DNA of 64,000 nucleotides from sequence record MN655998.1, one strand, 5' to 3'. This DNA comes from Escherichia phage E26. Positions 1 through 64,000 of this stretch are shown one piece after another (position 1 is the first letter of the stretch; each line of letters opens with the position of its first letter). The notes under the pieces are model-generated. The model made no database searches. It saw only the letters and a list, made by a program, of their open reading frames with translations, and was not told the DNA's origin. Made by a program: the position numbers and the translations under genes.

Positions 1-703
1 GCCCTTCGCGCTGCAAATACCAGTTATGTTTGATCGTCAATTCAGGCATACCGCTAGAATCGCCTACAATGTCCTCTGACACAACATAATTAAGTAAGAT
101 CTCATTACCTAGTGCCACGGTCTTTGATTCCACCACATCCTGTTCTACGTTCATTGTTGCCAGCATGATTTTAGTCGATGCGCTATTGGCTGAATCTTCC
201 GACTCACCCCACACTTTTACAGTATACACGCCGTTTTTATCTGCTGTAAATTTTTGGATTGTAATATCCTGTTTTGTGTCTATAACTTCTTCGCCCTTAC
301 TCCAACTATAATGTAGTTCATAGTTGTCTGATGGAGTCTTCCCACCAGAAAAATTTACTGTTGCATGTAATTCTACGTCTGTTTGTGATGATACGTAGAA
401 ATGCTGCGGTTCGGTGATATTTACGATTAATTCCGCTTCTTCCATGAGGAAAACTTCAGATTCTACTGATGTCGTCGTATCGGTATCTTGTACCGTTACT
501 TTATAGCTACCCGCATTTTCACTTGTTGCGCCTTCTACAGTTAGCGTAGCTGTGTTATTTTCATGCGGTTGGTCGTCTTTTGTCCATGTATATGTCAAAT
601 TGCTGGGTAATGGTTCGTCACCCTCTACAGTCGCCGTTAAGGTGAAACCATCGCCAGCAAGAAAACATCTTTTGTCAGATTTAATTGATACTGTGAAAGC
701 CAT
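1..703 (-). CDS. hoc: Hoc-like outer capsid decoration protein, N-terminal part (3' end lies beyond window start)
   Basis: Minus frame open from window edge to ATG near 703; product begins MAFTVSIK, Ig-like beta-rich repeats; position next to inh/uvsW as in T4. Confidence 0.5.
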   Translation of the reverse strand, partial: MAFTVSIKSDKRCFLAGDGFTLTATVEGDEPLPSNLTYTWTKDDQPHENNTATLTVEGATSENAGSYKVTVQDTDTTTSVESEVFLMEEAELIVNITEPQHFYVSSQTDVELHATVNFSGGKTPSDNYELHYSWSKGEEVIDTKQDITIQKFTADKNGVYTVKVWGESEDSANSASTKIMLATMNVEQDVVESKTVALGNEILLNYVVSEDIVGDSSGMPELTIKHNWYLQREG

Positions 704-872
704 ATAAAGCCACTCCCATCGAAAATCCGAATTTAATTAATTGAAATAGTTGATTGTCATCAACCAGATAACCATTGCGAGATTCCAATACATGAGTATT
801 AGAATAGTGATGCAACGAGGCCGAAATAGTATCGATCTCGTCTGGGTATTTGTTCTGTTTGATGTAATACAT
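681..872 (-). CDS. hypothetical small protein (63 aa) in hoc-inh spacer
   Basis: ORF track; overlaps hoc start in another frame; shares YYIK and KYP(D/E) motifs with C-terminus of the 969..1694 product. Confidence 0.2.
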   Translation of the reverse strand: MYYIKQNKYPDEIDTISASLHHYSNTHVLESRNGYLVDDNQLFQLIKFGFSMGVALYGFHSIN

Positions 873-968
873 TGATTTTGTTAGACATGTAGTATCCTCT
901 TTTTAATTGCATAACGGAACTACAATTAAAATTATAACAAATATTTCACAACTTTTATCACCCAAAAA

Positions 969-1694
969 TTACTTGAGTGTGTGGAATTGGCTATGTTTAG
1001 TCTCTCGCACCTTGACAGACCCATCGCGTTTGATATAATAGATCAGTGACTTGAGGGTGTCGTGTACATACGCGTGCGGGAAACGCTCTGGATACTTCTT
1101 CCAATCTGGAGTATTAACGATCCAGTCGAAAATCCACCACGGGCAGGAGTAGTAACCACGACCGCCACCGATCAAGCAAATGGTCGGACGGAAGCCAGTA
1201 AGATCGCAAAATGAATCAGTGTCATGTGATGGGGAACGATGTTCTGCTTCGTCAGAGAAAATGTTTGCTACCGGAGATTTCACTTTAACTTCCGGTGCTT
1301 CTTCAACATCTGACTTAACTTCTTCGACCACTGGTTCAACTGCTGGAGATTCTTCTTTTGTTTCTTCAATGACGATCTCAGTTTCTTTCATTGCTTCAAC
1401 CAGAGACGGGTCAACTTCGTCGAATACCACTTTATCATCTGCGGTGTCTGCTGCCAGAATAAGATCGTTAATACTGGTTCCTTCTGCCGGAGTTTCTTCT
1501 TCCATTTCGGAAGCCAGTTTAGTTAATTCGGTTTCTACGAACTCGATCATGTTCTCTAGTGATAAAGTCTTTTTGACCTTAATATCAAATTGTTTTGCGT
1601 AGTCAGCTAATTCTGTTTTAGCTGTTTTCTGTGCTTCTTTGTCGTCGGACGCCGCAATAGCGCGGAGTTCTTCGAAATATTCTTTATCAAACAT
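969..1694 (-). CDS. inh: Inh-like protein (position of T4 inhibitor of prohead protease); acidic central region
   Basis: 241 aa, between hoc and uvsW on opposite strand as in T4; assignment by synteny and size only. Confidence 0.35.
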   Translation of the reverse strand: MFDKEYFEELRAIAASDDKEAQKTAKTELADYAKQFDIKVKKTLSLENMIEFVETELTKLASEMEEETPAEGTSINDLILAADTADDKVVFDEVDPSLVEAMKETEIVIEETKEESPAVEPVVEEVKSDVEEAPEVKVKSPVANIFSDEAEHRSPSHDTDSFCDLTGFRPTICLIGGGRGYYSCPWWIFDWIVNTPDWKKYPERFPHAYVHDTLKSLIYYIKRDGSVKVRETKHSQFHTLK

Positions 1695-1720
1695 GTTATT
1701 CTCCTGATTGGGGGTGTTTG

Positions 1721-1728
1721 TATAAATA
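1721..1728 (+). promoter_or_regulatory. T4-type late promoter box TATAAATA upstream of uvsW
   Basis: Exact TATAAATA about 20 nt upstream of uvsW RBS/ATG. Confidence 0.5.
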
Positions 1729-1749
1729 TTTGTATACTGTATTTATTGA

Positions 1750-3267
1750 GTGAGGCTATTCGCTATGCAAGATATTAAAATTCACTTTCTGAACTACTCC
1801 CATGTTCAAATTGAATGTAGCGATTCAATTTTATTAGAAATGCGAGATTATTTTAGTTTTGAAGTCGAGGGAGCGCGGTTCCAAAAAAGATTTAAGTATG
1901 GTGGATGGGATGGGCGTATTCGTCTTTTAGATTACAACGGAAAGCTGCCAATCGGCCTAACTAAAACCGTGGGAATCTTCGCTAAAAATATGGGCTATAG
2001 CGTATGGGTAGATCCTCGCTTATTCGAAAAAGAACAAGTTACAGAAGAAGAAATTACAAAATGGTGTAATGACTTAGAATTATATTCCGGTGCTAACAGG
2101 ATCACCCCGCACTGGTATCAATCAAAGGCTGTCTTTGAAGGTATTCATCATAAACGCCGTATGTTAGTTTTGCCTACGTCCGCTGGTAAATCTGCGATTG
2201 CTTGTATGTTGTCTCGTTGGTACTTAGAGAACTACGAAGGGAAAGTGCTGATCATCGTTCCTACCACGTCGCTAGTGCTGCAAATGCGTGATGATTTTGT
2301 TGATTATCGCCAGTTTCCTTATGAAGCAATTCATACTATCATGAGCGGTACTAGTAAACACGTAGGTGATCGCCTGATCGTTGTTAGTACGTGGCAATCA
2401 GCATGTAAACAGCCTCGTGAGTGGTTCCAACAATTCGGGATGGTTATTGTTGACGAATGTCACAAGGCTACTGCTAAAAACCTGCTAAACATCGTTACTG
2501 ATATGGATCATTGCCAGTTTAAGATCGGCATGACTGGTTCCCCTCGTGACGGGAAAGCTAACATGATGCAGTATGTCGGGCTTTTCGGTGATATTTCTAA
2601 GATCGTGAGTATTGACCGCCTGATGGAAGAAGGGCAGGTGACAAAACTGAAAATTAACTGTCTTTTCCTTCGTTATACCGATGAGGAATGTAGCGCGGTT
2701 AAGGGTAGAGAATATGCGGAAGAGATCAAGTATATTACGTCTAACCCACGACGAAATAAGTTTGCTTGTAATTTGGCGCTAAAACTCGCTAAGAAGGGCG
2801 AAAACGTATTCCTGATGTTCCGCAATACTAAGCACGGAAAACTTATGTATGATGCGTTACAGAAGGTACACGACAAGGTTTATTATATTGACGGTGGAGT
2901 TAAGACAGAAGAACGTGATGAATTTAAGAAAATGGCGGAGGGTGACACCGGGATCATTTGTGTTGCGTCTTATGGTGTGTTCTCTACTGGTGTTTCAATT
3001 AAGAATTTGCACCATGTTATTTTCGGTCATCCAGTGAAGGAATCAACTATCGTTCGTCAGAGTATCGGTCGTGCATTGCGTAAACATGGTTCTAAGGATA
3101 TTGCAACGGTCTGGGATCTTATCGATCATCTGGCGGTGAAGACAAAGAGCAAGAATGCTAAGAAACAGTTTAGTCACCTTAATTATGCTCTTAAACATGC
3201 CCTTGAAAGAATAAAAATTTACAACACCGATCGATTCGAATATGTCACGAAAACCATCGAGATTTAA
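1750..3267 (+). CDS. uvsW: UvsW DNA/RNA-DNA helicase (SF2)
   Basis: 505 aa; Walker A LPTSAGKS, DECH box VIVDECH, N-terminal MxDIKIHF...FSFEV typical of T4 UvsW. Confidence 0.9.
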   Translation: MRLFAMQDIKIHFLNYSHVQIECSDSILLEMRDYFSFEVEGARFQKRFKYGGWDGRIRLLDYNGKLPIGLTKTVGIFAKNMGYSVWVDPRLFEKEQVTEEEITKWCNDLELYSGANRITPHWYQSKAVFEGIHHKRRMLVLPTSAGKSAIACMLSRWYLENYEGKVLIIVPTTSLVLQMRDDFVDYRQFPYEAIHTIMSGTSKHVGDRLIVVSTWQSACKQPREWFQQFGMVIVDECHKATAKNLLNIVTDMDHCQFKIGMTGSPRDGKANMMQYVGLFGDISKIVSIDRLMEEGQVTKLKINCLFLRYTDEECSAVKGREYAEEIKYITSNPRRNKFACNLALKLAKKGENVFLMFRNTKHGKLMYDALQKVHDKVYYIDGGVKTEERDEFKKMAEGDTGIICVASYGVFSTGVSIKNLHHVIFGHPVKESTIVRQSIGRALRKHGSKDIATVWDLIDHLAVKTKSKNAKKQFSHLNYALKHALERIKIYNTDRFEYVTKTIEI

Positions 3268-3310
3268 TAAATAGGGACTTTAATGTCCCTTTATTCTACG
3301 GAGATTAAAA

Positions 3311-3547
3311 ATGATTAGCTTTAAACGTTTTTTGGTTGAGGCCGCTATTGACGGTTTCATGAGTAAGATTTATTCTTGTAATACTATCGAGGGATTAAAT
3401 GAACTTGAGGCATATTATGAGAAGCGCAAGAAAGAAACAGAATTGAAACCTGCTGATGATATTTCGATCCGTGATGCCATCGCTGGACGCCGTAAGCAAT
3501 TGGAAGCGGACAACGAGCCAGAAGAGGAGCCGGAAGAGGATTTTTAA
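3311..3547 (+). CDS. uvsW.1: UvsW.1-like small acidic protein
   Basis: 78 aa ORF directly after uvsW, acidic C-terminus; synteny. Confidence 0.5.
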   Translation: MISFKRFLVEAAIDGFMSKIYSCNTIEGLNELEAYYEKRKKETELKPADDISIRDAIAGRRKQLEADNEPEEEPEEDF

Positions 3548-3552
3548 GATAT

Positions 3553-3583
3553 AAAAAAGCCCCATCATTGATGGGGCAAAATA
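3553..3583. terminator. GC hairpin GCCCCATCA/TGATGGGGC flanked by A-run and T-run (bidirectional terminator candidate)
   Basis: Perfect 9-bp palindrome; T-run on minus strand after stem, A-run before on plus. Confidence 0.45.
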
Positions 3584-3610
3584 AACCAATTAAAATCGGT
3601 TATCAACAAA

Positions 3611-3787
3611 TTACATTAACAGCATTGTTTGCTCTACGAGTTGTTCTTGTTCTTCGCCGTTCGCATCTTCACTAATCGAACGTTCTGTTACTAGCTGTAA
3701 GCAGTAGCCAGTGTGAACAACGCCGTTTTCTGTCTGGACGGCTAACGCATCCTCGACAGGTTGTTTACAACAAATACAGATTTTCAT
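3611..3787 (-). CDS. UvsY.-2-like small Cys-rich protein (58 aa)
   Basis: Hand-translated MKICICCKQPVEDALAVQTENGVVHTGYCLQLV...; CxCC...C pattern; position between uvsW.1 and uvsY. Confidence 0.4.
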   Translation of the reverse strand: MKICICCKQPVEDALAVQTENGVVHTGYCLQLVTERSISEDANGEEQEQLVEQTMLLM

Positions 3788-3807
3788 AAAATTCCTCCTG
3801 TATGTAT

Positions 3808-4215
3808 TTAGCGACCAGATTCCAGCATACGCAATTCTATAGCATTCTTGATCGCAAATCCACGAGATTTAACGATATCAAGTGCGCGACCAGCGAAATC
3901 CATTACCATCTGGTAATATGCAATTTTCGTATCAAGTGGTAAGATCTCGTCGTCTGCTGCCATGACAACTTTCAATTCTGATTTCTCATACTCAGCGCGA
4001 CACCAGTCATCACTACGATTAGTGTAAAAGTCAAGACGATTTTTCATAGCCTTTTTCTTTTTAGCCTCAAGAGCAATCGTCTCTCTTTTCGCCTCGCTGT
4101 AAATCCTTAACCACTTTGAGTATACTACCGGATTATTCAGCGCCTCCCATTGCAACTTAGTCGCATCGATCTTCATGTCAGCTTCTAATTGTTCTTTCAA
4201 ATCGTTTAGGTCCAT
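3808..4215 (-). CDS. uvsY: UvsY recombination mediator
   Basis: 135 aa; MDLNDLKEQLEADMKIDATKLQWEA...KSRGFAIKNAIELR resembles T4 UvsY throughout. Confidence 0.85.
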   Translation of the reverse strand: MDLNDLKEQLEADMKIDATKLQWEALNNPVVYSKWLRIYSEAKRETIALEAKKKKAMKNRLDFYTNRSDDWCRAEYEKSELKVVMAADDEILPLDTKIAYYQMVMDFAGRALDIVKSRGFAIKNAIELRMLESGR

Positions 4216-4262
4216 AATATCCCCTTATTCACACTAAGACCTATATCATATCACACACAAAA

Positions 4263-4649
4263 TCACTTTGCAAGTCTTATGCGTAGTTGTTCAAGATCAT
4301 CTGGGTTATCTATTACTGAAAAGTAGATTGATACTATGATTGAGTTATCGTCGTACTGCGGAGTTACTTCTACTGTCAGGTTTCGGACCCGTGGTTCATA
4401 GTTTCGGATCGCCTCATTGATGTTTTTTGATAAGGTATCCACTGTCAGTGGGTTCATGTTCTCAAACAGTGATTTATTGAGATCGCATCCAAACAGTGGA
4501 TCAAATGGACGAGATCCCTTGCGAGTAGTAACGATCAGTAGAATAGAATCCTTAACCGCTTTAATCCCTATGTTCTTTTTAACGTCGTTATTCCACGATC
4601 TGGATATATTGAGATCCAAATCAGTATACATCTGATTAATAGTTGCCAT
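4263..4649 (-). CDS. 25: baseplate wedge subunit gp25 (start adjusted to MATINQMY)
   Basis: TTRKGSRPFDPLFGCDL and RNYEPR motifs as in T4 gp25; ~128 aa. Confidence 0.85.
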   Translation of the reverse strand: MATINQMYTDLDLNISRSWNNDVKKNIGIKAVKDSILLIVTTRKGSRPFDPLFGCDLNKSLFENMNPLTVDTLSKNINEAIRNYEPRVRNLTVEVTPQYDDNSIIVSIYFSVIDNPDDLEQLRIRLAK

Positions 4650-4657
4650 GTTATACC

Positions 4658-5287
4658 TCAAAGAATTTTAAGGAAACTGGATAGACCTGATAATGAATAT
4701 ACACCAGATTCCCCGCATTCGCACTTGATCGGTACTGCCAGCGTGATTTGATTTCTTGTTAGCTCGTCGATCACTTCTTCCACTTTATCCGTGGTAAGCA
4801 TATCCAGCACGCGGTCAAAGTCCTGTGCGTTCAGGTCGTCTATATTGAATTGCTGATCGCCGATCACGATATATTCGATACATGCAATTACCATCTGCAT
4901 AATATCAACATCTTCTGTAAACTTAGGTTGACGAAACTTGATTTTTACTTGTCCTAAGTCCAGAATATACGGTTCAACTTCTGGTATCTGTGTGCGTGAA
5001 ACATCAAGAGAATATACTTTCTCTTTATTGCATACACCGCATACCCAAGTAGCATCAATTTTCATCTTATTGAGGCTGTGACACCATAAGAGAAGAAAAA
5101 TATATTCTGCTTCGCATTTCTCTAGCTCTAATGCATTGATCCCCGTACATTCATGTATGATCTCTATAACAACCTCTGACAGCTTGCCAGTCTCTTTTGC
5201 TGCTACCAGTTTTTGAAATTCGCCGAAGGTGAAAGCACGGGCGTGTATCAACTTTTCGCCTAATTGGATCTTGAAAAAGTATTGCAT
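4658..5287 (-). CDS. 26: baseplate hub subunit gp26
   Basis: 209 aa, synteny 25-26-51, size match. Confidence 0.75.
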   Translation of the reverse strand: MQYFFKIQLGEKLIHARAFTFGEFQKLVAAKETGKLSEVVIEIIHECTGINALELEKCEAEYIFLLLWCHSLNKMKIDATWVCGVCNKEKVYSLDVSRTQIPEVEPYILDLGQVKIKFRQPKFTEDVDIMQMVIACIEYIVIGDQQFNIDDLNAQDFDRVLDMLTTDKVEEVIDELTRNQITLAVPIKCECGESGVYSLSGLSSFLKIL

Positions 5288-5329
5288 AATAAAACACCCT
5301 TTATAAACACATAGAATTATTTAGTATTT

Positions 5330-5337
5330 TATAAATA
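5330..5337 (+). promoter_or_regulatory. late promoter TATAAATA upstream of gene 51
   Basis: TATAAATA ~20 nt upstream of gp51 ATG in the divergent 26/51 spacer. Confidence 0.5.
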
Positions 5338-5357
5338 CCCGAAAGGGGGATTATACC

Positions 5358-6128
5358 ATGAATATTATCCGAATAAAACTACCGGAAGGTGTGCAGAGAT
5401 TTAAACCATTCACGGTAAAAGATTATAGAGATTTCCTTCTGGTGTCAACTGAAATTAAGATGAATCCAGAAGAAGAACAAACGATTCTTGATGAGCTATT
5501 AGAAGAAATATATCCAGAAGTAGATCCTGCATTTCGTGAATATATTTTCCTGAATGTCTTTACTAGTTCAATTGGTAAAACTAAGATACCGCTTTGTTTT
5601 ACTTGCCCGACTTGCAACAAAGAAAGAAAAATGTTGCTTAACTTACAGATTGAAGCACTAAAACCAATCGTTCTGGAGGCCGCAGGGCTTAAAATAACTT
5701 TCCGGTATGTGAAACCATCAACCGACTATGCAAAAACGTTTCTAGATGCGATAGAGCGTGTATCTGATGGTATTAATGATTATCTATGGACTGAATTACC
5801 GGAAGAAGTTAGAGAACAGGTTATCGATTCAATCTCATTTGCTGAATTTGAAGAAGTTGTTAAGCAGATGCACACGATCAAGATCGAACAAAAGATATCT
5901 TGTTGTGAAAGTCATGATCTAAAATACATAGGTCTTCTTCCATTATTCAAATTGTTGTTGAATCCAGATGAGTTATTCATCTTTTATCGAATAAACCATC
6001 TATTGGCAAAATCAAATTATTCTATCAGTGATCTTATGGATATGTTACCGATTGAGAGAAACATTGCATTGACACTGGTCGAGAAAGACGTAAAAGAGGC
6101 AAACAATGCAAAGAACGGGGTTTCCTAA
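5358..6128 (+). CDS. 51: baseplate hub assembly protein gp51
   Basis: 256 aa, synteny and size. Confidence 0.75.
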   Translation: MNIIRIKLPEGVQRFKPFTVKDYRDFLLVSTEIKMNPEEEQTILDELLEEIYPEVDPAFREYIFLNVFTSSIGKTKIPLCFTCPTCNKERKMLLNLQIEALKPIVLEAAGLKITFRYVKPSTDYAKTFLDAIERVSDGINDYLWTELPEEVREQVIDSISFAEFEEVVKQMHTIKIEQKISCCESHDLKYIGLLPLFKLLLNPDELFIFYRINHLLAKSNYSISDLMDMLPIERNIALTLVEKDVKEANNAKNGVS

Positions 6129-7215
6129 TGTCTCAATAAAACTTTATCAGGATTATGAGGCGTTTCTAAATCATCGCTTTATAGAGTTGGGTGCTACCTT
6201 TGTTACAATGACTCTGCGTGATTCGATCCGTGGGGTCAATGAAGGATTGTTGCAATTCTATGATAATAAAGCGATGCATACAAAATTAAACGGACGAGAG
6301 ATTATTCAGATTTCGCTATCCACTGCCAACACAGATGAAGTGTTCAACCGAATCTATGGGATCTCTCATAGTAATGTAACTATTGACCAAAAATCTGACA
6401 ACATTTTAACATTCCAGTTAAAGAGCTATCACGAAACACTAAACCTTAAATTTTCTCGCGCATTGACAAATAACGCTGTTAATAACGTAACCAGTATGAT
6501 TGATGCCATCTATAAGGAAGTTCCTTTATGGAAACCTACTATAAAGGGCGATAACGTTGTTATTCCTCGTTGCCCGTGGGTTAGTACCATAAATGACTAT
6601 ATGGATTTTGTTAGGGCATACGGGCAAAGCGTAGAAACCGAGTCTTTCGTGTATTGCTGGGAAGATTTTGATGGTATAACGATCGCTGGACACGATACAA
6701 TATTAAAAAATGAGCCAATACCAGCTATAATCTGTGAGCCTAGACTCATGGGGCAATTTATTGATATGTCGCCTAATCTGATGGTTTTTAATTTCGAGTG
6801 GCAGACTAAGAGCAATGCTAAAGTTAAAAATTCATTTAGCAATGTGACATACACAACTATTGATTTTGTTACTAAGCAGTATAATAAAATTGTTGTTGGT
6901 AATGGGGATAATATTGCACACTTTGCTCATGGTGGCGCTTATGGTAATTTAACTTATAAGAATGCGTTTTTGGAAGGTTCTAAACTTGCCATAATAGAAC
7001 AATATGATTCATATGCTACCGCCGTGTGTCACGGTAATTTTTCGTTGCGCCCCGGTATGGTTATTCGATTCTTTGATGAGAAACAACAAGCACGCAATGA
7101 TTTTATTGTTGACGAAGTTGTGCATGAAATTAGCCGAGAGCAATCATTAACTCACCTGTATATGATCGGTAACAGCGAAGAATTACAGGAAGTAAAATTT
7201 GAAGGTAAGATATAA
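6106..7215 (+). CDS. 27: baseplate hub subunit gp27
   Basis: 369 aa, overlaps gp51 end and gp28 start as in T4. Confidence 0.8.
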   Translation: MQRTGFPNVSIKLYQDYEAFLNHRFIELGATFVTMTLRDSIRGVNEGLLQFYDNKAMHTKLNGREIIQISLSTANTDEVFNRIYGISHSNVTIDQKSDNILTFQLKSYHETLNLKFSRALTNNAVNNVTSMIDAIYKEVPLWKPTIKGDNVVIPRCPWVSTINDYMDFVRAYGQSVETESFVYCWEDFDGITIAGHDTILKNEPIPAIICEPRLMGQFIDMSPNLMVFNFEWQTKSNAKVKNSFSNVTYTTIDFVTKQYNKIVVGNGDNIAHFAHGGAYGNLTYKNAFLEGSKLAIIEQYDSYATAVCHGNFSLRPGMVIRFFDEKQQARNDFIVDEVVHEISREQSLTHLYMIGNSEELQEVKFEGKI

Positions 7216-7733
7216 TGACAGAAACTAAACCTATGTTAAAATTTGTTGTTCCTGTAAAAAAATTAGAGATAAACGGGAAACATATTAAGATCCCAAAAAT
7301 GGGGATTAAGCAACATCGATTATTAAAAGATGTTCGTAGCTGTGATGAAACATTAAAGATTCTTCTTGATTCAATCTGTCCTGGGTTAAACGCTGCCGAG
7401 TCTGAATTGGTTATGCTTAACCTTTGTGCGTTTAATGGTAAGTGTCTGGAAGAAAAAGATGGTCTTAAGCTGTCTGATGTGTATATTTGTACAGAGACCG
7501 AATTTACTTTAAATGGTAAAGTCTTTAAATTTAAAAATCCAATGTATACTTCTGACCCCATTATCGATGACGCTGATTTCTTGAGTCATCATTATCACGA
7601 TCCTAGCGTAGACTTCCATGATTTCCCAGCTTTTATTATGGATTGGGCTACAGGATTAAGAAAAACTATTGCACTGGATACACCGGAAGGTACTATCTAT
7701 GGTGGAATTAACATATTGGATCGCCTATCATGA
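7215..7733 (+). CDS. 28: baseplate hub distal subunit gp28
   Basis: 172 aa, ATGA overlap coupling, synteny. Confidence 0.75.
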   Translation: MTETKPMLKFVVPVKKLEINGKHIKIPKMGIKQHRLLKDVRSCDETLKILLDSICPGLNAAESELVMLNLCAFNGKCLEEKDGLKLSDVYICTETEFTLNGKVFKFKNPMYTSDPIIDDADFLSHHYHDPSVDFHDFPAFIMDWATGLRKTIALDTPEGTIYGGINILDRLS

Positions 7734-9463
7734 ATGACGCATTAACATCATTTCGCGGGATGCGCAAGGAAGCGGAAGAAAACCCGATTGATAAACTTAA
7801 CAAATTAGATAAACTTGATTCTATTGATAATTTGCAAGCCGCTACCGAATTGGTGGCAGAGACAGTAGAACAAAAATCTAATGAAGTTGTTGGTGCGGTA
7901 GAGGATAACACCGCAGCCAATGAATTGACGGCAGAGAATACCCAATCTACCGCTGGCAATACCCAAAAAACTTATGAAGAATTGCAAAAACTCAATAATT
8001 TCTCTTCTCAGATGAATGAGAAATTACGTGGTTTTGGTGTTATGATGGAACGTAGATTTGGTGTTGTCAGTAAAATGGCTAGCGGTATTGGTGCGATTGA
8101 AGAAGCACTGAAAAAACCGGAACAACCGCAAACAATGCCATCACCTCAGCCAGTTTTGCCTACTGTACCGGAACAGCCTAATAATGACAACTATCAAGGT
8201 CTTCCAAAGAAAAAACCAGATGTTGAGGAACGGAAGAAAAAGAACGCCGCAGATAAGCGTAATGCGGATTCTATGGAAAATCTTCTTAAAGTTGTTCGTG
8301 GAGGATTTAAAGAAACCATAGGCATCTCTAATAAGGTCTTAGGGATGTTATTTAAGATCACCTTGACCGCTATGGCAGAAGCCGCAAAATGGGGCGCTAT
8401 TTTGATGGGTATTGTTTTTGCCATCGATACCCTTATGATTCATTTCAGATATTGGAGTGATTTATTCGAAACACAATTCGATGAATTTATGGATAAGGCC
8501 GGAGAATGGGCTGGACCAATTAGTGATATTCTAACAACTATTCGTCAAGTTCGAGATTATTGGTCTAAAGGTGAATATGGAGAATTAATTAAATCGCTGG
8601 TTATGGGTATTGGTGATGCATTCTATAAAACCTTTATCCAACTTGATCGAATTATCACTACTGGTATTGCTAAAATTCTTCGCATGATCCCTGGTATGGG
8701 TGATTATGCCGATAAGTTAGAATATGGTGCTTTAAAATCTGCTGTCGCTCAAGGCTATACGCCAAATGAAAGAGAACTCGAATTAATGGATAAGGTCGAG
8801 TCTGAACACGAAGAGGACAAATACGGGGAGCGCACAGGGTGGACCGGAAAAGCCCGTGATATTGGCGAAGCTATTGGGGATTCTATTAAGGATAAAGTTA
8901 ACGAAGGTCTTGTTAGTCTGGGTTGGAGAGATCAAAAGGATGTTGACGCAGAGAAACGACAAGAAGAGTTAAAGCGCGGGGAATACAAGTCTGTTTCTGC
9001 TGAACAACGATCTGCTAGTCGTAAACTTAAAATTAAAAGCGAGGGAGCGATCAATAATATTAATGAAGTTATGGAGAATTTGAGCGGTGACTATGACAAA
9101 GAAAGAATGGGAGAGTTGAAAAAGGATATTGATGTTTACCGTGAGAAAGTTCAAGATCCTACATTAGTTGAAAGTGATCGTTCTCAGTTAGAGCGTCTTA
9201 TTGAAAAATTTGATGAGATGTATGCTGATAAAACTAAGGGTGTTGTGCAAACACAGCCAGTTCCGGCAACTGAAACGGAAACAGCAAAACAAGCGGAGCG
9301 TACTGAACAAATGCAGAAACAAGCTGCAATCCAGCAACAAACGACAAATCAGACCTCAAACGTAAATAATACACAAATTGTAACAAACAATAGAACTATT
9401 AAACAGGGTGCACCAACAACTAGAATTGATGCCCCCGGTACAATTAATATGGGGAACTTTTAA
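7730..9463 (+). CDS. 29: baseplate hub subunit / tail length determinator gp29
   Basis: 577 aa, coiled-coil-rich, Q/T-rich C-terminus, synteny. Confidence 0.8.
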   Translation: MNDALTSFRGMRKEAEENPIDKLNKLDKLDSIDNLQAATELVAETVEQKSNEVVGAVEDNTAANELTAENTQSTAGNTQKTYEELQKLNNFSSQMNEKLRGFGVMMERRFGVVSKMASGIGAIEEALKKPEQPQTMPSPQPVLPTVPEQPNNDNYQGLPKKKPDVEERKKKNAADKRNADSMENLLKVVRGGFKETIGISNKVLGMLFKITLTAMAEAAKWGAILMGIVFAIDTLMIHFRYWSDLFETQFDEFMDKAGEWAGPISDILTTIRQVRDYWSKGEYGELIKSLVMGIGDAFYKTFIQLDRIITTGIAKILRMIPGMGDYADKLEYGALKSAVAQGYTPNERELELMDKVESEHEEDKYGERTGWTGKARDIGEAIGDSIKDKVNEGLVSLGWRDQKDVDAEKRQEELKRGEYKSVSAEQRSASRKLKIKSEGAINNINEVMENLSGDYDKERMGELKKDIDVYREKVQDPTLVESDRSQLERLIEKFDEMYADKTKGVVQTQPVPATETETAKQAERTEQMQKQAAIQQQTTNQTSNVNNTQIVTNNRTIKQGAPTTRIDAPGTINMGNF

Positions 9464-10521
9464 TGAAAATTAGTGTTATCAATGATGCCGTTGATAGCTT
9501 TAAAGCGGGGGTTAAAACCTCCGCTGGTTTTACCTCAAAAAATAAAGGGAAAACATTAACCGCTCAATTCCCCGCTGAACGTGCTAGCGGTAATGATGCT
9601 AGCGGTTATTATATCAACGACTTATATAATAATGGTCTGTTATTCACTGCATACGATTATACATCTCGTACTACTGGATCGTTGCGTGATTTCAGGAAAA
9701 AGAAAAATGTTGCTAGCGGTTTTGGCGGTAGCGTTAATATCGCTGGTTTTGATTTAAATTTGGGTGGGAGAAATGCTGCATTTGACCGAGAGGCAATTGC
9801 TAATATTCTTCTTCCTCGTAGTCAATCTGACGTTGACGCTGCTAGCCATAAGTTTAATGATGTTGGTGAATCTGTCATTTCTCGCGGCGGTGGTACTTTA
9901 GGCGGTGCTCTTTCTAATATGGCATCTACTGCCGTTTTTGGTGGTATCGAAAGTATTACTGGTGGATACCTTGCCGATCACGGTGAACAGATTTATAATA
10001 CTGCGCGAAGCATGTATGCGGGTGCTGACGCACGAACTAAAAACTACGTATGGCATCTAACCCCACGTAGTATTGAAGACCTTCGCAATATTCTGATCAT
10101 ATACGAAACGTTTTTAGAATTGTCTTATGGTTCTAGTGGTATTTCCAGCACCGCAAAAGAATTAAAAGCGGAAGTTGATGCGTGGTATAAAAATACACTA
10201 TTGAGAAAATCCACCCCAGAGGAAGCGAAGAGAAATGATACTCTGTTTGAAGGGATCACCGATTTTCTATCAAACGCAATTACTGTATCTAACCCGACAA
10301 TATGGATGATCTCTAACTTCGGTAAGCGTACATCGTTTGAAGGGCGTAGCGATGTATTTGGTCCCGCTCAGATCTCAAGTGTACGTCTGGACAAGTCGCC
10401 TGATGGTAAGTTTAATGGCCTTGCTATTTCTCCTAACTTGCCGAGTACCTTTGTTCTGGAAGTATCATTTAGAGAGATCTTGACACTTTCCCGTGGTACT
10501 ATATTTGGGAGTGCGGCATAA
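9463..10521 (+). CDS. 48: baseplate tail-tube junction protein gp48
   Basis: 352 aa, synteny 29-48-54. Confidence 0.8.
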   Translation: MKISVINDAVDSFKAGVKTSAGFTSKNKGKTLTAQFPAERASGNDASGYYINDLYNNGLLFTAYDYTSRTTGSLRDFRKKKNVASGFGGSVNIAGFDLNLGGRNAAFDREAIANILLPRSQSDVDAASHKFNDVGESVISRGGGTLGGALSNMASTAVFGGIESITGGYLADHGEQIYNTARSMYAGADARTKNYVWHLTPRSIEDLRNILIIYETFLELSYGSSGISSTAKELKAEVDAWYKNTLLRKSTPEEAKRNDTLFEGITDFLSNAITVSNPTIWMISNFGKRTSFEGRSDVFGPAQISSVRLDKSPDGKFNGLAISPNLPSTFVLEVSFREILTLSRGTIFGSAA

Positions 10522-11453
10522 TGTTTGATTTAAATGACTTTAACGAACAAGCCGCTAACCTTGACTTTCAGCGATCTAACTTATTCAGCGTGGCATTTGC
10601 CACCACTCCAAGTAATAAGACACAAGCGATCCTAGAAAGTATGGGCGGTGCGGTATATGATATTATACCAAATGCATTAAATGACTATTTCGGGATTACT
10701 CGTGGTGATTATACTGACGCATTAACAAATCTTGCTGTACAGGGTGTTAGGCGTGCTGTTGATTCATCTGGTGTCAAAAAGTATCTTTTAGGTGCAATGT
10801 CATCCCGCGTAGTTCAATCTCTTCTGGGGCAATTTGATGTTGGTACATATGCGCTTGACTGGTTCAATATGGCATATAAGACAAGCGGTCTTCTGGTGTA
10901 TGCTGTTAAGGTTCCAGAAAACAGATTGAATTATGAAATGGACCGTAACCACAATGCGCCAAACATTCGAATTACCGGACGTGATTTCGATCCGCTTGTA
11001 TTGAGCTTTAGAATGGACTCTAGCGCATCAAACTATCGAGCAATGCAGGATTGGGTTAACTCAGTAGAAGACCCCGTTACAGGGCTTCGTGCGCTTCCTG
11101 TTGACGTTGAAGCAGATATTCAGGTCAACTTACATAACCGAATGGGAGTTCCTCACACGATCATGATGTTTAATGGTTGTGTTCCTGTTGGTGTGAGTGC
11201 ACCGGAATTAAACTATGAAAACAACAACGAAATCACAACATTCGATGTTACTTTCGCATATCGTTCTATGCAAACTGGTGCTGTAGGAGAGCAAGCCGCG
11301 CGAGAATGGATTGAGGATAAGGCAATAAACGCAATAACAAACACGTTCGGCAATAATTTACTTGATAGTGGGTTATCTGCTGCTGGTAATGCTTTATCGC
11401 GTCTAAATGGCGTTGGTGGGCGTGTGGTGAATACTGTCACTAACTGGTTCTGA
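10521..11453 (+). CDS. 54: baseplate tail-tube initiator gp54
   Basis: 310 aa, synteny. Confidence 0.8.
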   Translation: MFDLNDFNEQAANLDFQRSNLFSVAFATTPSNKTQAILESMGGAVYDIIPNALNDYFGITRGDYTDALTNLAVQGVRRAVDSSGVKKYLLGAMSSRVVQSLLGQFDVGTYALDWFNMAYKTSGLLVYAVKVPENRLNYEMDRNHNAPNIRITGRDFDPLVLSFRMDSSASNYRAMQDWVNSVEDPVTGLRALPVDVEADIQVNLHNRMGVPHTIMMFNGCVPVGVSAPELNYENNNEITTFDVTFAYRSMQTGAVGEQAAREWIEDKAINAITNTFGNNLLDSGLSAAGNALSRLNGVGGRVVNTVTNWF

Positions 11454-11459
11454 TAAGCG

Positions 11460-11489
11460 AAAGGCGGGGATAATCCCCGCCTTTTTATT
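11460..11489. terminator. rho-independent terminator GGCGGGGA-taa-TCCCCGCC + TTTTTATTT
   Basis: 8-bp GC stem followed by T-run on plus strand; sits between convergent gp54 and lipoprotein gene. Confidence 0.6.
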
Positions 11490-11997
11490 TGATTAAATCA
11501 TCACATTGTTTGCGTAGTTTATAGCGATACTGTTTTGATTGTAGCAATTGAAGTTTTTCATAATCCCCTTCCTCATATGCAGCCGAAAGATCATCTTGAT
11601 ATGCTGCTTCCGTCCCGATTACACATACTCCAAATTTTCTACGACGGTCGGCATCTTCCATTGCTTTGCGATTCATTTCTTCAATTGAATTTTCATGACC
11701 ATAATAATATTCGTAAATGCGTTTCTTCTCTGCTTCTTTATCTGCCTTAATCTTTGCGATCTGTTCTGCTGATTCCGGTTGACGACCTAAACGCTGTAAT
11801 GAGGCGTCTTTCTTTTCAAGGTAGTCAATCACGCAATCTTCAACGCTATTAAATGGAAAACGTGACTCTTTCTGCCATCGTTCACATGACCGTACAAACT
11901 CGTGTGTATTCTTAGATGCAAGTGCCAGATCATGCACAGCGCACCCATTAAGCATAGCCACTAAAGCCGCAAGACCAATCAGTTTAATCATTTTCAT
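11485..11997 (-). CDS. putative lipoprotein (signal peptide with LNGC lipobox)
   Basis: MKMIKLIGLAALVAMLNGC...; charged helical mature part; ATGA overlap with upstream ART gene. Confidence 0.5.
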   Translation of the reverse strand: MKMIKLIGLAALVAMLNGCAVHDLALASKNTHEFVRSCERWQKESRFPFNSVEDCVIDYLEKKDASLQRLGRQPESAEQIAKIKADKEAEKKRIYEYYYGHENSIEEMNRKAMEDADRRRKFGVCVIGTEAAYQDDLSAAYEEGDYEKLQLLQSKQYRYKLRKQCDDLIK

Positions 11998-12818
11998 TTA
12001 GTCACCTCACCGAAAATTGTAAATTGTCTACGATTCTCATCACCGAAAGATTCTACTACGTCGTTTACCTTGACGCAAGTCCCGCGCGGTAAAATTACTT
12101 CACATTCGCAAGGATTCCATGCAATTGACCCAACAACAAAACCTTTATGATCTTTTACGTCAATTACCCACGATACATTACAAGAATGTTGCATCTTTCC
12201 GGTCATGGATTCATATCGATTCTCACAATAAAGGCTAGTGCTGTTTGATAGCCAGCCTCCAAAGATGATCGGTGTCATGCTGGTTGACACAAAGTTTTTA
12301 AAGGTAAATTCCTTATCTTCAATAATACGCTCTATTGTCTGAATGTCAAGATGTTGACCGCGATAAAGAGTACCGTTTAACTTTTCGGTTTTATCCATGA
12401 CGCAATCCATCAAATCAACAATCTCTGATATCTCATCGGTCATGTCTTCTTCCCCTAAGAGAGCACCATTTACCCATTCGTATTGTTCAGACACATAATC
12501 ACAGATTGCATTATATTCTGCTGGGGTTATGTTGTTATGTTTGTAATGTTTGAATACATTATCTCCAAAGTCTTCGGAGTGTACTTCATACATCACATTA
12601 ATGATTTTCTTGACAAATCCATAATCTTGTGTCTCACGCTCAAGGAAGCGGATAACCTTCACATAATCATCAAAGTTAATCTGATCGCTGATCATCTCAG
12701 TGATCATGTAACCATTAATCCCCTCAATGTCATATGTTTCGATGTAATTATCCATACGTTCCATCATTGATTCGCGTGATTCTTCTGAAAGACGAAAATC
12801 CTGTAATTTCTTGAACAT
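11994..12818 (-). CDS. short Alt-like mono-ADP-ribosyltransferase (R-S-E class)
   Basis: 274 aa; LYRGQ, STS and ECEVILPRG motifs; same motif set as C-terminus of Alt but lacks the long N-terminal region. Confidence 0.7.
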   Translation of the reverse strand: MFKKLQDFRLSEESRESMMERMDNYIETYDIEGINGYMITEMISDQINFDDYVKVIRFLERETQDYGFVKKIINVMYEVHSEDFGDNVFKHYKHNNITPAEYNAICDYVSEQYEWVNGALLGEEDMTDEISEIVDLMDCVMDKTEKLNGTLYRGQHLDIQTIERIIEDKEFTFKNFVSTSMTPIIFGGWLSNSTSLYCENRYESMTGKMQHSCNVSWVIDVKDHKGFVVGSIAWNPCECEVILPRGTCVKVNDVVESFGDENRRQFTIFGEVTK

Positions 12819-12842
12819 TTTAAGCCTCCCATATAACAGAAA

Positions 12843-12879
12843 ACGGGGCTAGTATAAAACTAGTCCCCGTTTGAGTCAA
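12843..12879 (-). promoter_or_regulatory. PeSL-type early promoter: -35 TTGACT, stem-loop spacer, -10 TATACT
   Basis: Minus strand TTGACT-17 nt-TATACT with ACGGGGCTAGT/ACTAGCCCCGT palindrome in spacer; upstream of short ART. Confidence 0.55.
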
Positions 12880-12896
12880 CCATTATTTCTTAAAAA

Positions 12897-14948
12897 TTAC
12901 ATTTTAAATTTATCTGGCATTGCGTCTACAGATACCAGATCAGCGATAAGCTGACGTAGAGTTGCCTTATCTGCTTTCTTACGTTCGGTTTTAGCTTCGC
13001 TAATGAAGCTGGAGAAAGACAGGTCAGAAGCAGGTTTAACAACACCTTCACGGATGAATGCATCACCGTCCGCGATCATCTCGCCAGATTCTTGTAATGC
13101 TGCCAGTTCATTTTTGTTCATAATATGTGCCTCAATGTAATAAGTTTCTTGTGAATCCGTCGATGCCGTAGCACGAGTTACCGTATCAAAGGATAACACA
13201 ACACCGCGAGGAAGTAAAATCTCGCATTCTTTGTAAGCAAATGCTTTGTTACCTACTGGCAAGACAGGGATGTTTTCCGCGCCAGCAATGGAGAAAGCAA
13301 CATTAGCGCCACCTTCACCGCGAGAGCCAGCCATAGAATCAACACCAGCAACGGCACTAGCCACGTTTGCATTCCAGCCGCCAAAAATGTTAGGTGCAAG
13401 GGAAGTGCTCACATAGTTTTTAAAGTAAAACGCTTTTTGCTTACGTGCAGTTTCCCACATTTGCGACCGGAAGTCCATACCACGATACAGAATAGTACCC
13501 GGATCAAGTTTAACTCCATAGTTGGAGAAGGCATTATCCAGTGCATCGCACATCTTGACCAATTCTTCTGGATCTGCGATGCCTTCAAACTCTTCCAGCT
13601 TACGATCAGTTAGGAAGTTGTTCATATTGATGTATGCTGCATCGGCATATTCGCTCAATACAAAACCTTCCGCGCCAGGCAGATCAAGATCAATATCTGC
13701 CATCATTTCACCCATGTTGCTAGCAATTGCTTCAAACATACCGGAAGCAACATTACGTAGGGCATCGGTTTTAATCTGTGTGATGTGACTACGCAGCATT
13801 TCAGCTTTTACATCTGCTGGCATAGACTGGTCTACTCGATCCATTGCCAGGGCGGTGATCTTGTTTTCGAATACTTCCTCGCTCATGATTTCTTTTAAGC
13901 GTTTGATTGATGCTGCGATAACTTCCGCAGACAACGGATCATATTGATCCTGAACTTTTACCAGTTCGCTTACTGCGTATTTTGCATCGGCTTCGCTTTC
14001 AAAAATAGTACGCATGAAACCATAGCGAGTGATAATATCACTTGTCCAGTCATTCAGAGAACGGGCGGTTGAACGTTCTAAGGCTTGACGATCAATCAGA
14101 GTATTAAACTGTTTCTTAGGTTCGGCTTCGGTGATATCTTCTTCTGGTTTAAGATTAATTTTTTCTGGATGATTCACGTAGTCGCTGTTATATGTCGCTT
14201 GAGTTTTCAGCATTTCTTCTTTAGTCAAACGAGATTTAGCCGCTACGCGTTGTTCTGCTTCCGCGTTTCGTTCTTCTTCTGACACAAGACTAGCCGCATA
14301 TGCCTCATCTTTAGTCAGAGATTCACCAGTAGCCTTAGATACCCAGCGATCACCTAAATCACTTTCTACTTTAGTGAACAAGGATTCATCAAGTTTAATC
14401 CCTTTAATCTTATCAATCGCCATCCCGCGACGCTTGACAACAACTAAAGCGATCTTTTTGCTGGTCATTACTTCCTGCTGGAATACTTCAAACTTCGGTG
14501 TACGACGCACCAAACGCTCTATAACGCGCTTAACCAGTTCGGTCTTACCTTTCATGCGGGATACGTTAAAACGGAACATAACAGCGTCTAATTGCGCTTT
14601 ACGGGCTGTTTCCATAACCACATCAAAAGCACTTGCCATAACTGCAATCGGGTTATCGCCTAGACCATTTTTAAGCTGTACAATACGACCGCTTTTGTTC
14701 ATTTCGCACAGTACAACATGTGCGGTTTTGTCACCCATACGAATGATTTTAGGTGTTTTGTTGGTGAAGTTACAAAGACGGACAATCACATCTTTATCGC
14801 GTGTCTGTACTGCAAAAAGCTGTTTAGGATTCTGCTTAGGCTTTAAGCACTGTACCGGAGCAATACTGCCAAAGTTTTCTTCCTCTTCCGTCAACAGCCA
14901 TTTCTCGAAAGATTCAATCATTAGATCGTCGATTTCTAAGTTAAACAT
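12897..14948 (-). CDS. alt: Alt ADP-ribosyltransferase (head-packaged, T4 Alt-like)
   Basis: 683 aa; C-terminal LYRGMDF, STS, ECEILLPRG ART motifs; size matches T4 Alt. Confidence 0.8.
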   Translation of the reverse strand: MFNLEIDDLMIESFEKWLLTEEEENFGSIAPVQCLKPKQNPKQLFAVQTRDKDVIVRLCNFTNKTPKIIRMGDKTAHVVLCEMNKSGRIVQLKNGLGDNPIAVMASAFDVVMETARKAQLDAVMFRFNVSRMKGKTELVKRVIERLVRRTPKFEVFQQEVMTSKKIALVVVKRRGMAIDKIKGIKLDESLFTKVESDLGDRWVSKATGESLTKDEAYAASLVSEEERNAEAEQRVAAKSRLTKEEMLKTQATYNSDYVNHPEKINLKPEEDITEAEPKKQFNTLIDRQALERSTARSLNDWTSDIITRYGFMRTIFESEADAKYAVSELVKVQDQYDPLSAEVIAASIKRLKEIMSEEVFENKITALAMDRVDQSMPADVKAEMLRSHITQIKTDALRNVASGMFEAIASNMGEMMADIDLDLPGAEGFVLSEYADAAYINMNNFLTDRKLEEFEGIADPEELVKMCDALDNAFSNYGVKLDPGTILYRGMDFRSQMWETARKQKAFYFKNYVSTSLAPNIFGGWNANVASAVAGVDSMAGSRGEGGANVAFSIAGAENIPVLPVGNKAFAYKECEILLPRGVVLSFDTVTRATASTDSQETYYIEAHIMNKNELAALQESGEMIADGDAFIREGVVKPASDLSFSSFISEAKTERKKADKATLRQLIADLVSVDAMPDKFKM

Positions 14949-14981
14949 TTTATATCCTCTAGTTGATAACCTATAAACCTA

Positions 14982-14989
14982 TATTTATG
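14982..14989 (-). promoter_or_regulatory. late-promoter-like box CATAAATA upstream of alt
   Basis: Minus-strand CATAAATA ~35 nt upstream of alt ATG; one mismatch to TATAAATA. Confidence 0.3.
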
Positions 14990-14993
14990 AAAA

Positions 14994-15010
14994 GGGGGCT
15001 TAACGCCCCC
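14994..15010 (-). terminator. hairpin GGGGGC-ttaa-CGCCCCC followed by T-run on minus strand
   Basis: Same hairpin recurs at 18777..18796. Confidence 0.45.
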
Positions 15011-15015
15011 ATTTA

Positions 15016-15228
15016 TTATAATGCACCATCGAGCAATTGCTCTAATGTGTATCCTGAATAGTCTTTTTCAATCAGGATATATTTTCCTACTCGTTTAATA
15101 CAACCGCGCATTTCAACGTATTCTGCGTAGTTGATGGTGCGAGTTGTTCCATCTTCTAGCAAAGCAGTACCGATTTCGTTAATGCGGTCATAAGTTACGT
15201 CGGTAATGATGATTTCGATGTTAGCCAT
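15016..15228 (-). CDS. hypothetical early protein (70 aa)
   Basis: ORF track; RBS AAGGAG; preceded by PeSL promoter. Confidence 0.5.
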   Translation of the reverse strand: MANIEIIITDVTYDRINEIGTALLEDGTTRTINYAEYVEMRGCIKRVGKYILIEKDYSGYTLEQLLDGAL

Positions 15229-15264
15229 TTGATACTCCTTAGTAGTTCGTTTCGGTATGGGTGT

Positions 15265-15293
15265 ATTATGATATACACCCTCTGTTATGTCAA
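15265..15293 (-). promoter_or_regulatory. PeSL early promoter (-35 TTGACA, -10 CATAAT, palindrome GGGTGTAT/ATACACCC)
   Basis: sigma70 hexamers with 17-nt spacing read on minus strand. Confidence 0.6.
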
Positions 15294-15299
15294 CAACTT

Positions 15300-15479
15300 T
15301 TAGAACATTTTTGAAATTAATTCTGCTTTGATTTCGCAGAGAACATCTAAAGATTTCTCGTCACCCGCTTTTGCTGCTTCTGATTGCATTTTTGAAATGG
15401 CTTCAACGTAAGTGCAATTATAAGCCGCTTGAACTTTAGCGATTGCGATGATTGCCGATTCGATGGTTAAGTGTTTCAT
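15300..15479 (-). CDS. hypothetical small protein (59 aa)
   Basis: Hand-translated MKHLTIESAIIAIAKVQAAYN...; RBS AAGGAGAAT; below ORF-track cutoff. Confidence 0.4.
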   Translation of the reverse strand: MKHLTIESAIIAIAKVQAAYNCTYVEAISKMQSEAAKAGDEKSLDVLCEIKAELISKMF

Positions 15480-15511
15480 GTTTGATTCTCCTTTCGTTTC
15501 GGTATGTGTGC

Positions 15512-15540
15512 ATTATAGGGGATCACCGATCCCCTGTCAA
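15512..15540 (-). promoter_or_regulatory. PeSL early promoter (TTGACA - GGGGATCGGTGATCCCC - TATAAT)
   Basis: Perfect sigma70 consensus hexamers, 17-nt palindromic spacer. Confidence 0.65.
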
Positions 15541-16068
15541 CAACTTTTTTGAATTATTTTTTAATTGCTCATCTTGTAATAGAGCAATAACATGCTGGCG
15601 ATGTTCTTCCGATTGAGGCACACCGAAAAAGTTTGTTTTGTAGAAATATTCTAATCGATCTTCTCGTGTGCTCTCTTCCATCATGATCGCGGGTAGTCCG
15701 AGATTTCGGAAACGTCGCTTTTCTGCTGGCGTAAAATCACTGTAATACAACATAGAATCATCATTACCAGCAATGCTAAACTCATCTTTCATAAAGGAGA
15801 ATATTGCGTTTAAACGCTGTTTACCGTCCACGATTTCGATCTCATAGCGAGAGCCATCATCAATCTTAGCCATTGCGATAGCACCAACCGGAAAATCATT
15901 AATCAGGTTTTCGATAAACATACGTTTGTTTTCGGTGTCCCATACCAAAGGACGCTGATAATCTGGGTTCATGTTGATATAGCCATCTTCTAACCACGCC
16001 TCATAAACAGAGATGACAAAGTTTTTAGTATTGGTATAGTAACGGCGTTTAGGCGTTAAACGGTTCAT
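15523..16068 (-). CDS. DUF262 (ParB/GmrSD N-terminal-like) domain protein
   Basis: YQRPLVWD ... FPVG ... IVDGKQRLNAI match the DUF262 signature (DGQQR box); start set at MNRLTPK with AGGAGA RBS. Confidence 0.55.
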   Translation of the reverse strand: MNRLTPKRRYYTNTKNFVISVYEAWLEDGYINMNPDYQRPLVWDTENKRMFIENLINDFPVGAIAMAKIDDGSRYEIEIVDGKQRLNAIFSFMKDEFSIAGNDDSMLYYSDFTPAEKRRFRNLGLPAIMMEESTREDRLEYFYKTNFFGVPQSEEHRQHVIALLQDEQLKNNSKKLLTGDR

Positions 16069-16069
16069 G

Positions 16070-16399
16070 TTATAGTCTCCTGAATGGATCATCACGTAAA
16101 TCAATATCTTTTAAGAACTCATCCCATGAATGGCGGATATTGTTCTTAATTCTCCAGATAAGCGCAGGGATTGAACGCTCTCCCATCTGGAAGTAAGGAT
16201 CATATGATCCATATGCCCAATATGCTACTACAATTCCACAATCAGCGCAATAATATTCTATTTCACTTGCTGGCGACCAAAGTCCATCAATATGATCGGT
16301 GATCCTGCTTTCGATGTTATGGCTATGGCAATCAGGGCAACGGATGCAATGACCTTGTTTATCGTAATTTGACGTTAGCGAATACTTAAACAATCTCAT
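16070..16399 (-). CDS. Cys-rich putative zinc-finger protein
   Basis: 109 aa; CIRCPDC ... CADCG pairs; translationally coupled to flanking genes. Confidence 0.5.
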   Translation of the reverse strand: MRLFKYSLTSNYDKQGHCIRCPDCHSHNIESRITDHIDGLWSPASEIEYYCADCGIVVAYWAYGSYDPYFQMGERSIPALIWRIKNNIRHSWDEFLKDIDLRDDPFRRL

Positions 16400-17115
16400 T
16401 ATAGATCCTTATTTGCTTCAAATACTGCCTTTGCGAATCCTCGCGGGGTAAGTGACCTTATAGTCTTTGTTTTCGTTCCTTTCCCGCCTAGCTTAGAATG
16501 CTGTTTACTGTACCCTTTATTAATCTGCAACGGTTTCTTTTCTGGCATTATAAAGCCTTGTCCGGTCCATAAGCAAGTCCTTTTCGGGTACATATCACGG
16601 GCGGCAATATACTCAGGAAAAGTAGGATGTTTATCATCTTCCGGCAAATAACCGCCATATTCCCACGGATGGAACATATAATCAGGCTTACGCCACATGC
16701 TAGAGATAACGCTTACAGGATTCTCTATCATGTAGGGAACTCCTAGCCATTCACCCAAATAAGCGGTTATTTTAGCTGCCCGTACATCATGAACTTGAAT
16801 CAATGGTCCTTGCTCTCGTTTCTTTCGTTCAAAGTGTGCAGCGCCACTAACAGCTAAATTGGTGCACGGTGGGAATGCAAATATAATATCCGGTTTCCCC
16901 CATTCAAGGTCCATTGCTCTTTCTAGCCAGTTCAAATCAATCCATGTGTTTACATATGTAATGTTTGGATGTTCAAATCGGGTATTATATTTTTTGTATG
17001 TACCGTGGTCGCCATCGTCAGCATTAAAGCAGATCACCTTATGACCTGCTTTAGCCCATTCTAACCCCATTATCCCCGATCCGTCAAAGTTGCAGAATAT
17101 TAATTTTTGTTTCAC
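16399..17115 (-). CDS. compact C5-cytosine-methyltransferase-like protein (motifs I, IV, VI)
   Basis: FDGSGIMG (FxGxG), FPPCTNLAVSG (PC motif), ENPV (ENV motif) in canonical order; only 238 aa, no obvious TRD. Confidence 0.4.
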   Translation of the reverse strand: MKQKLIFCNFDGSGIMGLEWAKAGHKVICFNADDGDHGTYKKYNTRFEHPNITYVNTWIDLNWLERAMDLEWGKPDIIFAFPPCTNLAVSGAAHFERKKREQGPLIQVHDVRAAKITAYLGEWLGVPYMIENPVSVISSMWRKPDYMFHPWEYGGYLPEDDKHPTFPEYIAARDMYPKRTCLWTGQGFIMPEKKPLQINKGYSKQHSKLGGKGTKTKTIRSLTPRGFAKAVFEANKDL

Positions 17116-17363
17116 GCTGCCCCCATTGGTTTGATAGTAACAGAATCTAAAAGACCTTTGTTAGCCAGTTCGCGGCAAGTTTTCAGATCCGCAACTTCCC
17201 AGCCAGCCGCAATCAGGTTATCAATCAGGCTGTTAGCAATTTCTTCGCTCATGAAAGAGCACTGTTTGCCGATGGTGTAGCGTACACGCTGTAATTTCAG
17301 TTTACGGAAGCCTTTAACGTTCAGGTCTTTAGCGATTTTCTTTGCGGTTTCGATGTTAGCCAT
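17112..17363 (-). CDS. hypothetical early protein (83 aa), first gene of four-gene operon
   Basis: ORF track; ATGA overlap with downstream gene; PeSL promoter upstream. Confidence 0.5.
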   Translation of the reverse strand: MANIETAKKIAKDLNVKGFRKLKLQRVRYTIGKQCSFMSEEIANSLIDNLIAAGWEVADLKTCRELANKGLLDSVTIKPMGAA

Positions 17364-17403
17364 TGTTTGATTCTCCTAAGTGGTATCTCGTCTTGATGGT
17401 TGT

Positions 17404-17432
17404 ATTGTAGGGGAGTTATCCTCCCCTGTCAA
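17404..17432 (-). promoter_or_regulatory. PeSL early promoter (TTGACA - GGGGAGGATAACTCCCC - TACAAT)
   Basis: Hexamers with 17-nt palindromic spacer. Confidence 0.6.
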
Positions 17433-17446
17433 CACTTTTTATAAAA

Positions 17447-17614
17447 TTATTTGTTAATTTCCGGTGCGTTGCTTGGATAGTAACCTTCTTTAACTCCGAG
17501 GTATTTCGCAACCATCCCTACAATCTTCTGTGCTACTACAATGTCAAATTTCAGATAATCTTCACCGTAGGTTTCAATGATATATGCTTCACATGCTGCT
17601 TTAGTCTCGAACAT
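17447..17614 (-). CDS. hypothetical 55-aa protein, paralog copy 1 (MFETKAACEAY...YYPSNAPEINK)
   Basis: Hand-translated; near-identical paralog at 20716..20883. Confidence 0.45.
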   Translation of the reverse strand: MFETKAACEAYIIETYGEDYLKFDIVVAQKIVGMVAKYLGVKEGYYPSNAPEINK

Positions 17615-17647
17615 TTTGATTCTCCTATTTCGTTTCGGTATGTGTGT

Positions 17648-17676
17648 ATTATAGGGGATCTCCCGATCCCCGTCAA
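17648..17676 (-). promoter_or_regulatory. PeSL early promoter (TTGACG - GGGATCGGGAGATCCCC - TATAAT)
   Basis: Near-identical to element at 20918..20947. Confidence 0.6.
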
Positions 17677-17691
17677 CAACTTTTTTTAAAA

Positions 17692-17973
17692 TTATTCGTG
17701 ATTAGTTTCGATGTTGTGCATTTTGCACCAGTTCAGCCAATCGCCCAGTTCTTGATAGTTGATGCTTTTATCTGCTGCCATCGTTTTTGTCTTGATACCC
17801 ATATGTGCGTTATGAGTAAGCATTTTTACAGTGAACTCGATTTTATCGCCTTTAGCTTTAACATCAACCAGTTTGGTCCACTGGCTACCAGCACCGCGAA
17901 TGTTCATGCCAACGATGTTTCCGATGTATGCTTCTTTGTTTTTCAGGATTTCGGTTGCTTTGATGAATTTCAT
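17692..17973 (-). CDS. hypothetical early protein (93 aa)
   Basis: ORF track; RBS; own promoter. Confidence 0.5.
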   Translation of the reverse strand: MKFIKATEILKNKEAYIGNIVGMNIRGAGSQWTKLVDVKAKGDKIEFTVKMLTHNAHMGIKTKTMAADKSINYQELGDWLNWCKMHNIETNHE

Positions 17974-18006
17974 TTTTGATTCTCCAGTTCGTTTCGGTAT
18001 GGGTGT

Positions 18007-18035
18007 ATTATGCTATGTTCTTACTTTGGTGTCAA
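18007..18035 (-). promoter_or_regulatory. early promoter (TTGACA-17-CATAAT), no strong palindrome
   Basis: Hexamer match and spacing. Confidence 0.5.
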
Positions 18036-18043
18036 CAACTTTT

Positions 18044-18313
18044 TTAGATATTTTCAGAAATAAATTTTAAAACTTGACGTAAATGTTTCTCATCTTTGAT
18101 AGTCGCCGGAAGTTCTTCTTTTACTTCCTGTGCAAGATAGATATTTCCGTTCCAAGTGAAAGATCCGTCTTCGTTTACGCGATAGCTGAACATCCACTCG
18201 CAATCATTTTCGATTTCATATACACACAGAAGAGTGTAATCTTCAAAGCTATTGAGTTCAAGGTCGAAGCCGTGACGTTTTGCAAAGTTGGTAGTGGTTT
18301 TAGTCAGTGCCAT
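18044..18313 (-). CDS. hypothetical early protein (89 aa)
   Basis: ORF track; RBS. Confidence 0.5.
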   Translation of the reverse strand: MALTKTTTNFAKRHGFDLELNSFEDYTLLCVYEIENDCEWMFSYRVNEDGSFTWNGNIYLAQEVKEELPATIKDEKHLRQVLKFISENI

Positions 18314-18353
18314 TGTTTGATTCTCCTAAGTGGTATCTCGTTTCGATGTGTGT

Positions 18354-18382
18354 ATTATGCTATAGGCGTGTTCTGGTGTCAA
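18354..18382 (-). promoter_or_regulatory. early promoter (TTGACA-17-CATAAT)
   Basis: Hexamer match and spacing. Confidence 0.5.
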
Positions 18383-18412
18383 TTCTTTTTTTAAAATTTT
18401 ATGCAATAAAAA

Positions 18413-18432
18413 AGCCGACGCTAAGGTCGGCT
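18413..18432 (-). terminator. intrinsic terminator AGCCGACG-ctaa-GGTCGGCT + T-run (minus)
   Basis: Stem plus TTTTTT on minus strand downstream of 18440 gene. Confidence 0.55.
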
Positions 18433-18439
18433 AATAAAA

Positions 18440-18748
18440 TCATTTAGACAAATAATCATTCTGTGCAATCCGGTCAGCATGTTCCGGCGTTACGTCAATT
18501 GCAATCACTTTAACGCGTGCTTTCTTGCGACCTGGGTTTTCTCGTAGCCAGTGCGTGTGACCGTACAAATTTTTATACTTTGATGCTTCTTCGAAGGTAC
18601 GGATCGGACCTGGGTAATCAGCGTAAAGGATCTCTAGATCTTCGGTGATGTAAAAATATACATCGTAATTGCTGTTCTCTAGCTTAAGCAGAGACTTTCG
18701 GAACATTGGGAGATTTTCGCGGGTAAATTCAAAGATATTATCTTTCAT
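18440..18748 (-). CDS. HxHW-family paralog 1 (start adjusted to MKDNIFEF)
   Basis: YFYITEDL ... GHTHWL ... VIAIDVTPEHAD; RBS GAGGAT. Confidence 0.55.
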   Translation of the reverse strand: MKDNIFEFTRENLPMFRKSLLKLENSNYDVYFYITEDLEILYADYPGPIRTFEEASKYKNLYGHTHWLRENPGRKKARVKVIAIDVTPEHADRIAQNDYLSK

Positions 18749-18776
18749 AGTATTATCCTCAATAGTTGGATGAAAA

Positions 18777-18796
18777 GGGGGGCTTAACGCCCCCAT
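18777..18796 (-). terminator. hairpin GGGGGGC-ttaa-CGCCCCC + T-run (minus)
   Basis: Duplicate of hairpin at 14994..15010. Confidence 0.45.
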
Positions 18797-18799
18797 ATA

Positions 18800-19087
18800 T
18801 TAAAACAGTCCTTCCTGTACACCGTAATAGAGTTCGTCGCTGATAATTTCATTAATGCGACGGTGTGCATATTCCTGATTTGCGAAGTTGTCAGCAAGTT
18901 CTACTTTAGTTTCTCCGTCATGAGTCCATTTAGTGATAACTTTACCATCTGCAAATTTGAAGTTGAACTCTTTAGCTACCGCATCGCGTACCAGACGTGC
19001 AAACTTATTGTTGCGGATTGCATTGTCGGTTTCGTGTGCAGCGTGAGCGAATTTGTTAACTTTCAGAGTGATAGTAATGTATGCCAT
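18800..19087 (-). CDS. hypothetical protein (95 aa), KEFN-motif paralog a
   Basis: RDAVAKEFNFKFADG shared with 22100..22411 product (RKALAKEFNTKIHSVTG). Confidence 0.5.
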   Translation of the reverse strand: MAYITITLKVNKFAHAAHETDNAIRNNKFARLVRDAVAKEFNFKFADGKVITKWTHDGETKVELADNFANQEYAHRRINEIISDELYYGVQEGLF

Positions 19088-19133
19088 AATTTGATTCTCC
19101 TAGTTAGAAAGTGTATCTCGTTTCGATGGGTGT

Positions 19134-19162
19134 ATTATGCTATACACCCGACCTTATGTCAA
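19134..19162 (-). promoter_or_regulatory. PeSL early promoter (TTGACA ... CATAAT, palindrome GGGTGTAT/ATACACCC)
   Basis: Same palindrome as 15265 element. Confidence 0.6.
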
Positions 19163-19168
19163 CACTTT

Positions 19169-19447
19169 TTATAAAATAATTTTTTGATATTTTTCTATGA
19201 TGTTCGTGTAAGTCACATCAACCGCTAGCACCGTTGCTTCGAATCCACCGTTTAGCCAATGGCTATGGTCATGATCGTGAAAGAAACCAAGACCAGTACG
19301 AAGACCTTCTTTATATTCTGCGCGTACATTTAGATCATCATCGATAAACAGATAAAACCATGAATTTTTACTAGGATTGATGATACAACCTTTCAGATTA
19401 GGGAGAATATCACGACTAAGAATAAACTTATCACCTACTTTGAACAT
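19169..19447 (-). CDS. HxHW-family paralog 2 (start at MFKVGDKF)
   Basis: FYLFIDDDL ... HDHSHWL ... VLAVDV. Confidence 0.55.
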   Translation of the reverse strand: MFKVGDKFILSRDILPNLKGCIINPSKNSWFYLFIDDDLNVRAEYKEGLRTGLGFFHDHDHSHWLNGGFEATVLAVDVTYTNIIEKYQKIIL

Positions 19448-19461
19448 AATATTTTCCTCAC

Positions 19462-19770
19462 TTATAAAGTTTGACCGTTGTTTTTCGCGTAATGCTGAAT
19501 GCGTGCTTGATCTGCTTCCGCTGGTGATAGATTCCATGCAACCACTACAACTTCTGACGCATCGTCATCCGTTTTTGATACCCAATGATTATGATTCATA
19601 CAATTGTTTGCTATCGCGTGAGCAAATGATTTCATCACTGGAGATGTATAATCATAGTAACGGATTTTCAGATTTTCATCAACATACAAGTAGATCGTAT
19701 AAGGTTTATATTCAGTAACCAGTAACAGACAGTTACGCAATTCTGGGAAAATCTTTTTAGTTAATTTCAT
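19462..19770 (-). CDS. HxHW-family paralog 3 (start at MKLTKKIF)
   Basis: IYLYVDENL ... NHNHWV ... VVVAWNLSPAEAD. Confidence 0.5.
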   Translation of the reverse strand: MKLTKKIFPELRNCLLLVTEYKPYTIYLYVDENLKIRYYDYTSPVMKSFAHAIANNCMNHNHWVSKTDDDASEVVVVAWNLSPAEADQARIQHYAKNNGQTL

Positions 19771-19771
19771 T

Positions 19772-19981
19772 TTATAATCCTCGGTCGCGGCTATAGTACA
19801 CGGTACGCCATACAATTTCATGTTTCGTGTCGCTCCAGCACACGATCTCATTTACTCTTAAATCTTTGTTATCAACAAAAGATGAACATTGTGACGTTTC
19901 TTTCATCATTTTATCTGCTGTTTTCTCATCAAATACAGCACAGATTTCTTTATACACTCGATAATCTTTAAACTTGCTCAT
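19772..19981 (-). CDS. hypothetical protein, MSKFKDY tandem paralog a
   Basis: MSKFKDYRVYKE...FDEKTADKMMKETSQCSSF; paralog immediately upstream. Confidence 0.5.
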   Translation of the reverse strand: MSKFKDYRVYKEICAVFDEKTADKMMKETSQCSSFVDNKDLRVNEIVCWSDTKHEIVWRTVYYSRDRGL

Positions 19982-19983
19982 AA

Positions 19984-20193
19984 TTAACACCAATCAAGAG
20001 TTTTTGAAAACACATCTATCCATTGTTGAGTATATGCGGTTTCTTTCCATGATACAATACCGGTAGAATAATGGTTTTTGTTTCCAGAAAAGGACGGGCA
20101 TTTTGATGCATCTTCCATCATCTTTTCGGCGAACTCTGGTTCGTATACTCGCAAGATCTGTTGATATGCTTTGTAGTCTTTAAATTTGCTCAT
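19984..20193 (-). CDS. hypothetical protein, MSKFKDY tandem paralog b
   Basis: MSKFKDYKAYQQ...FAEKMMEDASKCPSF. Confidence 0.5.
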   Translation of the reverse strand: MSKFKDYKAYQQILRVYEPEFAEKMMEDASKCPSFSGNKNHYSTGIVSWKETAYTQQWIDVFSKTLDWC

Positions 20194-20458
20194 AATCGTT
20201 AACTACCTTATCAGCTTCTTTTATTGTTTTTACATCAACTGCGATAACCCGTAAAGGTTCGTCGTGGTTCCACCAATGATCGTGAATATCAGCTTGTGAT
20301 TTATCACCAAAGGAATCACGAATATCATTTTTACATTTATAGCTAATGTGACCGTCATAGTCAACATAAAGGTAATTATCGAAAATCGGCGTTTTTAAGA
20401 TCATACCGAAAAATCTTTCTTTGTGTGTCTTATCCAGCGTTGCAGTAATTCGCATCAT
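20180..20458 (-). CDS. HxHW-family paralog 4
   Basis: NYLYVDYDGHISY ... IHDHWW ... VIAVDVKTIKEAD. Confidence 0.55.
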   Translation of the reverse strand: MMRITATLDKTHKERFFGMILKTPIFDNYLYVDYDGHISYKCKNDIRDSFGDKSQADIHDHWWNHDEPLRVIAVDVKTIKEADKVVNDYEQI

Positions 20459-20471
20459 AATATATTCCTCT

Positions 20472-20651
20472 TAGAAAGGGATGGTCATTTCTTGAGCTTG
20501 TACATTCTCGTTAGGATTAAACTTCATCCAACCGATATTGTCTACCAGCATATGTACATTTTTATCATACCCTACGTGAGTAGTCAACACTAAATGTGCT
20601 TTACCTTCAACGATGATTTCCATGTACTTCTGAACTTCGATAGCTTTCATT
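20472..20651 (-). CDS. hypothetical small protein (59 aa)
   Basis: Hand-translated MKAIEVQKYMEIIVEGKAHLV...; RBS GGAGAAT. Confidence 0.4.
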
Positions 20652-20678
20652 TTGATTCTCCGTTTGTTGTCTTGATGG

Positions 20679-20712
20679 GAGTATCTTACTACTCCCTTTA
20701 ATCATTGTCAAC
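20679..20712 (-). promoter_or_regulatory. PeSL early promoter (TTGACA, stem GGGAGTA/TACTCCC with -10 TAAGAT in loop)
   Basis: Same stem variant recurs at 31271, 58091, 58856. Confidence 0.5.
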
Positions 20713-20715
20713 TAT

Positions 20716-20883
20716 TATTTGTTAATTTCCGGTGCGTTGCTTGGATAGTAACCTTCTTTAACACCCAGATATTTTGCAACCATTCCGGTGATCTTCTGTG
20801 CTACTACGATATCGAATTTCAGGTAGTCTTCACCGTGGGTTGCTACAATGTATGCTTCGCATTCTGCTTTAGTCTGGAACATT
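20716..20883 (-). CDS. hypothetical 55-aa protein, paralog copy 2 (MFQTKAECEAY...YYPSNAPEINK)
   Basis: Hand-translated; ~85% aa identity to 17447..17614 product. Confidence 0.45.
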
Positions 20884-20917
20884 TTTGATTCTCCTATATC
20901 TCGTTGGTATGTGTGTA

Positions 20918-20947
20918 TTATAGGGGATCTCCCGATCCCCTGTCAAC
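20918..20947 (-). promoter_or_regulatory. PeSL early promoter (TTGACA - GGGGATCGGGAGATCCCC - TATAAT)
   Basis: Duplicate of 17648 element. Confidence 0.6.
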
Positions 20948-20954
20948 AACTTTT

Positions 20955-21263
20955 TTATTCTTCATCTTCATTTTTATCTTTATATGCGTACTTCATAAAT
21001 TTGTCTGCTACTTTGTCCGCGTTTTCAGGTTCTACGTCTGACGCTAGGACAACAGCTAGTTCGGTTTTGTCGTTTCCATCATACCAATGATTATGAGTGT
21101 CGTTTTCTTTGATATAAAACGAATCATTTGGAGTTGTGCGACAATATACGTCTAAATTCCCATCGATATAAAAGATCCAATCCGAATACAAAATGATTGT
21201 TTTAGCCAGATTTTTATTGTCTCTTACAAAAGGTTCCGCGACAAATAGCTTAGTTTGTTCCAT
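20955..21263 (-). CDS. HxHW-family paralog 5 (start at MEQTKLF)
   Basis: IFYIDGNLDVY ... THNHWY ... LAVVLASDVEPENAD. Confidence 0.55.
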   Translation of the reverse strand: MEQTKLFVAEPFVRDNKNLAKTIILYSDWIFYIDGNLDVYCRTTPNDSFYIKENDTHNHWYDGNDKTELAVVLASDVEPENADKVADKFMKYAYKDKNEDEE

Positions 21264-21279
21264 AGTAATTTCCTCAAAA

Positions 21280-21471
21280 TTATACAGCTTCGTAAACTTC
21301 CCAATGTCCAACACCAGCACGCTTAACGAAAAGGTTTTCTTTGATGTTATTCATAAACGTCTGGATGGATTTAATGCGGTTGGAAGGTTTCCAGTCTTCG
21401 TTAGCATTGCGGCGATACATTATAACATTACCAGATCGCTTATATTCAGCAACCATTTTAAGACCACACAT
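21280..21471 (-). CDS. hypothetical protein (63 aa)
   Basis: ORF track; RBS GAGGAT 8 nt upstream. Confidence 0.4.
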   Translation of the reverse strand: MCGLKMVAEYKRSGNVIMYRRNANEDWKPSNRIKSIQTFMNNIKENLFVKRAGVGHWEVYEAV

Positions 21472-21527
21472 AATAATATCCTCAATTTGTGGGAGAGTAT
21501 TACCCTCCCAATTATTGTTATACTACA

Positions 21528-21830
21528 TTACGCAAAATGGCGTGTCAATGCTTCTTTTGCTGTTCCGCTAAGATTCTCGATCTCTCCTGGCATAACATCA
21601 ACCGCCAGAACTTCTACAACATCCTCTGATCCTAACCAGTGAGTATGACCTTTGTAGAACTTGATATCCCATTTAACGCTATCGCTAGCCCACCACACAT
21701 CACCGTCGATAAAGTTGATGTAAAGCACACTACGACACATTGAATTAATTACTTTCAATACTGCGCCTTTCATCTCTTCCACGGTATGGTCTTCCATTTT
21801 GAAGACCTCACCTACCTGAACTTTTGCCAT
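21528..21830 (-). CDS. HxHW-family paralog 6
   Basis: LYINFIDGDVWW ... GHTHWL ... VLAVDVMPGE. Confidence 0.55.
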   Translation of the reverse strand: MAKVQVGEVFKMEDHTVEEMKGAVLKVINSMCRSVLYINFIDGDVWWASDSVKWDIKFYKGHTHWLGSEDVVEVLAVDVMPGEIENLSGTAKEALTRHFA

Positions 21831-21847
21831 TTAGTCACCTCTCTTTA

Positions 21848-22027
21848 TTACATAACAATCACGCCAGCCGTTGAAAGTTGATGTTTCAACTGAGCATTTT
21901 CTGCTACCGTCAAATCAATGATTTCTTGTGACGCTGCAATCATATAGCCATTGGTGATATTGTTTTGCATCAGTTCAATGGTTTCTTCGTTGTAGCGGAT
22001 TTTAGCGATGATTTCGTTGAAGTTCAT
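21848..22027 (-). CDS. hypothetical small protein (59 aa)
   Basis: Hand-translated MNFNEIIAKIRYNEETIELMQ...; RBS AGGAGAAT. Confidence 0.4.
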   Translation of the reverse strand: MNFNEIIAKIRYNEETIELMQNNITNGYMIAASQEIIDLTVAENAQLKHQLSTAGVIVM

Positions 22028-22061
22028 AATTGATTCTCCTAGTTCGTTTCGGTATGTGTGT

Positions 22062-22091
22062 ATTATAGGGGAGTTTAGCCTCCCCTGTCAA
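22062..22091 (-). promoter_or_regulatory. PeSL early promoter (TTGACA - GGGGAGGCTAAACTCCCC - TATAAT)
   Basis: Hexamers plus palindromic spacer. Confidence 0.6.
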
Positions 22092-22099
22092 CAACTTTT

Positions 22100-22411
22100 T
22101 TAAAGTTTTTCCATGATAACGGTCATAATTACATCTTCTGCGCGAGCGGTCAGATTATCAGCGTCAGCATGTGGGCGGTTGGTTGTTACAGAGATAACAC
22201 CGTTGCGCACTGGTTTGATATTGATATCAAGATGATCCGCGAAACGTTCGCCAGTTACAGAATGAATTTTGGTGTTAAATTCTTTTGCCAGTGCCTTGCG
22301 AACTTCACGAATCAGGATAGCGTTTTTCAGTTGGTTCTCCGCGCTCATGGTCTTCTGGGTGTTCATGGTTCCGTCGAAGTCAATCATTGGCAGCGTTACG
22401 ATGTATTTCAT
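22100..22411 (-). CDS. hypothetical protein (103 aa), KEFN-motif paralog b
   Basis: Shares AKEFN block with 18800..19087 product. Confidence 0.5.
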   Translation of the reverse strand: MKYIVTLPMIDFDGTMNTQKTMSAENQLKNAILIREVRKALAKEFNTKIHSVTGERFADHLDINIKPVRNGVISVTTNRPHADADNLTARAEDVIMTVIMEKL

Positions 22412-22456
22412 TTTTGATTCTCCGTTTAAGAAAGTGTGTTTCGTTTTGATGTGTGT

Positions 22457-22485
22457 AGTATAGGGGATCGGTGATCCCCTGTCAA
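22457..22485 (-). promoter_or_regulatory. PeSL early promoter (TTGACA - GGGGATCACCGATCCCC - TATACT)
   Basis: Hexamers plus palindromic spacer. Confidence 0.6.
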
Positions 22486-22498
22486 CAACTTTTTTGAA

Positions 22499-22843
22499 TT
22501 ATTTTTTCATGAGCTTAATTGCTTCTTCCATAGCCAACACATTTCGATAGTTAGGGTATCGTGTTAGATCGTCATACATTCGCTTAAGGGTGGAAACTTC
22601 CTCAAACTCTGGGTTTTCTAGATACAGTTGAACAAATTGTTTCTCTATCATCTCTGCTTTTAGCTTGTCTGCTTGTTCCTGTTCATATGATTTAGTTGGA
22701 CCCAACACCAACAAAATGATAAAGGTGATCAACGGGCTAATGATCAACGATAGGATAACATAACCGATAACGCTACGGTTTAAACGGCTTGCATACATGC
22801 CTACCAGGAAAACAAAAAGGATATAGATAAACAGAAAGAACAT
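22499..22843 (-). CDS. small membrane protein (two predicted TM helices)
   Basis: Hydrophobic N-terminal 45 aa then charged helical tail. Confidence 0.5.
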   Translation of the reverse strand: MFFLFIYILFVFLVGMYASRLNRSVIGYVILSLIISPLITFIILLVLGPTKSYEQEQADKLKAEMIEKQFVQLYLENPEFEEVSTLKRMYDDLTRYPNYRNVLAMEEAIKLMKK

Positions 22844-22850
22844 ATAATGG

Positions 22851-23324
22851 TTACTCCTTATTTTCGCGCTCGTACTTTTCGAAATAAAATTCTACTGGCT
22901 GGTCATTAATTGACAGCAAGCCAAAGCGTTTAGCCGCTCGCAATCCCATATTGCGCTGAATGTACTTCTGGAAGTTCTCGCGTATACACTTACGCCAGTA
23001 TTCTAAGCCCATACAGCTTTTATAAAGATTGCATTGCACACACGCCGGATTCATGTTATCAAGTATATCATGTTCCGGTTTATGCATTCCTACAACCTTA
23101 TACTTCCACGATCCATCATCATTACGGGCAATTCGTCCATTTTCATCATAGACTACCTTTGAGCGTCGCAATACTGGTTTGATGTGGTCTGCGTGCCAGC
23201 GATCCCCTAGTTCCTCGCCACAATAGGCACAACGTCCACCATATTTCATTTTCAGGATCTGGCGTTGCTCTTTCTTTGACAATTTTTTAGGTTTAGGGGC
23301 TTTTGCCCCTTCATTATCACACAT
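22851..23324 (-). CDS. HNH endonuclease
   Basis: CAYCGEEL ... WHADHIKP ... N ... CVQCN: HNH motif with two CxxC pairs; directly downstream of ligase gene. Confidence 0.6.
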   Translation of the reverse strand: MCDNEGAKAPKPKKLSKKEQRQILKMKYGGRCAYCGEELGDRWHADHIKPVLRRSKVVYDENGRIARNDDGSWKYKVVGMHKPEHDILDNMNPACVQCNLYKSCMGLEYWRKCIRENFQKYIQRNMGLRAAKRFGLLSINDQPVEFYFEKYERENKE

Positions 23325-24819
23325 CGAATACCTCTTTTACTGTATTTGCAGTGGTCTTGTCGTAGCGAATACGTTTGATGATTGGGAGAAATAAAGAGAA
23401 CTCCGGTTCATCTTCTTTACGTGATTTGCTGCGGATATACCCGTTGCATGTCATCTCAATGACTTTTCCAATCAGGTTATGACGATCAGCCCATAACATT
23501 TCTCGGTCGAGTTCATTTCTACGATCGAACGGAATTACACGTTCAATACCATCATCACCTTTTTCGGTTGTAGTGTCGGTTAATCCAGATCCGGTGTTAG
23601 TCATCATTCGTCCGCACGCACTACGGACAGTAAAACCGCCTACCTTATTGGGGTCTTTACTATGCGGATATACATCAACAATTTCCGCGTCGAAGTCAAT
23701 CACTTCTTTAAATTTAACCTGATCTTTACTACGGCGATCTTCAAATACACCATGTAAATTTTTAAGGATAATACCTTCTAAGCCCATGTTTACATAGCGA
23801 TGATATACTTCGCGAGCTTCGTCTATATTGTTAACTACAGTGTTTTCGATTATCTGAACACGAGGATCGTTAAGTTCTTCAACAATCTGTTTTAGTTCTT
23901 CGAATCGATCTTTATATTGCTTCGTTGCTTTCTCGTTTCCGTAATACACATCACGGTCGATAACATCCCAGACAGTGTAAACAATACATTGGGCTTCTTC
24001 TTTTGGAATAGTTCCTTTCAGTGATTTGTTGAGGATACCATTTCCGGTCTGACGATCTGCAACAACGGATTCTTTTACTGCTTCCGCTACTGGAGTTAAT
24101 GGCATTTCCTCTTCTTCAAATATCCATGACAGAGTACCATCATAAACGCTCTCAACGAAGTTCTGCGCTGGTGTTTGTGAAAGGGTAGGCATATATACCA
24201 ATTCGCCATCTAGAACAATTCCACGGCCTCGTAGACGCTCTAAAACCGCAAACAAATCATCAAGCCCTTGATAGGTATTACCTGAGCGGGTATAGATTGC
24301 TAATGTTTCCCCGTCAATATCAGCCATACCACGAGCGCCATCGCTTTTAAGTTGTGCATACGCCGGATATTTGATATTGGCAATAGTCTTATCAGAACAT
24401 GACGATGCAAGGTGGCACGGTTGCTGAGGAATCAGTTTCTTCCATACCTTGTTTGCAGTGGTAGCGGAACAGCCGCATTCCAGATCACGATTCAGGACCA
24501 TCATCGCAACTTTAGCATCATCCTCTGACAAGCAAGTCAGAGTATCGGTAACTAGCTGTAATGCTGCATTACCAGTTACTTGACGCGTGGCAAGTTTATT
24601 TTTAAAGACCTGTAATGCACCGGATAAAGACAATACAGACGAATAGCGAGATGGTTTATCGTATTTCTTTACGCCAAACGTAACCTGTTTGCAATATGCC
24701 AGATAAAAGCATTCTTTCAGCGTTTCATTGCTCGCGGATTCTTTCAGGATCTTTTCTTTCAGCGATGTTTTGTCGGTTGCTGCAAGCTGATTAATGATAT
24801 TAAGAATTGACATTTTCAC
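23317..24819 (-). CDS. 30: ATP-dependent DNA ligase gp30
   Basis: 500 aa; adenylation KxDG motif AQLKSDGAR; size and synteny with T4 gp30. Confidence 0.85.
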   Translation of the reverse strand: MKMSILNIINQLAATDKTSLKEKILKESASNETLKECFYLAYCKQVTFGVKKYDKPSRYSSVLSLSGALQVFKNKLATRQVTGNAALQLVTDTLTCLSEDDAKVAMMVLNRDLECGCSATTANKVWKKLIPQQPCHLASSCSDKTIANIKYPAYAQLKSDGARGMADIDGETLAIYTRSGNTYQGLDDLFAVLERLRGRGIVLDGELVYMPTLSQTPAQNFVESVYDGTLSWIFEEEEMPLTPVAEAVKESVVADRQTGNGILNKSLKGTIPKEEAQCIVYTVWDVIDRDVYYGNEKATKQYKDRFEELKQIVEELNDPRVQIIENTVVNNIDEAREVYHRYVNMGLEGIILKNLHGVFEDRRSKDQVKFKEVIDFDAEIVDVYPHSKDPNKVGGFTVRSACGRMMTNTGSGLTDTTTEKGDDGIERVIPFDRRNELDREMLWADRHNLIGKVIEMTCNGYIRSKSRKEDEPEFSLFLPIIKRIRYDKTTANTVKEVFDV

Positions 24820-25279
24820 CTCGTTTTGTTAAACGTTCACGAATATCATTGAGGATACTACAAAATTCCGATTCAGTCAATATAGTCTTTAACGGATCAG
24901 TTCCACCTATACTATGACGTAATTTCTTATTTCCGGTCGAGAGTAATGCTTTACAAAATTCTGGGTTATTCCGTGCCATCGTAACAAATGCCAGATGTAC
25001 CAGTCTGTAATAATGCTCACTCATTCGATGAATCGGGCGACCCTGAAAATATAACATGTGATTCTCAATCTTTTCAGTTCTTCCGGTTCTTTTTGCTTTG
25101 CCACCATGCATCAAAAAGATTTCTCTTTGTCTCTGAGGGTTCTTAAATCTTAGCCCCTGTAAAAATCCTTCTGTGCTGTTAATATCGCAACCAAATAGAC
25201 GGAATGGTCTTTTATTGAAATTACTCAATTCACCAGATGGATAAGGTCCACCCGCATAGATATCAATTTCAGAAGTCAT
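24800..25279 (-). CDS. hypothetical protein (159 aa)
   Basis: ORF track; upstream of ligase in same operon. Confidence 0.45.
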   Translation of the reverse strand: MTSEIDIYAGGPYPSGELSNFNKRPFRLFGCDINSTEGFLQGLRFKNPQRQREIFLMHGGKAKRTGRTEKIENHMLYFQGRPIHRMSEHYYRLVHLAFVTMARNNPEFCKALLSTGNKKLRHSIGGTDPLKTILTESEFCSILNDIRERLTKRGENVNS

Positions 25280-25433
25280 TGAAACTAATCTCGCTAATCA
25301 GAGAGAACGGATCATAATCGTCATGAGGAATATCGACAGTAATCGAATGAGGATTTACCCATACACCAAACTGGTCTTCTTCGGTGAATACTTCGGTATG
25401 GATTTCGTGGATGTTTACATTCATAGTTTTCAT
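25269..25433 (-). CDS. hypothetical small acidic protein (54 aa)
   Basis: Hand-translated MKTMNVNIHEIHTEVFTEEDQ... Confidence 0.3.
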   Translation of the reverse strand: MKTMNVNIHEIHTEVFTEEDQFGVWVNPHSITVDIPHDDYDPFSLISEISFNDF

Positions 25434-25485
25434 AATAAAATTCCTTAATAATCAATAACTTACAAAATCATATAGCCAAAATATA

Positions 25486-25506
25486 GGCGGGATTATTTCC
25501 CGCCGT
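25486..25506 (-). terminator. hairpin GGCGGGA-ttat-TTCCCGCC + T-rich tract (minus)
   Basis: GC stem downstream of gene 31. Confidence 0.4.
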
Positions 25507-25515
25507 TTAAAATCA

Positions 25516-25839
25516 TTAACCGTAAACTACCACAATATTCTGTTTGTGCGTTACAGTCCATTTCAGGTCGATCTCTTCTTCCTTCTTAACGCCGTTAATA
25601 ACGTCTGGATGAGGAACTTTATTAAGTTTCCCATGAGGAAGCAATACAGTCTTGCCCAGCAATTCTTTATCAACGTTATCACCGATATCAATAATCTTAC
25701 CGACTAAAGGAATCTCTCCCATAGTTCGTTTTTGCTCGATGATAATACCAAAATCGCTCTTTACTTCGGTCCCTGCGCTTTCCGCTTTAGCTTCAATGAT
25801 CACATAGTCACCAAGTGCTTTAGGAGTTTTAACGGTCAT
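25516..25839 (-). CDS. 31: co-chaperonin gp31 (GroES-like)
   Basis: 107 aa; GDYVIIEA ... mobile loop ... LPHGKL pattern like T4 gp31/GroES; late-promoter-like TATAAATA upstream. Confidence 0.7.
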   Translation of the reverse strand: MTVKTPKALGDYVIIEAKAESAGTEVKSDFGIIIEQKRTMGEIPLVGKIIDIGDNVDKELLGKTVLLPHGKLNKVPHPDVINGVKKEEEIDLKWTVTHKQNIVVVYG

Positions 25840-25875
25840 AATTTTCTTACCTCTTCAATTCATCTCAATAGTAAA

Positions 25876-26493
25876 TTATTTATATTTCGCGACCTTTGGA
25901 TTTCTCCGCAGACCGGAATGTATTTGCGCTATACAACAATAAGAAACATTAAACATATCAGCTATAATTTGCTTCTTAACTTTTCCTTTAAGCCGCATTA
26001 TTTCTTCGACTTGCGCATTTGTCAGTTTTGCCCGTGAGTGGTTTTCACCGACATTGTTATTGAGTCCAGTTCTAAATGAATGTCTCATATTTTCTAGTAA
26101 GGTTACTATTTCTAGATTCCACACATAATTGCAGGTTTTTACACCATTGATGTGATTAACCTCAAGTCCGGTAACGTCTCCTAGAAATGCATTTGCTACA
26201 AGTCGATGTATCTTTTCGGCTTTAACTGAGATTTTACCATTGTCTTTTTGTTTTGACAATGTTGAATAATAATATCCATATCGGTCTAAAATTGGTTTTA
26301 TTATTTTACCAGCACGTTTTTGTTTTACGAGCTTAATATTACCGGGAGAAACTTCTCTATAAAATTCGATACTTCGGTCAATAGATCTCAATCTACCATA
26401 ATTAGAGATTTCATACCACGGATAACCTACAGCTTGTCTCCATTCTTCCGGCGCTGGTAATACGATATTATCATCTTTTGTTTCCATTGTCAA
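25876..26493 (-). CDS. HNH homing endonuclease (NUMOD-like N-terminus)
   Basis: WYEISNYGRLRS motif; HNH core EVNHINGVKTCNYVWNLEIVTLLEN; inserted between gene 31 and cd region. Confidence 0.65.
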   Translation of the reverse strand: MTMETKDDNIVLPAPEEWRQAVGYPWYEISNYGRLRSIDRSIEFYREVSPGNIKLVKQKRAGKIIKPILDRYGYYYSTLSKQKDNGKISVKAEKIHRLVANAFLGDVTGLEVNHINGVKTCNYVWNLEIVTLLENMRHSFRTGLNNNVGENHSRAKLTNAQVEEIMRLKGKVKKQIIADMFNVSYCCIAQIHSGLRRNPKVAKYK

Positions 26494-26816
26494 CTGCCAC
26501 CGTAAATTTCGACGATCTGCGCTGGAGTCAGCCCGTCTACATTAATCAGACTATCAAGCCCAAAACTACGGAAACCTTCAACTGCAATTTCATATACTGG
26601 CAAAGATGTTTCTGAGTCTTTACGCGGTTTTTCAACATTCGGAACTAACCACTTTTCGTATGTTTCGAAAGGCATCAGTGCCGGATCTCGCGTGGCGATC
26701 ATCTCACGGACAGTACCATCTTTCTTAGTAAACTGCAAAGAGTGAGTACCGACCGAAAACATTTTCTTTAGTGCTTCACGAAGTGCGATATTATCAACTT
26801 GTTCAGTCATTATCAA
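26490..26816 (-). CDS. hypothetical protein (108 aa)
   Basis: ORF track; overlaps cd stop. Confidence 0.45.
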   Translation of the reverse strand: MIMTEQVDNIALREALKKMFSVGTHSLQFTKKDGTVREMIATRDPALMPFETYEKWLVPNVEKPRKDSETSLPVYEIAVEGFRSFGLDSLINVDGLTPAQIVEIYGGS

Positions 26817-27309
26817 TACCCTTCAAATCAGTCAATAATGCTTTTGGAATACGCGTGATCGTAATATCTGCATTATTCAGAATATCAGCCCAATCACGCC
26901 CACCATTTCGATCATATGTGTCGCAATAGTATAGATGTTTAATTCCACTGTTTGCAATTGCTTTAGCGCAATCTGGACACGGTGAAGCAGTACACCACAT
27001 ACTAGCGCCTTCAATCGATACACCGCTACGGGCAGCAAACAAAATAGCATTTAATTCAGCGTGGATCTCGTTTTTCTGTGACCATGCACTATGCTCTGGT
27101 CGTTTTTCTGGGATCATTTTGCCGTCATCATCCAGCCAACCGTTTTTATGTGCATGACAGCTACAATTTACTTGCCCTGCTGGAGTTCCGTTAAATCCAG
27201 TAGAAATGATTCGCCCGTCTTTTTCGATCAGTGCGCCTACCTTCCACGAAACACATTTAGAGTTCTTTGCGATCAGATAGGCGATCTGCATGTAAGTTTG
27301 TGACAACAT
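26803..27309 (-). CDS. cd: dCMP deaminase
   Basis: HAELNAI and PCPDCAKAI zinc-binding motifs. Confidence 0.85.
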   Translation of the reverse strand: MLSQTYMQIAYLIAKNSKCVSWKVGALIEKDGRIISTGFNGTPAGQVNCSCHAHKNGWLDDDGKMIPEKRPEHSAWSQKNEIHAELNAILFAARSGVSIEGASMWCTASPCPDCAKAIANSGIKHLYYCDTYDRNGGRDWADILNNADITITRIPKALLTDLKGIDND

Positions 27310-27330
27310 AATATAATCCTCACATATTAA

Positions 27331-27534
27331 TTAACCGTATACGCGAAAGTATTCTACTGACCCGTCGCTATACTGTTTTACATTGAATGTATTCACACCA
27401 TGATTATTTCTCATGATGACATATACACTACGACGTTCATCGCTAAACGGCATAACTGGTGCGGGTTCAATATCAACATTAAAACCACGTTTAGCAAGTG
27501 CTTCGCCCAATTTCTTGATTTTATCGGTAAACAT
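27331..27534 (-). CDS. hypothetical protein (67 aa)
   Basis: ORF track; ATG overlaps pseT stop. Confidence 0.45.
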   Translation of the reverse strand: MFTDKIKKLGEALAKRGFNVDIEPAPVMPFSDERRSVYVIMRNNHGVNTFNVKQYSDGSVEYFRVYG

Positions 27535-28433
27535 TAAAAGTCTCCGTAGTTAACCTGAAAACATTCTACACCAATTGAGCGGTACATGTCAACCACTTGA
27601 TCACGATCATCTACTGCCAACACAACATGATAACGTGGTGCAATTTCAGAGAAGAAAATCTCTTTCTTCACTTCATGATCAGGACGACGATCATTAGTTT
27701 CACGTTGAAAGTGATCACTCGGTTCAATACCCTGTTCACGCAACCATTGCAGAGTATCTTCTTCGCAAACATCCTCACGCCCTGAGCATGTAATGATACG
27801 ATAACCATTATCACGATACAGTTTAAGCATTTCGATAACTTGCGGACGCGGTTTATCTTCTTTGACCTTTGTCCAGTCAAACGGATGACGACCGCCCTTA
27901 TCCGCTAATGTTCCATCAATATCAAAGATCACTGCCTTCGGCAGCATGGTATTCGGTTTGTATACTTCTTGACCCATATATTCCTGCATCAGATAAAATT
28001 GGTTACGCAAATGAGAAAGTGGAATTGCTTTCTCGCCTCGATAGAAATTACGTTTCTTTAGTGTCTCAAATGATTCATTGAACACTTGTTCAGTATACAC
28101 CGCGTTAAATTCTTTTGCAAGTTCTTTGTAGAATACACGATGTTTTTCTTTCAGGTTGGTATCGGAGATAATGATACTCAATCCGCGTGATAGAGTCTCG
28201 CGAGCAATCATTCTCTGAATAGACTCTACCAGCTTTTCCTTTTCCTTAGTATATTTGTATTTCAAAGGTGAGTCAACACCAAACAACATAAGACGAAGAT
28301 CATCACGATTCACATTACGATAATTACTAAACCGTTTACATGTTTCCATAGCCCATGTAGTTTTACCGGACCCAGAACAACCAACGGTTAAAATCACTTC
28401 ACATTTCGGCATTATTTCTCCTTCGGTTTGCAC
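27534..28433 (-). CDS. pseT: polynucleotide 5'-kinase/3'-phosphatase
   Basis: P-loop GCSGSGKTTW; phosphatase DxDGT motif VIFDIDGTLA; C-terminal IGVECFQVNYGDF as in T4 Pnk. Confidence 0.85.
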   Translation of the reverse strand: MQTEGEIMPKCEVILTVGCSGSGKTTWAMETCKRFSNYRNVNRDDLRLMLFGVDSPLKYKYTKEKEKLVESIQRMIARETLSRGLSIIISDTNLKEKHRVFYKELAKEFNAVYTEQVFNESFETLKKRNFYRGEKAIPLSHLRNQFYLMQEYMGQEVYKPNTMLPKAVIFDIDGTLADKGGRHPFDWTKVKEDKPRPQVIEMLKLYRDNGYRIITCSGREDVCEEDTLQWLREQGIEPSDHFQRETNDRRPDHEVKKEIFFSEIAPRYHVVLAVDDRDQVVDMYRSIGVECFQVNYGDF

Positions 28434-28864
28434 CGTTCCTCATTAAGTTCTTTGCGATAATAACACAGGATCAACTTACTTTCAAGTGTATATCTCTTAA
28501 TATCAGCCAACCAGACTCTAAATTTTTGGGAGTCCTCCCACGACATAGAAACTCTAGGTTTACCGTCTATTGTATCCACTTTCAGGTCAATGTCAACTTT
28601 TTCTATTGGTGCTGGTAGTGGAGGATGTAATTTCGGTTCCTGTGAATAATGGTCCATTGTACACGAAGAAAGAGCAAATACAATAGGCACAGCGAAGACA
28701 TGGATTATGGCGGTCTGAAAATTCTTATGTGCTTTCTTAAACATCCAGTGTATCACGAAAATTGAAAACACCATCAGGATAATAATGCTTGCACCTATCC
28801 ACAGATAATCAACCAGATTAAAATTGCTTATCTGCTCTTGTGTAGGCAATATTTCTATGCTCAT
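28412..28864 (-). CDS. putative o-spanin-like lipoprotein (internal signal peptide with LSSC lipobox)
   Basis: MFKKAHKNFQTAIIHVFAVPIVFALSSC lipoprotein signal; Pro-rich mature part; adjacent to pseT as T4 pseT.2/pseT.3 spanins; true start uncertain. Confidence 0.35.
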   Translation of the reverse strand: MSIEILPTQEQISNFNLVDYLWIGASIIILMVFSIFVIHWMFKKAHKNFQTAIIHVFAVPIVFALSSCTMDHYSQEPKLHPPLPAPIEKVDIDLKVDTIDGKPRVSMSWEDSQKFRVWLADIKRYTLESKLILCYYRKELNEERCKPKEK

Positions 28865-29184
28865 TTAGTAGCCTCCTTTAATTCTTCGGTAAACTCCTTA
28901 AATGAGTCATTAAGCTGTTTCTCTACCAACCTGGGTTTTTGTGCTACTACATAGCCTCGTGTAGCGTCTTTCATTGCTTTGTTTTGTTCTTCTGCAAACT
29001 TAGTTCTTATTCCGTACATCTCTTTTTGCAGCGAGTCTACGACCTTCATCTTTTCATCTGTCTTTTTCTTATACTCTGTAAATTCCTGATTCAGTCGATC
29101 TACCTCCTTTTTATTTTCCCACCACATATTGCCACCGACCCCCAGCAATACAGAGATGATAACAATGTATATCAGCTTTGACAT
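28861..29184 (-). CDS. putative i-spanin-like protein (N-terminal TM + coiled coil; start at MSKLIYIV)
   Basis: TM helix IYIVIISVLLGVGG then charged helical domain. Confidence 0.35.
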   Translation of the reverse strand: MSKLIYIVIISVLLGVGGNMWWENKKEVDRLNQEFTEYKKKTDEKMKVVDSLQKEMYGIRTKFAEEQNKAMKDATRGYVVAQKPRLVEKQLNDSFKEFTEELKEATK

Positions 29185-29228
29185 ATTACCCCCAACGACA
29201 AAAGGCGGGGAACTAGCCCCGCTTATTA

Positions 29229-30398
29229 TTACCAATCAATCTTATCAGCCGGAATCAGTTTCTTATAATTCCGTAGATAGTAAGTTTTCATTGAATCCAG
29301 AATACGGTCATAATCAAGACCATCAAATGCAATCATCAGACACATGAAAATATATGCTTGTGCATCACCATGTTTACGCGATTCGATAGTCGCATTGGAT
29401 GCATATGTCTTTCTATCTTCTCCCGCGTGTGCGTTATAAAACTCTGTTGCTGTCGTAAAGGCATTGCGAAGAATAGACCTGAATGCTTCCTCGAATAGCT
29501 CGATTCGTTCCAGTGCTTCCGGTTCGCCTTCATATGCAGCACGCAAATCATCGGTTTCGCTTTCTACGACATAGTAGATCAGGTTATTAGGAAACATCGA
29601 TGTGTTTTTAATGTTATGCACACCAATATACCATTCACTCTTCACTTTGAACATTTGACCGTCTTTAGTGCGTGCAACAATTCCTTCGATGCCTTCTGCG
29701 ATCCGAACTTCATCAAGAATATTGCTAAAACGCGCTGAATCAACCTGTAACGCATTTACCAGATGAGGACGTAGGATTGCGTCCGCAAATAGCATTTGAT
29801 GCGGTACGTACTCTCCTGTGACGTTATGGCGTACATTCAGAAGTGTTAGCGACGGTTCAGAATATTCTACAACAATTCGGTTGCTGGGCGCTGTATATTC
29901 AAAGTTGAAAGTATAATCAGACCCAATATCAGCAATCTTAGCGCGTAGATCCGCATACTTCTCTGAATACAGAAGACCGTTTGCTCTCTCTGCCTGGCTT
30001 GAGTACAAGGCCGCTTTAGACTTCAACTGAACATAGCCGTTATCAATGTATGTGCTTACTAGACTACCGTCCATTTTGTCCATGACCATTTCCACATCTT
30101 CCGGCTTAAAGCGAGCGCGATCATTCTCACCCAAATTAAAAAACTTCTCCATAGGACGAGATGCGATGCGGACCGGACGACCTTTATCGTCAATTTCAAA
30201 CATGATCCCGCGACACTCTAACGCATCTGGTTTATTCCACATTTCAGGTTTGCTCAAGTACATATAGCTAAAAATGCGCATACGGGTTTGCATCGCCGTA
30301 ATTTCATCTTTGTAATAGAACGTATCAGATCCGTCACACAGTGCCATAAGATTTTTGAACAATGCTAAAACTTTTTTGTTGTTTTCTTTTGTTGACAT
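29229..30398 (-). CDS. rnlA: RNA ligase 1
   Basis: 389 aa; YxIFSY, ECRGIMFE, VRIASRPMEKFFNL, KEDGSLVSTY (ligase KxDG) and EGIV motifs as in T4 Rnl1. Confidence 0.8.
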   Translation of the reverse strand: MSTKENNKKVLALFKNLMALCDGSDTFYYKDEITAMQTRMRIFSYMYLSKPEMWNKPDALECRGIMFEIDDKGRPVRIASRPMEKFFNLGENDRARFKPEDVEMVMDKMDGSLVSTYIDNGYVQLKSKAALYSSQAERANGLLYSEKYADLRAKIADIGSDYTFNFEYTAPSNRIVVEYSEPSLTLLNVRHNVTGEYVPHQMLFADAILRPHLVNALQVDSARFSNILDEVRIAEGIEGIVARTKDGQMFKVKSEWYIGVHNIKNTSMFPNNLIYYVVESETDDLRAAYEGEPEALERIELFEEAFRSILRNAFTTATEFYNAHAGEDRKTYASNATIESRKHGDAQAYIFMCLMIAFDGLDYDRILDSMKTYYLRNYKKLIPADKIDW

Positions 30399-30795
30399 AA
30401 TTTGTGTTCCATTCTGGTTTAAATTTGGTGATCAAAACAGGTTCTTCGATATCGGCAGTGCTTATAATATCCTTACCCGTTGGATTCTCGATGTACAACT
30501 CAAAGCACTGGCGGTAATAGAATGTTACTGTCTTACCTTCCTCTAGCGCCTTATGAATATTCTTACTCTTGCGAGTATCCGCTGTTGGTGTTTGTCTGTT
30601 AATGCTAGTCCGGTAATAATTGATCCGCTTTCTGAGATTGACAGTCTGACCAATATATACCAGTTCATCATCAACCGCAATAGCGTAAAGAACATTTAAA
30701 CGGTTCTTCTGAGGCGGCAGAATCACATCACCATCTTTACACTCTAAACATGAATATTTAACGAATCCATAGTTTTCTATTAGCTCATTAATCAT
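30334..30795 (-). CDS. denA: endonuclease II (GIY-YIG)
   Basis: VLYAIAVDDELVYIGQTVNLRKRINYYRT near-identical to T4 EndoII core. Confidence 0.8.
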   Translation of the reverse strand: MINELIENYGFVKYSCLECKDGDVILPPQKNRLNVLYAIAVDDELVYIGQTVNLRKRINYYRTSINRQTPTADTRKSKNIHKALEEGKTVTFYYRQCFELYIENPTGKDIISTADIEEPVLITKFKPEWNTNYVNKRKQQKSFSIVQKSYGTV

Positions 30796-30845
30796 TATCC
30801 TTTCCTCACGTCACAACAAAGGCGGGATTTCTCCCGCCCACCTTA

Positions 30846-31244
30846 TTAACTTTCCAGAATATCGCGAGCTTCGTTACGCTCCTTGATGATTTTCAGGACA
30901 AATTCCAGTTTTTCTTTGTTCAGCGTTCCATTTTCCATTGCTTCTTTGACGGTAAACACTCCGCCACCTTGCCCGTATACAGTGACAGTGATTTCACCTA
31001 ACATCGTGGTATGAAAACCGCCAATTTTCGGTGATTCGAAAGAAACAATTACCTCGCGGACAGTATTACCGTCGTTGATTTCTGAGAGGGTAATGTCGTT
31101 TTTGTAGGCGGTTGCTTTAACCATACGGATCAGCATAGTCTGATCTGGGGAGATGGTCATTTTGTCCATTGCATGTTGCAATGCAGCGTAACCGAAAACT
31201 TTAACGAAGTCCAGAACGTCTTTGCGAGTTTGAAATTTAATCAT
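30846..31244 (-). CDS. hypothetical protein (132 aa)
   Basis: ORF track; RBS AAGGAG. Confidence 0.45.
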   Translation of the reverse strand: MIKFQTRKDVLDFVKVFGYAALQHAMDKMTISPDQTMLIRMVKATAYKNDITLSEINDGNTVREVIVSFESPKIGGFHTTMLGEITVTVYGQGGGVFTVKEAMENGTLNKEKLEFVLKIIKERNEARDILES

Positions 31245-31270
31245 CTTGATACTCCTTAGTTGTTTTGGTA

Positions 31271-31306
31271 TGGGAGTATCTTACTACTCCCGTGATATGC
31301 TGTCAA
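31271..31306 (-). promoter_or_regulatory. PeSL early promoter (TTGACA, stem GGGAGTA/TACTCCC)
   Basis: As 20679 element. Confidence 0.5.
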
Positions 31307-31314
31307 CTGCTTTT

Positions 31315-31464
31315 TTATGCAACCGCAAACATCAACATTTGAACATTCTTGGCTGTCTGGCTTTCAAAGTTCTGACATTCTTTGATAATGTCCTCTACTT
31401 TCTCGCCGGAGATCTCCGCGTAAGTTTCGATTGCCATTTTCAGTACCGCGTCAAAGTTGTTCAT
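31315..31464 (-). CDS. hypothetical small protein (49 aa)
   Basis: Hand-translated MNNFDAVLKMAIETYAEISGEK...; RBS AAGGAGAAT. Confidence 0.35.
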   Translation of the reverse strand: MNNFDAVLKMAIETYAEISGEKVEDIIKECQNFESQTAKNVQMLMFAVA

Positions 31465-31500
31465 TTGATTCTCCTTAAAGTGTATTTCGTTTCGATGGGG

Positions 31501-31531
31501 GTATATTACTACCCCCGTTATTCAGTGTCAA
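31501..31531 (-). promoter_or_regulatory. PeSL early promoter (TTGACA, stem GGGGGTA/TACCCCC)
   Basis: Hexamer plus palindrome. Confidence 0.5.
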
Positions 31532-31750
31532 CTACTTTTTAATGACAAGTTCGAATTTTGCTACCTTGCGTCCTCGTTTATTGAAAGCAACCCACGGACG
31601 GTTTTCAATGTAGAACAATTCTTCGCCAATAATGAATACTGGCTGATTGTAAAGGCGACCCATCAGGTCACGCTGGCGAATGGTAGTAGATTCGTATACT
31701 TCTCCTACTACAAAGTGCTTGCTGATAGAGTCGGTGCAAGTAAATTTCAT
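31532..31750 (-). CDS. hypothetical protein (72 aa; start at MKFTCTD)
   Basis: ORF-track entry starts at TTG that is the -35 TTGACA of the upstream promoter; ATG with RBS AAGGAGAAT is the likely start. Confidence 0.45.
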   Translation of the reverse strand: MKFTCTDSISKHFVVGEVYESTTIRQRDLMGRLYNQPVFIIGEELFYIENRPWVAFNKRGRKVAKFELVIKK

Positions 31751-31780
31751 TTTGATTCTCCTTTGTTTTCTTGATGGGAG

Positions 31781-31810
31781 TATTATGCAATACCCCCTAA
31801 TGTGTGTCAA
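31781..31810 (-). promoter_or_regulatory. PeSL early promoter (TTGACA ... CATAAT)
   Basis: Hexamers with partial palindrome. Confidence 0.5.
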
Positions 31811-31974
31811 CTGCCTTTTTGAAAGTTTTCTGCTTTTCTTAGGTGAAATTTCGAGGAATAAAATTTAAAGTCTTCCTCTTTCACGATACTAATTGACGTT
31901 GCAAGGTTTTCGTCCCAATGGTTGATGATATAGAGATTTCCTTCCGCTCTAAAATACCAACGTTGTGCTTTCAT
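31807..31974 (-). CDS. hypothetical small protein (55 aa)
   Basis: Hand-translated MKAQRWYFRAEGNLYIINHWDE...; RBS AAGAGGTGA. Confidence 0.4.
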   Translation of the reverse strand: MKAQRWYFRAEGNLYIINHWDENLATSISIVKEEDFKFYSSKFHLRKAENFQKGS

Positions 31975-31983
31975 GTTCACCTC

Positions 31984-32151
31984 TTAGCTAAACCAGATTT
32001 TACCATCGTTAGATACTTCGCAGATCAGGCGATTGCGCCATGTGCAGAAGTAAACACGTCCGAATTTACCTTCACCTGCATCGTGCTCGAAAGTAACGCC
32101 TTTGTTTTTCTTAGCCATGTTGCAAGCCTGACGATAAGTTAAAGTTTTCAT
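31984..32151 (-). CDS. hypothetical small protein (55 aa)
   Basis: Hand-translated MKTLTYRQACNMAKKNKGVTFEHD...; RBS AAGGAGAAT. Confidence 0.4.
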   Translation of the reverse strand: MKTLTYRQACNMAKKNKGVTFEHDAGEGKFGRVYFCTWRNRLICEVSNDGKIWFS

Positions 32152-32180
32152 TTGATTCTCCTTAAAGTGTGTTTCGATGG

Positions 32181-32213
32181 GTGCATTATGCTATACCCCG
32201 ATCCGATTGTCAA
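32181..32213 (-). promoter_or_regulatory. PeSL early promoter (TTGACA ... CATAAT)
   Basis: Hexamers ~17 nt apart. Confidence 0.5.
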
Positions 32214-32260
32214 CACCCAATAACAAAAAAGTCGCCACTATGGGCGACTTTGAACAAACA

Positions 32261-32737
32261 TTAATCATGACCGTGATTTGCAATATCCGCGCGTGTCTTA
32301 TCTTTGTGGTTCCCTACATCAAAGACACGATAGCCGTTTTCTCTGAGAACTTTAATCACTTCTGGGTTATCCTCAAAGACTCCCACTACTTCATCTTTAT
32401 CAAAGGATTTAATTACCTCTAATTTGATGTGATAGTCTTTACGGGAATCGGTACGGCCTCTCATAAAGATTTTATCAAAACACACCCCGTTAGAAATTAA
32501 CCAATCAATTGTTTCCATGTAAGCATGTGAACTTCGTCCGGTGAGGATGTAAATCAAATGCCCGTTGTCGGAAAGAGCATTAATAACACGAATTACATCG
32601 TAAATGGGGGAATCTCCCCCACATGCCTTGTTATATTCGATCCATGACTCTACTTTATCAAGATTTTCGGTTGGCATCTTTGCTAGTCGATGTGTTGGAT
32701 CTGTGATCGTAAAATCTAAATCAACAAAATATATCAT
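32261..32737 (-). CDS. HAD-superfamily phosphatase / nucleotidase-like protein
   Basis: N-terminal DLDFTIT (HAD motif I DxDxT), 158 aa; sits next to nrdB. Confidence 0.5.
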   Translation of the reverse strand: MIYFVDLDFTITDPTHRLAKMPTENLDKVESWIEYNKACGGDSPIYDVIRVINALSDNGHLIYILTGRSSHAYMETIDWLISNGVCFDKIFMRGRTDSRKDYHIKLEVIKSFDKDEVVGVFEDNPEVIKVLRENGYRVFDVGNHKDKTRADIANHGHD

Positions 32738-33894
32738 AGATATTTCCCGAATCGGTTGTAGTCATCGTCTGTTAAATCGGTATTAACCTGAGATACCAGA
32801 TACATGATCTCTACTTCTTGCGCCGCGTTTTGAACTTCGTCAGAGTTCAACCATTTACGCATCCACGGTAAAGGATGACGACGAACACTAAACGGGCTTT
32901 TCAGTCCGGCAGCACGCATACGGGAATCTGCCAGGTATTCTACATAGGTTTTCAGAATTTCCGGTGACAGGTTAGGAATTGCCCCCATTGCGAATAGGTG
33001 GTCTACCCATTCTTTTTCTTGCTCGACAACATCCAGAAAGATTTTCGTTGCTTCGCCTTCAAGTTCTTCCGCAATCTGTTTCCACTCATCACCATCAACC
33101 CCCGTTTGCCATTGACGAATAATGTATTGTGTGCCTTTTAAGTGAAGTTGTTCATCACGCGCAATAAATTTCATGATCTTCGCGTTACCTTCCAGTAAAC
33201 CACGTTCGGCAAAGCTGAAAGTACATGCAAAGGACACATAAAAACGAATTGCTTCCAAAGCATTAACGCAGTGTGCACACAGATAAATCGAAGCCATCAG
33301 ATCTCGTTTTGTATCTTCAAAAAATCTTCTTGCATCATCTAATGCTGCCTGGTCGTCTCGTTCTTCCCAATAGCGGAGATCTTCTTTTGCATTCTCATAC
33401 TTACGAATCCAATAAAGAACATCATCATAATATTTCCCGATAGATTCCGCTCGCTTCATGATAGCAGGGTTATCGATGATCTGGTCGAACTCACTAGCCG
33501 GATCAATAAAACAGTTACGCATAATGTGAGTATAACTGCGGCTATGAATCGTTTCGCTGAATGTCCATGTTTGTAACCATGTATCGAGAGTTGGATCAGA
33601 TACAATTGGACCAAATGCTGCGGACGGTGCGCGACCTTGAATAGAATCAAGTAATGTCTGATACTTCAAGTTTTCGGTAAAGAAACGCTTTTCAACGTCA
33701 CCCATATTAAGATATTGAATGCGGTCGGTTGCAAGTGAAATCTCTTCTGGACGCCAGAAAAATGACAATTGCTTTTCGATTAGTTCTTCAAATACTTGAT
33801 GACGCTGAATATCATAGCGAGCGATACCCAACCCACTACCCAGAAACATCGGTTCGTTCATAATATCAACATGTTCGCGGTTAAATACGCTCAT
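32734..33894 (-). CDS. nrdB: ribonucleotide reductase small (beta) subunit
   Basis: 386 aa; ferritin-like di-iron motifs (ExxH), C-terminal acidic tail. Confidence 0.9.
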   Translation of the reverse strand: MSVFNREHVDIMNEPMFLGSGLGIARYDIQRHQVFEELIEKQLSFFWRPEEISLATDRIQYLNMGDVEKRFFTENLKYQTLLDSIQGRAPSAAFGPIVSDPTLDTWLQTWTFSETIHSRSYTHIMRNCFIDPASEFDQIIDNPAIMKRAESIGKYYDDVLYWIRKYENAKEDLRYWEERDDQAALDDARRFFEDTKRDLMASIYLCAHCVNALEAIRFYVSFACTFSFAERGLLEGNAKIMKFIARDEQLHLKGTQYIIRQWQTGVDGDEWKQIAEELEGEATKIFLDVVEQEKEWVDHLFAMGAIPNLSPEILKTYVEYLADSRMRAAGLKSPFSVRRHPLPWMRKWLNSDEVQNAAQEVEIMYLVSQVNTDLTDDDYNRFGKYL

Positions 33895-33909
33895 TAATTC
33901 ACCTCACTA

Positions 33910-34077
33910 TCACTTTTTAACACAAAAGAACTTAGTATTTCTGTTTATTTCGCTATCCTGTTGTAGTTCCCGCAAAGCCTCAAAACAACTTTGATGAGAT
34001 GTAAACTCTACACCAGTGACCGTGCCTTTATTATACACACCAACACTAACGGAAAGCAATAACCATATTGTAGCCAT
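33910..34077 (-). CDS. small hydrophobic-N-terminus peptide, tandem paralog a (55 aa)
   Basis: MATIWLLLSVSVGVYNKG...FFCVKK; TAATG overlap with paralog b. Confidence 0.4.
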   Translation of the reverse strand: MATIWLLLSVSVGVYNKGTVTGVEFTSHQSCFEALRELQQDSEINRNTKFFCVKK

Positions 34078-34250
34078 TAGTTCACCTTCTGCTTTTCAAC
34101 ACAGTACAGATTCATAAAGCGTTTATTGTCTTCGCGGATAATCTCGCGAGCTTTAACGCAATCCTGCTTTGTGGAAAATTCAATGCTTGACATATTTCCG
34201 TAATTATACATTGAATTGCTTATTGCAATCAATAACCATACAGTAGCCAT
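34077..34250 (-). CDS. small hydrophobic-N-terminus peptide, tandem paralog b (57 aa)
   Basis: MATVWLLIAISNSMYNYG...LYCVEK; paralog of previous. Confidence 0.4.
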   Translation of the reverse strand: MATVWLLIAISNSMYNYGNMSSIEFSTKQDCVKAREIIREDNKRFMNLYCVEKQKVN

Positions 34251-34417
34251 TATCCGACAACCTCAAAACATTTATCATCAGGAAGAATAGCCCATTCTAC
34301 GCCGTATTCATCCTTAACGTAGTAGCAAGTCCCATCATGTCGAGCATCATATTCATCACCGACAACAAAGCTATCAGCTAGCTCAAAATCTACCGCAACA
34401 CATTTTAATTTTGCCAT
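34250..34417 (-). CDS. hypothetical protein (55 aa; start at MAKLKCV)
   Basis: ORF-track N-terminus reads through the promoter; internal ATG is the likely start. Confidence 0.4.
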   Translation of the reverse strand: MAKLKCVAVDFELADSFVVGDEYDARHDGTCYYVKDEYGVEWAILPDDKCFEVVG

Positions 34418-34448
34418 AATAAAATCCTCATTTGTTTTTGATGGTTGA

Positions 34449-34477
34449 ATTATAGCGGGGATTTCTCCCCGCGTCAA
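34449..34477 (-). promoter_or_regulatory. PeSL early promoter (TTGACG - CGGGGAGAAATCCCCGC - TATAAT)
   Basis: Hexamers plus palindrome, immediately downstream of nrdA. Confidence 0.55.
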
Positions 34478-34485
34478 CACTTATT

Positions 34486-36729
34486 TTACAGCTTGCAAGA
34501 TGAGCACTCGCTAGCGTCTTCCGTACCATCTGCACCATCACGCACGTTAGCGTAATACAGTGTCTTGAGGCCGTAATATTGAGCAAACAACATATCATCT
34601 AATACATCAGCAATATCGACTTTACCAGTCTTATAAGTGCTTGGATCGTAGGATGTGTTGGAACTAATCGCCTGATCTACAAACTTCTGCATGATCGCTG
34701 CCAGTGTCAGATAAGGCTTGTTACCTTTCTTGATCAGTGTCCAAAGCAGGTCAATAACATCAGCATTATTCTCTACGTTCGGAATAACCTGATTAAATTG
34801 CCCTTCTTTCGATCCTTTAACCGATACAATCCCGCGAGGCGGTTCAATACCGTTTGTGCTGTTAGACACCTGAGAAGACGACTCACAAGGCATCAGAGCC
34901 GAAAGCGTACTGTTACGAATGCCATATTTTTTCAGGTCTTCGCGCAGTTCTTCCCAATCCATCTCATACACCGGATCAACCAGTTCATCTACTGTCTTTT
35001 TGTACCAGTCAATAGGAAGTTCACCGCGACCATAACGTGTTTCGTGCATCAGTTCGCAAGCGCCCTTCTCTTTAGCCAGTTGCACACTAGCTTTAATCAG
35101 AGCATATTGCAAGCGTTCAAACGTTTTATGCGTAAACTCGTTAGCGTCTTCATATGTGAAGAAATTATCCGCAAGATATGATGCAAAGTTAGTCACGCCA
35201 ACACCCAGAGAGCGACGTTTTTTGGCTGTCAGAGCTTGTTCTACTGGATAATCCTGGTAATCTAACAAGTTGTCAAGCGCACGCACCATAACCATAGCAA
35301 TGCGTTCTACTTCTTCCATGTTTTCGATATCGAAATTACCTAAAACATATGCTGCCAAAGTGCATAGACTGATCTCTGAATCATCACGACCCATCGGTTT
35401 TGTCGGCAGAGCAATTTCACAACACAGGTTAGATTGTTTAATCGGTGCTACATTACGAATAAACGCCCCGTGATTGTTCATGTTGTCTGTGAACGCTGGA
35501 TAGATTCGACCAGTGTTAAAACGTTCAATTGCCACCGCTAAAAACAGGTCTTCGGCTTTAACACGAGTTTTACGAACACTCGGATCTTTTTCCAGTTTTT
35601 CGTAAAGCTGACGGAATCCTTCCTCATCTCGGAAGTACAGATCCCACAACAAGCCACCCGCAACATCTGGACTAAACAGAGTAATGTAATCCCGTTTAAG
35701 GAATCGCTCTACCATCAGGTTATTAATCTGTACGCCGTAATCAAGATGACGAATGCGGTTATCTTCTACCCCTTTGTTGTTCTTCAACACAATAAGACTT
35801 TCAAACTCTAAATGCCACATTGGGTAATAGAGAGTCGCCGCTCCGCCACGAATACCGCCTTGCGAGCATGACTTAACAGCAGTCTGAAAATGTTTCCAGA
35901 ATGGGATAACGCCAGTATGACGAACTTCACCATGTCCGATCTTAGATCCTTCCGCGCGAATCATACCAGCATTGATACCGATACCAGCACGCTTACTAAT
36001 ATACTTGATGATTGCATTTGCTGTTTCATTGATGCCCTGCAATGAGTCATCACTTTCAATCACCACACACGAACTAAATTGTCGTGTTGGAGTACGCACA
36101 CCCGCCATAATCGGAGTAGGCAGAGAAATTTGCTTATTCGCAACAGCATTATAAAAATCAATCACATGTTCAAGTCGATTTTCTGTCTCTTCTTGATGTA
36201 AGCACATACCGATCAGCATATAAGCAAATTGCGGTGTTTCAATGATTTTCTTAGTGCTGCGATCCTGAACAAGATATTTCTCTTTTAACTGCATCGCACC
36301 AGCGTAGGTCATTTTAAAATCAAGTTTATGATCGATGAATTTCTCCAGATATTCCACTTCTTCACGGGAATACTTTTGCAGAATTTCGCGATCATATTTT
36401 CCGGTTGCAATATTACGCTCAATATGGCTATAAAAATCAATCGGTTGGAATTGACCGTATACTGATTTACGAAGCGCGAACATTGCAAGGTTACTTGCTA
36501 CATATTGATAATCAGGTGTTTCTACAGTAATGTTATCTGCGGCGACCTTAATCAATACTTTCTGGATATCATTGGTAGACATACCTTCTGTCAGAAGTGG
36601 TTCAACCATATCAAACAATTCATATGGATCAACGTTATGACCTTCGGCTGCCGCTTCCAGAATTTTCATTACTTTTTCTTTTTCAAACGGAACAGTCAGA
36701 CCGGAAGACTTAACAACATTTTTAATCAT
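34486..36729 (-). CDS. nrdA: ribonucleotide reductase large (alpha) subunit
   Basis: 747 aa; N-terminal ATP-cone, catalytic Cys motifs, C-terminal CxxC tail. Confidence 0.9.
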   Translation of the reverse strand: MIKNVVKSSGLTVPFEKEKVMKILEAAAEGHNVDPYELFDMVEPLLTEGMSTNDIQKVLIKVAADNITVETPDYQYVASNLAMFALRKSVYGQFQPIDFYSHIERNIATGKYDREILQKYSREEVEYLEKFIDHKLDFKMTYAGAMQLKEKYLVQDRSTKKIIETPQFAYMLIGMCLHQEETENRLEHVIDFYNAVANKQISLPTPIMAGVRTPTRQFSSCVVIESDDSLQGINETANAIIKYISKRAGIGINAGMIRAEGSKIGHGEVRHTGVIPFWKHFQTAVKSCSQGGIRGGAATLYYPMWHLEFESLIVLKNNKGVEDNRIRHLDYGVQINNLMVERFLKRDYITLFSPDVAGGLLWDLYFRDEEGFRQLYEKLEKDPSVRKTRVKAEDLFLAVAIERFNTGRIYPAFTDNMNNHGAFIRNVAPIKQSNLCCEIALPTKPMGRDDSEISLCTLAAYVLGNFDIENMEEVERIAMVMVRALDNLLDYQDYPVEQALTAKKRRSLGVGVTNFASYLADNFFTYEDANEFTHKTFERLQYALIKASVQLAKEKGACELMHETRYGRGELPIDWYKKTVDELVDPVYEMDWEELREDLKKYGIRNSTLSALMPCESSSQVSNSTNGIEPPRGIVSVKGSKEGQFNQVIPNVENNADVIDLLWTLIKKGNKPYLTLAAIMQKFVDQAISSNTSYDPSTYKTGKVDIADVLDDMLFAQYYGLKTLYYANVRDGADGTEDASECSSCKL

Positions 36730-36740
36730 ATTACCTCACT

Positions 36741-37043
36741 TCATATATCAAGCGTATTTTCTGGAGTATCGCCGAAAACTCTATTAACGAGATCCGCCAA
36801 TACTTCACCGTGGCATTTCTTAGGGTAGCAAGTACAACCTAAGCGCATATGTCTTAATACTTCTAAATGCGCTCGTGTTATCTCACCATTTCGAATCTTA
36901 TTATACAACCACTCTTTGTATAATGCAATAGCTTTCTCGCGTCCGTATTCTTTGGCGGTGTATGGATTTCCCCACATAGTACCACGCTGAATATTAACAT
37001 CAAAATCGCTATTGTACTTGTTTACAACGCGGCATATTTTCAT
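36741..37043 (-). CDS. DUF4326-like protein with C-terminal ...ENTLDI tail
   Basis: WGNPYT ... LGCTCYPKKCHGEVL pattern; C-terminal motif shared with gp33-like protein. Confidence 0.4.
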   Translation of the reverse strand: MKICRVVNKYNSDFDVNIQRGTMWGNPYTAKEYGREKAIALYKEWLYNKIRNGEITRAHLEVLRHMRLGCTCYPKKCHGEVLADLVNRVFGDTPENTLDI

Positions 37044-37078
37044 TTGATACTCCTGGCGGGGATTTCTCCCCGCCTTTG

Positions 37079-38299
37079 TTAGACTGCCATTTGAGCGGTG
37101 ATCGCTGGATGGCTTTGATAGTTGTGAATTTTAAAGTCTTTCGGAGTTTTTGTCAATACCTCCTCTAAAGATTTAAATTCCGGCAACTCAATTGTTGGTT
37201 TATCAAACGGAACACGGTTTAATTGCTCCATAACTTGATCAAAATGGTTTTTGTAAATGTGAGTATCTCCACCAGAGAAAATCAGTTCTCCTACCTCAAG
37301 ATCACACATTTTCGCTATGATGTGAGTTAACAGCGCATAGCTGGCGACGTTAAAGGGCAAGCCCAAAAAGCTGTCTACGCTTCGCTGAAACCACATACAA
37401 GACAGTTTACCTTCATTGACGTAGAATTGCACGAAAGGATGACATACACCTAATACAGCATTATGTGTTCCTTGTACGTTCCATGAGTCAATAATGATCC
37501 GGCGATCCGTTGGATTGTTTTTAATTTGTTCAATCACGTTTTGTAACTGGTCTTCCCAAATCTTCGGGCGATAGACATATTCTTCATCGTCTTTAGTGCT
37601 TGATGTGTCTACGTCCATACTAACAAACATCGTGGTATCCGGTGCTAAAATGTCGCCACCCAGATAATCACTATCAAGCAGATAATCGAAATAACCACTA
37701 TCTACCCATTCCTGGAATCCCCACAAGCAATATGCATCATTAACAAAATTAGATTGAGTCTTCCAGTGGTCTGCTACCAGAATACAATCAAACTCTTCAT
37801 AAATCATACCACGCCAGATAGCACATAAACGGTCTTCTGTTTCATTGGTTGGCGTAAAGTCTTCTACCCACGGGTGTTTAAATGTATGTGTATATTTGCT
37901 CTTAACACGCTTAATTTTGATCTCACCGTGTGGATGAATCGGTTTGCGTCGCCATGCCATGCCATACATATTCCCAACATTATAACCATTGAATCGCAAA
38001 GGATTCTTTTCTTTCATATCAAGACAGTTGCCGCGCCAAATGTCGAAGGCTTCTTCGTCAAACTTACCGCGTGTAATTTCCTGTAAGCGACGGCGGTCAA
38101 GTGATCCCTCCATAAACCATAGCAATTCGCCAATTACAGAGGCTGTAGCCATCTTTTTAGTGGTAAGTAAGGGGAAACCCTTGCTTAAGTCAATTCGCAT
38201 TTCTGTACCGAATTTAGAGAGCGTACCTACCCCAGTTCGGTCGTCACGAGGCCAACCATTATCAAGAACATCACGCAATAGTTTCAAATATTCTTTCAT
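37079..38299 (-). CDS. td: thymidylate synthase with ~110-aa internal insertion
   Basis: ThyA motifs DDRTGVGT, ELLWF, PTDRRIIIDSWN, CHPFVQFYV, DSFLGLPFNVASYALL; uninterrupted 406-aa ORF. Confidence 0.8.
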   Translation of the reverse strand: MKEYLKLLRDVLDNGWPRDDRTGVGTLSKFGTEMRIDLSKGFPLLTTKKMATASVIGELLWFMEGSLDRRRLQEITRGKFDEEAFDIWRGNCLDMKEKNPLRFNGYNVGNMYGMAWRRKPIHPHGEIKIKRVKSKYTHTFKHPWVEDFTPTNETEDRLCAIWRGMIYEEFDCILVADHWKTQSNFVNDAYCLWGFQEWVDSGYFDYLLDSDYLGGDILAPDTTMFVSMDVDTSSTKDDEEYVYRPKIWEDQLQNVIEQIKNNPTDRRIIIDSWNVQGTHNAVLGVCHPFVQFYVNEGKLSCMWFQRSVDSFLGLPFNVASYALLTHIIAKMCDLEVGELIFSGGDTHIYKNHFDQVMEQLNRVPFDKPTIELPEFKSLEEVLTKTPKDFKIHNYQSHPAITAQMAV

Positions 38300-38633
38300 C
38301 CCACATCACCTTTTTCTTGTTGATTGCTTTCTTACGCAGTTTTGCTACTGTCTCGTCAATATCGATAAAGACAACGCCACGGTCGAATACAGTTGCAGGT
38401 CTTGAGATATCGCTATTTTCTTGCACAGGAAGCCATGATGCGCTCGCTTCATCATAGAGATATTGTAAACCGTAATAATCTACGGCTACTGCGTAGTTTT
38501 CACTGGTAGCTGACCATAATTGAATAATACCGACTTTCATTATTGTTCCCGTCCGCAATGTAAGCACCGGACTACCAGCAAACATCAAAGATTCACCACA
38601 ATGTTTGCACTCATAATCTGTCAGAATTTTCAT
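38271..38633 (-). CDS. hypothetical protein (120 aa)
   Basis: ORF track. Confidence 0.4.
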   Translation of the reverse strand: MKILTDYECKHCGESLMFAGSPVLTLRTGTIMKVGIIQLWSATSENYAVAVDYYGLQYLYDEASASWLPVQENSDISRPATVFDRGVVFIDIDETVAKLRKKAINKKKVMWDERIFETIA

Positions 38634-38634
38634 G

Positions 38635-39216
38635 TTACGCCTTCTTACGTTCTAAAATTTGTTCGCTGATCAGGTAATCATCAAGGAAGTAATTATGTTC
38701 TTCTTTTGTTGCAAAGTCAAAATATAATTCCTGAATCATTTCCTTAGAGATACCAACATCATATTCAAATGGATCGTTGATCCCTGAACGTTGAACATAC
38801 GTTAACACAATACGGTCCGCAAAGTCAACTGCTTTTTCAATCAGGGAAGGTCCACCGATAACGCTTACCATACCTTGCAATTTCTCTATGACTTCCAATA
38901 AATCCTTCAAACCACCATCATTAGTAATCGCGGTATACACATCAGGATGTTCGCCGTTTTTTGCTTTCGGTGCTGGCTTACTGGTATCGGTGCTAACAAC
39001 CACATTCACACGACCTTCCAGTGCTTTAGGGAGACTTTCAAAGGTATTACGTCCCATTACAACCGCCGCAAGATCAACATCTCCCATAGTGCGCATTTTA
39101 AAGTTTTCCATGTCCTTTTTGATTGGACGTCCCCACGGTAAGCCGCCTTTAAAACCAAACGCCCAATTTTCATCCGACATTTTAGTGTCACCAATCGCAA
39201 ATACACATTGAATCAT
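38635..39216 (-). CDS. frd: dihydrofolate reductase (start at MIQCVFAIG)
   Basis: FGFKGGLPW, GRNTFESLP, VIGGPSL DHFR motifs. Confidence 0.8.
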   Translation of the reverse strand: MIQCVFAIGDTKMSDENWAFGFKGGLPWGRPIKKDMENFKMRTMGDVDLAAVVMGRNTFESLPKALEGRVNVVVSTDTSKPAPKAKNGEHPDVYTAITNDGGLKDLLEVIEKLQGMVSVIGGPSLIEKAVDFADRIVLTYVQRSGINDPFEYDVGISKEMIQELYFDFATKEEHNYFLDDYLISEQILERKKA

Positions 39217-39230
39217 AATATAATCTCCTG

Positions 39231-39560
39231 TCAAATCAGTTTAAAGAAGTTTTCGTTTACATTTTCTTCGGTGATTGCTGTCTTAAATTCTTGACCGTTA
39301 TCCGGTGTGATGAAATAACGGTCAGAATAATCACGAAAACGTTTTAAGTGAGATAACCCAACATTAACACCATTTTCCCAAAAACGAAAGGTAATCATTT
39401 TTGGTTCATATCGATAGTCGCTGGTTAACACAGTACCATCACCGCGACGGGCTTCATAAACCGTAATACATTCACGATTAGCGGCTTTAAGGCATTCTTC
39501 AATAGTGCCACACGAGATAATACTTACTTTTTCATCTACGATTTGCTCTACAGTCCACAT
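39231..39560 (-). CDS. hypothetical protein (109 aa)
   Basis: ORF track. Confidence 0.45.
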   Translation of the reverse strand: MWTVEQIVDEKVSIISCGTIEECLKAANRECITVYEARRGDGTVLTSDYRYEPKMITFRFWENGVNVGLSHLKRFRDYSDRYFITPDNGQEFKTAITEENVNENFFKLI

Positions 39561-39615
39561 AATATAATCCTCTCTTCGTTTCGATGTTTGTATTATACAT
39601 CATCTGTGTTCGGCG

Positions 39616-39945
39616 TCAACCTTTTTGTTCCATGAAAAGCGGTGCTGTTTCTTCTTTCAGTTTAATAACTAGCGCGGAAACTTCATCAAGAAAATCTTTT
39701 TCCATATGAGCAAGCATTGATTTAGAATCTTTGATGACTTTCAAAGAATATTCACTTAGATTTCCGTTTCCTAACAATAATGCAGGATACACACTATGTG
39801 GGATCTCGATTTCATGATATTCGCTCATAGTATAATATTTGTGAATTTTTAAATCTATATTTCTTCGTTGTACGTCCACATCAGCAATGACATACAGAAG
39901 TTCGATTTTATCGCTTTTCTGGGAAAGGGTAGCATTCAAAAACAT
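39616..39945 (-). CDS. hypothetical protein (109 aa)
   Basis: ORF track; RBS GGAGGAT. Confidence 0.45.
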   Translation of the reverse strand: MFLNATLSQKSDKIELLYVIADVDVQRRNIDLKIHKYYTMSEYHEIEIPHSVYPALLLGNGNLSEYSLKVIKDSKSMLAHMEKDFLDEVSALVIKLKEETAPLFMEQKG

Positions 39946-39974
39946 TGTTAATCCTCCATTGTTTCGATGTGTGC

Positions 39975-40002
39975 ATTATACATTACCACATAAGCATGTC
40001 AA
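39975..40002 (-). promoter_or_regulatory. early promoter (TTGACA-16-TATAAT)
   Basis: Consensus hexamers upstream of 39616 gene. Confidence 0.5.
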
Positions 40003-40025
40003 CATCTTTTCATAAATTTTTAGGC

Positions 40026-40056
40026 AATAAAAAAGCCTCCCCGAAGGAAGGCTTTA
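40026..40056 (-). terminator. intrinsic terminator downstream of gene 32 (stem AGCCTTCC/GGAGGCT, T-run)
   Basis: Hairpin followed by TTTTTTATT on minus strand. Confidence 0.55.
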
Positions 40057-40063
40057 AAATTCA

Positions 40064-41038
40064 TTACATCCCTAACAGAGCGTCAAGATCATCCAGATCA
40101 GAAGCGGAGGAAGTACCGCCACCCAGGTCCAGAGATGCCATCAGGTCATCAGCGGAAGAATCTAACGCCGTGCTAGCTGCGTTAATACCAACTACAGTGC
40201 TAGCTGCGGTCATACCAGAATCGAATGCATTCATCTGTGCGTCAAAATCGTCAAGCTGGCTGTTAATCGCTGCCGCAGCACTGGAAGCCGCAGCACCAGC
40301 TACCATAGAAACGCCCATAGTTTTCTTAAATTTGGTTTCCAGTTCATCGAACGGTTTAAACTGGCTAGGCGCTACAATCTCACTCAGATCAACCATGTTT
40401 TCCATCAGATATTTCTGATATGCTTCGTCTTCAATTTTCGGAAGCTGTGATTGCTGCATGAAACGAGAATCATCATAGTTCTGGTGTTTATCAACCTTCT
40501 TAGCTTTCAGGAGGAAGTTAGCACCGGAGAACACACAAGTTACATCTACCGGAACTTCGCCCATATCGGTATTCACGTTCACCATCGCAACGATCTTATC
40601 ATAAATTTTCTGACCGAAGCGGAATTTGAATACCTTACCTTCGTTTTCTGGTGCTTGAGGATCTTTCAGTACCAGAATATTTGCGTAGTAAGACGCTTTA
40701 CGTTTAATCAGTTGCCATTCGGTTTTATCGGTATTGTACAGATCTTTTTCGTTAATATATTTGCACACCGGGCAAGAATCAAAATCACCGTGGGTGCTGG
40801 AGCAGTTTTCCCAATACCATTTTCCATTAACTTTGAAGGAATGGTTTACCAGTTTCACAATCGGCAGACCGTCTTCTGTCTTAGACGGCAGGAAGCGAAT
40901 CAGGGCTTCACCGTTACCCGCTGCATCAGTCTTAATCTTCCACTCTTTCGGATCTTCTTTGGAGAAACCGTTGCCACCTTTCAGTGCGGCCAGTTGAGCT
41001 TGCAGTTTGGAGCTATCTTGACGTTTAAACATATTCAC
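40064..41038 (-). CDS. 32: single-stranded DNA-binding protein gp32
   Basis: 324 aa; IRFLPSK, NGKWY...CSSTHGD, CPVCKYI zinc motif, acidic C-terminal tail. Confidence 0.9.
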
Positions 41039-41085
41039 TATTCCTTCTTTTGATTAATTTACTAGACTATTATACAGATTTAAAT

Positions 41086-41679
41086 TTACTTGTCAAATAC
41101 TTTATTAATTATATCTAACAACTTTGGTTTTCTATTTTCAAATTCTAACATTTCTTCGGGAGAAATGTCAACTACTTCTGTTTTATGAAAGAAATCAGGA
41201 TCTATTGCATCGGCAACAAAGTTTCTAGCTAACGCAGCGGCCTTTTCGTAATCATAAAGACCTAGATACAAAAGTTTCCCTCTATCAACCTGAATACATG
41301 CTTTATATTTACCATCTCGTTTATAAAAACTTACTCCGATATACTCAGACGTCTTACCTTTTTGCTTTCCAACATTTCTTGAGTTTTGTTGGTCGGTCGC
41401 ATCTCTCAAGTTTTCAATCCGATTATCGGTTATAACTCTGTTTACATGGTCAACACATTTTGGCATATATCCATGATGCATGAAGAAAATTATTCTATGC
41501 TCTTTGTGCAATCGACCATCAAACTTAACTACTCTATATCCAGTTCTTGGATTTACATAGCCCGCTCTAGATCCGACTTTATGCTTTCGGTTTGTCGATA
41601 TCTTGCGAATCAGCTTACCGTTATCATATTTAAAGAGTTCATGACAACGAGCATACAATTCAGGGTCATATGTTTTCAC
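41086..41679 (-). CDS. HNH homing endonuclease with AP2-like DNA-binding domain
   Basis: HNH core DHVNRVITDNRIENL; YIGVSFYKRDGKYKA AP2-like; occupies the 32/59 junction where T4 carries segG. Confidence 0.65.
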   Translation of the reverse strand: MKTYDPELYARCHELFKYDNGKLIRKISTNRKHKVGSRAGYVNPRTGYRVVKFDGRLHKEHRIIFFMHHGYMPKCVDHVNRVITDNRIENLRDATDQQNSRNVGKQKGKTSEYIGVSFYKRDGKYKACIQVDRGKLLYLGLYDYEKAAALARNFVADAIDPDFFHKTEVVDISPEEMLEFENRKPKLLDIINKVFDK

Positions 41680-42343
41680 CTTTTAACCTCGATATTTCTT
41701 TACACTCTTTAACTACTTTAACAAATAATGCTCTTGCTTTTGCGGCGTCAATAACAAGTAGTTTCTTGTACGCCTTCATTTTAACACTATAAGTTTGCCA
41801 AATCAAGTCTTTGGCTACCTTGTCGTGTTCGTCGATTATATTTAGAAAGCTATCTAACAACATAAACGACTCAAACGATATAATCCGATTTTGCAGTAGT
41901 TTAAAGATACCGCTTGTTTCGGTTGCGGGATTGTATGTAATTAGCTCTTTAAGAGTAACCCCGCGTTTCTCGGAGAAGTATACCAGACTTTTAATGTCAT
42001 CGTCAAATCGTGTTGCTGCATCGGTTATCTTTCCTATGTATTCCATATAAAAGCCGTATGCGTCAACATCAGTGATTTCACCTACCCATGCATCGGTATT
42101 GGCTACCAGATTGCTTAGGAATAGGAAGTATAATTCTCTTAGATTGTACTTTTCCGCTAATTTTGCGAAATAATACTTATCTCTGCGTTTATTGAATGCG
42201 GCATCAGACAACCGCATCCTCCAATTGTATTTTACGCAATCATAACGCCCGTTCATATGAGCTTTCATCATGCAATATAACATATACACAGATTTAGCAT
42301 TAATTCGCATATCTGGATCTGGAGGAAGACGGTTTCTGATCAT
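41666..42343 (-). CDS. 59: helicase loader gp59
   Basis: 225 aa; KSVYMLYCMMKAHMNGRYD, YNWRMRLSDAAFNKRRDKYYF, IFKLLQNRIISFESFMLLDSFLNIID match T4 gp59. Confidence 0.85.
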   Translation of the reverse strand: MIRNRLPPDPDMRINAKSVYMLYCMMKAHMNGRYDCVKYNWRMRLSDAAFNKRRDKYYFAKLAEKYNLRELYFLFLSNLVANTDAWVGEITDVDAYGFYMEYIGKITDAATRFDDDIKSLVYFSEKRGVTLKELITYNPATETSGIFKLLQNRIISFESFMLLDSFLNIIDEHDKVAKDLIWQTYSVKMKAYKKLLVIDAAKARALFVKVVKECKEISRLKGENI

Positions 42344-42352
42344 ACATACCCC

Positions 42353-42622
42353 TTAAATATCGAGAGTGTTGGTCGGTTCGTCGATCACTCCCTTCCTGAG
42401 CGTTCTATTTACTATACATTCTTGTGTGATCTTGTCAATAATGGACACCGGAATATACTTCTGATAGTGACCATATTCTATAGAGTTTTCCTCTACAAAC
42501 TGAGTGGTCGCTTCAAGATAAGTCAATCCCTCTTCAACAACCAGTTTTTCGATTGCAAGACCGTTTGCTGTTTTGTTCGCGGCTTTTACCGCATGTTCAT
42601 TAAGCATTGAACACCCGATCAT
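42353..42622 (-). CDS. 33: gp33-like late transcription co-activator (position-based), C-terminal ...PTNTLDI tail
   Basis: Position 59-33-dsbA-rnh as in T4; C-terminal hydrophobic tail resembling clamp-binding motifs. Confidence 0.35.
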   Translation of the reverse strand: MIGCSMLNEHAVKAANKTANGLAIEKLVVEEGLTYLEATTQFVEENSIEYGHYQKYIPVSIIDKITQECIVNRTLRKGVIDEPTNTLDI

Positions 42623-42875
42623 AGAGTTCTACTGCTTCATCGCGTTCTGCTTCGAAGGTTTCGCGCTGTTGCTGGTGATACAGTTTAAACAGAATGCCCC
42701 ACATTTTACCATCTACGCCTAATTCTTCTTTAGCACGCTGTTTGATCTCTTTGATCTTATCGCCATATGCTTCTTGAATGGTTTTCTGATCGCTGGCTTC
42801 TTTAATCAGTTGTGCCAGGGTATTTCCGTGCACTGCTTCGTCAAATACTACTTTTTCTTTTTTCTGTTCAGTCAT
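42600..42875 (-). CDS. dsbA: DsbA-like dsDNA-binding protein (position-based)
   Basis: 91 aa, synteny only. Confidence 0.3.
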   Translation of the reverse strand: MTEQKKEKVVFDEAVHGNTLAQLIKEASDQKTIQEAYGDKIKEIKQRAKEELGVDGKMWGILFKLYHQQQRETFEAERDEAVELYDRVFNA

Positions 42876-42879
42876 AATA

Positions 42880-43476
42880 TTAACCCTCTTTAGTCATTAA
42901 TTGAAAACCACGTTCAGCTTTTGAAATTTCGCTAGGACTTAAATCGTCACCAACATATTCTAGCATCATTTCTCGGATAATGTCAAGTGCTTTTTCATCA
43001 CCTGATTTTAACTCGAACTCAAGTTCATAGTGAGCCTCTCCCATTCTTTCGCCGACTTTACAATAATAGAAAGTGTCTTTGCACATTTCCACTATAGCAC
43101 ACTCAAAGTCAAGTGTCAATGACTTGCGGTATGTCATTACTTGCAATAAAGGAACGATAAGGTCGGAGTTTACGCCTAGACTATCAACATAGTGATAGAA
43201 ATCATCCGTTGTTGAAAAAGTAATTTCTTCTCGGTTGAATAGTCCAGATTCACTATCACCTATTTTGACCATGATCAATGATCTGTTAACGTCAAGTCGA
43301 GCATAAATTCCTTTTCGACGCAGTGCATGATCTTCGGTATCATAATAAAATTCGTGTTTTAATATGTTATATCGATCGACGAGATTGTACCCGTCATACA
43401 TTGCTACCCACAAATCACAGATGGTTTCGACGCCAATTGGTGATTGTGCATAGTATTTTAATTCAAGTTCTTTCAT
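42880..43476 (-). CDS. CYTH / triphosphate-tunnel-metalloenzyme-like protein
   Basis: N-terminal ELELK (ExExK) box, central RRKGIYAR, C-terminal YELEFELK (ExExE); 198 aa; no counterpart at this locus in T4. Confidence 0.5.
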   Translation of the reverse strand: MKELELKYYAQSPIGVETICDLWVAMYDGYNLVDRYNILKHEFYYDTEDHALRRKGIYARLDVNRSLIMVKIGDSESGLFNREEITFSTTDDFYHYVDSLGVNSDLIVPLLQVMTYRKSLTLDFECAIVEMCKDTFYYCKVGERMGEAHYELEFELKSGDEKALDIIREMMLEYVGDDLSPSEISKAERGFQLMTKEG

Positions 43477-43486
43477 ATGTCAACCC

Positions 43487-44434
43487 TTAGAACTCACCAA
43501 TTTTCTGCAACATTTTAACTAACGCATTTGTTACAAAATAGTTATAAATTTTACCGCGTGGTGCTGGTTTAGATTTTTCCCATGCTAACAAAATTTCATA
43601 TTCGATGTTATCAGGAATAAATTCAAAATCAATAAGTTCGCGGTTTTCGTCAAAGCGTCGTGCTTCTTCCTCTGTCATCAAAGACTTTGGATCTTCGGCA
43701 TCGAAAATTTGCTCTAACCATTTGGTTGCAATTGGTTTAGCTCGTTCACCTTCCAGCCGTGAGATAATGAAATCACTACGGCACTTGATAGAAGCTACAC
43801 CGTCTTTTGCGTCACCCTTAACACATTTTACCATAAGGTCTTTGTAAGGACTACCATATTTGCATTTCTTCCATGCTTTCTGTACTGGTGCCCACTGTTT
43901 CACATTTTTGTATTTGTGCAACTGTGTGTAGTCACCATCGCCGGAGTTGATTAGCACCTGGCGACCTTCTACAGAAAACTTTTTAGTTAATACAGCGATT
44001 ATATCATCTGCTTCAACTTTGTCAACCTTAATAACGTGATAAGGCATGTTCTCTTTAAACTCTTCGGTGATCTTATTGATCGCAGCAAAGATCATCTCCC
44101 AATCACGCGGATCTGCGTCTCGTTTTTCCTTACGGTTGCGTTTATAGTAAGATGCGATATCACGTCGCCAGTAACCTTTGCTTGAATCAAAGGCAAGTAC
44201 CGTAATTGGGTATTGCTCTTTGAATTTTGTCATATTATAACGCATGGTGTCAAGGATAAGATGACGGATCATGCCTTCATTAATAGGATCTTCCGGTTTA
44301 AAGGTATGCGAGATAGTAGCAATCATAAGCTGCGACATATCAATCAAATGCACACCGTCCGGTAGTTTATCTTCTGGATCATCGAAGAAATCATTAAGTG
44401 TAGCGGTAGTTTTTGTAAACGGGTTATAAGTCAT
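43487..44434 (-). CDS. rnh: RNase H / FEN-like 5'-3' exonuclease
   Basis: 315 aa; IDMSQLMIATI, VLAFDSS, INSGDGDYTQL acidic-cluster motifs as in T4 RNase H. Confidence 0.85.
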   Translation of the reverse strand: MTYNPFTKTTATLNDFFDDPEDKLPDGVHLIDMSQLMIATISHTFKPEDPINEGMIRHLILDTMRYNMTKFKEQYPITVLAFDSSKGYWRRDIASYYKRNRKEKRDADPRDWEMIFAAINKITEEFKENMPYHVIKVDKVEADDIIAVLTKKFSVEGRQVLINSGDGDYTQLHKYKNVKQWAPVQKAWKKCKYGSPYKDLMVKCVKGDAKDGVASIKCRSDFIISRLEGERAKPIATKWLEQIFDAEDPKSLMTEEEARRFDENRELIDFEFIPDNIEYEILLAWEKSKPAPRGKIYNYFVTNALVKMLQKIGEF

Positions 44435-44436
44435 AA

Positions 44437-44622
44437 TTAAGTTCTCTCCACTCTCACAACAACATATTCACCAAACGAGTTAGATACTTCACGGTCATAC
44501 CCGTACTTCTCCATAACTCGCAGAATTGCATTGTTTAATTCGGCACGGAAATAATTATAATCCTTATCAGGGATTCTGTCAACTACCCATTTTGCACCGT
44601 CTGACAAATCAAATTTAACCAT
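44437..44622 (-). CDS. hypothetical protein (61 aa)
   Basis: ORF track. Confidence 0.4.
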   Translation of the reverse strand: MVKFDLSDGAKWVVDRIPDKDYNYFRAELNNAILRVMEKYGYDREVSNSFGEYVVVRVERT

Positions 44623-44660
44623 AATATATCATCCTCTTTTGTTTCTATCAAGCCTTATTT

Positions 44661-44668
44661 TATAAATA
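44661..44668 (+). promoter_or_regulatory. late promoter TATAAATA upstream of gene 34
   Basis: Exact TATAAATA ~28 nt upstream of ATG, RBS AAGGAGA. Confidence 0.55.
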
Positions 44669-44696
44669 TGAACATACTATAAAAGGAGACCCAATA

Positions 44697-47600
44697 ATGG
44701 CAGATTTTTCTCAACATTTCAAGGCCACGTTTGGCTTTGACGCTGGTAATGAAAAGGTCGTCAATGTAGCATTGGCTGATAAGAATGTCAACACCGATGC
44801 GGTCAACGTTGAATTTTTCAATTACCATAATGGTATTACTCAGTATGACACAACTCGCGGTTATGATCAATACGGAACTACAATCTATCAAAACCGTCCG
44901 TATTATGCAAAAGAAGATATCACAAAACCGGCAGGTGATTTTGACCCGACTAAATGGCAAGCACTGCGCACGGACCCACGTTGGGATTATATTGCAGCAA
45001 CTTCCGGTGATACTCCTTTAAAGTCTGGTGATTATATCGCAGCAGATGGTCAATTTGCAAACTTGACTTTCTCTATGCCAACTAAACCAGCAGAGGGAGA
45101 CACTATAACAGTAAAAGATATCGGTGGCAAGTGTGGTGTTAACGAATTATCGTTCTTGAGTTCAGGACATGAGTTTTACCATAACGGTAATGTGTATAAC
45201 CGAAAATGGTATTGCACTACCCCGTATGCAATGAACTATTTCATCTTTGTTCGTAATCGTTGGCATGTTTATCAGACAGGAACAGAGCCACGCGGTGTGT
45301 ACGCACAGCCAGCGATTGATGCTATTCAAATGCAGAATGGTGACCAGGTATTTCGTCGTAGTTCGTTGGGTAATATTACCTTAGTGCTTCCTAAGTTTGC
45401 CAACAATGGCGACATGATCCAGACTACAGACCTTGACGGATTAACCGCAACCAACCACGTTACGGTTAAAGTTCATGAGCACGCAGAAGAACAATCAATT
45501 GGCACGTCCGGTCTAAAAGAGATTATCGGTAAGCGTAGCGGTCATGGTGTATTCATCTTTGACAAGACGGAAAACTTATGGCGTTTGTGGGATGGTGATC
45601 AGTCTGTTCGTCTTAAACCGATCATCGATGACACTCGCTTGCAACCTAATAGCTATGTTGCTGTATTTGGTGATCGTGATGTTACTCTGACGCTGCCGAC
45701 CAATGTCGAGCCGGGTGATCGTATTCAAGTTTCTATGCAGTATATGCACGGAAACCAGAATTGCCGTATTATCACCGCCACAGAGGATACAAAAATCCTT
45801 ATGTCGAAAAACATGGTTCAGTTTCCGAAGCGTAGCGAGTACCCATTCAACGGGACCGACACATGGAAGGAAGTGTCTGAATTGTCGTTCAATGCGGCTA
45901 GTGATTATGTACCTTATCTGGAGTTCTCTTATTCAGAAGGTGATGATGGTAAGAAACATTGGCTGGTAGCACACTCTCATCCGATCGTCGAACGAGTAGA
46001 CCCTACTCGTAAAGAGCGTGTTGGTGTAATTGCACTGGCTACCCAAACTGAAACGAATAAAAACCATGAAGAGAATCCTAGCGACGAAGTTGCAGTAACA
46101 CCAAAAATGCTGGCTAATAAAACCGCCAACGAAACTCGACGCGGTATTGCTCGCATTGCGACTCAAGCGGAAACGCATCAAGATACTGGTTCTAACTTCC
46201 TGGATGATGTTATCGTTACGCCTAAAAAGTTAAATGACTGTGTTGCTACCGAAGCCCGTCGTGGTGTGATGGAAATTGCAACTCAACATGAAACCAATGA
46301 AGGTTTAGACGATACCCGCGCTATTACTCCTAAGAAATTAGAAGAACGTCGCGCTTCCGAAGATCTCGCTGGCATTGCTGAAATTGTTCAGGCTGGCGGT
46401 AGTGCTGCCGCTCGACGTGGCGAAGCTGGTACAGGGATCTATAACATCAACGACCATGCTAAAATTGTTACGCCACAAAACATCAACGAAGTCAAGGCGA
46501 CCGAAACTTCCCGTGGTGTTGGCTATCTGGCAACTGACGCGGAAGTGCAAGGGGCTACAGAATCAACCCCGCAAGATGCTTTACTAATCACGACTCGCAC
46601 GCTAACGAAACGTACTGCTACCGAATCGCGCACTGGTATCGCTGAAATTGCAACTCAGGAAGAAACAAACTTAGGTCAAAGTGATAACCATATCATCACG
46701 CCTAAAAAGCTGCATGGCAAAAAAGCCACCGAAGGTAAAGAAGGTATTATCCGAGTTGGTACTCAAGCCGAAACCGTGGCTGGTACACTGGCTAATGTAG
46801 CAATTTCTCCGAAGAACTTCAAATATGTTGTTCAGACAGAGGATACATGGAAAGCAACAGAAGCGCGTCGTGGATTCTTGAAAGTTGCTACTCAGGAAAA
46901 CTGTTTTGTTGGTGATAATCTGCAAGGTTCTACTCAAGAACTAGGAAACTACCAGCATGACGGAATTGCTGTTACCCCTAAAGGATTAAACTACGCACTT
47001 GCTAATTTCTTACCTAAGATGGCAACCGCTCAGAATAGTTTGAAATTGGGTAACGTAGAGGCCGCTAAATGGGCGCGTAGAGACATTGACCAGACCATAG
47101 AGAGCAATTACACGTTTAATAAAAAAGTTAACGTGAAGGGCGATTTAGAGTGCTTAAAATCAGGTTCCTTTGAAACTCTGTATGTGACTAAGAACTCTAC
47201 TGATGATCCGAGTAATGGTCATCTGGTGTTGGGTGAGCGTGGAGTTGACGGTCACACCGGAATTACTCTGCATGGCACAACCGCATCGGAAGGCATGAAA
47301 AACTCCTGGTCTATTATCGTTGGTGGTACTGGAACGGCGCAAGCAGTTAATAGTGGCGCTATCGCTTTCGGTCAAATCAATGATGGTGGAGTCGTCGAGC
47401 ATTACGCCTTTGCTATGGAACACACTGGCGACGCGACAGCATATAGAAACTTAATGGCAGGTCGTAACCTGTATGCAAAACAAGGCGGTTTATACATTGT
47501 TGACCTGTCTAATCCGGCAATGACTCGTTCCTCAGATGGTATGCTGAATATCGGTCACGGTGGAAGTGTTAACATCAAGGCAGGTTATCAGAATCTGACT

Positions 47601-48131
47601 ACAGAGATCGCCGGACAGAAATATCAGATCGTACACACAGGAAACGCTGACGAAGTTCTTAACCGTCAGTTTGTTAAGAATGCTGGCGATACAATGGTCG
47701 GTAAGCTGACTATGGATAATGCGCCTATTGTTTCTGTTAAGCATGAAGCTAGCGCGGCAACCGCCCCAGCAATCGGTAACATCGGTTTCTGGAATATGCG
47801 AGTTACTACCCAGAACATCAAAGAAACTTATCCAGAGAAGAAAAACGGTACTCTGATGCAATGGGGTACTGACGCGGACGGGCTTACCCAGCTTTGGTCC
47901 CCTGATGGTACTCATAAACATTATATCCGTTCCGGTACTGGTGGTCAATGGACCGCATGGGGTGAAATTTACACCAAACAGAATAAGCCTACCGCTCAGG
48001 AAATCGGGGCAGTAGTTGCAGAAGGTGGTTTAATGAACTCTATGACGGTTCGTGATTGGATCAAAGTTGGTAATGTTAAAATCATCGCCAATAATCTGAC
48101 TCGTACCGTAGACTTTATCTGGGAAGACTAA
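44697..48131 (+). CDS. 34: long tail fibre proximal subunit gp34
   Basis: 1144 aa; repeated ATQxETxxG blocks; synteny 34-35-36-37. Confidence 0.85.
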   Translation: MADFSQHFKATFGFDAGNEKVVNVALADKNVNTDAVNVEFFNYHNGITQYDTTRGYDQYGTTIYQNRPYYAKEDITKPAGDFDPTKWQALRTDPRWDYIAATSGDTPLKSGDYIAADGQFANLTFSMPTKPAEGDTITVKDIGGKCGVNELSFLSSGHEFYHNGNVYNRKWYCTTPYAMNYFIFVRNRWHVYQTGTEPRGVYAQPAIDAIQMQNGDQVFRRSSLGNITLVLPKFANNGDMIQTTDLDGLTATNHVTVKVHEHAEEQSIGTSGLKEIIGKRSGHGVFIFDKTENLWRLWDGDQSVRLKPIIDDTRLQPNSYVAVFGDRDVTLTLPTNVEPGDRIQVSMQYMHGNQNCRIITATEDTKILMSKNMVQFPKRSEYPFNGTDTWKEVSELSFNAASDYVPYLEFSYSEGDDGKKHWLVAHSHPIVERVDPTRKERVGVIALATQTETNKNHEENPSDEVAVTPKMLANKTANETRRGIARIATQAETHQDTGSNFLDDVIVTPKKLNDCVATEARRGVMEIATQHETNEGLDDTRAITPKKLEERRASEDLAGIAEIVQAGGSAAARRGEAGTGIYNINDHAKIVTPQNINEVKATETSRGVGYLATDAEVQGATESTPQDALLITTRTLTKRTATESRTGIAEIATQEETNLGQSDNHIITPKKLHGKKATEGKEGIIRVGTQAETVAGTLANVAISPKNFKYVVQTEDTWKATEARRGFLKVATQENCFVGDNLQGSTQELGNYQHDGIAVTPKGLNYALANFLPKMATAQNSLKLGNVEAAKWARRDIDQTIESNYTFNKKVNVKGDLECLKSGSFETLYVTKNSTDDPSNGHLVLGERGVDGHTGITLHGTTASEGMKNSWSIIVGGTGTAQAVNSGAIAFGQINDGGVVEHYAFAMEHTGDATAYRNLMAGRNLYAKQGGLYIVDLSNPAMTRSSDGMLNIGHGGSVNIKAGYQNLTTEIAGQKYQIVHTGNADEVLNRQFVKNAGDTMVGKLTMDNAPIVSVKHEASAATAPAIGNIGFWNMRVTTQNIKETYPEKKNGTLMQWGTDADGLTQLWSPDGTHKHYIRSGTGGQWTAWGEIYTKQNKPTAQEIGAVVAEGGLMNSMTVRDWIKVGNVKIIANNLTRTVDFIWED

Positions 48132-48164
48132 TTAAAGGGGGCGAAAGCCCCCTATGGGGTTATT

Positions 48165-49304
48165 ATGACACAAGAGATAGAATTACGCAACACTGGAATT
48201 AGGTTTGCGCATTTCGACGAAGACTCTGCGACATTTACCAGCATTTCAGAAAATAACTCTGTGATGTATAAGCTGGAAGTGCGCGGATCTAATGCGGATT
48301 CTACCAAACCAGCAAGGATTAGATTTAATGGAGTGGAGATCGTTGGCACTGGCTATGAAAATGGCCTAAATTTTAAAGTTCTTACTCCAACTGGACAATT
48401 ACACGAAGAAAAGGTATTCTATGGTCGCGGTGCTGTTTTGGCAATGCGTGATTATCTTTCTTTGCTGAAAGGTGACTATATCATTGCGATGGCAACGCAT
48501 GGAGAATTGTTTGCAGATCCGGTAAGTGATGTTGTATTTTCTAAGCTGGGATCTGTATCATTCCCGAATCACATTTTGTTACAGCAAATGCCTCGTGTAT
48601 CATATGCAGCAATTTATTCTACTAAAATGGGTAAAATTGTGTGCGAAGGGATGCAAGCAACTCACGGGGAAGGACAAGATTCATCTATACAAATTGAGAA
48701 AGTCTATGATACTATAGATGATCTTGCTATAACAGGAACACCACAACGATTTTTAGATTATCCGGTTGAGTATGTTAGCGAAGATGCCGAACATTTCGAG
48801 CTAATACAATGGCCTCACGATGAGATCAGCGCCCCACTTGAGGATTTTAACATAAAGGCAGGTGACAAACTATCAATATCCTTTGAATTGTTCCGTGATA
48901 GTGCCGCAGCCGCAGCCAACGTAACCGCGCGTTTCTATCACAACTACTTCACCGATGGACAATATCAAACTGGTGTTCGATACAATGCCAGCAAAAAAGA
49001 TCAATGGGAAAAGTTTGAAGCAGTCTATACCGTACCGGAAGGTGTCGATAGTGTAGTAACTGGTTGTATCAGATATCCAACCAACTCAAATGAAGGTATT
49101 GTTAAAATTAGAAACATACTAATAACGCCGATCAGTGGAGTCGTCAAAACTACTGGTCCTACTTCATTTGGTGTTAATGGTGTTAGAACAACTCATATTC
49201 AGGATAACGGTGATTTTACTAACCCTGTAATGAGTCTTCTTAAACTGCCTAGAGATAATAAACACATCACATCCAACAACTTTAAAGAGTTCGATGTTGA
49301 TTAA
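48165..49304 (+). CDS. 35: long tail fibre hinge connector gp35
   Basis: 379 aa, synteny. Confidence 0.7.
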   Translation: MTQEIELRNTGIRFAHFDEDSATFTSISENNSVMYKLEVRGSNADSTKPARIRFNGVEIVGTGYENGLNFKVLTPTGQLHEEKVFYGRGAVLAMRDYLSLLKGDYIIAMATHGELFADPVSDVVFSKLGSVSFPNHILLQQMPRVSYAAIYSTKMGKIVCEGMQATHGEGQDSSIQIEKVYDTIDDLAITGTPQRFLDYPVEYVSEDAEHFELIQWPHDEISAPLEDFNIKAGDKLSISFELFRDSAAAAANVTARFYHNYFTDGQYQTGVRYNASKKDQWEKFEAVYTVPEGVDSVVTGCIRYPTNSNEGIVKIRNILITPISGVVKTTGPTSFGVNGVRTTHIQDNGDFTNPVMSLLKLPRDNKHITSNNFKEFDVD

Positions 49305-49315
49305 CATTTTTAACA

Positions 49316-49337
49316 AGCCGATCCATGTGGTCGGCTT
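49316..49337 (+). terminator. intrinsic terminator AGCCGATCC-atg-TGGTCGGCT + T-run
   Basis: Hairpin then TTTATTTTTAT; same hairpin in opposite orientation at 59756..59777. Confidence 0.5.
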
Positions 49338-49465
49338 TATTTTTATACAGTTGGTTAAATTGTAACCAAAACGAAGAAAGATCTTTAGAATAATAGAAAA
49401 TTTGTTTCGGTTAAAAATTAGTCAGTGCCTACGGCACGTCGCGAAGCGATATTTTGTTAACATTC

Positions 49466-49473
49466 TATAAATA
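49466..49473 (+). promoter_or_regulatory. late promoter TATAAATA upstream of gene 36
   Basis: Exact TATAAATA ~34 nt upstream of ATG. Confidence 0.55.
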
Positions 49474-49506
49474 CTCGGAACTATAACTAATTTTTGAGGT
49501 TACTTT

Positions 49507-50997
49507 ATGGCAGATTTGAAATATGGATCTACTGTAGGCGGATCTCCCATTTGGACGCAAGGAAACTTGACGATCCAGCCAGCGGGGGATCAGCTTTTCT
49601 ACAAAGGTCATAAAATCTATACCGCTTTTGATAGACCTTCGGCTACCGATTTTGATGCTGTTAGTGCATCCGAAGGTGGCACATTTCAAAAGCAAGTTCA
49701 TTTCGAGGAAGGTTTAAGCGTAGGTAGCGCATCGGCTGGAGAAACCAAAAAGAATGGTATCTTTAAAGGCCAGAGTGATGCCGCTAATTTTGACGGCGTA
49801 AGCTGGGGTTTGCATTCATGGAAGTCAATCGGCTTTGTTAATGCCCGTGATGGCGTTATTATGGCGTATATTGACACCACAACGGGCGAATTTAAGTCTA
49901 AAGGGACTATCGAAGGGACAACCATTAAAGACACAGGTCAACGCGTCTATAGCCCTGTTAATAAACCAACGAATAATGATTTAGATTTGGTATCTCGTCG
50001 CGGTGATACTCTCACAGGAACATATAATTTAAACACTGTCACTGTTAAACTATCGGTTGATTCGAAATTAATTGCAAGGGAACGTGATTTAATTAATTTT
50101 GATGCGACTAAGATCTATTATGGTAACGTTCTTGATACGTTGGTATTCCGAAGTAAAGATGAGCCTACCATTTTTGTTAATGGCAGAGAAGGTCGTTTTT
50201 ATCACACCAACAATAAACCAACTAAAGCCGATGTTGGGCTAGGCAATGTCACCAATGATGCACAGGTTAAACGTGCTGGTGATATTATGGAAGGTAACTT
50301 GCAAGCGCCTAGAATGTTGGCGACAAACGATCCTGCTGGTCCTAATGAATTGGTTCGTTTGAGCTACTTTGAGAGAAAATCAATGGTAGCAAATCCAACC
50401 ATCATTGGAAACGTTGATTGGAACACTCTTATTAATCGCGGTATCTATCGTGTGGAAAATGCTGGGTCGGGTACTAATAAACCGTCTGATAGTTATTATA
50501 ACGGCGTTTTAATGGTATATCGCCCAGAAGATGCGGTCGGTACTCGTCGAATTGTTCAGGTGTATTATCCTGAATCTATTGACCATCCGATGTGCTGGCG
50601 TTCGTGTTCTAATGAATCATGGACTGCATGGAACTATGTAGATCACCGTAAATTGGCTGATATTCGCTATGTTAACGTCACCGGCGATACCATGACAGGA
50701 CCGTTAACTGTTCCGGCTGCAAACGGTGTTAGAACGGCTAGAGGTGCATATAATGGTGATAACTACTATGCCGGGTTAAATAGTGCTGATGGTACTGCTA
50801 TGATTCACCGCATTAGTGATATTAAAGGGACCGAAAAGCTGGGGATCACCCACGACTCAAAGGTCGTGTTTTTCCGTTCTAGAAACAATACTCAAACCCT
50901 GGACCGCTATCAGCTTTATCATGAAGGTAATAAACCTACTCCGGCTGATGTTGGAGCGGTTCCACTTAATGCGGTGATTGATTTTGGTACTTTCTAA
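49507..50997 (+). CDS. 36: long tail fibre proximal-distal connector gp36 (extended form)
   Basis: N-terminus MADLKYGSTVGGSPIWTQGN resembles T4 gp36 start; 496 aa. Confidence 0.7.
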   Translation: MADLKYGSTVGGSPIWTQGNLTIQPAGDQLFYKGHKIYTAFDRPSATDFDAVSASEGGTFQKQVHFEEGLSVGSASAGETKKNGIFKGQSDAANFDGVSWGLHSWKSIGFVNARDGVIMAYIDTTTGEFKSKGTIEGTTIKDTGQRVYSPVNKPTNNDLDLVSRRGDTLTGTYNLNTVTVKLSVDSKLIARERDLINFDATKIYYGNVLDTLVFRSKDEPTIFVNGREGRFYHTNNKPTKADVGLGNVTNDAQVKRAGDIMEGNLQAPRMLATNDPAGPNELVRLSYFERKSMVANPTIIGNVDWNTLINRGIYRVENAGSGTNKPSDSYYNGVLMVYRPEDAVGTRRIVQVYYPESIDHPMCWRSCSNESWTAWNYVDHRKLADIRYVNVTGDTMTGPLTVPAANGVRTARGAYNGDNYYAGLNSADGTAMIHRISDIKGTEKLGITHDSKVVFFRSRNNTQTLDRYQLYHEGNKPTPADVGAVPLNAVIDFGTF

Positions 50998-51002
50998 TTT
51001 TA

Positions 51003-51027
51003 GCGGGGAGACAATCCCCGCTTTTCT
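51003..51027 (+). terminator. hairpin GCGGGGAG-acaa-TCCCCGC + TTTTCT (partial terminator/attenuator)
   Basis: GC stem between genes 36 and 37. Confidence 0.4.
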
Positions 51028-51067
51028 AAATAATGTTATTCTAATAACCGTTTAAGGATTTTATAAA

Positions 51068-54013
51068 ATGGCAGATTTAAGCAGAATCCAATTTAAACGC
51101 ACTAGCACTAAAGGTCGTCGACCGGATGCTAGTACGATGAATCCGGGGGAATTGGCAATCAACCTTGCGGATCAATATCTTCTTACTAAAAATGATTCCG
51201 GTGCTATTATCAATTTAAGTTGTCCTCCGGTTTATGACCGTGACGTTACAATGGCGGGTAAAGTTAAAGGTAATAATTATATCTTAAGTAAAACCGCTAA
51301 CTATCTGGAAGATCAGACAGCGCGAGATCTTAACTACTTTGGCGCTTTCCGTACCAATGGTCTTGATGGTTTTCTAGAACTAACGCTAAACGTTCCTCAT
51401 CCTACTGGTGTTCAGCATGGTCGAGGATTTACTTTCCAGTATGGACACACTGGATCGCGTGTAGAAACTTATGGCTATAATAAAGAAGGTCAAAAAGCAT
51501 TTAGCTATAAAATGTATCATGAAGGTGATAAACCAACTCCAGGAGAATTGAACGTTTATAGCAAACAAGAAGTAGATAGAATGTTTGTTAAGAACGTTAA
51601 ACTTGCTACATCTCCTAGTGATATCGTTGAAGGCTATTTTAAATTAGCAACTGCAATGATTCCACAAAACGGTCTTAGCGTATTTTTCCGTATTCATGGT
51701 GGTAACGGATATAACGTTACTGCATACGATCAAGTTGATATTGTAGAAATTGTTATTCGCAGTGGAAATGGTCGCCCTAAAGGTGTTAACGTTATTGCAT
51801 ATCGCCGAAATACAAACAAATCATTTGATGTTTTGGCTGTTAATACTTCTGGTGATAACTATGATATCTATGTGAAATATCAGCGTTACACTGATAACGT
51901 TATTGTTGAATTTGGTAAAAGTGTTGGTGTTAATCTGGTAGTTCATGACGTTCCAGACTTTGTTGTTGATCGTCCTGTTGGTGATAATGTTATTGGCGGT
52001 CGCGCGGTAACTCTTTTTAACACCGAAAACAAACGAGGTGTGTTGAGTTTTGACGATAACACACAAAATAGTTATGATATTGTTCACTTGAGTAATGATA
52101 AAGGTACTGGAAGGAAATATATTCGTAAATTCCGTAGTAACTATAATGAAATGATCTGGCATGAGACTGTTCAAGGTTCTACTTATCGACTCGCCACGGG
52201 TAGTACAGATGCTCAGGAGATTCTATCCGTTGAATCTAGTAGCTCTATTGCTGGGACTCATAAAGGTAATATTCTTTCTGGTCGAATGATGTTAGGTGGC
52301 GGTAGTAATGTTATTACCTTGCGGCGTCCTGCTGGTCAATCCAACCATATTGCGTTTCAAGATAATCGGACTGGAGCTATTACCCGTCAAGGGTGGATCG
52401 GTTATGGTAATGCTGATACTAACGTTTTTGAATGGTATAGTGATGTAGGTGGTAGTTCTATTCGTCACCACATCGACGGACAGATCGAACTTGCAACCGG
52501 TAACACAAAACGCGTTTATACTAACGCTCAATTCATCTCAATGAATAGCGACGCCTACCGCATGCTCTACGGTAATTATGGTGCATTCTGGCGTAATGAC
52601 GGCGTTAAAGTTTATCTTCTTTCTACTGCCGAAAATGATACAATGGGCGGATGGAATGCCTATCGTCCATTCATTTATGATTTAACTTCCGGTAACGTTC
52701 AATTAGGCGGTGATGGTAACGAAGAAGCATTAACGTTAGAACGTGCTTCTCGTGCCGCTCGCTTTAGTAATGACGTTTACATTAAGAAAGGGCTTTTGAC
52801 TTTCGACGCTGGTCGCTCTGGATCTCGCGATTATATTCGATTTAATCATTGGGGTGATAGTAATAATGCCCGTGATAACGTTTTGTACATAGAAGATAGT
52901 CAAGGCCGACATTTTAGCACAGAACGTGCGATGGGTACTGGTGCTCTTAAAGCATACTTCTTAGGCGATCTTGAAGTCGGTGGTAAGTTTACTTGGGGTA
53001 AAAATACAGCTACATCTAGCTTTAATATTCGTGCATGGGGTAATGATTCCCGTAAACAAGTATTAGAATGCGCGGATGAAAGTGGTTGGCATTGGTATAC
53101 CCAACGTCCAGGCGGTCCGGGAACAAATGAGATTATATTCAATGTTAACGGGAAAGTTCAATCTCAGGGTTTTGAGACTTCTGGTAATATTAAGATAACT
53201 GGACCAGACATTGAGTTTCGTCGCACTGGCAATAAGCACATCTGGTTTAGAGATCCTGACGGCTTAGAATTGGGTTTGATTTATTGTGACGACAACGGCG
53301 TTATTCGTTTCCGTGGTCAAAAACAAACTCAAGATTGGATATTTGGCAATAAGACGATCCAATTAGGAACTAGTGCTACTGTTAGTGGATCTGGTAACGG
53401 TTTGATTCGCGGACAAGTTCAAGGTGGTGCTTGGACACAATGGAGAGATCGTGCTGCTGGCTTATTGGTTGATTGTCAGAATACCGAAAACTCTGCACAT
53501 AACGTGTGGAAAGCGACACATTGGGGCAAATTCCACATTGCAGCTATGGGTATTCACGTTTCAGGTGGAAATATAGCAAACGCATTGGCGCGTCTACATG
53601 TTAATGATGCAACTTTTGACCATAGTGCGAGCGGTGACTTCCAGGCAAGCCGTAATGGTAGCTTTAACGATGTTTATATTCGTTCTGATGCTCGCCTTAA
53701 AATCAATAAGGAAGAGTATAAAGAGAATGCCACAGATAAAGTTAATCGCTTGACGGTATACACCTATGACAAGGTTAAATCTTTAACCGACCGTACTGTC
53801 ATTGCTCATGAAGTTGGTATTATTGCACAGGATCTTGAAAAAGAATTGCCGGAAGCAGTAACAACTTCTAAGGTCGGCGATCCTGATAAGCCAGAAGAGA
53901 TCTTAACAATTTCTAACTCTGCTGTCAACGCTCTTTTAATTAAGGCGTTTCAGGAAATGAGCGAAGAATTGAAAGCCGTTAAAGCTGAACTAGCGGAACT
54001 TAAAAAGAATTAA
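51068..54013 (+). CDS. 37: long tail fibre distal subunit gp37 with C-terminal intramolecular-chaperone-like domain
   Basis: MADLSRIQFKRTSTKGRRPDA...GELAINL resembles T4 gp37 start; C-terminal SDARLK (Ser-x4-Lys) box as in S74-type autocleaving chaperone domains. Confidence 0.8.
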   Translation: MADLSRIQFKRTSTKGRRPDASTMNPGELAINLADQYLLTKNDSGAIINLSCPPVYDRDVTMAGKVKGNNYILSKTANYLEDQTARDLNYFGAFRTNGLDGFLELTLNVPHPTGVQHGRGFTFQYGHTGSRVETYGYNKEGQKAFSYKMYHEGDKPTPGELNVYSKQEVDRMFVKNVKLATSPSDIVEGYFKLATAMIPQNGLSVFFRIHGGNGYNVTAYDQVDIVEIVIRSGNGRPKGVNVIAYRRNTNKSFDVLAVNTSGDNYDIYVKYQRYTDNVIVEFGKSVGVNLVVHDVPDFVVDRPVGDNVIGGRAVTLFNTENKRGVLSFDDNTQNSYDIVHLSNDKGTGRKYIRKFRSNYNEMIWHETVQGSTYRLATGSTDAQEILSVESSSSIAGTHKGNILSGRMMLGGGSNVITLRRPAGQSNHIAFQDNRTGAITRQGWIGYGNADTNVFEWYSDVGGSSIRHHIDGQIELATGNTKRVYTNAQFISMNSDAYRMLYGNYGAFWRNDGVKVYLLSTAENDTMGGWNAYRPFIYDLTSGNVQLGGDGNEEALTLERASRAARFSNDVYIKKGLLTFDAGRSGSRDYIRFNHWGDSNNARDNVLYIEDSQGRHFSTERAMGTGALKAYFLGDLEVGGKFTWGKNTATSSFNIRAWGNDSRKQVLECADESGWHWYTQRPGGPGTNEIIFNVNGKVQSQGFETSGNIKITGPDIEFRRTGNKHIWFRDPDGLELGLIYCDDNGVIRFRGQKQTQDWIFGNKTIQLGTSATVSGSGNGLIRGQVQGGAWTQWRDRAAGLLVDCQNTENSAHNVWKATHWGKFHIAAMGIHVSGGNIANALARLHVNDATFDHSASGDFQASRNGSFNDVYIRSDARLKINKEEYKENATDKVNRLTVYTYDKVKSLTDRTVIAHEVGIIAQDLEKELPEAVTTSKVGDPDKPEEILTISNSAVNALLIKAFQEMSEELKAVKAELAELKKN

Positions 54014-54053
54014 GGAAACTCCCAGGGAAGGGAACTACTAAGGAGAAACGGCT

Positions 54054-54293
54054 ATGGTCTATAATATCGTCATTGGTGCTTTGTCTAATTTCGGAATGAA
54101 ATTATTGTCAAAGTTAATTAGTGAAAAGATGCTCACTAAAATTTTCTTCTATTGCGCTCGTCGTCTTGCGGCTTATACCAATACGCCAATTGATGACCGT
54201 TTCGTGGAAGAACTTTATAAGGAGTTTAATAAAGATCAGTCAGAAGATAGTAACGAGCAAGATAAACCTAGTGATAGTCAACTACCTAAATAA
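54054..54293 (+). CDS. hypothetical protein (79 aa) at the position of gene 38
   Basis: Hydrophobic N-terminus, acidic C-terminus; no similarity to gp38 adhesin recognised. Confidence 0.4.
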   Translation: MVYNIVIGALSNFGMKLLSKLISEKMLTKIFFYCARRLAAYTNTPIDDRFVEELYKEFNKDQSEDSNEQDKPSDSQLPK

Positions 54294-54326
54294 GAGTACA
54301 CTGTCATAGTTATCTTAGGGCATTAT

Positions 54327-54983
54327 ATGCAAGTTTCTGAAAAAGGGAAAGACTTTGCTATCTCAAATGTCCTGCGCGCTATTTTCACAACTAAAAGCAC
54401 GGAGTTGCTCGTACTTCGTGTTTTTGCTGCCGTCGTGTTGTCCATATTGGCATTTGTCGTTTATAGTAAAAACGAGTTATTTGCGCTTTATAAAGAGACT
54501 CGTTATGAGACTTATGCTCACATTCTCCAGGTAGAGAAAGACCGCAATTTTGATAATGCAGCACAGGAGCAGTTACAGATAGTTCATGTGTCGGCTGATG
54601 CCGATTTTTCTGCTGTTTTTAGTTTTCGTCCGAAAAACCTAAACTATTTTGTTGATTTGGTGGCATATGAAGGAAAGCTACCGCACACAATCGATGAAAA
54701 AAATTTAGGCGGATTCCCTATCAATAAAACGAGTGAAGAATATCGTAGGCATCTTTTAGGTAAATCATATTTTACCGATAAAGATTTCCAGTATATTCCA
54801 TCAAGAGAAAAGAAATTAGAGAATATCGATATAGGTTTCATGTATTCTTGTCCTATATTCAATCTCGATAATGTCTATTCTGGTAGTATCGCCATTTCAT
54901 GGAAGAATAAACCGGATATTGACATTGAGAATTTAGATACTCTTTGCAATCAATCTGCCAGAATCCTCGGAAGGATTAGATAA
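54327..54983 (+). CDS. t: holin T
   Basis: 218 aa; single N-terminal TM; QLQIVHVSADADFSAVFSFRPKNLNYFVDLVAYEGKLP and C-terminal ARILGRIR as in T4 T. Confidence 0.8.
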   Translation: MQVSEKGKDFAISNVLRAIFTTKSTELLVLRVFAAVVLSILAFVVYSKNELFALYKETRYETYAHILQVEKDRNFDNAAQEQLQIVHVSADADFSAVFSFRPKNLNYFVDLVAYEGKLPHTIDEKNLGGFPINKTSEEYRRHLLGKSYFTDKDFQYIPSREKKLENIDIGFMYSCPIFNLDNVYSGSIAISWKNKPDIDIENLDTLCNQSARILGRIR

Positions 54984-54990
54984 CTTAAAG

Positions 54991-55018
54991 GGGAAGCCTT
55001 TCGGCCTCCCCTTCTTTT
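54991..55018. terminator. hairpin GGGGAAGCC-tttc-GGCCTCCCC + T-run
   Basis: Between convergent t and minus-strand gene. Confidence 0.45.
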
Positions 55019-55266
55019 TATTGACGCATAGACGCGCCTGAATCACATTTTGACGCTGTATGATGAAAACATGTAGCGTACCAGTCATCGGCTTGTTTGT
55101 CTTCGTCAGAAAACGCGTAATTTCGTTGTATGCCGTTTTCTACTTTGACCAGTGCAATAGCTGTTTCTGGAAGATCAATCAATCGGACAAAATCACCATC
55201 TTCCCACTCTACACGAGCAATATCATAGCCCATCTCAAAGTATACAATCGCTTGTTCTAATTTCAT
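55018..55266 (-). CDS. DUF2829-like (Tad2-family-like) small protein
   Basis: 82 aa; N-terminal EQAIxx...GYDIARVEW and C-terminal QADDW resemble the DUF2829 pattern; weak. Confidence 0.3.
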   Translation of the reverse strand: MKLEQAIVYFEMGYDIARVEWEDGDFVRLIDLPETAIALVKVENGIQRNYAFSDEDKQADDWYATCFHHTASKCDSGASMRQ

Positions 55267-55586
55267 TCTGGAAACTTCCCGTAAACATTCTCTGCCAGCT
55301 TACGTGCATCTTTTACAATATCTTTCATGTAATGACTATAATTTTTAGCTAGATCAATGATGCAATCAACAAAGAAGTAATAGCGTCGCAGTGCTACCAG
55401 CTCAACATCTTCAAGATGACCATTTTCTCCAATCGCTGAAATATGTTTAAATTCCTTTCGGATCGCGTCCATCGCTACATTAACTTCTTTTATAATATCT
55501 TTCGTATTATATGCACCTCGACTAATCAAAATTTTGGTTAGGTCTTCTGCTTTTTCGTGAAAGTTGTCAATTTCAAACTCGATCAT
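55263..55586 (-). CDS. hypothetical protein, EVN...GKF paralog a (start at MIEFEID)
   Basis: ORF track starts at GTG; ATG with RBS AGAGGTGA preferred; C-terminus ENVYGKFPE. Confidence 0.45.
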   Translation of the reverse strand: MIEFEIDNFHEKAEDLTKILISRGAYNTKDIIKEVNVAMDAIRKEFKHISAIGENGHLEDVELVALRRYYFFVDCIIDLAKNYSHYMKDIVKDARKLAENVYGKFPE

Positions 55587-55700
55587 AATCACCTCTCATA
55601 ATTTCACGCTGTTGTTTCAACATTTTTTCGTGGTTTGCTAATTCTATACCTTGTAATAGCATAACCAGTGCAATTTTCAATGATTCATCATCTTTCATAA

Positions 55701-56033
55701 TCAAAATTTACCGAAAATATTCTCTGTCATAATTCTTGCTTCGTCGATTATTTTCGTCATGTTCATGGTGTAGTTATGATCATTTAGTGCTTTAATGACA
55801 ACGAGCAAGGAATCTAAAAACACTCGATAACGGGTATATTCTACACTATTTGTGAATACCGATGTTTTCTCTACTTTATCGATCAGATAGCCTAAAACCG
55901 ATAGCGCCTCGTTTACTTCCCTTGTTACTTTATCGGCGCTAAACAGTACCGGATAAAGACGCGGTGTGATTAACCGCGCTGCCTCTTTCAATTCTGTCGC
56001 TTTCCATGATTCATATTTGTCATAGTTAAACAT
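55701..56033 (-). CDS. hypothetical protein, EVN...GKF paralog b
   Basis: Shares KEVNxA and ENIFGKF blocks with paralog a. Confidence 0.45.
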   Translation of the reverse strand: MFNYDKYESWKATELKEAARLITPRLYPVLFSADKVTREVNEALSVLGYLIDKVEKTSVFTNSVEYTRYRVFLDSLLVVIKALNDHNYTMNMTKIIDEARIMTENIFGKF

Positions 56034-56045
56034 TGTATAATCACC

Positions 56046-56377
56046 TTACAGATGAAAACCTGTTACGATCACCGCATCGATCATACCGCTAGGAATAAAC
56101 GGTTCGCCCTCTTTTATTTCAACTTTGAATTGATGCCATTTCGCTAATACTTCTTCCGGTACACCCAGCGATTCGGCGTCTGCTTTAGTTTCATCCATAA
56201 TCCAACTAGGCTGCATGAGAGCATAGTTTACATAGTCCATTTCTGGGGTCATGTCATCAATGTTAATATATTTGCAGTTGACACGTTTCAGAATTTCAAA
56301 TTCTTTATCGTCAACTTGTACCATATACAATTCGGTAGTTTCTGGTATCAGTTCCCACACAATCAGTACATTTTTCA
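56046..56377 (-). CDS. hypothetical protein (~110 aa; start at MKNVLIV)
   Basis: ORF track (GTG start) with internal ATG preferred. Confidence 0.4.
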
Positions 56378-56386
56378 TAGTTAACC

Positions 56387-56755
56387 TCACTTAACAAAGA
56401 TTTTCTTTAATGCTTTCAGGATCGTTGCTTCCGGCGCTTCTTCCGGTGGAGGAAGCAATTCTACAACTTCCTCTTCCAACTCGATATAGTCTACCAGATA
56501 TTCTACATAGAATGCAAGTGCTTCCATGAAATTAGATGCTACATCCGATTCGCCACACGCGCCCACATGCATTGTATAAACATCACTGCGATCAAGTTTG
56601 TGGATGCTTCCCAGATAGTTTCGGTTATACCAAACTTCCCACACTTTCAGTTTTCCGGTTTTGGTTGCGGTTTTATAGTCTGTTTCGTAGTGATGCAATT
56701 GACGTTGCAAATCATTGATAATAACACATTTTTCGTAATTGTTTTGAATTTCCAT
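56387..56755 (-). CDS. hypothetical protein (122 aa)
   Basis: ORF track. Confidence 0.45.
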   Translation of the reverse strand: MEIQNNYEKCVIINDLQRQLHHYETDYKTATKTGKLKVWEVWYNRNYLGSIHKLDRSDVYTMHVGACGESDVASNFMEALAFYVEYLVDYIELEEEVVELLPPPEEAPEATILKALKKIFVK

Positions 56756-56765
56756 GATTTAATCC

Positions 56766-56957
56766 TCACTTATCGTTAAGAAGTTCTAAAACTTTCTGTC
56801 GTACTTTGTCAATATCGGTTGATTCAAAAACTGTACGGTATCCCCAGCTTTGACCGTATGAGCGGTTGCAATCTCCATATCCCCATTGTTCAACCTGGTA
56901 GTATTCAAGGAATTGGTGCTGCCGAACTATGATACCATCGCGATTAAAAATTACCAT
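56766..56957 (-). CDS. hypothetical protein (63 aa)
   Basis: ORF track; RBS GAGGAT. Confidence 0.4.
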   Translation of the reverse strand: MVIFNRDGIIVRQHQFLEYYQVEQWGYGDCNRSYGQSWGYRTVFESTDIDKVRQKVLELLNDK

Positions 56958-56979
56958 GATATAATCCTCACGTCAAAAC

Positions 56980-57258
56980 TTATCTTCGGTTGTACTTCTG
57001 CCACTTTCGGTAATACTGCTTGTAATGTTGTTTAATGTTTGTTGGTTCGTCACTATACATGTTATCAACCATCATGTCAATAAGACCTTCCGGTGTTTGA
57101 TAGTTACCCGCTCGAATGAGTTCCTTAATCAAAAGATCTTGTGTCGCTTTATACTTGACAATAACAATTGTCTTTTCTGCCTTTCCAATTCCGATCCGGT
57201 CGTTAGCTCTCATAGCATCCCACCAATCTTTTTTAAACTTCATGTTGTTAAATTTCAT
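56980..57258 (-). CDS. hypothetical basic protein (92 aa)
   Basis: ORF track. Confidence 0.45.
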   Translation of the reverse strand: MKFNNMKFKKDWWDAMRANDRIGIGKAEKTIVIVKYKATQDLLIKELIRAGNYQTPEGLIDMMVDNMYSDEPTNIKQHYKQYYRKWQKYNRR

Positions 57259-57261
57259 AAT

Positions 57262-58062
57262 TTAACCCTTCTTATATTCGCAAACATATTGAGTACCATA
57301 ATCATAGCTAATGCGACCTTTCTCGATGACTTCAAAGCGGATTTCATCGTTTTCCCCTACCCACATTTTGTACTCGTTGAAGTATCCTGCTACATCCGGT
57401 TTGCTCATACCAACAACCATATTTTTATATTGTTTGCTGCGTGTCAGATTTGATTTAAACACTTCGCGCTCATCAACATATACGAAAGAAGACAATTCAC
57501 CTTCGGTCATGGTCATTTTCAGCTTGCCGCCCTTGTTGCCATAAGTAGAGTTGCCATACAATGGATCTTTGCGGCTGTCTGTTTCAATACCATCAATGAT
57601 TTTCCATGTAAATTTTGCAATGCACTGATAAGTGATAGATCCAGAGATTTTCTCTTCTTTCTTCTGTTCTTCCACCACTTTTTCTTCCTGTTTCGGTTGT
57701 TCTTCGTCAACCTTCACAGAAGTCTCTGAATCGCTTTCTGATGCGGTTTCTTCTTTAGGTAATACATTCATCAAGTTTTGGATTTGAGCGTTATATACAG
57801 CCTCCAGTGGCTGGATCTGCCCGATATTGATCATTGTATCACGAACAGTTTTATTCCAGTTGCGTTGCTCTTGTTTAAGAGACGGATCAATCTTAACAGC
57901 CTTAACATACACTTCATGAAGTTTAGAATCCAGTGCGGAGATTGACTCATTAGCACAAATAAACTTCTCTGATTTGGTAGTAGCTTTAGCGCAATCGAAG
58001 GAAGCAGCATTAGCACCGAAAGCAGTAGCAGAAAGAACGATAGCAGCGATAATGTTTTTCAT
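57262..58062 (-). CDS. secreted protein with DUF1311 (LprI lysozyme-inhibitor-like) N-terminal domain
   Basis: Signal peptide MKNIIAAIVLSATAFGANA; CAKATTKSEKFICANESISALDSKLHEVY...QRNWNKTVRD matches the DUF1311 Cys/QRxW pattern. Confidence 0.5.
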   Translation of the reverse strand: MKNIIAAIVLSATAFGANAASFDCAKATTKSEKFICANESISALDSKLHEVYVKAVKIDPSLKQEQRNWNKTVRDTMINIGQIQPLEAVYNAQIQNLMNVLPKEETASESDSETSVKVDEEQPKQEEKVVEEQKKEEKISGSITYQCIAKFTWKIIDGIETDSRKDPLYGNSTYGNKGGKLKMTMTEGELSSFVYVDEREVFKSNLTRSKQYKNMVVGMSKPDVAGYFNEYKMWVGENDEIRFEVIEKGRISYDYGTQYVCEYKKG

Positions 58063-58090
58063 AATATATTCCTCAATGTTTTTCTTGATG

Positions 58091-58124
58091 GGAGTATCTT
58101 ACTACTCCCTTAATCCGGTGTCAA
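58091..58124 (-). promoter_or_regulatory. PeSL early promoter (TTGACA, stem GGGAGTA/TACTCCC)
   Basis: As 20679 element. Confidence 0.5.
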
Positions 58125-58131
58125 CTACTTT

Positions 58132-58287
58132 TTAAATTTCTTCTACAGTAAAGTCTTCAATGTTGTTGTGCTCGGAGAACGTTGCTAGACCAGCATCCCA
58201 TGCATCATCCTCAGAGAAGAATACACCGTAACGTTCATATCCTTTAGCGCCTTCAAATTTAACCATTAATTTGTGAGTATGTTTCAT
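58132..58287 (-). CDS. hypothetical small protein (51 aa; start at MKHTHKL)
   Basis: ORF-track entry begins at the TTG of the -35 box; internal ATG with RBS AAGGAGAAT. Confidence 0.35.
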   Translation of the reverse strand: MKHTHKLMVKFEGAKGYERYGVFFSEDDAWDAGLATFSEHNNIEDFTVEEI

Positions 58288-58322
58288 TTTGATTCTCCTT
58301 CGTTGTCTTGATGAGTTTAGTA

Positions 58323-58347
58323 TAGGGGATCGCCGATCCCCTGTCAA
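58323..58347 (-). promoter_or_regulatory. PeSL early promoter (TTGACA - GGGGATCGGCGATCCCC - TATACT)
   Basis: Hexamers plus palindrome. Confidence 0.5.
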
Positions 58348-58359
58348 CTATTTTTTAAA

Positions 58360-58620
58360 TTATTTTCGCCATTCACCGGAAACAATGAAGTTTGTAAAGT
58401 GATTGTGGTCCGTGATAATGTCATTAAGTACCATATGCGGATATGCTTTAGTGTAATCACGTTTACGATCAGTCATCCAGCCAACGAAAGTCGGTGCAAA
58501 GTACGGCACACCGTCAGACGATGCCATATTAAACCCTTTATCAACCATAAATGCAGCCGCCCGAAGATTTTTAATTGAAGTAGTGCGACTAATTTCAAAA
58601 ACTTTATCGGTAAAATTCAT
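58360..58620 (-). CDS. hypothetical protein (86 aa)
   Basis: ORF track. Confidence 0.45.
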   Translation of the reverse strand: MNFTDKVFEISRTTSIKNLRAAAFMVDKGFNMASSDGVPYFAPTFVGWMTDRKRDYTKAYPHMVLNDIITDHNHFTNFIVSGEWRK

Positions 58621-58832
58621 TTTAAGCCCCCCGCTCGTGCATTAATACGCATTTTCTGCATAGCCATAATCTGGCGTACTGCTTCTTCTTTGCGTTCTTG
58701 TGTGATAACGTGACCAGATTCCGCAAACTCTCCAGCGACCTCTTCCACGATCTCGCGAACTTGAGAACGTCCAAAGATGCGGTTTCCTTCGTAGCTCATA
58801 AATTCAGTCACTACTTGCTCAATAGATTTCAT
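58617..58832 (-). CDS. hypothetical protein (71 aa)
   Basis: ORF track; RBS AAGGAGAAT. Confidence 0.45.
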   Translation of the reverse strand: MKSIEQVVTEFMSYEGNRIFGRSQVREIVEEVAGEFAESGHVITQERKEEAVRQIMAMQKMRINARAGGLK

Positions 58833-58855
58833 GTGATTCTCCTTTCGTCTGGTAT

Positions 58856-58890
58856 GGGAGTATATTACTACTCCCGTTTCTTTACGTCAA
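58856..58890 (-). promoter_or_regulatory. PeSL early promoter (TTGACG, stem GGGAGTA/TACTCCC)
   Basis: As 20679 element. Confidence 0.5.
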
Positions 58891-58897
58891 CTGGTTT

Positions 58898-59140
58898 TTA
58901 GAAATTTTTCGCTTCTTCTTCGGTCATCATAACCGCGCATTCGTGCATAACTTTGAAAACCGGATCAATCATGTCGAATGCTTCGCGAGACAGTTTACGA
59001 GAAGCGATTTTGATTGCTTCAACGTCTTCTACTACAGGAACAAAAACAGTTTTCAGTTCATCGAGCACGGCAGCTTCTTTTTCATTCAGGAAGATTCCAG
59101 CGTCGTACAGTGCAACTTCGATAACATTAACTTTAACCAT
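58898..59140 (-). CDS. hypothetical acidic protein (80 aa; start at MVKVNVIE)
   Basis: ORF track with internal ATG, RBS GGAGGAAAT. Confidence 0.45.
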   Translation of the reverse strand: MVKVNVIEVALYDAGIFLNEKEAAVLDELKTVFVPVVEDVEAIKIASRKLSREAFDMIDPVFKVMHECAVMMTEEEAKNF

Positions 59141-59173
59141 TTTTATTTCCTCCAGTTCGCTTCGGTATGTTAG

Positions 59174-59203
59174 TATAATACTACCGATGACCTTTGGTGT
59201 CAA
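59174..59203 (-). promoter_or_regulatory. early promoter candidate (TTGACA ... TATACT/ATTATA)
   Basis: -35 exact, -10 less certain. Confidence 0.4.
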
Positions 59204-59398
59204 CTAGTTTTTGTTATTTTCGTGAAAATTTTTCGTCTCCTCTAGGTTCTTTTCGACCTTCATCCATTCCGCGTATTCTTGCGCGGCTACTTTCGGATTT
59301 AGTCCGTCTTCGTACATTGCTTCAAGTAATTCTTCGTCGGTGGGCTTATACCCTAGATAAGCCTCCACCTGATTTTTCCAAATTTTATACCAGTTCAT
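59204..59398 (-). CDS. hypothetical protein (64 aa; start at MNWYKIW)
   Basis: Internal ATG chosen to avoid 65-nt overlap with upstream gene. Confidence 0.35.
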   Translation of the reverse strand: MNWYKIWKNQVEAYLGYKPTDEELLEAMYEDGLNPKVAAQEYAEWMKVEKNLEETKNFHENNKN

Positions 59399-59402
59399 AT
59401 TA

Positions 59403-59675
59403 TCACCAATCAAGAGCGCGTGTCTCTGCGTCTTCCCATGCTTGATCCATAACAGCCTTGAAAACATATTCTAAAGTATCATCTTTAGAGAATCCGAAGA
59501 CTTTAGACGGAATATCTTCAATTGCTACTCCCGCAACTTCTGCATTACGCGCTTGGCAATAATGCAACTCTAAGTTATCGAGATAGCGACCGCCTAATTT
59601 CTCCATATCATCCCAGCATTTCCAGTAACCTACTTTATCTGCAATTGCTAACACTTTGCTGTTTTTGTTGCTCAT
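59403..59675 (-). CDS. hypothetical protein (90 aa; start at MSNKNSKV)
   Basis: RBS AAAGGAGAAT before internal ATG. Confidence 0.45.
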   Translation of the reverse strand: MSNKNSKVLAIADKVGYWKCWDDMEKLGGRYLDNLELHYCQARNAEVAGVAIEDIPSKVFGFSKDDTLEYVFKAVMDQAWEDAETRALDW

Positions 59676-59706
59676 CTTTGATTCTCCTTTTGTTTGGTAT
59701 GGGTGT

Positions 59707-59735
59707 ATTATGCAATGATGGATTTGTGAAGTCAA
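59707..59735 (-). promoter_or_regulatory. early promoter (TTGACT-17-CATAAT)
   Basis: Hexamer match and spacing. Confidence 0.5.
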
Positions 59736-59755
59736 CAACTTTTTAAAATAAAAAA

Positions 59756-59777
59756 AGCCGACCACAAGGATCGGCTT
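59756..59777 (-). terminator. intrinsic terminator AGCCGATCC-ttg-TGGTCGGCT + T7 run (minus)
   Basis: Same hairpin as 49316..49337 in inverted orientation. Confidence 0.55.
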
Positions 59778-59786
59778 AATAATCAG

Positions 59787-60182
59787 TTACTTACTAAATT
59801 TCTTTTTGGCTTCGTCTACTGCATGAGATGCCAGTACCGCTGCCGCATGTGCACTTTTATCTGTGTTGCAGAGAACACCCAGATAAACATCACGCCAAAG
59901 TTTAATCATCTCGTAGATCATATCAATATCATTTTCTTGTTTGTTGGCGATGCTATTCGTTGTTATCTGGTAAGGTAACGGCTTAATCTGTACTGGTTCC
60001 GCCATCGGGCTAATCGGTTTCGGATCAGTCATAATAGGTGCTGTTGTGGGTGGTGTTTTCCATACGCCATTATTCCACGGTTTAATCGTTGTATCGTAAA
60101 GTTTATAAGGATTTTTGTCTGGGTCAACCATCCATGCATGATGAGTACCCAAACCATTTGAAGTGATGCGTCGTTCAGTCAT
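59787..60182 (-). CDS. hypothetical Pro-rich protein (131 aa)
   Basis: ORF track. Confidence 0.45.
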   Translation of the reverse strand: MTERRITSNGLGTHHAWMVDPDKNPYKLYDTTIKPWNNGVWKTPPTTAPIMTDPKPISPMAEPVQIKPLPYQITTNSIANKQENDIDMIYEMIKLWRDVYLGVLCNTDKSAHAAAVLASHAVDEAKKKFSK

Positions 60183-60185
60183 AAT

Positions 60186-60383
60186 TTATTTCCTCTCTGA
60201 TAATTCTTTCATCAAGCTGTCGATCTTTGCTCTGTGTTCTGGCGTGTTTGTCATCTCTGCTAATTTGCTCAGAGATTCACTGGTGATCCGGTTGGATTCT
60301 TCCAGTGTTTCAACGACAATTGGCACAATCTTTTTATTGTTGTACAGAAATGCAATATAACCGCCTTCTGGATATTCTTTCAT
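60186..60383 (-). CDS. hypothetical protein (65 aa; start at MKEYPEG)
   Basis: ORF track begins at TTG; ATG two codons in. Confidence 0.4.
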   Translation of the reverse strand: MKEYPEGGYIAFLYNNKKIVPIVVETLEESNRITSESLSKLAEMTNTPEHRAKIDSLMKELSERK

Positions 60384-60385
60384 AA

Positions 60386-61750
60386 TCAACCCTTCTTAAG
60401 TTCTTTAAGATCTTTCTTATATTCCTTCATTGCGGTCGTCTTTGTCCAATACTCATATTCACTATGATGTTTCTCGGCATCTTTGACCAGTCGATCATAC
60501 TCTTCTTGAGTAACGCTATACAATGGCATAGAAACTAGCTTATCGGCGTATGGACGCAGTTTTTCATGTCCATTGATGGATTGCATTACCTCGGCCTTTT
60601 TCTTTCCCTGTAGCTCGATTTCGCCCTTAATTACAAGGTCGATAAATTCTGCTTTAGCCATTGCATAATTGTATGCTTCCAGCGTTTCCGCTTGCATCAA
60701 TTCAATGCGTTTATCGACATACCCTAATCGGATTTCGACGAATCGACGGATCAGATCGCTCGCTTTCTCGAATACTTCAACTAAGCCACGTTCATTAACT
60801 ACCACGATATTCTGGGCTACTAACTGCGTTAGTTTAAAATCCTTCATGATCTGCTCATGTCGAGCGGATTCATCTTCGCTTTTGAAATAATCGCGTTTCA
60901 GTGTTACTTCAAATCTGAATCCGTCCTTAGAGCAACGGTCATTATATGAGACAATCAGATCTTTTTCTTCCAGTGCATCCAGTACCGCCACATATTCTTC
61001 ACGGTCGAACTTATAAGGAACTTCTGATATTGTCAGTTTAGTCTTGCCGTTTAGTTCATATGTACCCTCAAGGATCACACCATCTCGATCATCTCGCGGG
61101 ATAACTTTACCCGTGAATTTCGGGAATTGAACACGAGGTTCTTTATCCAGTTTTCCGGTAAGTGCTAGCTCTGTGCATTCAATGAGGCTTTCCAGTGAAT
61201 GCGGTAAAATGTCAGTTTTATACCCTGTAGCAATACCACTAATACCATTAGCTAGTACCATTGGCACAACTGGCAAGTAGAATGCTGGCGGGATGTGTTC
61301 CAGATCTTCGTGCTTAGGTGCGCAATTCATATCTTTATAGATTTTAAAGAAGTTTTCATGCACACGAGCAAAAATATAACGTGCTGCACCTGCTTTCTGG
61401 ACTAAACGCGATCCAAAGTTACCTTGACCGTCAAGCAGCGGAGTATTATTGCTCCATGTATTCGCCATGAGTGATCCAGCTTCTACAGCATTAGTTTCCC
61501 CGTGGTGATACCCCAACTCAGCGACACCAGATCCAATATCTGCCATCTTACGGAATTTCTTACGGTCGCCTTTACTCTTTTGAAGTGCGCACTCCATAAC
61601 AAAGCGTTGCACTGGTTTAAGCCCATCCACTAATTGAGGAATCCCGCGTTCCTCGGCAGAATAGATCGCATATTCCTTAGCTTCATTATGTACAATGCTT
61701 TCAAGGCTGCGGTAAGTAAATGTGTTTACAATTTGACTAATTTTATCCAT
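60386..61750 (-). CDS. 52: type II DNA topoisomerase medium subunit gp52 (GyrA-like)
   Basis: RGIPQLVDGLKPVQR GyrA-type motif; ~454 aa from ATG with RBS GAGGTGA. Confidence 0.8.
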   Translation of the reverse strand: MDKISQIVNTFTYRSLESIVHNEAKEYAIYSAEERGIPQLVDGLKPVQRFVMECALQKSKGDRKKFRKMADIGSGVAELGYHHGETNAVEAGSLMANTWSNNTPLLDGQGNFGSRLVQKAGAARYIFARVHENFFKIYKDMNCAPKHEDLEHIPPAFYLPVVPMVLANGISGIATGYKTDILPHSLESLIECTELALTGKLDKEPRVQFPKFTGKVIPRDDRDGVILEGTYELNGKTKLTISEVPYKFDREEYVAVLDALEEKDLIVSYNDRCSKDGFRFEVTLKRDYFKSEDESARHEQIMKDFKLTQLVAQNIVVVNERGLVEVFEKASDLIRRFVEIRLGYVDKRIELMQAETLEAYNYAMAKAEFIDLVIKGEIELQGKKKAEVMQSINGHEKLRPYADKLVSMPLYSVTQEEYDRLVKDAEKHHSEYEYWTKTTAMKEYKKDLKELKKG

Positions 61751-61757
61751 CTTCACC

Positions 61758-62120
61758 TCATACACGCTTACAAATCACATTCTTTACTTTATCAGATTTA
61801 TCAGCCCAATCCAATAGCCATTTTAACGGAAGGATTGAAACAATAAACGGGGCAGCAATCAAAGCAAACATGATACACCTGATAATCAGGAAAACGCAAG
61901 TGACAAAACTAGCGATAGTGATCCCGACAAAACAAAATACCATAGAAAACAGAGTAATGATATAGAAAGGCCAGAATACCCACTCCCGCATCTTAACGCC
62001 TTTGTATTCTCTGAATTGCTTAAAATCTACAAACAACTCTCGGATAGACGCGTACAGGACCGAAAAATCATCTTTCATTGCTCTGAATGAGCAATCTTCT
62101 ATTTTAGAATGACCTAGCAT
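61758..62120 (-). CDS. hypothetical membrane protein (3 predicted TM helices)
   Basis: 120 aa, hydrophobic segments. Confidence 0.45.
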   Translation of the reverse strand: MLGHSKIEDCSFRAMKDDFSVLYASIRELFVDFKQFREYKGVKMREWVFWPFYIITLFSMVFCFVGITIASFVTCVFLIIRCIMFALIAAPFIVSILPLKWLLDWADKSDKVKNVICKRV

Positions 62121-62122
62121 TA

Positions 62123-62416
62123 TTAACCGCCTTTAACCATTGATACAGGAATTGTTTTCTGATTTGTGTATAAGTGGCCTACTTCAATTTTTTCTTGAAT
62201 CACCACGACGTTACAATATCCACTGTCTTTAAGTTTTCTGATAATGACTCGCTTTTGTTCGTCGGTGATAGGATTGACTGTTCTCACCAATTCACCGCAA
62301 ATAATAGCACCATCTTTACAATTGCCAGTAACTTTCATGCTACGACCGTGAACAACAACCACATCACCGTAAATCACATTTTCGTCGTCGTATTTGGTAA
62401 TAACCGTGACTGTCAT
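62123..62416 (-). CDS. hypothetical protein (97 aa)
   Basis: ORF track. Confidence 0.45.
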   Translation of the reverse strand: MTVTVITKYDDENVIYGDVVVVHGRSMKVTGNCKDGAIICGELVRTVNPITDEQKRVIIRKLKDSGYCNVVVIQEKIEVGHLYTNQKTIPVSMVKGG

Positions 62417-62461
62417 AATGTATTCCCTCTAAGAAAGGCCGCGCAAAGCGGCCTATGTTGA

Positions 62462-62788
62462 TTATTGTTCTACAGTATAACCGTTGTTTTCAAGCCATGC
62501 AATAACAATCTTTTCGCCAATTTCATCGAGCATTTCATCAGCGCCGTATTCTTTGATGAAAATCGATGGATCGTTATTGCTTACTACGTGCTGGATCACA
62601 ACATGTTCAGGAATTGCGTCTAGCAGTTCGCTATGATCATACTCATTAACGATATCTTCAACACTAACATTATTAACCAAATCAACATCATCCATAGTCA
62701 CAGTAACGCGACCGGACGGACGAAGTGAATATTGGCTACTTTCAACTTCAACATGTGCACTTTCGCAAGTAACTTTCATATCAACCAT
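62462..62788 (-). CDS. hypothetical acidic protein (108 aa)
   Basis: ORF track; RBS AGAGGAAT. Confidence 0.45.
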   Translation of the reverse strand: MVDMKVTCESAHVEVESSQYSLRPSGRVTVTMDDVDLVNNVSVEDIVNEYDHSELLDAIPEHVVIQHVVSNNDPSIFIKEYGADEMLDEIGEKIVIAWLENNGYTVEQ

Positions 62789-62802
62789 AATTAATTCCTC
62801 TG

Positions 62803-63795
62803 TTAGTAATGGCTAAAACCTTCGGTCACATCTTCAACCACATAGTAACGATGACAGCGCATTTTGGCATTCGCATAATCTTTCGGGATACTTACAACGT
62901 GACGCGGATCAACTTTACATTTAATGATTCGGCCTCGTCCACCGCCATAGTGCGGAATATAGTGTTTCGCTGCAACGTGGAGGCCATTAGAGCAAGTGCG
63001 ATCATCATCTGGGTCCACGTCTTTACGCTTCATTTTAACCGTGCGACCTGGGCTATTATCAAACGTATGCGTAAAGAAATCTTTATAATCAACATCAACA
63101 CGTTTCCATGCATAGAAACAACCATCTTCCACGATCTCAATGTCGTTGTGCTCTAAGAAGTCAAACAGACGATCTACGGCCTTACGGCTAGGGTTTTTCT
63201 TGCACTTCTCAAAGAAGTTCAGATAGTGCGTATATGGCTTATTCTCTTTAATCGACTCCACAACTCGACGAGTCAGATTATTATCAAGAACAATATTATG
63301 ATAATACACAATACCATTTTCGATCCGGAAAGCGCCGTGATAATATACTTCAACCGCTTTCTTAATGTCAATCAGCGTAATAGCTTTGATGAAATCATTA
63401 TGTTTAATCGCTTCCAGTGCTTCATTAAAGTTAACATGCGACGGATCAGCAGTATAAACAATGTCACCACATGTAATAGTAATAAACTTAGTTGAGGCTA
63501 TTGCTACGATTTTTGAGGAAGTAGTCACGGGCTTTTTTGCGCGTTCACCGCCTTTTCCTTTACTGGTTTTACGGCGTGCTTTACGTTTTTCTAGTGCCTT
63601 GCGACCTTCCGCTACCGCGTCTTTCTGAATCAGTAATACACGGGAGGCAGTACGACGAGATACCCCAAATGCTGCCGCAAGTGCTTCGCGGGTAGTAAAC
63701 TTACCTTCGCCCCACTGTTTAGCCAGTTTGATTTGTTTTGCAGAGTCCAAGCATTGAACGTTACGGTCAGAGACGGTGATTTTTGCTTTAGTCAT
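62803..63795 (-). CDS. rIIB: rIIB-like protein (size and map position only)
   Basis: ~330 aa at the genome-end position after gene 52 in T4 order; N-terminal HTH-like REALAAAFGVSRRTASRVL. Confidence 0.3.
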   Translation of the reverse strand: MTKAKITVSDRNVQCLDSAKQIKLAKQWGEGKFTTREALAAAFGVSRRTASRVLLIQKDAVAEGRKALEKRKARRKTSKGKGGERAKKPVTTSSKIVAIASTKFITITCGDIVYTADPSHVNFNEALEAIKHNDFIKAITLIDIKKAVEVYYHGAFRIENGIVYYHNIVLDNNLTRRVVESIKENKPYTHYLNFFEKCKKNPSRKAVDRLFDFLEHNDIEIVEDGCFYAWKRVDVDYKDFFTHTFDNSPGRTVKMKRKDVDPDDDRTCSNGLHVAAKHYIPHYGGGRGRIIKCKVDPRHVVSIPKDYANAKMRCHRYYVVEDVTEGFSHY

Positions 63796-63857
63796 AGTAT
63801 TCATTCCTCTATTAGTTGGGCGACTATCGCCGCCCGATTCACATCATTATACCAGAA

Positions 63858-64000
63858 TTATTTTGCTTCTACAACCTTGCGGATTGTGCGGTCTGATACA
63901 TTATAGATTCGTGCCAGTTCGCCTTTAGTCAAGCCGCGAGCGTATTGTTTACGGATGGTTTCTTTCTGGATAGCGGTCAGTTTAGTCATAATATCACCTC
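63858..64000 (-). CDS. 3' end of upstream gene (frame open to window edge) or 43-aa HTH ORF
   Basis: Frame open to window end; internal ATG with RBS GAGGTGA gives MTKLTAIQKETIRKQYARGLTKGELARIYNVSDRTIRKVVEAK. Confidence 0.3.
   Translation of the reverse strand, partial: GDIMTKLTAIQKETIRKQYARGLTKGELARIYNVSDRTIRKVVEAK

What the first reader, a model, noticed from the sequence alone, without database searches (positions are those of the whole stretch)
57262..58062. Secreted DUF1311 / LprI-like protein: possible periplasmic lysozyme inhibitor (spackle-like role)
The product has a cleavable signal peptide (AFGANA|AS) and an N-terminal domain matching the DUF1311 pattern (C-x5-E-x2-IC ... LDxxL ... 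QRNW ... RD) found in lysozyme-inhibitor LprI-type proteins; the C-terminal ~130 aa is unrelated. A phage exporting a lysozyme-inhibitor-like protein to the periplasm early could block tail lysozyme of superinfecting phage, as T4 Spackle does, or hold its own endolysin in check.
Basis: partly seen in the sequence, partly recalled or inferred. Interest (0 to 1): 0.6.

Follow-up and report, generated by a model that had tools for sequence, protein, structure and literature searches.

The report
Secreted phage protein with swappable barrel
This T4-like coliphage gene encodes an exported two-part periplasmic protein with a nearly invariant DUF1311 front half and a beta-barrel back half that occurs in many swapped versions, in related lytic phages and in an E. 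coli prophage, which suggests a specificity-carrying protective factor whose target is unknown.

Summary
ORF 57262-58062 (-) is a real 266-aa gene, the orthologue of RB49/Phi1 ORF262. It has a Sec-type signal peptide, an N-terminal match to Pfam LprI/DUF1311 above the gathering score, an acidic disordered linker and an unrelated C-terminal domain.

The lysozyme-inhibitor reading is only weakly founded. In M. tuberculosis LprI the lysozyme-binding part is the separate MliC domain, and the DUF1311 protein ScwA does not protect against lysozyme. The phage's own endolysin is an M15 peptidase, not a lysozyme.

New here:
- The C-terminal domain is a confidently modelled eight-stranded beta-barrel with one invariant Cys pair and no relatives outside this family. 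It is not MliC by sequence or motif.
- It is a recombination-bounded cassette with at least six deeply diverged types, set in genomes that are otherwise 95-100% identical.
- The same gene, with the same cassette pool, is the last gene of a hicB-integrated E. coli prophage, where it carries a truncated remnant of its Krischvirus neighbour.

Best reading, at moderate confidence: a self-sufficient periplasmic neutraliser, either superinfection-exclusion or immunity-like, with the barrel setting target specificity. Krischviruses carry a gp5 tail lysozyme and no detectable Spackle, so a Spackle-like role remains possible but untested.

The parts
58096..58124 (-). Sigma-70-like early promoter (TTGACA-17-TAAGAT). 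The GGGAGTA...TACTCCC inverted repeat spans the -10 hexamer.
   Evidence: (10 of 12 consensus matches), sequence, and a promoter annotated at the homologous position in GEC-3S. Function is inferred.
58069..58074 (-). Shine-Dalgarno GAGGAA, 6 nt before the ATG
   Evidence: Read directly from the sequence.
57262..58062 (-). CDS, 266 aa; orthologue of RB49p262 / phi1p262 / GEC-3S BN201_0263
58006..58062 (-). Signal peptide, aa 1-19, with predicted SPase I cleavage ANA|AS
   Evidence: Sequence features, invariant junction in distant homologues, no lipobox.
57763..58005 (-). N-terminal helical DUF1311/LprI-N-like module, aa 20-100, with the C24/C36 pair and the LDSKL, QRNW and RD motifs. It is near-invariant across the family.
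   Evidence: Pfam PF07007 at 24.6 bits against a cutoff of 22; alignments A1/A2; profile search. The AF2 model shows three helices but with low pLDDT of 50-60.
57652..57762 (-). Acidic low-complexity linker, aa 101-137 (14 D/E, 6 K/R). It is predicted disordered and varies in length between variants (15-39 aa).
   Evidence: pLDDT below 50 for residues 100-137.
57265..57651 (-). C-terminal eight-stranded beta-barrel domain, aa 138-266. C147 (first strand) and C261 (last strand) are invariant, so a clamp disulfide is presumed.
57277..57660 (-). Recombination-bounded variable cassette. DNA identity to RB49, FL04 and SFHK24 falls from 95-100% to 28-57% inside these limits.
   Evidence: Sliding-window identity and base-level alignment.
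56980..57258 (-). Downstream ORF261 (92 aa, no signal peptide). A second, partly linked variable segment. Its first ~24 codons survive as a truncated remnant after the prophage copy of the gene.

Best explanation
Anatomy, shown or modelled. The gene encodes a Sec-exported, soluble periplasmic protein with three parts:
- a near-invariant, truncated DUF1311 helical module with one Cys pair;
- a roughly 35-aa acidic disordered tether;
- a roughly 125-aa eight-stranded beta-barrel whose first and last strands carry the only invariant cysteines.

Evolution, shown. The barrel is an allelic cassette. At least six deeply diverged types (15-45% aa identity) sit between conserved flanks in genomes that are otherwise 95-100% identical. 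The same gene and the same cassette pool occur as a stand-alone unit at the end of a hicB-integrated E. coli prophage.

Mechanism, inferred. The protein is made from a host-type early promoter, or constitutively from the prophage, and folds oxidatively in the periplasm. It then acts on its own as a stoichiometric binder that neutralises a foreign protein acting in the periplasm. The most plausible target is a cell-wall hydrolase brought in from outside, either the tail lysozyme of a superinfecting phage (Spackle-like exclusion) or a T6SS or bacteriocin muramidase. The conserved DUF1311 module would supply a common function, and the polymorphic barrel would set which target variant is recognised.
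For: Export and early expression.

DUF1311 membership.

DUF1311 proteins as periplasmic toxin antagonists: Etsi4 neutralises Etse4, and immunity genes are predicted beside lysozyme-like and WHIX effectors.

Cassette polymorphism with sharp breakpoints at about 57660 and about 57277. Type counts are C 45, A 10, D 1 and F 2 among Krischvirus records, and B2, E and F2 in prophages. Polymorphism of this kind is typical of specificity determinants under frequency-dependent selection.

Self-sufficiency:
- 26 of 5426 complete E. coli genomes carry the gene as the last prophage gene next to the truncated hicB.
- That copy has its own weak promoter and a 10-bp-stem terminator.
- It is followed by a 71-nt remnant of Krischvirus ORF261.
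So the gene was captured from a T4-like genome and kept without other T4-like genes.

All 58 Krischvirus records keep the gene. RB49 has a gp5 lysozyme domain but no detectable Spackle, and no imm is annotated.
Against: There is no experimental datum for this protein or any close homologue.

DUF1311 itself has never been shown to inhibit lysozyme, and ScwA does not.

No toxin or effector gene lies next to the gene in the phage or the prophage. There is no PADLOC match.

Marfaviruses carry both Spackle and a DUF1311 two-module protein.

Cassette replacement could also reflect relaxed constraint in a hyperplastic region (PMC2839356). However, retention of the fold, of the Cys pair and of the gene in every genome argues for selection.
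Confidence: 0.4

Rival explanations
1. Strict Spackle analogue. The DUF1311 module itself binds and inhibits the gp5 tail lysozyme of superinfecting Krischvirus or T-even phages.
For: The protein is periplasmic and early. RB49 gp5 carries a Phage_lysozyme domain. No Spackle homologue was found in RB49 1-82 kb or this window. DUF1311 is linked to lysozyme-like T6SS effectors by gene neighbourhood.
Against: The lysozyme-inhibitor label comes from LprI, which also has an MliC domain, and ScwA gives no lysozyme resistance. The idea does not explain why the invariant part would be the inhibitor while a hypervariable barrel is kept. The prophage carriers have no gp5. Marfaviruses have both Spackle and this type of protein. 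There is no sequence or fold relation to Spackle, which is a 75-aa helical bundle (PMC7677548).
Confidence: 0.2
2. ScwA-like modulator of host peptidoglycan enzymes. The protein binds or stabilises host lytic transglycosylases or other autolysins to remodel the wall for the phage's benefit, for example in lysis timing or cell enlargement.
For: ScwA is the only enterobacterial DUF1311 protein with phenotypic data. It is periplasmic and depends on disulfides, it raises MltD levels, and prolonged overproduction lyses cells. The gene lies about 2.5 kb from the holin gene t.
Against: Conserved host enzymes do not explain a deeply polymorphic barrel. Constitutive expression from a prophage moron would be risky if the protein promoted autolysis. 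ScwA has a different architecture, with DUF1311 at the C-terminus and four cysteines.
Confidence: 0.15
3. Small-ligand or envelope-lipid binding protein. The barrel would act as a lipocalin/YceI-like carrier that sequesters or delivers a hydrophobic molecule in the periplasm.
Against: All hits have low sequence identity (2-13%) and are of the generic 8-stranded class. The domain is highly charged (29% D/E/K/R). Allelic hypervariability is unusual for ligand carriers. No conserved pocket residues exist, since only C, G and C are invariant.
Confidence: 0.08
4. Receptor or entry-channel masking from the periplasmic side, functionally like T5 Llp. The barrel would bind a polymorphic outer- or inner-membrane protein that incoming phages use.
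For: The protein is periplasmic, sits at the prophage moron position and is polymorphic.
Against: It is not a lipoprotein and has no membrane anchor. The same cassette types occur in unrelated phage lineages, lytic T4-like and temperate, that are unlikely to share receptors. Nothing links it to a particular receptor.
Confidence: 0.1
5. Inhibitor of the phage's own endolysin.
For: Only the family name.
Against: The RB49 endolysin is Peptidase_M15_4, not a lysozyme, and has no signal peptide context. The gene is kept by a prophage of a different phage type.
Confidence: 0.03

Closest known systems
DUF1311 / LprI N-terminal-like family (Pfam PF07007), including E. coli YecT-type proteins, the EHEC T6SS immunity protein Etsi4 and Salmonella ScwA
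   Same: The N-module passes the Pfam gathering score. It shares the N-terminal Cys pair and the LD..L / QR.W / R(D) motifs, a signal peptide and periplasmic life with disulfides.
   Different: Only the first two-thirds of the domain model is matched and two of the usual four cysteines are present. The module is fused through a disordered acidic tether to an orphan beta-barrel. The gene is phage-borne, and no partner toxin gene lies next to it.
Mycobacterium tuberculosis LprI (DUF1311 + MliC lipoprotein, lysozyme inhibitor)
   Same: Same order of parts: signal peptide, DUF1311 module, then an eight-stranded beta-barrel.
   Different: The barrel here is not MliC: no HMM or profile similarity and no SGxxY motif. 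The protein is soluble rather than a lipoprotein, and its barrel is polymorphic.
MliC/PliC/PhiA periplasmic lysozyme-inhibitor fold
   Different: There is no sequence relationship, and the lysozyme-binding SGxxY loop is absent. PhiA likewise lacks that motif and showed no lysozyme or SagA inhibition in vitro. Many unrelated barrels score equally well.
T4 Spackle (gp61.3)
   Same: An early, signal-peptide-bearing, disulfide-containing periplasmic phage protein. Krischviruses appear to lack Spackle while having a gp5 lysozyme.
   Different: Spackle is a conserved 75-aa alpha-helical bundle with no homology to this protein. This protein has two modules and is polymorphic. Marfaviruses encode both.
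PHROG 4675 / 33858 proteins of Klebsiella Marfaviruses, Aeromonas T4-like and jumbo phages, and Salmonella SSU5
   Same: The same signal peptide junction (AASFDC), DUF1311 N-module, low-complexity linker and a roughly 100-aa C-domain with exactly two cysteines.
   Different: Their C-domain is a different sequence family: HMM scores against the barrel profile are about 0. Phage 65 has the two modules as separate ORFs.

Membership tests
DUF1311 / LprI (PF07007) | Pfam HMM score at or above the gathering threshold | tested here: met
   24.6 bits against 22, E 3.5e-5, aa 24-76. All 21 family members match, with best E 9.7e-6. PGAP names the prophage copy 'lysozyme inhibitor LprI family protein'.
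DUF1311 / LprI (PF07007) | Complete domain with the four conserved cysteines | tested here: not met
   Only model positions 1-71 of 106 align. The N-module has two cysteines, C24 and C36. A profile of the N-modules hits a PDB DUF1311-like chain (6ar7) only at E 0.11.
DUF1311 / LprI (PF07007) | Secreted or periplasmic location | tested here: inconclusive
   A canonical SPase I signal is seen by inspection and is conserved in distant homologues. No dedicated predictor or experiment was available.
DUF1311 / LprI (PF07007) | Lysozyme inhibition, the activity implied by the family name | not testable with these tools
   The literature attributes lysozyme binding to the MliC domain of LprI, and ScwA is negative.
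MliC/PliC (PF09864) | HMM or profile similarity to the family | tested here: not met
   No Pfam hit in any of 21 members even at E up to 10. The profile against PDB sequences finds no MliC or PliC. hhalign against an MliC alignment gives probability 0.6%.
MliC/PliC (PF09864) | SGxxY lysozyme-binding loop motif | tested here: not met
   No conserved SGxxY exists; only C, G and C are invariant across cassette types. The motif definition is from PMC8334348.
MliC/PliC (PF09864) | Eight-stranded antiparallel beta-barrel clamped by a disulfide | tested here: inconclusive
T4 Spackle (gp61.3) | Sequence or fold homology to Spackle | tested here: not met
   Spackle is a 75-aa helical bundle. tblastn with two Spackle sequences finds nothing in RB49 1-82 kb or this window. 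The protein here is DUF1311 plus a barrel.
T4 Spackle (gp61.3) | Binds and inhibits the gp5 lysozyme domain and excludes superinfecting phage | not testable with these tools
   Only the precondition was checked: RB49 gp5 has a Phage_lysozyme domain.
T6SS-type DUF1311 immunity protein (Etsi4-like) | Encoded next to its cognate effector | tested here: not met
   The neighbours are small hypothetical early genes in phages. In E. coli they are prophage genes and hicAB.
Prophage moron | Autonomous unit (own promoter and terminator) at a prophage end that is dispensable for the phage cycle | tested here: met
   It is the last gene before the truncated hicB and lies at contig ends of about 35-kb IMG/VR prophage predictions. 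A promoter-like site lies 40 nt upstream and a 10-bp-stem terminator downstream. These are consensus matches only.
Diversity-generating retroelement target | Template repeat copy of the variable region | tested here: not met
   No second copy of the cassette DNA exists in the 64-kb window. The variation is whole-cassette replacement.

The most novel reading that the evidence does not exclude
This is a previously unrecognised class of allele-specific periplasmic exclusion or immunity determinant. A constant DUF1311 'handle' is tethered to a recombination-shuffled beta-barrel 'specificity cassette'. The cassette pool is shared between virulent T4-like Krischviruses and temperate E. coli prophages, and each barrel type neutralises a different variant of an incoming phage or toxin protein. 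That would make it a periplasmic counterpart of polymorphic toxin-immunity or tail-fibre adhesin cassettes.
Probability: 0.25. Interest if true: 0.75.

Novelty: new variant of a known kind. Interest (0 to 1): 0.5.

Why it matters
Krischviruses are widely used therapeutic coliphages, including Phi1 and GEC-3S. They lack the two classical T4 exclusion genes, imm and sp, so how they exclude competitors is unknown.

This gene is exported, expressed early and universally retained, and it is polymorphic exactly in one folded domain. It has also been captured by a temperate prophage as a stand-alone unit. That makes it a concrete, cheaply testable candidate for exclusion or envelope protection.

If the barrel types prove to have different specificities, this would add a new periplasmic specificity system to phage-phage and phage-bacterium conflict. 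It would give the DUF1311 family a defined role. It would also matter for designing phage cocktails, because lysogens or infected cells carrying one type might exclude particular cocktail members.

If nothing is found, the gene remains an example of intragenic module swapping in T4-type hyperplastic regions.

Tried and rejected
1. MliC/PliC membership of the barrel. By eye, YQC / FVYxD / WxxG / terminal C looked like E. coli MliC. It was rejected: hhalign probability is 0.6%, no member has a Pfam hit, the profile against PDB sequences finds no MliC, and SGxxY is absent.

2. Remote homologues of the barrel. An exhaustive HMM search of 1.84 billion representatives found only the family itself. 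The other hits (P0021, P0022 and similar) are long tandem-repeat proteins scoring by summed weak matches.

3. Fold searches.
- PDB Foldseek gave a best E of 2.8e-3.
- BFVD returned the RB49 orthologue and a few unnamed phage proteins.
- afdb50 was not available.

4. NCBIfam gave only a signal-peptide-level match to BhsA. PADLOC gave nothing.

5. The genome-contig scan, with one genome per species, returned one irrelevant 28%-identity locus. The family with this N-module is confined to some E. coli strains and Krischviruses.

6. A DGR or internal template as the source of variability was rejected, because the window holds no repeat of the cassette.

7. Own-endolysin control was rejected, because the endolysin is an M15 peptidase.

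8. The profile of N-modules against PDB gave no significant hit (best relevant E 0.11), so DUF1311 assignment rests on Pfam and.

9. The full-length AF2 model gave a poor N-module (pLDDT 50-60). That part of the alignment is nearly invariant, so no fold claim is made for the N-module.
Full report
**What is at the coordinates.**
The minus strand of 57262-58062 holds a 266-aa ORF with an ATG start. A GAGGAA ribosome-binding site lies 6 nt upstream. A sigma-70-like TTGACA-17-TAAGAT site lies at 58124-58096, and the GEC-3S record annotates an early promoter at the homologous place.

The window comes from a Krischvirus, an RB49/Phi1/GEC-3S-like T4-type coliphage. The surrounding 3.5 kb is 94-97% identical to 58 such records. 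The gene is the orthologue of RB49p262 / phi1p262. It lies in the leftward early 'hyperplastic' cluster between the holin gene t and topoisomerase gene 52.

It matches PHROG 14799 (unknown function) end to end at E 2.5e-156. All 58 Krischvirus-like records have it. It is a real, conserved gene.

The N-terminus MKNIIAAIVLSATAFGANA|ASFDC has the features of an SPase I signal. There is one basic residue, a 12-residue hydrophobic core (mean Kyte-Doolittle 2.5), A at -3 and -1, and no lipobox. The junction A-x-A|ASFDC is invariant in homologues from Klebsiella, Aeromonas and Salmonella phages that are only 37-41% identical.

Pfam PF07007 (LprI, formerly DUF1311) matches aa 24-76 at 24.6 bits, above the gathering score of 22. 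Every one of 21 family members matches, and so do the distant phage homologues. A profile of the phage N-modules retrieves bacterial proteins carrying PF07007 or named YecT/DUF1311.

Two corrections apply. The motif spacing is C-x7-E-x2-IC. Only model positions 1-71 of 106 are matched, so the module has two of the usual four cysteines.

The DUF1311 resemblance of the RB49 gene was already tabulated in 2006 (PMC1524935). UniProt and PGAP now name the orthologues 'LprI-like'. The C-terminal ~130 aa indeed match nothing by sequence.

**Anatomy of the protein.**
AlphaFold2 on the full alignment gives three parts:
- low-confidence helices for aa 20-100, because that part of the alignment is nearly invariant;
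- a disordered segment at 100-137, an acidic low-complexity tether whose length varies from 15 to 39 aa between variants;
- a confident all-beta C-domain.

Modelled alone, the C-domain reaches pLDDT 91.5 and pTM 0.84 with eight strands. Across all variants only C147, G158 and C261 are invariant. The two cysteines sit in the first and last strands, which adjoin each other in a closed eight-stranded barrel, so a clamp disulfide is inferred. Model coordinates could not be inspected.

The domain is 29% charged and lacks a C-terminal aromatic beta-signal. It is therefore a soluble barrel, not an outer-membrane protein.

**What the barrel resembles.**

I noticed by eye a pattern shared with E. coli MliC (YQC ... 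FVYxD ... WxxG ... C), so I tested it:
- the MliC sequence was verified against PDB 2F09;
- an MliC/PliC alignment was built;
- hhalign against the barrel profile gave probability 0.6%;
- the family-defining SGxxY loop (PMC8334348) is absent.

An exhaustive HMM search of 1.84 billion representative proteins found only the family itself. The remaining hits are tandem-repeat artefacts. So the barrel is an orphan domain. It has the same general fold class as MliC but is not a demonstrable member.

**The main new finding: a constant front half and a swapped back half.**
In the protein alignment, residues 1-~125 are 95-100% identical in all relatives. The C-domain falls into at least six types:
- A: this window, Phi1 and GEC-3S;
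- B and B2;
- C: RB49;
- D;
- E;
- F.

These types share only 15-45% identity.

At the DNA level, identity to RB49, FL04 and SFHK24 is 95-100% on both sides of the domain. It drops abruptly to 28-57% between about 57660, which lies inside the linker near codon 134, and about 57277, which lies at the conserved QYVC codons and stop. A second variable patch lies in the downstream ORF261 in RB49 and FL04 but not in SFHK24, so the two are separable.

This pattern is replacement from an old allele pool by recombination at conserved flanks. It is not in-place drift, and there is no DGR-type template.

Among sequenced Krischvirus records the counts are type C 45, A 10, D 1 and F 2, the F records both being JSE.

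**The gene also lives in E. coli prophages.**
Of 5426 complete E. coli genomes, 26 carry one chromosomal copy. Its first 381-414 nt are 94-96% identical to the phage gene, and the rest differs.

In two strains examined it is the last gene of a prophage inserted in hicB, with its neighbours on the opposite strand. Nine IMG/VR prophage predictions of about 23-36 kb end with it. The prophage copies carry types B2, E and F2, which come from the same cassette family.

Homology to the phage starts 6 nt before the ATG. It resumes for about 71 nt after the stop codon, where the prophage retains a truncated copy of the first ~24 codons of Krischvirus ORF261. This indicates capture from a T4-like genome.

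The prophage copy has a different upstream region with a weak promoter-like site, and a 10-bp-stem terminator downstream. That is a moron-like layout. The protein therefore does something useful without any other T4-like gene, and probably during lysogeny.

**A wider family.**
The following phages encode proteins of 232-250 aa with the same signal junction, DUF1311 N-module and low-complexity linker, plus a C-domain of about 100 aa with exactly two cysteines:
- Klebsiella Marfaviruses;
- Aeromonas T4-like phages;
- Aeromonas jumbo phages;
- Salmonella SSU5.

That C-domain belongs to another sequence family. These proteins correspond to PHROG 4675 and 33858. In Aeromonas phage 65 the two modules are separate adjacent ORFs. 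The design 'DUF1311 handle + tether + disulfide-bonded variable domain' is thus recurrent in phages.

**What DUF1311 tells us, and what it does not.**
The Pfam name suggests lysozyme inhibition. However, M. tuberculosis LprI also contains an MliC domain, the established lysozyme binder. The authors of the ScwA study state that there is no experimental evidence for the DUF1311 part. They also show that periplasmic, disulfide-dependent ScwA gives no lysozyme resistance but raises MltD levels (PMC7933661).

On the other side, DUF1311 proteins with signal peptides are predicted immunity proteins next to lysozyme-like and WHIX T6SS effectors (PMC9796082, PMC12135965). EHEC Etsi4, a DUF1311 protein, rescues cells from the periplasmic toxin Etse4 (PMC12981562).

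So 'periplasmic antagonist of a cell-wall-directed toxin' is a fair functional prior for the family. 'Lysozyme inhibitor' is not established.

**Context for a Spackle-like role.**
RB49 gp5 has OB, Phage_lysozyme and C-terminal repeat domains. The RB49 61-41 interval and the gene 43 neighbourhood show no annotated sp or imm. tblastn with a Marfavirus Spackle and with a T4 Spackle sequence recalled from memory finds nothing in RB49 1-82 kb or in this window. About 18 kb of structural genes were not checked.

Spackle is a conserved 75-aa helical bundle (PMC7677548) and is unrelated to this protein. Marfaviruses have both Spackle and a DUF1311 two-module protein. The RB49 endolysin is a Peptidase_M15_4 enzyme, which removes the 'own endolysin' option.

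**Most likely mechanism.**
- Shown: the gene, its modules and its polymorphism, the recombination limits, its presence in prophages, and the absence of sequence relatives for the barrel.
- Modelled: the eight-stranded barrel.
- Inferred: export, the two disulfides, early expression, and function.

I consider it most likely (about 0.4) that this is a self-sufficient periplasmic neutraliser, meaning a superinfection-exclusion or immunity-like factor. It would bind a protein that enters the periplasm from outside, with the barrel determining which variant is recognised.

Within that reading, a peptidoglycan hydrolase target is the leading candidate. This could be the tail lysozyme of a superinfecting phage, or a T6SS or bacteriocin muramidase. 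It rests only on family precedent and on the LprI-like architecture.

The rivals are:
- a strict DUF1311-mediated Spackle analogue (0.2);
- a ScwA-like modulator of host autolysins (0.15);
- receptor or channel masking (0.1);
- a ligand-binding barrel (0.08);
- endolysin control (0.03).

**Novelty and verdict.**
The DUF1311 annotation is not new. I found no description of the following points in the searched literature:
- the barrel fold;
- its cassette polymorphism with defined breakpoints;
- the shared allele pool between virulent T4-like phages and a temperate prophage;
- the ORF261 remnant that marks the direction of transfer.

I class this as a new variant of a known kind, with interest about 0.5. 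Function remains untested, and the decisive experiments are simple.

Noticed in passing
window 58319-58347 (minus-strand promoter TTGACA-17-TATACT) overlapping the stem-loop at 58322-58344 (ATAGGGGATCGCCGATCCCCTGT): A strong promoter-like site (11 of 12) fused to a 10-bp G+C-rich stem-loop. It looks like one of the PeSL (promoter-early stem-loop) cassettes described for RB49 and Phi1 as recombination sites for ORF shuffling (PMC2839356).
   Followed up: partly
window 58380-58619 (ORF 58360-58620, 86 aa): This small gene is present here and in Phi1 (ORF263.1, 98-100% identical). It is entirely absent from RB49, FL04 and SFHK24 at this position, so it is an insertion/deletion polymorphism directly upstream of the studied gene's neighbour.
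   Followed up: partly
window 58914-59213 (ORF 58898-59203, 101 aa): This segment is shared with FL04 and SFHK24 (87-100% identity) but absent from RB49 and Phi1. It is another ORF-sized indel in the same early cluster.
   Followed up: no
window 56980-57258 (ORF261, 92 aa): The gene immediately downstream is itself mosaic. RB49 and FL04 carry a diverged central part (39-78% DNA identity) with conserved patches, while SFHK24 matches the window. Its 5' ~71 nt persist as a truncated remnant after the prophage copy of the DUF1311 gene in E. coli.
   Followed up: partly
window 55308-55599 (ORF 55263-55592, 109 aa): This ORF is 98-100% identical to RB49, FL04 and Phi1 but only 52-67% identical to Shigella phage SFHK24. 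It is another replaced segment in the cluster.
   Followed up: no
L003 1-13000 and L004 1-13000 (E. coli strains H2 and 14EC017): A roughly 35-kb prophage is integrated into hicB, leaving a truncated antitoxin gene next to an intact hicA toxin gene. The prophage has terminase gpA, portal, a ~2-kb major capsid gene and a Rha regulator. It is present in 26 of 5426 complete E. coli genomes, judged by the DUF1311 gene.
   Followed up: partly
L013 2501-3162 (Aeromonas phage 65, ST65p072 and ST65p073): The DUF1311 module (91 aa, with signal peptide) and the two-Cys C-domain (117 aa, no signal peptide) are annotated as separate adjacent ORFs. This is either a frameshift or pseudogene, or a natural split of the two modules.
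   Followed up: no
L008 about 3583-3660 (Phi1, ORF261-ORF260 intergenic), equivalent to window about 56977: Phi1 carries extra tandem copies of a ~24-nt unit (GTTGACAAGTACAACCGAAAATAA) containing a -35-like TTGACA. The window, RB49, FL04 and SFHK24 lack these copies.
   Followed up: no
L002 607-921 and 3001-3753 (Klebsiella phage PWKp16): This Marfavirus encodes an annotated Spackle between helicase gene 41 and primase gene 61, and a 250-aa DUF1311 two-module protein between primase and dCTPase. The two periplasmic proteins therefore coexist in one genome.
   Followed up: partly
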